This document shows positions 1 to 16,153 of a DNA stretch of 16,153 nt, in pieces. A model generated the notes under the pieces. It ran no database searches. It had not been told where the DNA came from and saw only the letters and a list, made by a program, of their open reading frames with translations. Made by a program: the position numbers and the translations under genes. The DNA comes from a bacterium (GTDB lineage Bacteria; Eisenbacteria; RBG-16-71-46): positions 1 through 16,153 of the forward strand of contig JAYWEM010000170.1 of assembly GCA_043779265.1 (NCBI GenBank). The letters are read 5' to 3'. The stretch's first letter is position 1. Each line of letters starts with the position of its first letter.

Positions 1-1992
1 GCTCGGGCGATCCCGGTCGAACACGAACAACTCATAGGACTCGGACCCGGGCGCGAGTACCACCGCGACCACCCGTCGCCCATCCGATGAGGCCGCGAAG
101 TCGCCCTGGAAATTCATCTGCTCAGGGCCCCACTCGGACCACCGACCCTCGCGATCGTGCAAGCCCATTCGACGATGCTGCGGCGAAGTTCCCCCGGGAC
201 GATAGAGGATGGCCCCCGATGGCGAGACACCGGCTCGGGCGCCGCCCCATTGATCGAGCACCATCATCCCCTCGATCAACGCGACCGGTTCACCGATCAC
301 CTGGCGTCGTGCGAGATCGAACGGCGCGGCAAGCAACTTGTCGCCGCGCCCCACCAACAGATACCCGGACGCGGTGAGCCGCGGGGTGGACGCGTTGGCG
401 ACGAGCGTCGTGACGCGCCCGCTCTCGATGTCGATCGAGGCGGCCTCCACCGCCCAACCACTGGGTCCGAAGTACCCCGCCGTCGCCAGCGCCGCACGAC
501 CATCGGGCAGAACGCTCTCGATCGTGAGATCCAGGAGGGTCACGCTGCTCTCGAATGGCTTCCATGGCTCTTGGCTCTGCTGGCCGCGCACGACCCGCAT
601 GTAACTCTTGTGGTCGATTCGCGCCACCAGGATCCGCCCATCCGGCATCACATCCCAGGCACCGTATTCCTCCGGCCAGGCGCAGACGTCGGAGGGGGGC
701 GCACTTCCGTCGACGGGGACACGCACCATCTTCTCGTGCGGGGAACCTGGGGCGGACGGCACGACCATGTAAAGCCACTGGTCGTCGTCGCCCAAGTCGT
801 AGCTGAACACGCCCTCGGTCCCGGGGATGGGACTCCACTCGAACGCATCGAGCGGCCGCCGGTAGAGCATGGTCGGGCCACCCGTCCCCCGGGTCGGAGC
901 GCCGCGCGCGATCAGGACGCGCCCCCCCTCGGTGAACATCGCCGCACGGATCGAGACCCCCTCGGGCAGGGAGATCGAGACGCGCTGCACTTCCGACTCC
1001 GGCCGCGCGCCACGCAGGGCGAGCCCTCCCGCCAGACCCGCAGCCAGCGCCAGAACGGCGACCAGCGCGAACGGCCACCACGCCTTCGGCCCGGCGACCG
1101 CGGCACGCGCAGTTGGATCGGCCTCGCCGTTCGTGATGGCGATCAGCTCGAGGCGCGCATCGCCGATGTCCCGCAGTCGGGCGCGCGGATCCTTGACGAG
1201 GCAGCGCTGCAGCAGCGTCACCAGTCGCGGCGGCGTGGAGGCGGGCAACAGCGACCAATCCGGCTCGCGCTCGAGGATGCGCGCGATGGTGTCGGACAGC
1301 GTCTCGCCAGCGAACAACTGCCGTCCCGAGAGCATCTCGAACACGACCACGCCGAACGCCCAGATGTCAGCACGGCGATCGACCGCCTTGCCCCTCGCCT
1401 GCTCGGGCGCCATGTACGCCGCCGTGCCGAGCAGCACGCCCGCCTGAGTACCCATGGTGCGCGTCGGGGAGTGCGTCAGCGACGCATCGACCGAGCCGCC
1501 CTCGTCGGCGGCGAGCGCCTTGGCCAATCCGAAGTCGAGCACCTTGACCATGTCGTCGCGAGTGAACTTGATGTTCGCGGGCTTCAGGTCGCGATGCACG
1601 ATCCCCAGCTCGTGCGCGTACTCCATGGCCTCGGCGATCGCCTGCGCGATGGCCATCGCCTCCGCTGCGGGGCGCGCCCCTTCCTGCGCCAGGCGCTCGG
1701 CCAGCGTCGGGCCCTCGACCAGTTCGAGCACGAGGGCCGGCACGCCGCCCGCCTCCTCCAGCGCGAGCAACGCGCCGATGTTCGGATGACTGAGCGACGC
1801 CAGCAGCCTTGCCTCGCGTTCGAATCGCGCACGGCGCTCGGGGTCGCCGACCAGCGCCTCCGGGAGCACCTTGATGGCGACATCGCGTTGCAGCCGCATG
1901 TCGCGCGCGCGCCACACCTCGCCCATGCCGCCTGCGCCCAACGGGGAGACGACCTCGAACACGCCTAGGCGGGTGCCGGGGGCCAGCTTCAT
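1..1992 (-). CDS. Membrane-anchored Hanks-type Ser/Thr protein kinase with C-terminal TolB/PD40-like beta-propeller (3' end outside window)
   Basis: Translated by hand; the ORF track misses it because there is no stop in the window. Starts MKLAPGTRLGVFEVVSPLGAGGMGEVWRARD, with VAIK, HRDLKPAN, DFG and GTAAYMAPEQ motifs intact. A hydrophobic segment WWPFALVAVLALAAGLAGGLAL follows, then propeller-like repeats (MPDGR, LPDGR, SPSG, SSDGRR). The frame is open to base 1. Confidence 0.95.
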   Translation of the reverse strand, partial: MKLAPGTRLGVFEVVSPLGAGGMGEVWRARDMRLQRDVAIKVLPEALVGDPERRARFEREARLLASLSHPNIGALLALEEAGGVPALVLELVEGPTLAERLAQEGARPAAEAMAIAQAIAEAMEYAHELGIVHRDLKPANIKFTRDDMVKVLDFGLAKALAADEGGSVDASLTHSPTRTMGTQAGVLLGTAAYMAPEQARGKAVDRRADIWAFGVVVFEMLSGRQLFAGETLSDTIARILEREPDWSLLPASTPPRLVTLLQRCLVKDPRARLRDIGDARLELIAITNGEADPTARAAVAGPKAWWPFALVAVLALAAGLAGGLALRGARPESEVQRVSISLPEGVSIRAAMFTEGGRVLIARGAPTRGTGGPTMLYRRPLDAFEWSPIPGTEGVFSYDLGDDDQWLYMVVPSAPGSPHEKMVRVPVDGSAPPSDVCAWPEEYGAWDVMPDGRILVARIDHKSYMRVVRGQQSQEPWKPFESSVTLLDLTIESVLPDGRAALATAGYFGPSGWAVEAASIDIESGRVTTLVANASTPRLTASGYLLVGRGDKLLAAPFDLARRQVIGEPVALIEGMMVLDQWGGARAGVSPSGAILYRPGGTSPQHRRMGLHDREGRWSEWGPEQMNFQGDFAASSDGRRVVAVVLAPGSESYELFVFDRDRPS

Positions 1993-2030
1993 GCGTCGCA
2001 GTCCGAGAACGTGAGGGCGGATCGGTTCAT
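1989..2030 (-). other. Possible 13-aa leaderless uORF (MNRSALTFSDCDA) whose stop overlaps the kinase start (ATGA)
   Basis: ATG at 2030 lies 7 nt downstream of a TAAAGT -10-like hexamer (2043-2038). Its TGA overlaps the kinase ATG, which has no clear SD. Confidence 0.3.
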
Positions 2031-2102
2031 GGCGCGGACTTTACCGCACTCCGCGCCGCGCACGCTGTGGAGTCGTGGGCCAAAGCGCGCGCGGTCGAGC
2101 AC

Positions 2103-2660
2103 TTACAGGCGCTCGACGAACTCGCCGGTGCGGGTGTCCACCTTCACGCGATCGCCCTCTTCGATGTAGGGCGGCACCTTGATCTCGAGACCCGACTCGA
2201 GCATCGCCGGCTTGTTGGTGTTCTGCACGGCGGCACCCTTGATGTTGGGCGTCGTCTCCGTGACCTGGAGTTCCACGAACATCGGCGGTTCGATGCCGAC
2301 GACGCGGCCCTCCCAGTAGTCGGCGTTGATCACCAGGCCGTCGGTGAGATAGCCCGCCGAGTCGCCGAGGACGTCGCGCGTCAACTCGACCATCTCGTAC
2401 GTCTCCTGGTTCATGAAGTGGAAATCGTCGCCGGCCTTGTAGCTGAACTGCAGCCTGTGCTGGTCGAGTTGCGCCTTCTCGAGCTTGTCGTCAGTGGAGA
2501 AGCGCACATCATGATTGGAGTTGTTCTCGATGTTGACGAGCTTGGCCTGCACGAAGCCGCGCAGATTGCCGGGAGTGCGGTGCTGCATGGAGGCAACGCG
2601 ATGCGGCTTGCCGTTGTAGATCACCAGATTGCCGACACGAAGCTGGGTTGCTGCGATCAC
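2103..2660 (-). CDS. efp: Translation elongation factor P (185 aa)
   Basis: GTG start with GGAGG 5 nt upstream. EF-P motifs: QLRVGNLVIYNG, HRTPGNLRGFVQAKL, FHFMNQETYE, KPAMLESGLEIKVPPYIEEGDRVKVDTRTGEFVERL. Confidence 0.97.
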   Translation of the reverse strand: MIAATQLRVGNLVIYNGKPHRVASMQHRTPGNLRGFVQAKLVNIENNSNHDVRFSTDDKLEKAQLDQHRLQFSYKAGDDFHFMNQETYEMVELTRDVLGDSAGYLTDGLVINADYWEGRVVGIEPPMFVELQVTETTPNIKGAAVQNTNKPAMLESGLEIKVPPYIEEGDRVKVDTRTGEFVERL

Positions 2661-2739
2661 GGAAGCCTCCCGTGGAGAGTGTGCGCGGACAAGGGTACCG
2701 ACCCCCTGTACGGGCCTCCCCTGCTGGAAACGGCCGCGA

Positions 2740-2768
2740 AGTGTGCCGGAGCCCCGCAAGGGGCGCAA
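2740..2768 (-). promoter_or_regulatory. Possible sigma70-type promoter for efp
   Basis: TTGCGC-17 nt-CACACT in the receptor-efp intergenic region. The -35 matches two other candidate promoters in the window; the -10 is weak. Confidence 0.3.
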
Positions 2769-2783
2769 ATCAAGCGGCGGGAC

Positions 2784-5036
2784 TCAGAAACCGAGGTTCG
2801 CCTGAAGCCGGATGTCCCTTCCGGGCGCATCAGCGTAGGCCTTGTAGCGGCTGAGGAAGTCCCGATAGCGCGTGTCGAGGACATCACGCACCAGCACCTC
2901 GATGCCGATCGTCCGACCGCCTCTCACCCACTCGAATCCCGCCGCGGAATGGACGAGCGTCCGCGCATCGGTCGCCACATCGTGCGGGTCGAGCCGGCGT
3001 TGTTCACCGTTCCACGACGCGGTGAGCGAGAGATGCGGGTGGTGCAGCCCGCCGATCTGCTCGGCTTCGTAACGGATCCCCGCCTCGATGCGCGCTGGCG
3101 GGATCCACGGCAACGGCTGGTCCCGGCTCTCGTTCTGCCCCTGCACGAGATCGGCCGAGGCGAGCACATGCCAGGCACGATCGAGATGGAGGTCGGCACT
3201 CATCTCGAGGCCGCACAAGGTCGCATCCCCCTGCACGACATCGAAGATCTGGAACCCCGACTCCGGATCGAACGCTCCGGTCGGCCGCGAATGGATGAAA
3301 CCGGCGATACGGTTCACGAATCCGCCCAACTCGCCATGGAAACGTCCCGTCTGAACGCGCAGCGCGACATCGGCGTTCAAGGACGTCTCGATCCCAAGCG
3401 CCGCGTCGCCTCGCTCGAACGCGACCGTGCCTTCGTGCACCCCATTGGAGAACAGGTCGAACGGCGACGGGGCCCGGAACCCGCGCCCGAGGTTGAGGAC
3501 GAGCGCGGCGGGCTCCGCGAGCCGATAGAGCACGCCGAGGTTGCCGGTCGCCGCCGTGTGCCGCCTCGACTGCGCTGTCACGGCCAGTCCCGGATGATCG
3601 AGTACATCGAGTGCGCGATGATCGATGCGCCCGCCCGCCGACCACCGCCAGCGACCCGCCTGGGACTCCTCGAACGCATAGAGCGCGAAGCCCAGCGTCT
3701 TCGAGTCGGGGATCAGGGCCTCGTCGCCCGAGCCCACGAAGCGCTCGCCTTGCAGTGAGGCTCCGAGCAGCCCCTGCCAACGGCCCCACGCCGCATGGTG
3801 CCAGCGCACGCCGGCGTTCCAACTGCGCGCCAGCAAACCCAGCGCGGCCTCAGAGGCTTCACGCTCCTCGAACTCGCGCCGGTCGTTCCGCTGCCAGCCG
3901 GCATCGAATCGAACGCGTCCGCCCCCGACCGGGAGCAGCACGCCGAGATGGACGAGGTCATCGACGATGCCCTGATTCGGTGTCGCGGCGGGGTCCTCGG
4001 CGGGGTCCTCGTGAATGCGGACGGTCTCCTCGCGACGAGCGTACCGAAGCGACCATGCCCCCCAGGCGCCTCGCACCGCCGACTCGAGCGAGCCCGTCGT
4101 CGCCTCGTAGCCCGTGTTGAAGAGCGAGCCGCTCGGCGCCTCGAGGTCGCCGTGCTCGCGCTTCGTGAACGAGCCGCGCAATCCGAGGCCCTCGCTCGCC
4201 GCTTCGAACCCGAAGCGCCCCTCGCGGCCGTCGCCGTTGCTCGTCCAACCCGCGCCGAGCCGCGTGCGGATGAACGCGGGCTCACCGAAGGCCGTGGGCA
4301 GGTCGCGCGGGATCACATTCACCACGCCGCCCAGCGCCTCGGACCCGTAGAGCACGCTGGCGGGCCCGCGGATCACCTCGATGCGATCCGCATCGGCCGG
4401 TTCGATCTGCGGACCATGCTCGTCGCCCCAGCCTTGGAATTCCGTTCGCTGCCCATCGGACAGGACGAGCACGCGATCGTTGCGTAGACCTCGGATCATG
4501 GGCTTGCCGACGCCCGAGCCGGTGCTCCAATTGCGCACGCCGGGAAGCGACGCGATCGTCTCGCCGAGCGAGATGGCCATGGCCTCTCGCAGCTCGTCTC
4601 CGCCCAGCACTCCCACGCTCTGCGGCGACTCGAGCGCGGTCGAGGGCACGGCGCTCGCGCTCACCTGGACCGGTGGCAATTCGACGAGCGCCTCCTTGAG
4701 GACCGCATCGAGTTTCTGCTCCCCGCCGGCCAGCGTGACCGGCAGAAGTGCTGGTCGGTAGCCGATGCGCTGGAACGTGACGCGGTAGACGCCGGGCAGC
4801 AGCCCGGCGAGGCGATAGCGACCTTGAGCGTCCGTCGCGCCCGAACGGGCGAGCTCGACGACGGCGACGGCGACATCGGGGATCGGCGCGCCCGCTCCGT
4901 CGAGCACAAGACCCGAGAGCGAGGTGCCCGACTGGGCGAACGCCATGCGACCGGGGCTCAGGAAGCAGAGGGCGGCGATGAGGATGCTCGGGAGAACGCG
5001 GCGTGATCCCGCGCTCAGACGCTCAAGAGACTCCAT
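2784..5036 (-). CDS. TonB-dependent outer-membrane receptor with N-terminal carboxypeptidase-regulatory-like domain, probably metal uptake (750 aa)
   Basis: ATG 5036 has a GAGGAG SD. Signal peptide (...ILIAALCFLSPGRMAFAQ), N-domain (GATDAQGRYRLAGLLPGVYRVTFQRIGY), plug motifs (KPMIRGL, RIEVIRGPASVLYGSEALGGVVNVI), barrel motif GFRAPS, His-bearing GWGDEHG and NGVHEG, and a terminal Phe (LQANLGF). Confidence 0.95.
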   Translation of the reverse strand: MESLERLSAGSRRVLPSILIAALCFLSPGRMAFAQSGTSLSGLVLDGAGAPIPDVAVAVVELARSGATDAQGRYRLAGLLPGVYRVTFQRIGYRPALLPVTLAGGEQKLDAVLKEALVELPPVQVSASAVPSTALESPQSVGVLGGDELREAMAISLGETIASLPGVRNWSTGSGVGKPMIRGLRNDRVLVLSDGQRTEFQGWGDEHGPQIEPADADRIEVIRGPASVLYGSEALGGVVNVIPRDLPTAFGEPAFIRTRLGAGWTSNGDGREGRFGFEAASEGLGLRGSFTKREHGDLEAPSGSLFNTGYEATTGSLESAVRGAWGAWSLRYARREETVRIHEDPAEDPAATPNQGIVDDLVHLGVLLPVGGGRVRFDAGWQRNDRREFEEREASEAALGLLARSWNAGVRWHHAAWGRWQGLLGASLQGERFVGSGDEALIPDSKTLGFALYAFEESQAGRWRWSAGGRIDHRALDVLDHPGLAVTAQSRRHTAATGNLGVLYRLAEPAALVLNLGRGFRAPSPFDLFSNGVHEGTVAFERGDAALGIETSLNADVALRVQTGRFHGELGGFVNRIAGFIHSRPTGAFDPESGFQIFDVVQGDATLCGLEMSADLHLDRAWHVLASADLVQGQNESRDQPLPWIPPARIEAGIRYEAEQIGGLHHPHLSLTASWNGEQRRLDPHDVATDARTLVHSAAGFEWVRGGRTIGIEVLVRDVLDTRYRDFLSRYKAYADAPGRDIRLQANLGF

Positions 5037-5041
5037 GGTGA

Positions 5042-5145
5042 CTCCTCGCAGGCACGTCGGACGCATGGCGTCCACGACATGCCGATCGTTGGGTGGAGGG
5101 CTCGCCGCACCACATGCGCGGCGACCACGACTCACCCGCGAGGAG
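5042..5145 (-). promoter_or_regulatory. SD-sequestering mRNA structure between leader ORF and receptor
   Basis: mRNA CUCCUCGCGGG (5145-5135) is complementary to CCUGCGAGGAG (5052-5042, contains the receptor SD), 11 bp with one G-U. It encloses two hairpins at 5102-5124 and 5051-5083. Pairings found by eye. Confidence 0.75.
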
Positions 5146-5446
5146 GGCCTCGTCCATCATGAAGCAACAGACGAGGCAGGCTCGGCGCCGCGGCGATCTC
5201 GCGCGGCTCGCTGCGCGAGCTCTCGACCGGGACCGCAAGCACGATCGGTGCCGAAGGCGGCGCGGGCGCGATCTTCGCGACCACGCACATCGAGCACGCA
5301 TCCGGCCGAGCAGCACCATCGCACTCGTCGTGATGATGCAGCGCCAGCGCGAACGCCCCGCTCAGAAGCGAGAGCATCAGGCTCAACGCGAGGAGCAGAG
5401 AGGCTCCTCGCATGGGACGCATCCCCTTGACGTGCGCGTTCGGCAT
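5132..5446 (-). CDS. DUF2946-like (CruR/CutF-type) exported leader/arrest peptide
   Basis: Hydrophobic signal segment (SLLLALSLMLSLLSGAFALA), then HHHDEC and CSMC, a 44-aa Pro/Ala-rich linker, and C-terminal RGPPRG-stop, directly upstream of a TonB-dependent receptor. Start uncertain: 5446 (leaderless) or 5413 (AAGGGG SD 9 nt upstream). Confidence 0.85.
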   Translation of the reverse strand: MPNAHVKGMRPMRGASLLLALSLMLSLLSGAFALALHHHDECDGAARPDACSMCVVAKIAPAPPSAPIVLAVPVESSRSEPREIAAAPSLPRLLLHDGRGPPRG

Positions 5447-5453
5447 GGGCCGC

Positions 5454-5459
5454 AAGCTA
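5454..5459 (-). promoter_or_regulatory. -10-like hexamer for the leader-receptor transcript
   Basis: TAGCTT 7 nt upstream of ATG 5446; only a weak -35 (TGGACG at 18 nt). Confidence 0.35.
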
Positions 5460-5493
5460 TCGCACCACTCGCGACTGCGTCCAGTCGGGGAAT

Positions 5494-6966
5494 CTAGTGC
5501 GCCGCCGCGTAGTCACGCACCCCCTCCAGCAGCGCATCGAGGTCCGAGCGCTCGAGCACGCGACCGCCCGCGACCACGGTTTCGATGCGGCGCGTGTTGC
5601 GGATGTCGGCGAGCGGGTCGGCTGACAGCAGCAGGAGGTGGGCGCGCTTGCCGCGCTCGATCGTGCCCTGGCGATGCGGCCGGGCGAGGAACCGGGCCGG
5701 GATCCGCGTCGCGGCCTCGAGCGCCTGATAGGGCGTCAGGCCCGCTCGCACCAGCCACTCGAGTTCCTGGTGCAGCGATAGCCCCGGCAGACAGAACGCA
5801 TCGAAGCTGTCGGAGCCCGCAAGCAGGGGCGCCCCTTCTCGATGCAGGGCTCCGACCAGCTCGGCGCTTCGTTCGGCGATGCGGCGATTCAGCGCGAACG
5901 TGGCCTCGCTCGTCGCCGCCAACACGCGGCGTCGACTCGCGAGAGAGCGCTCCCGGATGCTCGCCGGAACCAGATCCATCGGCAGACCGACGCCGCTGTC
6001 CCCGGCATCGAGCGGGCGGAACGAAGCCGACCACACGAGCGTCGGGCACAGCGCGGCGCCACGACTGCGCACATCGCGCGCCAGCGTGCGAACGGCGGAG
6101 GCGTCGAACGAGGCGACGTGCGCCTCCTGCAACTCGGCTTGCTGACGTCGGAGCGCGGTGCGATCGGCATCGGGCTTGGACGCTGCCTCGGCGAACGCCG
6201 CGAGCGCGGCGATCAACGAGTCCTCGCGCCCGGAACAGGCGCGCATCACTCCAGCGTCGCCCGGCAGTGCCGGGGAGATGTGCTCCAGGCTGTGGCCGTT
6301 GGCCGCGAGCACCTCGCGGGCAGTCAGACCATCGGGCACATGGCCCGCGAAGCGGATCCGCTGCGTCATGCACTCGGCATTGATGCCGCGCATCGCCTCG
6401 CGCGAGAGGCCCGCTTGGATCTTGATGAAATCGGCGCCCTCGGCGCGCAGGTGCCGGACCGCCGCGCGCGCGGCGCTATCGGTGGTCACGGAGACGAACA
6501 AGGGCCCCGCGGGGGCCGCGGGCCCATCGACGAACGGCCCCGGCGAAATCACCTCGGGCGCGCCCCAACGCGATGCCCGGATCGAATCGCGCAACGCGCG
6601 GACTCGAGCGGGATCGCTCCCCATGTCGCGCACGCCGACGATGCCGTGTGCCAGAAGCATGGGGGCGATGAAGCCCGCCTCGATACCGACCTCGTCTCGA
6701 TTCGCGAGATGCACGTGCATGTCCCACAGCCCGGGGATGAGCCACTGCCCCGTCGCATCGAGGACACGCGCGCCGGAGGGAGGCTTCAGCGTGGCGCTGG
6801 GCCCCACGCGGATGATCCGCCCGTCCTCGATCAGCACCGTGTGGTCTCGCTTCACGACCTCGGCAGTCATGTCGATCAGCGAAGCATGCGTGATCGCCAA
6901 TTGCTCCGCTCGCGCGGGGACCGCCAGCGAGAGTACGGCCGAGAGGGCGATCAGGGTGCGGCGCAT
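5494..6966 (-). CDS. Secreted metal-dependent amidohydrolase family protein (490 aa)
   Basis: AAGGAGG SD and signal peptide MRRTLIALSAVLSLAVPARA. Motifs LIPGLWDMHVH (HxH), GVRDMG, FIKI, AGHV, SLEH, LLAGSDS and GTIERGKRAHLLLL. Confidence 0.93.
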   Translation of the reverse strand: MRRTLIALSAVLSLAVPARAEQLAITHASLIDMTAEVVKRDHTVLIEDGRIIRVGPSATLKPPSGARVLDATGQWLIPGLWDMHVHLANRDEVGIEAGFIAPMLLAHGIVGVRDMGSDPARVRALRDSIRASRWGAPEVISPGPFVDGPAAPAGPLFVSVTTDSAARAAVRHLRAEGADFIKIQAGLSREAMRGINAECMTQRIRFAGHVPDGLTAREVLAANGHSLEHISPALPGDAGVMRACSGREDSLIAALAAFAEAASKPDADRTALRRQQAELQEAHVASFDASAVRTLARDVRSRGAALCPTLVWSASFRPLDAGDSGVGLPMDLVPASIRERSLASRRRVLAATSEATFALNRRIAERSAELVGALHREGAPLLAGSDSFDAFCLPGLSLHQELEWLVRAGLTPYQALEAATRIPARFLARPHRQGTIERGKRAHLLLLSADPLADIRNTRRIETVVAGGRVLERSDLDALLEGVRDYAAAH

Positions 6967-6989
6967 CTCGGTACCTCCTTCAACGGAAA

Positions 6990-7029
6990 GGCACGCGCCC
7001 CGGTCCCGTGGGGAGCCGGGGCGCGTGCC
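6990..7029 (-). terminator. Strong hairpin between metalloprotease and amidohydrolase (leaky terminator or mRNA stabiliser)
   Basis: Perfect 14-bp stem GGCACGCGCCCCGG/CCGGGGCGCGTGCC plus a 4-bp inner stem. On the minus strand it is followed by only TTTCCGTT. Confidence 0.7.
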
Positions 7030-7044
7030 ATGGAACAGAAGGTG

Positions 7045-9783
7045 TCAGTTCGACGCGCCGCGACCCGGCCCGCCACCGCCACTCACGGGTGCATTCTCGA
7101 TGCTGCGCGTCGCATCGAGCGCCGCCTTCACGCGGGCGCGCGACTCGAGCAGGTGGGCCCTCGTGTTGTCGCCGAGCGCAACGCCCGAAGCGAGCACGCG
7201 CGCACAGCGCTGATCGACGCGGGTCAGTGTGAGCCGGGCGAGCGCACGCGCGTCGTCGGGGGCACCGGCCGGTGGGTTGGTCACGAAGACCGCCATCCGG
7301 TCGATGAACGCGCGCTGCAGGTCGCGGCGCGTGTTCGGACCCTCGAGCGCCTGGAACGCCTGCGGCGAGGCGCCACCGACCTCGCCCCAGATCGCGCGAG
7401 TGAGTCGGTCGAAGTGCTCCGACATGCGGTACGGCGAGGACGTGCGGCTCTCGGACTCCTTCATGCGCGCCAGCAGCGCCGGCTGGATGACCGCACCGAG
7501 CATCGTGTTCTGGATCGCCAGAACGCGCTCGCCCCATGCATAGTCCTGCCGCTCGGCGAACGTGCCCTGGCCCATGCCCCAGTGCGACCAGCGATTCGGA
7601 GCGAGACGCATGAGCAGCGCCGGCGGCGCGGACATCGCATTGGCCGCCCACACCGTGCCGCTCAGGAACTCGAGCGCCTCGCGCTGCTTGTCGGCCGGAA
7701 CCGGGATGGCCGGGTCCCGCTCCATCGGCTGGCCGCGTTCGATGCGCGACATGTAGAGGCCGCCCATGTACTTGACCGCCATGCCCGCCGCGCGACCGTA
7801 CTCGCCGAGCGCGGTGTCCATGGCGCGGCGCAGCGACTGCAGGTCGCCCGAGTCGCCGACGATGCGTGACTCGAACTTGGGATCACGCCACAGCTTCGCC
7901 ACGTAGGCGGTGCGATCGCGGGCGTGTGCCAGCGGGTCGTCGCCCAAGTCGTAGATGTTGGTGCGCGGATCGGGAGCGAACGCCGGGTACGTGTCCTCGT
8001 CGGTCGAGTACTCGTGCCCCGGCTTCAGCGACTCGTCGGCGATCTTGCGGACGAAGGTGTAGTCGGCGTCCGGCGTCGCAGCGCCGCTCGGCGTGTAGCC
8101 GTAGCGGATCGCCCACACGTCGTACGTGCCCGGCGTCGTCGTGTAGTACTGGCCCTGCTTGGTGTGCGTCCCGTCGATGTTGGGCGTCGGGTACTCCATC
8201 ACCGAGGAGTAGAGCCCGTTCTTCTGCGTCCACGCGGCATCATGCAGGTGCGCGCGCGGCGTCGACGTGCTCGAGCGGAAGTTGTGACGCAGTCCGAGCG
8301 CGTGCCCGACTTCGTGCATGGTCACCCACACCGTGGCCGGACGCATGTACTCATCCGGCACCGGGCTGCCCGGTGTGAGCAGGCCGCCCATCAGCATCGA
8401 CATGTGCTGCATCGCGCCCGCGTCGGCGAGCGTCTGCCCCGACATGCACAGCTGGTCGAGCGTGAAGCCCTCCGGCAGGCTCTCGAGCGCGAACTGCGGC
8501 AGCGTGCTCTTGGCGATGTCCTCGGGGCCCGCGAAGCGGCGATACGTGTTCGCGTAATTCTGCAGCATCGACGCCTCGAACAAGATGTCGGAGTCGATGA
8601 TCTCGCCCGTACGCGGGTCGACGCGCGAGGGCCCGATGGCGCCGAAGGCCGGCTGCGTCGAAGTGATCCAGCGGATCGTGCTGTAGCGCGTGTCCTCGGC
8701 ATCCCAGTCCGAATCGTCCGCGGGCACGTCCTTGGCGATGATCGCGTTCTTGAAGCCGGCCGCCTCATAGGCAACCTGCCACTTCTCAATGCCCTCCTTG
8801 ATCCAAGGGCGGAACTTCTCGGGGATCGTCTTGTCGAGGTAGTACACGATCGGCTTGATCGGCTCGCTCAGCGTGGCGGTTGGATCCTTCTTCTCGAGGC
8901 GCCAGCGGTTCACATAGCGCAGCCAGAAGTTCTCCTTGTCGTCGCGCGCGAAGTCCTTGTAGGCCTCGAGGAAGTAACCGACGCGATTGTCGGCGTAGCG
9001 CGGCGCCATCGGGGCCGCCGGCAGGCGCGTGAAGGAATAGTGCAGGCCGATCGCGATGAAGCGGTCGTCGGGCACAGCCTCGAGGTCGAGCTTGGAGCGG
9101 TCGGTCGGCGAGTAGGTGAGAATCGCCTCGATCTCGGTGTTGTCCGGGAACGTCTTGGAGGAGCCCAGTGCCGAGCGGTCCTTGTCGAACCGCACCGCGA
9201 CGTTATCGAACGACTGACGGAGGCGCTCGCCCATGTCCGAGGCATCGCTCACGATGAGCGAGGCGATGTCGACCAGCACGGCCTTCGAGGAGTCATGCTC
9301 GCTCTCGATCTTGAAACCCGCGATCACGGAGTTCGGGATCGACAGCTCGCGCGCCAGGTCGATCGGCTGGCCCGGGTTGTGCGGGAACGACGGGTTCAGT
9401 TGCACGAGCAGGACGCGATCGCCGTGCCGCTCCCACTGCATCATGCGGTCCTCGTGCGGCAGTCCGCCGAGCACGAAGTTGGAGCCGATGCCGCGCGACA
9501 GACTCGTGATGTAGAGGAACGGCTTCTCGAAATCCTCCTTCGAGAGCTCCACGTACAGCACGTCCTTCTTGCGCCACAGCGTCAGGAAGCCGCTCTTCTT
9601 CTCGGCATCCTTCGTCGCCTTCTTCCACTCGATGAACGGCTTGTCCGGCGTCGCCGCGGGCGCTGCTCCGGACTTGCCCTTGTCCTTGTCCTTGGGCTTG
9701 GCGATCGCCGCCGGTGCGGAGAACGCGAGGCTCGCGAGAACAGCCGCGAGAATCAACTGGAAGGTGAGGCGACGAACGTGCAT
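7045..9783 (-). CDS. Secreted zinc-dependent metalloprotease, Met-zincin (DUF5118/DUF5117/DUF4953, EcxA-like; 912 aa)
   Basis: ATG 9783 with AGGAG SD and signal peptide MHVRRLTFQLILAAVLASLAFSAPAAIA. Motifs PRYADNRVGYF, RWRLEKKDP, DPRTGEIIDSDI, zinc site HEVGHALGLRHN and Met-turn SSVMEY. Confidence 0.95.
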   Translation of the reverse strand: MHVRRLTFQLILAAVLASLAFSAPAAIAKPKDKDKGKSGAAPAATPDKPFIEWKKATKDAEKKSGFLTLWRKKDVLYVELSKEDFEKPFLYITSLSRGIGSNFVLGGLPHEDRMMQWERHGDRVLLVQLNPSFPHNPGQPIDLARELSIPNSVIAGFKIESEHDSSKAVLVDIASLIVSDASDMGERLRQSFDNVAVRFDKDRSALGSSKTFPDNTEIEAILTYSPTDRSKLDLEAVPDDRFIAIGLHYSFTRLPAAPMAPRYADNRVGYFLEAYKDFARDDKENFWLRYVNRWRLEKKDPTATLSEPIKPIVYYLDKTIPEKFRPWIKEGIEKWQVAYEAAGFKNAIIAKDVPADDSDWDAEDTRYSTIRWITSTQPAFGAIGPSRVDPRTGEIIDSDILFEASMLQNYANTYRRFAGPEDIAKSTLPQFALESLPEGFTLDQLCMSGQTLADAGAMQHMSMLMGGLLTPGSPVPDEYMRPATVWVTMHEVGHALGLRHNFRSSTSTPRAHLHDAAWTQKNGLYSSVMEYPTPNIDGTHTKQGQYYTTTPGTYDVWAIRYGYTPSGAATPDADYTFVRKIADESLKPGHEYSTDEDTYPAFAPDPRTNIYDLGDDPLAHARDRTAYVAKLWRDPKFESRIVGDSGDLQSLRRAMDTALGEYGRAAGMAVKYMGGLYMSRIERGQPMERDPAIPVPADKQREALEFLSGTVWAANAMSAPPALLMRLAPNRWSHWGMGQGTFAERQDYAWGERVLAIQNTMLGAVIQPALLARMKESESRTSSPYRMSEHFDRLTRAIWGEVGGASPQAFQALEGPNTRRDLQRAFIDRMAVFVTNPPAGAPDDARALARLTLTRVDQRCARVLASGVALGDNTRAHLLESRARVKAALDATRSIENAPVSGGGGPGRGASN

Positions 9784-9990
9784 GTGCGGGGACTCCTGGC
9801 CCGCTCCCGGGTCGGTGAGCGGTGTGGGTGGAACGGCCGCGCCGGAGCGCGGAGCCTCGTCGACTGACGGGAACACGAGGACGTTAGAGAGGTCATGCCA
9901 GTCGCTGCGATGCCTCGCGGACGAGCGCGGCAAGGCCGCGCACAAGCGAGGCGGAGCGAGGGCCCCTTGCGCTGAGCCGGGACACGTTCC

Positions 9991-10014
9991 AACCCTCGAG
10001 GGCCGAGCGCCGTC
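9991..10014 (+). promoter_or_regulatory. Possible ECF-sigma promoter for the 10069 gene
   Basis: AAC-17 nt-CGTC, the common ECF -35/-10 core, about 55 nt upstream of the ATG. The motif is short and could be chance. Confidence 0.3.
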
Positions 10015-10068
10015 CGACCGGGTGAGCGTTTCCCGTGCCGCCCTCGTCTGGACCCGCCGGAGAACCCG

Positions 10069-10626
10069 ATGTCCCGTCGTCCTCCCATGATCCTCCGCGT
10101 CGCACTCTGGAGCATCCTCGCCAGCATCCCGGTGTGCTGGGTCGCGCTCGCGCTGGCTGCCGCGCACGGGTCGGCCGACGCGGTCCCGCCTGCATCTGTG
10201 GTCCTGCGCGGGTTCGGGCCCGCCGCGCTGGTGGCGCATCTGGCCGGTCACGAAGAACCGCACGAGCCCGACGCTTTCGGATTCGCGCTGATCGATCCGC
10301 GCGAGGGGCGCTCCATCCGGATGAGTGATCTGCTGGGGTGGGAGCGCGCCGAGGCGATGCGCGCGGGTCTTCGCTCGCCCCTCGCCCGGTTCCTGCTCGA
10401 AAGCGCGGAGTACAGGACCGATGACGCCTCGACGCTGGCCGACCTGAACGCGGCACTCGGGCCGCTGCGACGACTCGGCGATCGACAGGGCCGACTCGGC
10501 GAGCAGATGGAGCGGCTCGGCGCCGAGATGCGCGAGCACCATCACGAGATCCGTCGGACCGCTCGCGCGAGGCTCGAGCGCGCCGTCCGCGAGGGAAGGG
10601 CGGAGCGGCTTCACGCGGATGCGTGA
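10069..10626 (+). CDS. Hypothetical exported or membrane-anchored protein with short heptad-repeat coiled coil (185 aa)
   Basis: GGAG SD 6 nt upstream, an N-terminal hydrophobic segment, and heptads LGDRQGR-LGEQMER-LGAEMRE followed by ARLERAVREGRAERL. It fills the gap between two divergent units. Confidence 0.7.
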   Translation: MSRRPPMILRVALWSILASIPVCWVALALAAAHGSADAVPPASVVLRGFGPAALVAHLAGHEEPHEPDAFGFALIDPREGRSIRMSDLLGWERAEAMRAGLRSPLARFLLESAEYRTDDASTLADLNAALGPLRRLGDRQGRLGEQMERLGAEMREHHHEIRRTARARLERAVREGRAERLHADA

Positions 10627-10732
10627 GGCGCACTGGGGAGCGCGCCTACCGCCGCTTCCGCCTGATGTGCGACGGGCCGGGATCCGAGAGGGTCCCGGCC
10701 CGATTCGCGTGCGGTGAAGCTGCGATTCGGCA

Positions 10733-10762
10733 TTGCGGAGGTTCGGCAGCAAGGCGTAGCTT
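10733..10762 (+). promoter_or_regulatory. Sigma70-type promoter, probably giving a leaderless mRNA starting at ATG 10769
   Basis: TTGCGG-18 nt-TAGCTT, then 6 nt to ATG; no SD present. Confidence 0.55.
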
Positions 10763-10768
10763 TGAACC

Positions 10769-11553
10769 ATGCGCACAACACTCCGACTCCTGCTGGCGAT
10801 GAGCCTGCTGGCGATGGCCGCCGGTACCGGCCGGGCGACGACCCCGCATCCGTGCGACCGGTGGCCTGCGGCACCTGCCCCGGCAGGCGGGACGGTTCCG
10901 GATCAGCTCCTGATCCACTGGGGGATTGCTCCGTCACCGGCCAGGCGACGAAGTTGTTCGCCTGCGACGAGGTCGCGGGGCCGCCATTCGAAGCCTATCT
11001 GTCCCTGATGCTCAACCGGCCCATGCCGCATCTTCGCAGCTTCTTCTTGGACCTCTGGGTGTTCACCGACTCGGCGCGCCCACTCGAGGACTGGTGGCGG
11101 CTGACCAGCTGTCGTGGCACCGCGTTCTCGACGGGCTTCTTCCCCATCGAAGAGAGCTCCTGCACGGAGCTGAGCGACCTGTACGCGCTCGGGGCCGGAG
11201 GCTCCGACTACATCGAGGGCGCCAGCTTGCCCAATGCCGGCCGCCTCCGATTCGCCTACCAGGTGGAGGCCATCGACCCGCTGCTCGACACGATCCCCGC
11301 CTTCACCGAGATCACGGTGTTCCGACTGAACTTCCCCCGCCGCTCACCCTCGGGAACGCCCATCTGCACCGGCTGCGAGAAGCCCGCCTGCATCTGGTTC
11401 GGCCACGCGACTCTCGAGGATGTGACGCAGAACGATGTGCGCTGGATCTCCGGCAGCTCCTCGTCGCTCCTGCGCTGGCAGGAAGGGCCGCTCGACACGG
11501 GTACTCCGGCGCGCGCCTCGAGTTGGGGCCGCCTCAAGTCGCTCTATCGGTGA
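10769..11553 (+). pseudogene. Exported Cys-rich protein with C-terminal TPARASSWGRLKSLYR tail, split by a -1 frameshift near the G5 run at 10920-10924 (real lesion or sequencing error)
   Basis: The 10769 frame gives signal peptide MRTTLRLLLAMSLLAMAAGTGRA...QLLIHWG. The 10714 frame gives the protein-like body DCSVTGQATKLFACD...ICTGCEKPACIWF...WGRLKSLYR. One extra G joins them as IHWGDCS, 261 aa in total. Confidence 0.75.
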
Positions 11554-11581
11554 GGGGCGCTTGGAGAACGTCGCCCGGGGA

Positions 11582-11611
11582 TTGCGCCGCCCGACTCGGC
11601 CCGCGTAGATT
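11582..11611 (+). promoter_or_regulatory. Sigma70-type promoter for the DHS-like gene
   Basis: TTGCGC-18 nt-TAGATT, about 125 nt upstream of the ATG. Confidence 0.5.
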
Positions 11612-11735
11612 CGCCCTCCCCGAGCCACCCGACGCGTCGATGGCGGTGCCCCTGAGCGCACCGTAGAGCGTCCGCCCGCGGTGTGGTCGTTCGTCCCGGC
11701 CGCGGTGTCATCCCCTGACGGCGCGAGGACCTCAC

Positions 11736-12719
11736 ATGAGCACGACCGGCCCGATCTCCACTTTCATGGAGCGGCACTTCCGCCACTTCAACGCAGCCGC
11801 GCTGATGGATGCTGCCAACGCCTATCGCAAGCACGTCGAGGGTGGCTCGCCGATGCTGGTGACGCTGGCCGGCGCGATGAGCACCGGGGAACTCGGCCGC
11901 TCGCTCGCCGAGATGATCCGTCAGGGCAAGGTGCACGCCGTGTGCTGCACCGGCGCCAATCTCGAGGAGGACGTGTTCCATCTCGTGGCGCACTCGCACT
12001 ACCAGCGCATCCCGAACTACCGCGAGCTGACGGCGAAGGACGAGGAGGCGCTGCTCGCGCGCCACCTCAATCGCGTCACCGACACCTGCATCCCCGAGCA
12101 CGAGGCGATCCGTCGCATCGAGAAGGCCGTGCTCAAGGAGTGGGTCGCGGCCGACGAGGCGAAGACGCCGCGCTTCCCGCACGACTTCATGTACCGGATC
12201 CTGCTGAGCGGCGCGCTGAAGGAGTTCTACGACTCGGATCCCAAGGACTCGTGGCTGCTCGCCGCGGCCGAGAGGAACCTGCCGATGATCGTGCCCGGCT
12301 GGGAGGACTCGACGCTCGGCAACATCTTCGCGAGTCACGTGATCTCGGGAGACATCAAGAGTGTCCACACCGTGCGCACCGGCATCGAGTACATGATCGA
12401 ACTGGCGTCGTGGTACACGGCGACCGCCAAGACGGACAAGAAGATCGGCTTCTTCCAGATCGGCGGCGGCATCGCCGGCGACTTCCCGATCTGCGTCGTG
12501 CCCATGCTGCACCAGGACCTCGGGCGCACCGAGGTGCCGCTGTGGGGCTACTTCTGCCAGATCTCCGACTCCACCACGAGTTACGGCTCCTACTCGGGCG
12601 CGGTGCCCAACGAGAAGATCACCTGGGGCAAGCTCGGGGCCGAGACGCCCAAGTTCATCATCGAGTCCGACGCCACCATCGTGGCGCCGCTGGTGTTCGC
12701 ACACGTCCTGGGCTGGTGA
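11736..12719 (+). CDS. Deoxyhypusine synthase-like protein (bacterial DHS family; 327 aa)
   Basis: GAGGA SD. Motifs TLAGAMST, TGANLEEDV, RVTDTCIPE, PGWEDSTLG, IGGGIAGDF and YGSYSGAVPNEKITWGK, the last equivalent to eukaryotic DHS SGARPDEAVSWGK with the imine-forming Lys retained (K299). Confidence 0.95.
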   Translation: MSTTGPISTFMERHFRHFNAAALMDAANAYRKHVEGGSPMLVTLAGAMSTGELGRSLAEMIRQGKVHAVCCTGANLEEDVFHLVAHSHYQRIPNYRELTAKDEEALLARHLNRVTDTCIPEHEAIRRIEKAVLKEWVAADEAKTPRFPHDFMYRILLSGALKEFYDSDPKDSWLLAAAERNLPMIVPGWEDSTLGNIFASHVISGDIKSVHTVRTGIEYMIELASWYTATAKTDKKIGFFQIGGGIAGDFPICVVPMLHQDLGRTEVPLWGYFCQISDSTTSYGSYSGAVPNEKITWGKLGAETPKFIIESDATIVAPLVFAHVLGW

Positions 12720-12729
12720 GCCGGCACGG

Positions 12730-12758
12730 GTGACCCTTCGCCGCCAAGGGTCTACCCT
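12730..12758 (+). promoter_or_regulatory. Possible promoter with overlapping inverted repeat upstream of the chalcone-isomerase-like gene
   Basis: GTGACC-17 nt-TACCCT, overlapped by GACCCTT-N7-AAGGGTC (12732-12752). Confidence 0.3.
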
Positions 12759-12818
12759 CCCAGCACGCTTCCCTCGGCTCGGTCGCCGAGTCCCCATCTG
12801 AAGAGGAGGTTCGTTCGC

Positions 12819-13382
12819 ATGCGATCACTCACCCGCTCGCTGCTCGCCGCAGTCGCTGTGACAACGCTCGCCTCGGGCGCATTCGCGGCGGAACTCTCCG
12901 GCGTCAAGATGCCCGACAAGCTCTCGGTCGCGGGCGAGGACCTGGTCCTGAACGGCCTCGGCCTGCGCAAGATCATCATCATCAAGGTCTACGTCGCCGG
13001 CCTCTACGTGCAGGCGAGAACGAAGGACGCCGGCGCCATCCTCGCCAGCAGCACCCCCCGCGCGATCCGACTCGAGTTGGTGCGCGATGTGGACAAGGGG
13101 CGCCTGACCAACGGTTTCAAGGAGGGGATCGAGAAGAACGGCGGCGACAAGGTGGCGGCCCACCGCGAGCATGTCGATGAGTTCCTCGCGTGCTTCGGCG
13201 ATCAGAAGAAGGGCGAGGTGATCCTGTTCGCCGACGCCGCCGAGGGTGGCGTGGCGATCACGATCGGCGGCAAGGTCAAGAGGATCGTGGGCGACCGCGA
13301 GTTCTCGAACCTGGTGTTCGCGATCTGGCTCGGCGCGAAGCCGCCCTCGGACGATCTCAGGAAGGGCATGCTGGGCGGCTGA
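12819..13382 (+). CDS. Exported chalcone isomerase-like fold protein (Chalcone_3 type; 187 aa)
   Basis: GAGGAGG SD, signal peptide ending AFA, family signature GVKMPDKLSVAGEDLVLNGLGLRKIIIIKVYVAGLY, and C-terminal FAIWLGAKPPSDDLRKGMLG. Confidence 0.92.
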   Translation: MRSLTRSLLAAVAVTTLASGAFAAELSGVKMPDKLSVAGEDLVLNGLGLRKIIIIKVYVAGLYVQARTKDAGAILASSTPRAIRLELVRDVDKGRLTNGFKEGIEKNGGDKVAAHREHVDEFLACFGDQKKGEVILFADAAEGGVAITIGGKVKRIVGDREFSNLVFAIWLGAKPPSDDLRKGMLGG

Positions 13383-13408
13383 GTCTGCGCCCAGCTCTTG
13401 GATGCATG

Positions 13409-13440
13409 AAGGGGCGCCCGGCCGAAGCCGGGCGCCCCTT
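13409..13440. terminator. Hairpin between convergent genes, probable bidirectional terminator
   Basis: Perfect 14-bp stem AAGGGGCGCCCGGC/GCCGGGCGCCCCTT. The loop reads cUUCGg on the minus strand; U tails are short on both sides. Confidence 0.8.
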
Positions 13441-13455
13441 GGCGCTGCCGCCTCG

Positions 13456-16152
13456 TCAGCGAGTCAGAACCAGCCGCACGCGCCGCGTGGAACCCTCGCT
13501 CGTGAGGCGGGCGAAGTAGACCCCCGCGCGCACGGCGCGCCCGCTGCCGTCTCGGCCGTTCCACCCCACGGCGCGTTCTCCCGCCACGTGCTCCCCATGC
13601 GCGAGCGTGCGCACTCGGCGGCCCTGCGAGTCATACAGTTCGAGCGTCGCGTGCGCCGCGCGCGGCAGCGTGAAGCGCAACGTGGTTGCGCCCCGCGTGG
13701 GATTCGGACTCGCCGCGGAGAGGCCGAACGTGCGGGCCGCGACGCCGTCCTCCTCGTCGATACTCGTGGTCGCTGTTCCCACCCAGACCAGATCGACATT
13801 CGAGAGATCATCCAGGATGCGATCGACTGCGAAACCCGAACCCCTCCTGACCACGCCGAACTCGTCGGCGTAGGTCCCCACATAGACGTCCTGGTTCGGC
13901 ACCGCCACGATCGCGGGCATCTCGTACTGCCAGAAGAAGTACGGCTGCAGATCGACCAGCGTGGTGAACGCCCCGGCGTCCCGCGTGACGCTCAGGAGGT
14001 TCCGCGCCGCCGTGGGGCCGGCTGGATGGCTCGTCGTGAGCCAGCTCCCGTCCAGGTCCAGCGTGAGACCGAAGAGCAAGCCACCACCCGGAGGCAGATA
14101 GCGCTGGTAGGCCGTCGGGTTCGCGGGATCGATCCGCATCAGCGAGGAGTTGGTGTTCACGCCGATGATCCCATCGGGGCTCACCACCACGCGGTGACCC
14201 ACACCGAGCGTCTGTGGACTCGTGTCGTTGAGGATCGTGGTCACCGCCCCGGTCCTCGGGTTGTACCGACGCACTCGGAGTCCGAGGCCGCTCTGGTATC
14301 CCGAGAACACCAGCGTGCTGTCGCGAAGGTCCTCCGCGACGTCGTTCGGCGTGTCCATGCCGAGCGTGGTGCCGAAGGTGGGCGGCAGGATCTGGAACGA
14401 GAGCTGGTGGGGATTCAGCCTGAAGCAGGGCTGGCCTGCGACCCAGATCGTGCCGTCGGCGGCGCGGCCCATGCCGCGCGAGTTCTCGAGTGAGCCGCAC
14501 AGGAGCGGCTGCCACCCGGTGCCGAGAGAGGGGTCCTGATAGCGAAGTCCATCGGAGTTGTGGAGGGTGACCAGGTGGTTCGCCGGCGGCAGCGGCACGG
14601 CGAGCACGCTGAGCTCGGTGACCAGCGCGTTCGAGCAAGCGCCATGACCACCGACTGCGAGCAGGTCGGTCCGGCAGGAGACCAGGTCCACGCGTACGCG
14701 GAACCGGATCACCACGCTGTCCAGCGCCGCGGCCGTTCCGCTCCACGAGATCGTGCGGGTGCCGGAGTTCCATAGCGTCCCCACCGGCGGCGTGCCGATG
14801 AAGGGCGAATCCGACAAGGTGGAGAGCTCCACCGGCAGGGCAAGCGACACGGACGCCGGGCTCGCGGACGCCGAGCTGTTATGGAGGCGAAGGTCGAGAT
14901 CGAGATCGGCCCCCGGCCGACACGCGATCATGCGGTTGTACTCGGGGGACGACCACCACTGCACCGGACCGTGGCTCGGGCTCTCGATCGCGAGTCGGAA
15001 CGGCGACGGGGCAACCGCGAAGCTCTGCGTGGAGATCGCGGTGGCCATGGTGAACGAGCAGACATTGCGCAGGAACACGGTGGTGCCACGATTGAGGAGC
15101 TCGATGGTGGCCTGCGCGCCCCGGCACGGCTTGATCGCCGTCTCGTAGACCACGTCGATCGTGGAGTTCGCGGGGACGAGCCCTTTCCAGGACAGGCTCG
15201 TGAGGCTCGAGAGCACGGAGCCGCTCGTCACGCTCACGACTTGCGCGATCTCCGACGAGACCCCCGGCTGCACGCTGAACGAGAGGCTGTCGTGGTTCGT
15301 CATGCTCATGTTGCCGATGCGCACCGTGTAGCGCACGCGGTCGCCGGGCTGAAGCGGAGTGGGGGCGAGCGCCGAGGAGAGGAGGGTCAACGACAGTCCG
15401 ATGGTCGTCGGCAACGTGACGGTGGTGATGAGAGTCGGCGAGCCCACAACGGTCCCGCCCGGCGTACCGGTGATCGAGTACGAGGCGTTCTGGATCGAGG
15501 ACACGTTGCAGCTCGCCTGCACGGTGATCGTTCGCGAGGTCTGCGAGTTCCCGTTCAGCGTGCCGAGCGCCCAGGTGACCGCCCGGGTCGATGGGTTGTA
15601 GGTGCCCGCGCCCGAAGCCGACAGGAAGGTCGCGCCGAACGGGAGGACGTCGACCATCGACACGTTGCTCGAGGCGAGGGCGCCCGCATTGCTCGCGGTG
15701 AGCGTGTACTGGAACACCGCCCCGCGAACCGCGGTCGCGGGGCCCGAGAGTGCGATGTGGAGCTCCGTGACCGGACACATCGCGTCGGCGCAGGTCTGAC
15801 CCGAGGTCCAGGTCCCCACACAGTCAGCCTGATGAGTCTGCGAACAGCCGAGCACCCCGCAGCAGGCGCCGTAGGGTGCACTCGGCACGATGCAGCTCAC
15901 GTAGGGCACGGGACCGCCGGCGAACGGGCCGGATGGGCCCCCTGTGCGGTAAACGACAACCGTGTCCGGCGTGCCCAGCTCGACGTAGGCGGCAGGGTTG
16001 TTCGCGCGCGGTGGCCCGGGGATGGAGGCCTGGCCGATCGACGCCGGGCAGAGCTCGACGGGCGAGTAGTGGGCGCCGCCGATGCCCGCGACATCGTTCG
16101 GCACCGAGGCCATGGTTCCCGCTGGCGCGAACGACATCGGGTTGAGTGGCAG
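13456..16152 (-). CDS. Large secreted/surface protein: Cys-rich GACC module, DUF11-like Ig repeats, beta-propeller-like region, C-terminal FlgD-Ig domain (5' end outside window)
   Basis: The frame stays open upstream of ATG 16137 to the window edge. Contains GACCGVLGCSQTHQADCVGTWTSGQTCADAMCP, DUF11-like YTLTASNAG...DVLPFGATFLSASGAGTY...VTWALGTL and PGDRVRYTVRIGN, and the tail SPNPTRGATTLRFTLP...LELYDSQGRRVRTL...WNGRDGSGRAVRAGVYFARL. Confidence 0.9.
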   Translation of the reverse strand: MPLNPMSFAPAGTMASVPNDVAGIGGAHYSPVELCPASIGQASIPGPPRANNPAAYVELGTPDTVVVYRTGGPSGPFAGGPVPYVSCIVPSAPYGACCGVLGCSQTHQADCVGTWTSGQTCADAMCPVTELHIALSGPATAVRGAVFQYTLTASNAGALASSNVSMVDVLPFGATFLSASGAGTYNPSTRAVTWALGTLNGNSQTSRTITVQASCNVSSIQNASYSITGTPGGTVVGSPTLITTVTLPTTIGLSLTLLSSALAPTPLQPGDRVRYTVRIGNMSMTNHDSLSFSVQPGVSSEIAQVVSVTSGSVLSSLTSLSWKGLVPANSTIDVVYETAIKPCRGAQATIELLNRGTTVFLRNVCSFTMATAISTQSFAVAPSPFRLAIESPSHGPVQWWSSPEYNRMIACRPGADLDLDLRLHNSSASASPASVSLALPVELSTLSDSPFIGTPPVGTLWNSGTRTISWSGTAAALDSVVIRFRVRVDLVSCRTDLLAVGGHGACSNALVTELSVLAVPLPPANHLVTLHNSDGLRYQDPSLGTGWQPLLCGSLENSRGMGRAADGTIWVAGQPCFRLNPHQLSFQILPPTFGTTLGMDTPNDVAEDLRDSTLVFSGYQSGLGLRVRRYNPRTGAVTTILNDTSPQTLGVGHRVVVSPDGIIGVNTNSSLMRIDPANPTAYQRYLPPGGGLLFGLTLDLDGSWLTTSHPAGPTAARNLLSVTRDAGAFTTLVDLQPYFFWQYEMPAIVAVPNQDVYVGTYADEFGVVRRGSGFAVDRILDDLSNVDLVWVGTATTSIDEEDGVAARTFGLSAASPNPTRGATTLRFTLPRAAHATLELYDSQGRRVRTLAHGEHVAGERAVGWNGRDGSGRAVRAGVYFARLTSEGSTRRVRLVLTR

Positions 16153-16153
16153 C

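Follow-up and report, generated by a model that had tools for sequence, protein, structure and literature searches.

Stall-site proline codons of a putative RGPP arrest peptide are predicted to pair with the Shine-Dalgarno sequence of a TonB-dependent receptor gene lying downstream in an Eisenbacteria bacterium

On the minus strand of the window analyzed here, a 16,153-nt stretch of DNA from an Eisenbacteria genome, the order runs from an amidohydrolase gene (6966-5494) through a leader ORF ending in RGPPRG*, a 95-nt spacer and a gene for a TonB-dependent receptor to efp (Table 1). As judged from the sequence, the leader most likely starts at the ATG at 5446, and its end, CGA GGC CCT CCT CGC GGG TGA, was found at 5152-5132 as described in the original prediction. 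The receptor gene starts with an ATG at 5036, preceded by the Shine-Dalgarno sequence (SD) GAGGAG at 5047-5042. The top PDB match of the receptor is ZnuD (E 2.7e-18), and its best profile is the ZnuD-like NF038289 with 131 bits, far below the cut-off of 950 and any naming threshold. Among titled relatives, the nearest ones share 74% identity and bear the label Candidatus Eisenbacteria or uncultured bacterium, and its other relatives belong mostly to Gemmatimonadales, with some from Ignavibacteria/Bacteroidota and Latescibacterota. Elsewhere, the window encodes a met-zincin DUF5117/DUF5118/DUF4953 protein (7045-9780, minus strand), a large protein whose C-terminal tail is, by eye, sorting-domain-like and typical of the lineage (13456-16137, minus strand) and, on the plus strand (11736-12719), what we take to be a protein resembling deoxyhypusine synthase-like proteins. 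The gene order amidohydrolase-leader-receptor-efp-kinase is common, among the loci compared, to only one same-genus genome, and the position of efp next to the receptor gene is treated here as local synteny. A functional link to efp, whose product EF-P relieves proline stalls, was considered and set aside because, among the loci compared, the adjacency occurs only here and in that one genome and because RAPP-type arrest was reported to be EF-P-resistant (PMC12992588).

Table 1. Features of the leader-receptor locus and the evidence on which each is placed.
Feature	Positions	Strand	Basis or remark
Putative leader promoter, -35 hexamer TGGACG	5478..5483	-	Inferred; read from the sequence
Putative -10 hexamer TAGCTT, 7 nt 5' of the leader ATG	5454..5459	-	Arrangement in homologs
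Leader ORF, 104 aa, CruR/CutF (DUF2946)-like predicted arrest peptide, ends RGPPRG*	5132..5446	-	ORF, homologs
Hydrophobic signal-peptide-like segment behind a basic N-terminus	5339..5404	-	Judged by eye from the translation
Candidate metal-binding region HHHDEC...CSMC	5285..5338	-	Translation
RGPP codons CGA GGC CCT CCT	5141..5152	-	Sequence; P/A-site assignment by analogy with ApdA/ApdP
Predicted anti-SD strand CUCCUCGC (Pro-Pro-Arg codons CCU CCU CGC)	5138..5145	-	Pair probabilities of at least 0.95
Predicted multibranch arm 1: GGGU 5137-5134 with ACCC 5094-5091, encloses the 9-bp hairpin 5124-5102	5091..5137	-	Fold
Predicted multibranch arm 2: 14-bp hairpin with 2-nt bulge, places the SD beside the anti-SD	5051..5083	-	Fold
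SD-side strand GCGAGGAG, holds the receptor SD GAGGAG	5042..5049	-	Sequence, fold
TonB-dependent receptor, 750 aa	2784..5036	-	Pfam plug and barrel
efp	2103..2660	-	Sole copy in the genome; 123 nt past the receptor stop

Homologous loci were collected via the receptor and not via the leader. In the first set 69 loci were examined, from which 5 loci without upstream DNA, 2 weak partial matches and 3 duplicates had been omitted beforehand, and an upstream ORF with a terminal R[AGS]PP-stop motif was found in 61 of them; dropping 9 near-duplicates and 1 locus with an unclear start left 51 loci (set 1), with 3 starts set by hand. A held-out set from two phylum samples comprised 44 loci, 39 of them with such an ORF, and was reduced to 29 by removal of 6 duplicates of set 1, 2 near-duplicates, 1 spurious motif and 1 unclear start. 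The motif was absent from 8 of the 69 and 5 of the 44 loci, two of these having little or no upstream DNA. Over the 80 pooled loci the median spacer between leader and receptor is 86 nt. In addition, a Polaromonas receptor locus (L126) yielded no R[AGS]PP-stop motif, while a Salinibacter ruber plasmid (L127) carries an unannotated RGPP leader with a weak DUF2946 match (1195-1530) about 300 nt ahead of a TonB receptor gene, for which no pairing to the receptor start region was found.

The leader is a small, putatively exported protein with an R[AG]PP motif close to its C-terminus, RGPP being located two residues from the stop; in the 80 homologs the motif reads RAPP in 65, RGPP in 12 and RSPP in 3 cases. 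In the leader translation the last Cys of CSMC lies 44 residues ahead of the Arg of RGPP, a distance that fits the DUF2946/CruR leaders (~45 residues; the CxxC-to-RAPP spacing reported for CruR is 45, PMC9426467). In 23 of the 80 homologs a strict CxxC lies no more than 75 residues from the motif, at a spacing of 41-49 residues, and many others carry Cys/His variants. In Gemmatimonadales leaders (e.g. L010, L013, L043, L097) the CxxC is replaced, at a similar distance from RAPP, by a conserved H-x-E/D-P-x-GGC-x-x-H-x-x-x-C motif, which suggests a different set of metal ligands. With the DUF2946 profile PF11162 the leader scored 16-17 bits, below the curated cut-off of 23.7, no protein in 61 genomes of the phylum passed this cut-off, and a word search for homologs of the leader protein returned 27 candidates, none at E<=0.01. 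The RAPP/RGPP motif was reported to be insufficient by itself for arrest, which also depends on N-terminal context (PMC12992588).

The putative -35 hexamer lies 18 nt further upstream than the putative -10 hexamer TAGCTT; a consensus promoter scanner made no call on TGGACG, and TTGACG is present at the equivalent place in one same-genus locus. Among the 73 homologous loci with sufficient upstream DNA, 27 have TAnnnT 5-8 nt ahead of an in-frame leader ATG, compared to 1.7 expected. This enrichment suggests that the leader mRNA is probably leaderless, and leaderless mRNAs appear to be shared by the leader family.

In the fold of 5170-5020 the Pro-Pro-Arg codons are predicted to form an outer helix, CUCCUCGC:GCGAGGAG, which buries the receptor SD and closes both spacer hairpins. 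Every pair of this 8-bp helix (5145-5138 with 5049-5042) reached the probability given in Table 1 when four sizes of RNA, from 151 to 496 nt, were folded, and only 1 of 200 shuffles was as stable as the native 5170-5020 sequence (z = -3.24). Both hairpins that had been proposed for the spacer appear in the minimum-energy fold (5124-5102 with 9 bp; 5083-5051 with 8+6 bp and a 2-nt bulge). The 11-nt complementarity that had been noted between leader end and SD region also exists, although only 8 bp of it form in the model; an 11-bp helix was rejected, since the leader GGG, together with the stop codon's U, pairs with ACCC at 5094-5091 and positions 5052-5051 are taken up by the second hairpin. 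The 9-bp hairpin is retained in both same-genus loci, and one of these, L002, has by eye a related version of the second hairpin with altered pairs. No intrinsic terminator was found on the minus strand of the leader-receptor spacer.

The cost of opening the SD was 10.2 kcal/mol with the native CCTCCT, as compared to 6.1-7.4 kcal/mol with the other 15 synonymous Pro-Pro spellings, CCUCCU thus being the most SD-occluding of all 16. Ribosomes cover roughly 30 nt of mRNA, and the stalled ribosome was modelled by blocking from pairing a footprint that spans -14 to +16 relative to the first Pro codon. With this footprint, whose 3' edge agrees with a toeprint rule of 15-17 nt (PMC7897499), the SD-opening cost fell from 10.2 to 6.7 kcal/mol, about the same as for the 15 non-native spellings, and the cost of opening the region from SD to ATG fell from 10.5-11.6 to 4.8-7.5 kcal/mol. 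In the model the SD still remained partly paired, in a residual local hairpin that involves either receptor codons 2-4 or the spacer. Codons 2-4 (GAGUCUCUU, 5034-5024) are able to pair with the SD when the anti-SD is covered, and in the model this pairing represents a possible basal damper. When 170 ordinary genes of the genome were treated alike, 45 cost at least 10.2 and 126 at least 6.7 kcal/mol to open. The closed and stalled states therefore correspond to about the 74th and 26th percentile, so that the fold of this single locus is suggestive, not decisive, and the predicted switch is modest.

The tandem CCT codons had been called unusual here, and codon counts for the genome bear this out: CCT makes up 5.7% of 44,323 Pro codons, and CCTCCT encodes 37 of 2,400 Pro-Pro pairs and none of 136 Gly-Pro-Pro sequences in 1,731 long ORFs, which were filtered at GC3>0.8, a filter that depresses CCT somewhat. 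In the leader itself, CCT is used for 2 of the 12 remaining Pro codons. The same preference was found in homologs, where the first Pro of the motif is CCT in 28 of the 51 loci of set 1 (5.1 expected from each receptor's own codon usage), in 18 of the 29 held-out loci (2.9 expected) and hence in 46 of 80 (8 expected), leaving 34 without it. CCT occurs at 62 of 449 other leader prolines and at the first position of 14 of 87 ordinary Pro-Pro pairs in the receptors of set 1, and at the second Pro of the motif it is not in excess (10 of 51, p 0.29, set 1). On a receptor tree of 79 leaves the first-Pro CCT label changes 24 times. The homolog leaders are also C-rich (C>G skew of +0.25 over the last 90 nt), which could push CCT up for other reasons. 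Since RAPP arrest was reported to be insensitive to synonymous codon changes (PMC7897499), the CCT bias is unlikely to serve stalling and points to RNA pairing.

Covariation among homologs, which the original prediction had named as a check, was found in both sets as well as between sister loci. Leader tails formed stronger pairing with the SD of their own locus than with those of other loci (z -7.2 in set 1 and -6.5 in the held-out set), whereas two upstream controls gave z values of -0.9 and -1.2 in set 1 and of -1.9 and -1.3 in the held-out set, with one pooled value of -2.3. Likewise, pairing in set 1 was stronger than under a synonymous-recoding null (-12.65 observed versus -10.26 kcal/mol), 22 of the 51 loci falling in the best decile. 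Because related loci are not independent, SDs were also swapped within 39 disjoint nearest pairs on the receptor tree, which holds 79 of the 80 loci; the own SD was better in 29 pairs, worse in 8 and tied in 2 (p 4e-4), compared to 18:21 and 26:13 for the two upstream controls, the latter being marginal (sign p 0.027). Moreover, in 20 of the 42 pooled loci having both CCT and GGAG, the second Pro codon's wobble base and the base 5' of GGAG are Watson-Crick partners (10.5 expected; A-T 9, T-A 5, G-C 4, C-G 2), while loci without CCT have no such excess (6 of 27, 6.6 expected).

Predicted SD partners in set 1 peak at the six Pro-Pro bases. The SD folds mainly onto the codons from R to stop in 24 of the 51 loci, a count that rises to 31 when the 15 bases at the start of the spacer are included; in the other 20 it does neither. 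In 52 of 76 loci, four of the 80 being omitted for long spacers or short flanks, a footprint on Pro-Pro lowered the SD-opening cost by more than 1 kcal/mol, whereas footprints placed 30 and 54 nt upstream did so in only 15 and 11; the mean lowering was 2.5 kcal/mol, as opposed to mean changes of 0.2 and -0.2 kcal/mol with the upstream footprints. In L002 a compensatory change is found, with CGG as Arg codon and CCGAGG replacing the CGC and GCGAGG of the window, and one pair at the first Pro is lost. The other same-genus locus, L003, keeps CCTCCT, yet in the model its SD folds onto the receptor coding sequence; a stronger anti-SD is present there directly after the receptor start. Two loci without an SD, L036 and L089, retain the leader, and L089 has CCTCCT. 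The selection for RNA pairing that had been proposed from the tandem CCT codons is, at the level of sequence comparison, well supported by the codon bias, the covariation and the footprint-specific opening of the SD in homologs, and the RNA feature is real and probably selected.

The mechanism that we consider probable is a stall-operated translational attenuator, in which the Pro-Pro-Arg codons would pair with the receptor SD and a ribosome stalled at RGPP would free the receptor start. Translation of the leader would use a probably leaderless mRNA, and the leader product would be exported. By analogy with ApdA/ApdP, the ribosome would halt when the first Pro occupies the P site (peptidyl-RGP-tRNA), its footprint of about 30 nt covering the anti-SD before the SD is transcribed, so that during the stall the SD would stay free and the receptor would be translated. 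At a distance of about 44 residues from the stall site, the His/Cys cluster would then be located just outside the tunnel, where binding of a metal might release the ribosome through folding or export force. The released ribosome would terminate three codons further on, the helix would form and receptor synthesis would drop, possibly followed by Rho termination or decay of the mRNA. The direction of the response, with metal turning an importer off, is inferred from CruR. The stall-on/release-off logic matches, by analogy, the tested cases secM-secA and RGPP-secDF2, in the latter of which arrest-dependent SD release was shown for the RGPP peptide uDF_RQH (bioRxiv 2023.09.02.556018).

Similar to what is predicted for the present locus, SecM-secA of E. 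coli, as well as MifM, VemP and uDF_RQH upstream of secDF2, combines an exported leader and a RAPP-like C-terminal arrest motif with a stall that unmasks the downstream SD. In our fold of secM-secA from MG1655, a helix has its 5' arm at the arrest Pro codon and the following codons and closes a multibranch that covers the SD region of secA; here, too, computation places the 5' arm of an SD-sequestering helix under the stalled ribosome. In contrast to SecM, the leader described here has a His/Cys cluster, its Pro-Pro codons spell CCUCC, the core of the 16S anti-SD, and its target is an outer-membrane importer instead of the Sec machinery, so the locus does not belong to the monitors of Sec/YidC. 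The original prediction had also named cutF-cutO of Rhodobacter capsulatus as a precedent, and this holds in that a stall of the leader CutF, a DUF2946 protein, melts an SD-shielding stem, although that stem is described as intergenic; in addition, the CutF motif is PPP, its stall is EF-P-sensitive and induced by copper, and the target is a detoxifying oxidase (PMC9973294; bioRxiv 2025.02.05.636593). The cutF anti-SD could overlap cutF codons, in which case less would be new here.

These systems raise the alternative that the switch is real but senses protein export, as SecM does, or runs the CutF way, with metal prolonging the stall and turning the gene on. The signal-like N-terminus of the leader would suit this alternative, as would the requirement of CutF for a signal peptide together with its copper-induced stall (PMC9973294; bioRxiv 2025.02.05.636593), and strict CxxC motifs are confined to the minority of homologs noted above, many others having Cys/His variants. 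Since the downstream gene encodes an importer, neither a Sec component nor a detoxifier, and the CxxC spacing agrees with CruR, we regard it as unlikely, though the most credible of the competing explanations. As proposed, the locus is one that works like SecM and CutF within a CruR-like layout, with a leader under the DUF2946 profile cut-off. As the switch logic is already known from SecM and CutF, the attenuator would extend a known design and open no new class.

The closest layout is that of CruR (Bp2923, DUF2946)-bfrG in Bordetella pertussis, in which the leader likewise opens an operon that also encodes a TonB-dependent receptor, CxxC precedes RAPP by about 45 residues, the motif lies a few codons from the stop and the spacer is long and structured (PMC9426467); at the present locus the leader is followed by the 95-nt spacer and a TonB receptor with a metal as candidate substrate. 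For cruR, Rho termination, RAPP in frequent codons and a 45-nt 5' UTR were published (PMC9426467), whereas here the codons are rare CCT, SD pairing is predicted, the start is probably leaderless and the Pfam score is under the cut-off. CruR-type transcription attenuation, in which the stalled ribosome would block Rho and the pairing would be incidental or secondary, has a published model, a TonB receptor with a DUF2946 leader ahead of it (PMC9426467). A rho gene is present in the genome, and the C>G skew of the homolog leaders would fit Rho loading. The leader in the window, however, lacks a C>G bubble (skew -0.05; spacer 0.0), and Rho loading predicts no covariation with the SD flank of each individual locus, so that we consider this explanation distinctly improbable as the main mechanism. 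An occluded SD would leave naked mRNA for Rho, and thus both modes of attenuation can co-occur. Chance complementarity, by which any Pro-Pro would resemble an anti-SD because Pro codons are CCN (CCNCCN resembles the 16S anti-SD by construction, PMC12697547) and GC-rich RNA would always fold, could draw on the roughly one quarter of ordinary genes that are equally occluded in the model and on the many homologs that fold otherwise, but it is strongly disfavoured for the receptor family, and very improbable overall, given the about six-fold CCT excess replicated in the held-out set, the sister-pair swap in favor of the own SD and the gap to the synonymous-recoding null.

Small exported uORFs with C-terminal RGPP/RAPP upstream of TonB-dependent receptors have been catalogued across Gram-negative bacteria in a 2025 survey, which treats it as an open question if, and by what route, arrest controls the genes downstream, and in which a term search located no SD or mRNA-structure analysis (PMC12992588). 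A search of mostly open-access full-text literature found neither CCU selection at a stall-site proline nor covariation with a downstream SD, nor a secM repressor helix under that term. RAPP/RGPP leaders before TonB receptors are widespread, and Rho was held responsible in the sole receptor case tested; the pairing described here offers a sequence signature by which SD-occluding leaders might be sorted from other types. The attenuator further predicts that synonymous changes at the two Pro codons should derepress the receptor and leave arrest untouched.

Somewhat tentatively, and with more doubt than confidence, the observations may be joined into a wider reading, in which RAPP/RGPP metal-sensing leaders across several phyla would act mainly by SD occlusion with the anti-SD in their stall-site codons. 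CCU in the P site would be selected because it lets Pro-Pro spell CCUCC, the A-site Pro codon would co-evolve at its wobble base with the SD flank, and the systems would feature a leaderless mRNA, a metal other than copper and a ZnuD-like importer; a single hexamer would then be both the parking place of the ribosome and the repressor strand. The claim that RGPP codons double as anti-SD is supported for the Pro-Pro codons of this receptor family, whereas proteobacterial DUF2946 leaders mostly use the codons that follow. Among 19 proteobacterial plasmid or chromid DUF2946 loci, 16 had motif and CxxC and 15 of these a usable downstream start, several of which were set by hand. At least 4 ribosome-binding-site (RBS) bases pair with the codons from R to stop in 10 of the 15, and pairing with the own RBS was favored (z -4.2, in loci that are close kin). 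The Pro-Pro bases are used substantially in only 2 of the 15, and CCT encodes the first Pro in 4. In these models the wider rule is an anti-RBS beneath the stalled footprint, of which the Pro-Pro version is strongest in the present receptor family. In three Burkholderiaceae loci, L129, L132 and L146, DUF2946 leaders are located ahead of TonB receptors, that of L132 being annotated as a copper receptor, and no canonical SD is present; their Pro-Pro codons, CCG CCC GA, complement a conserved CUCGGGC just 5' of the receptor ATG, and the corresponding helix is predicted in L129 and L146 and hardly in L132.
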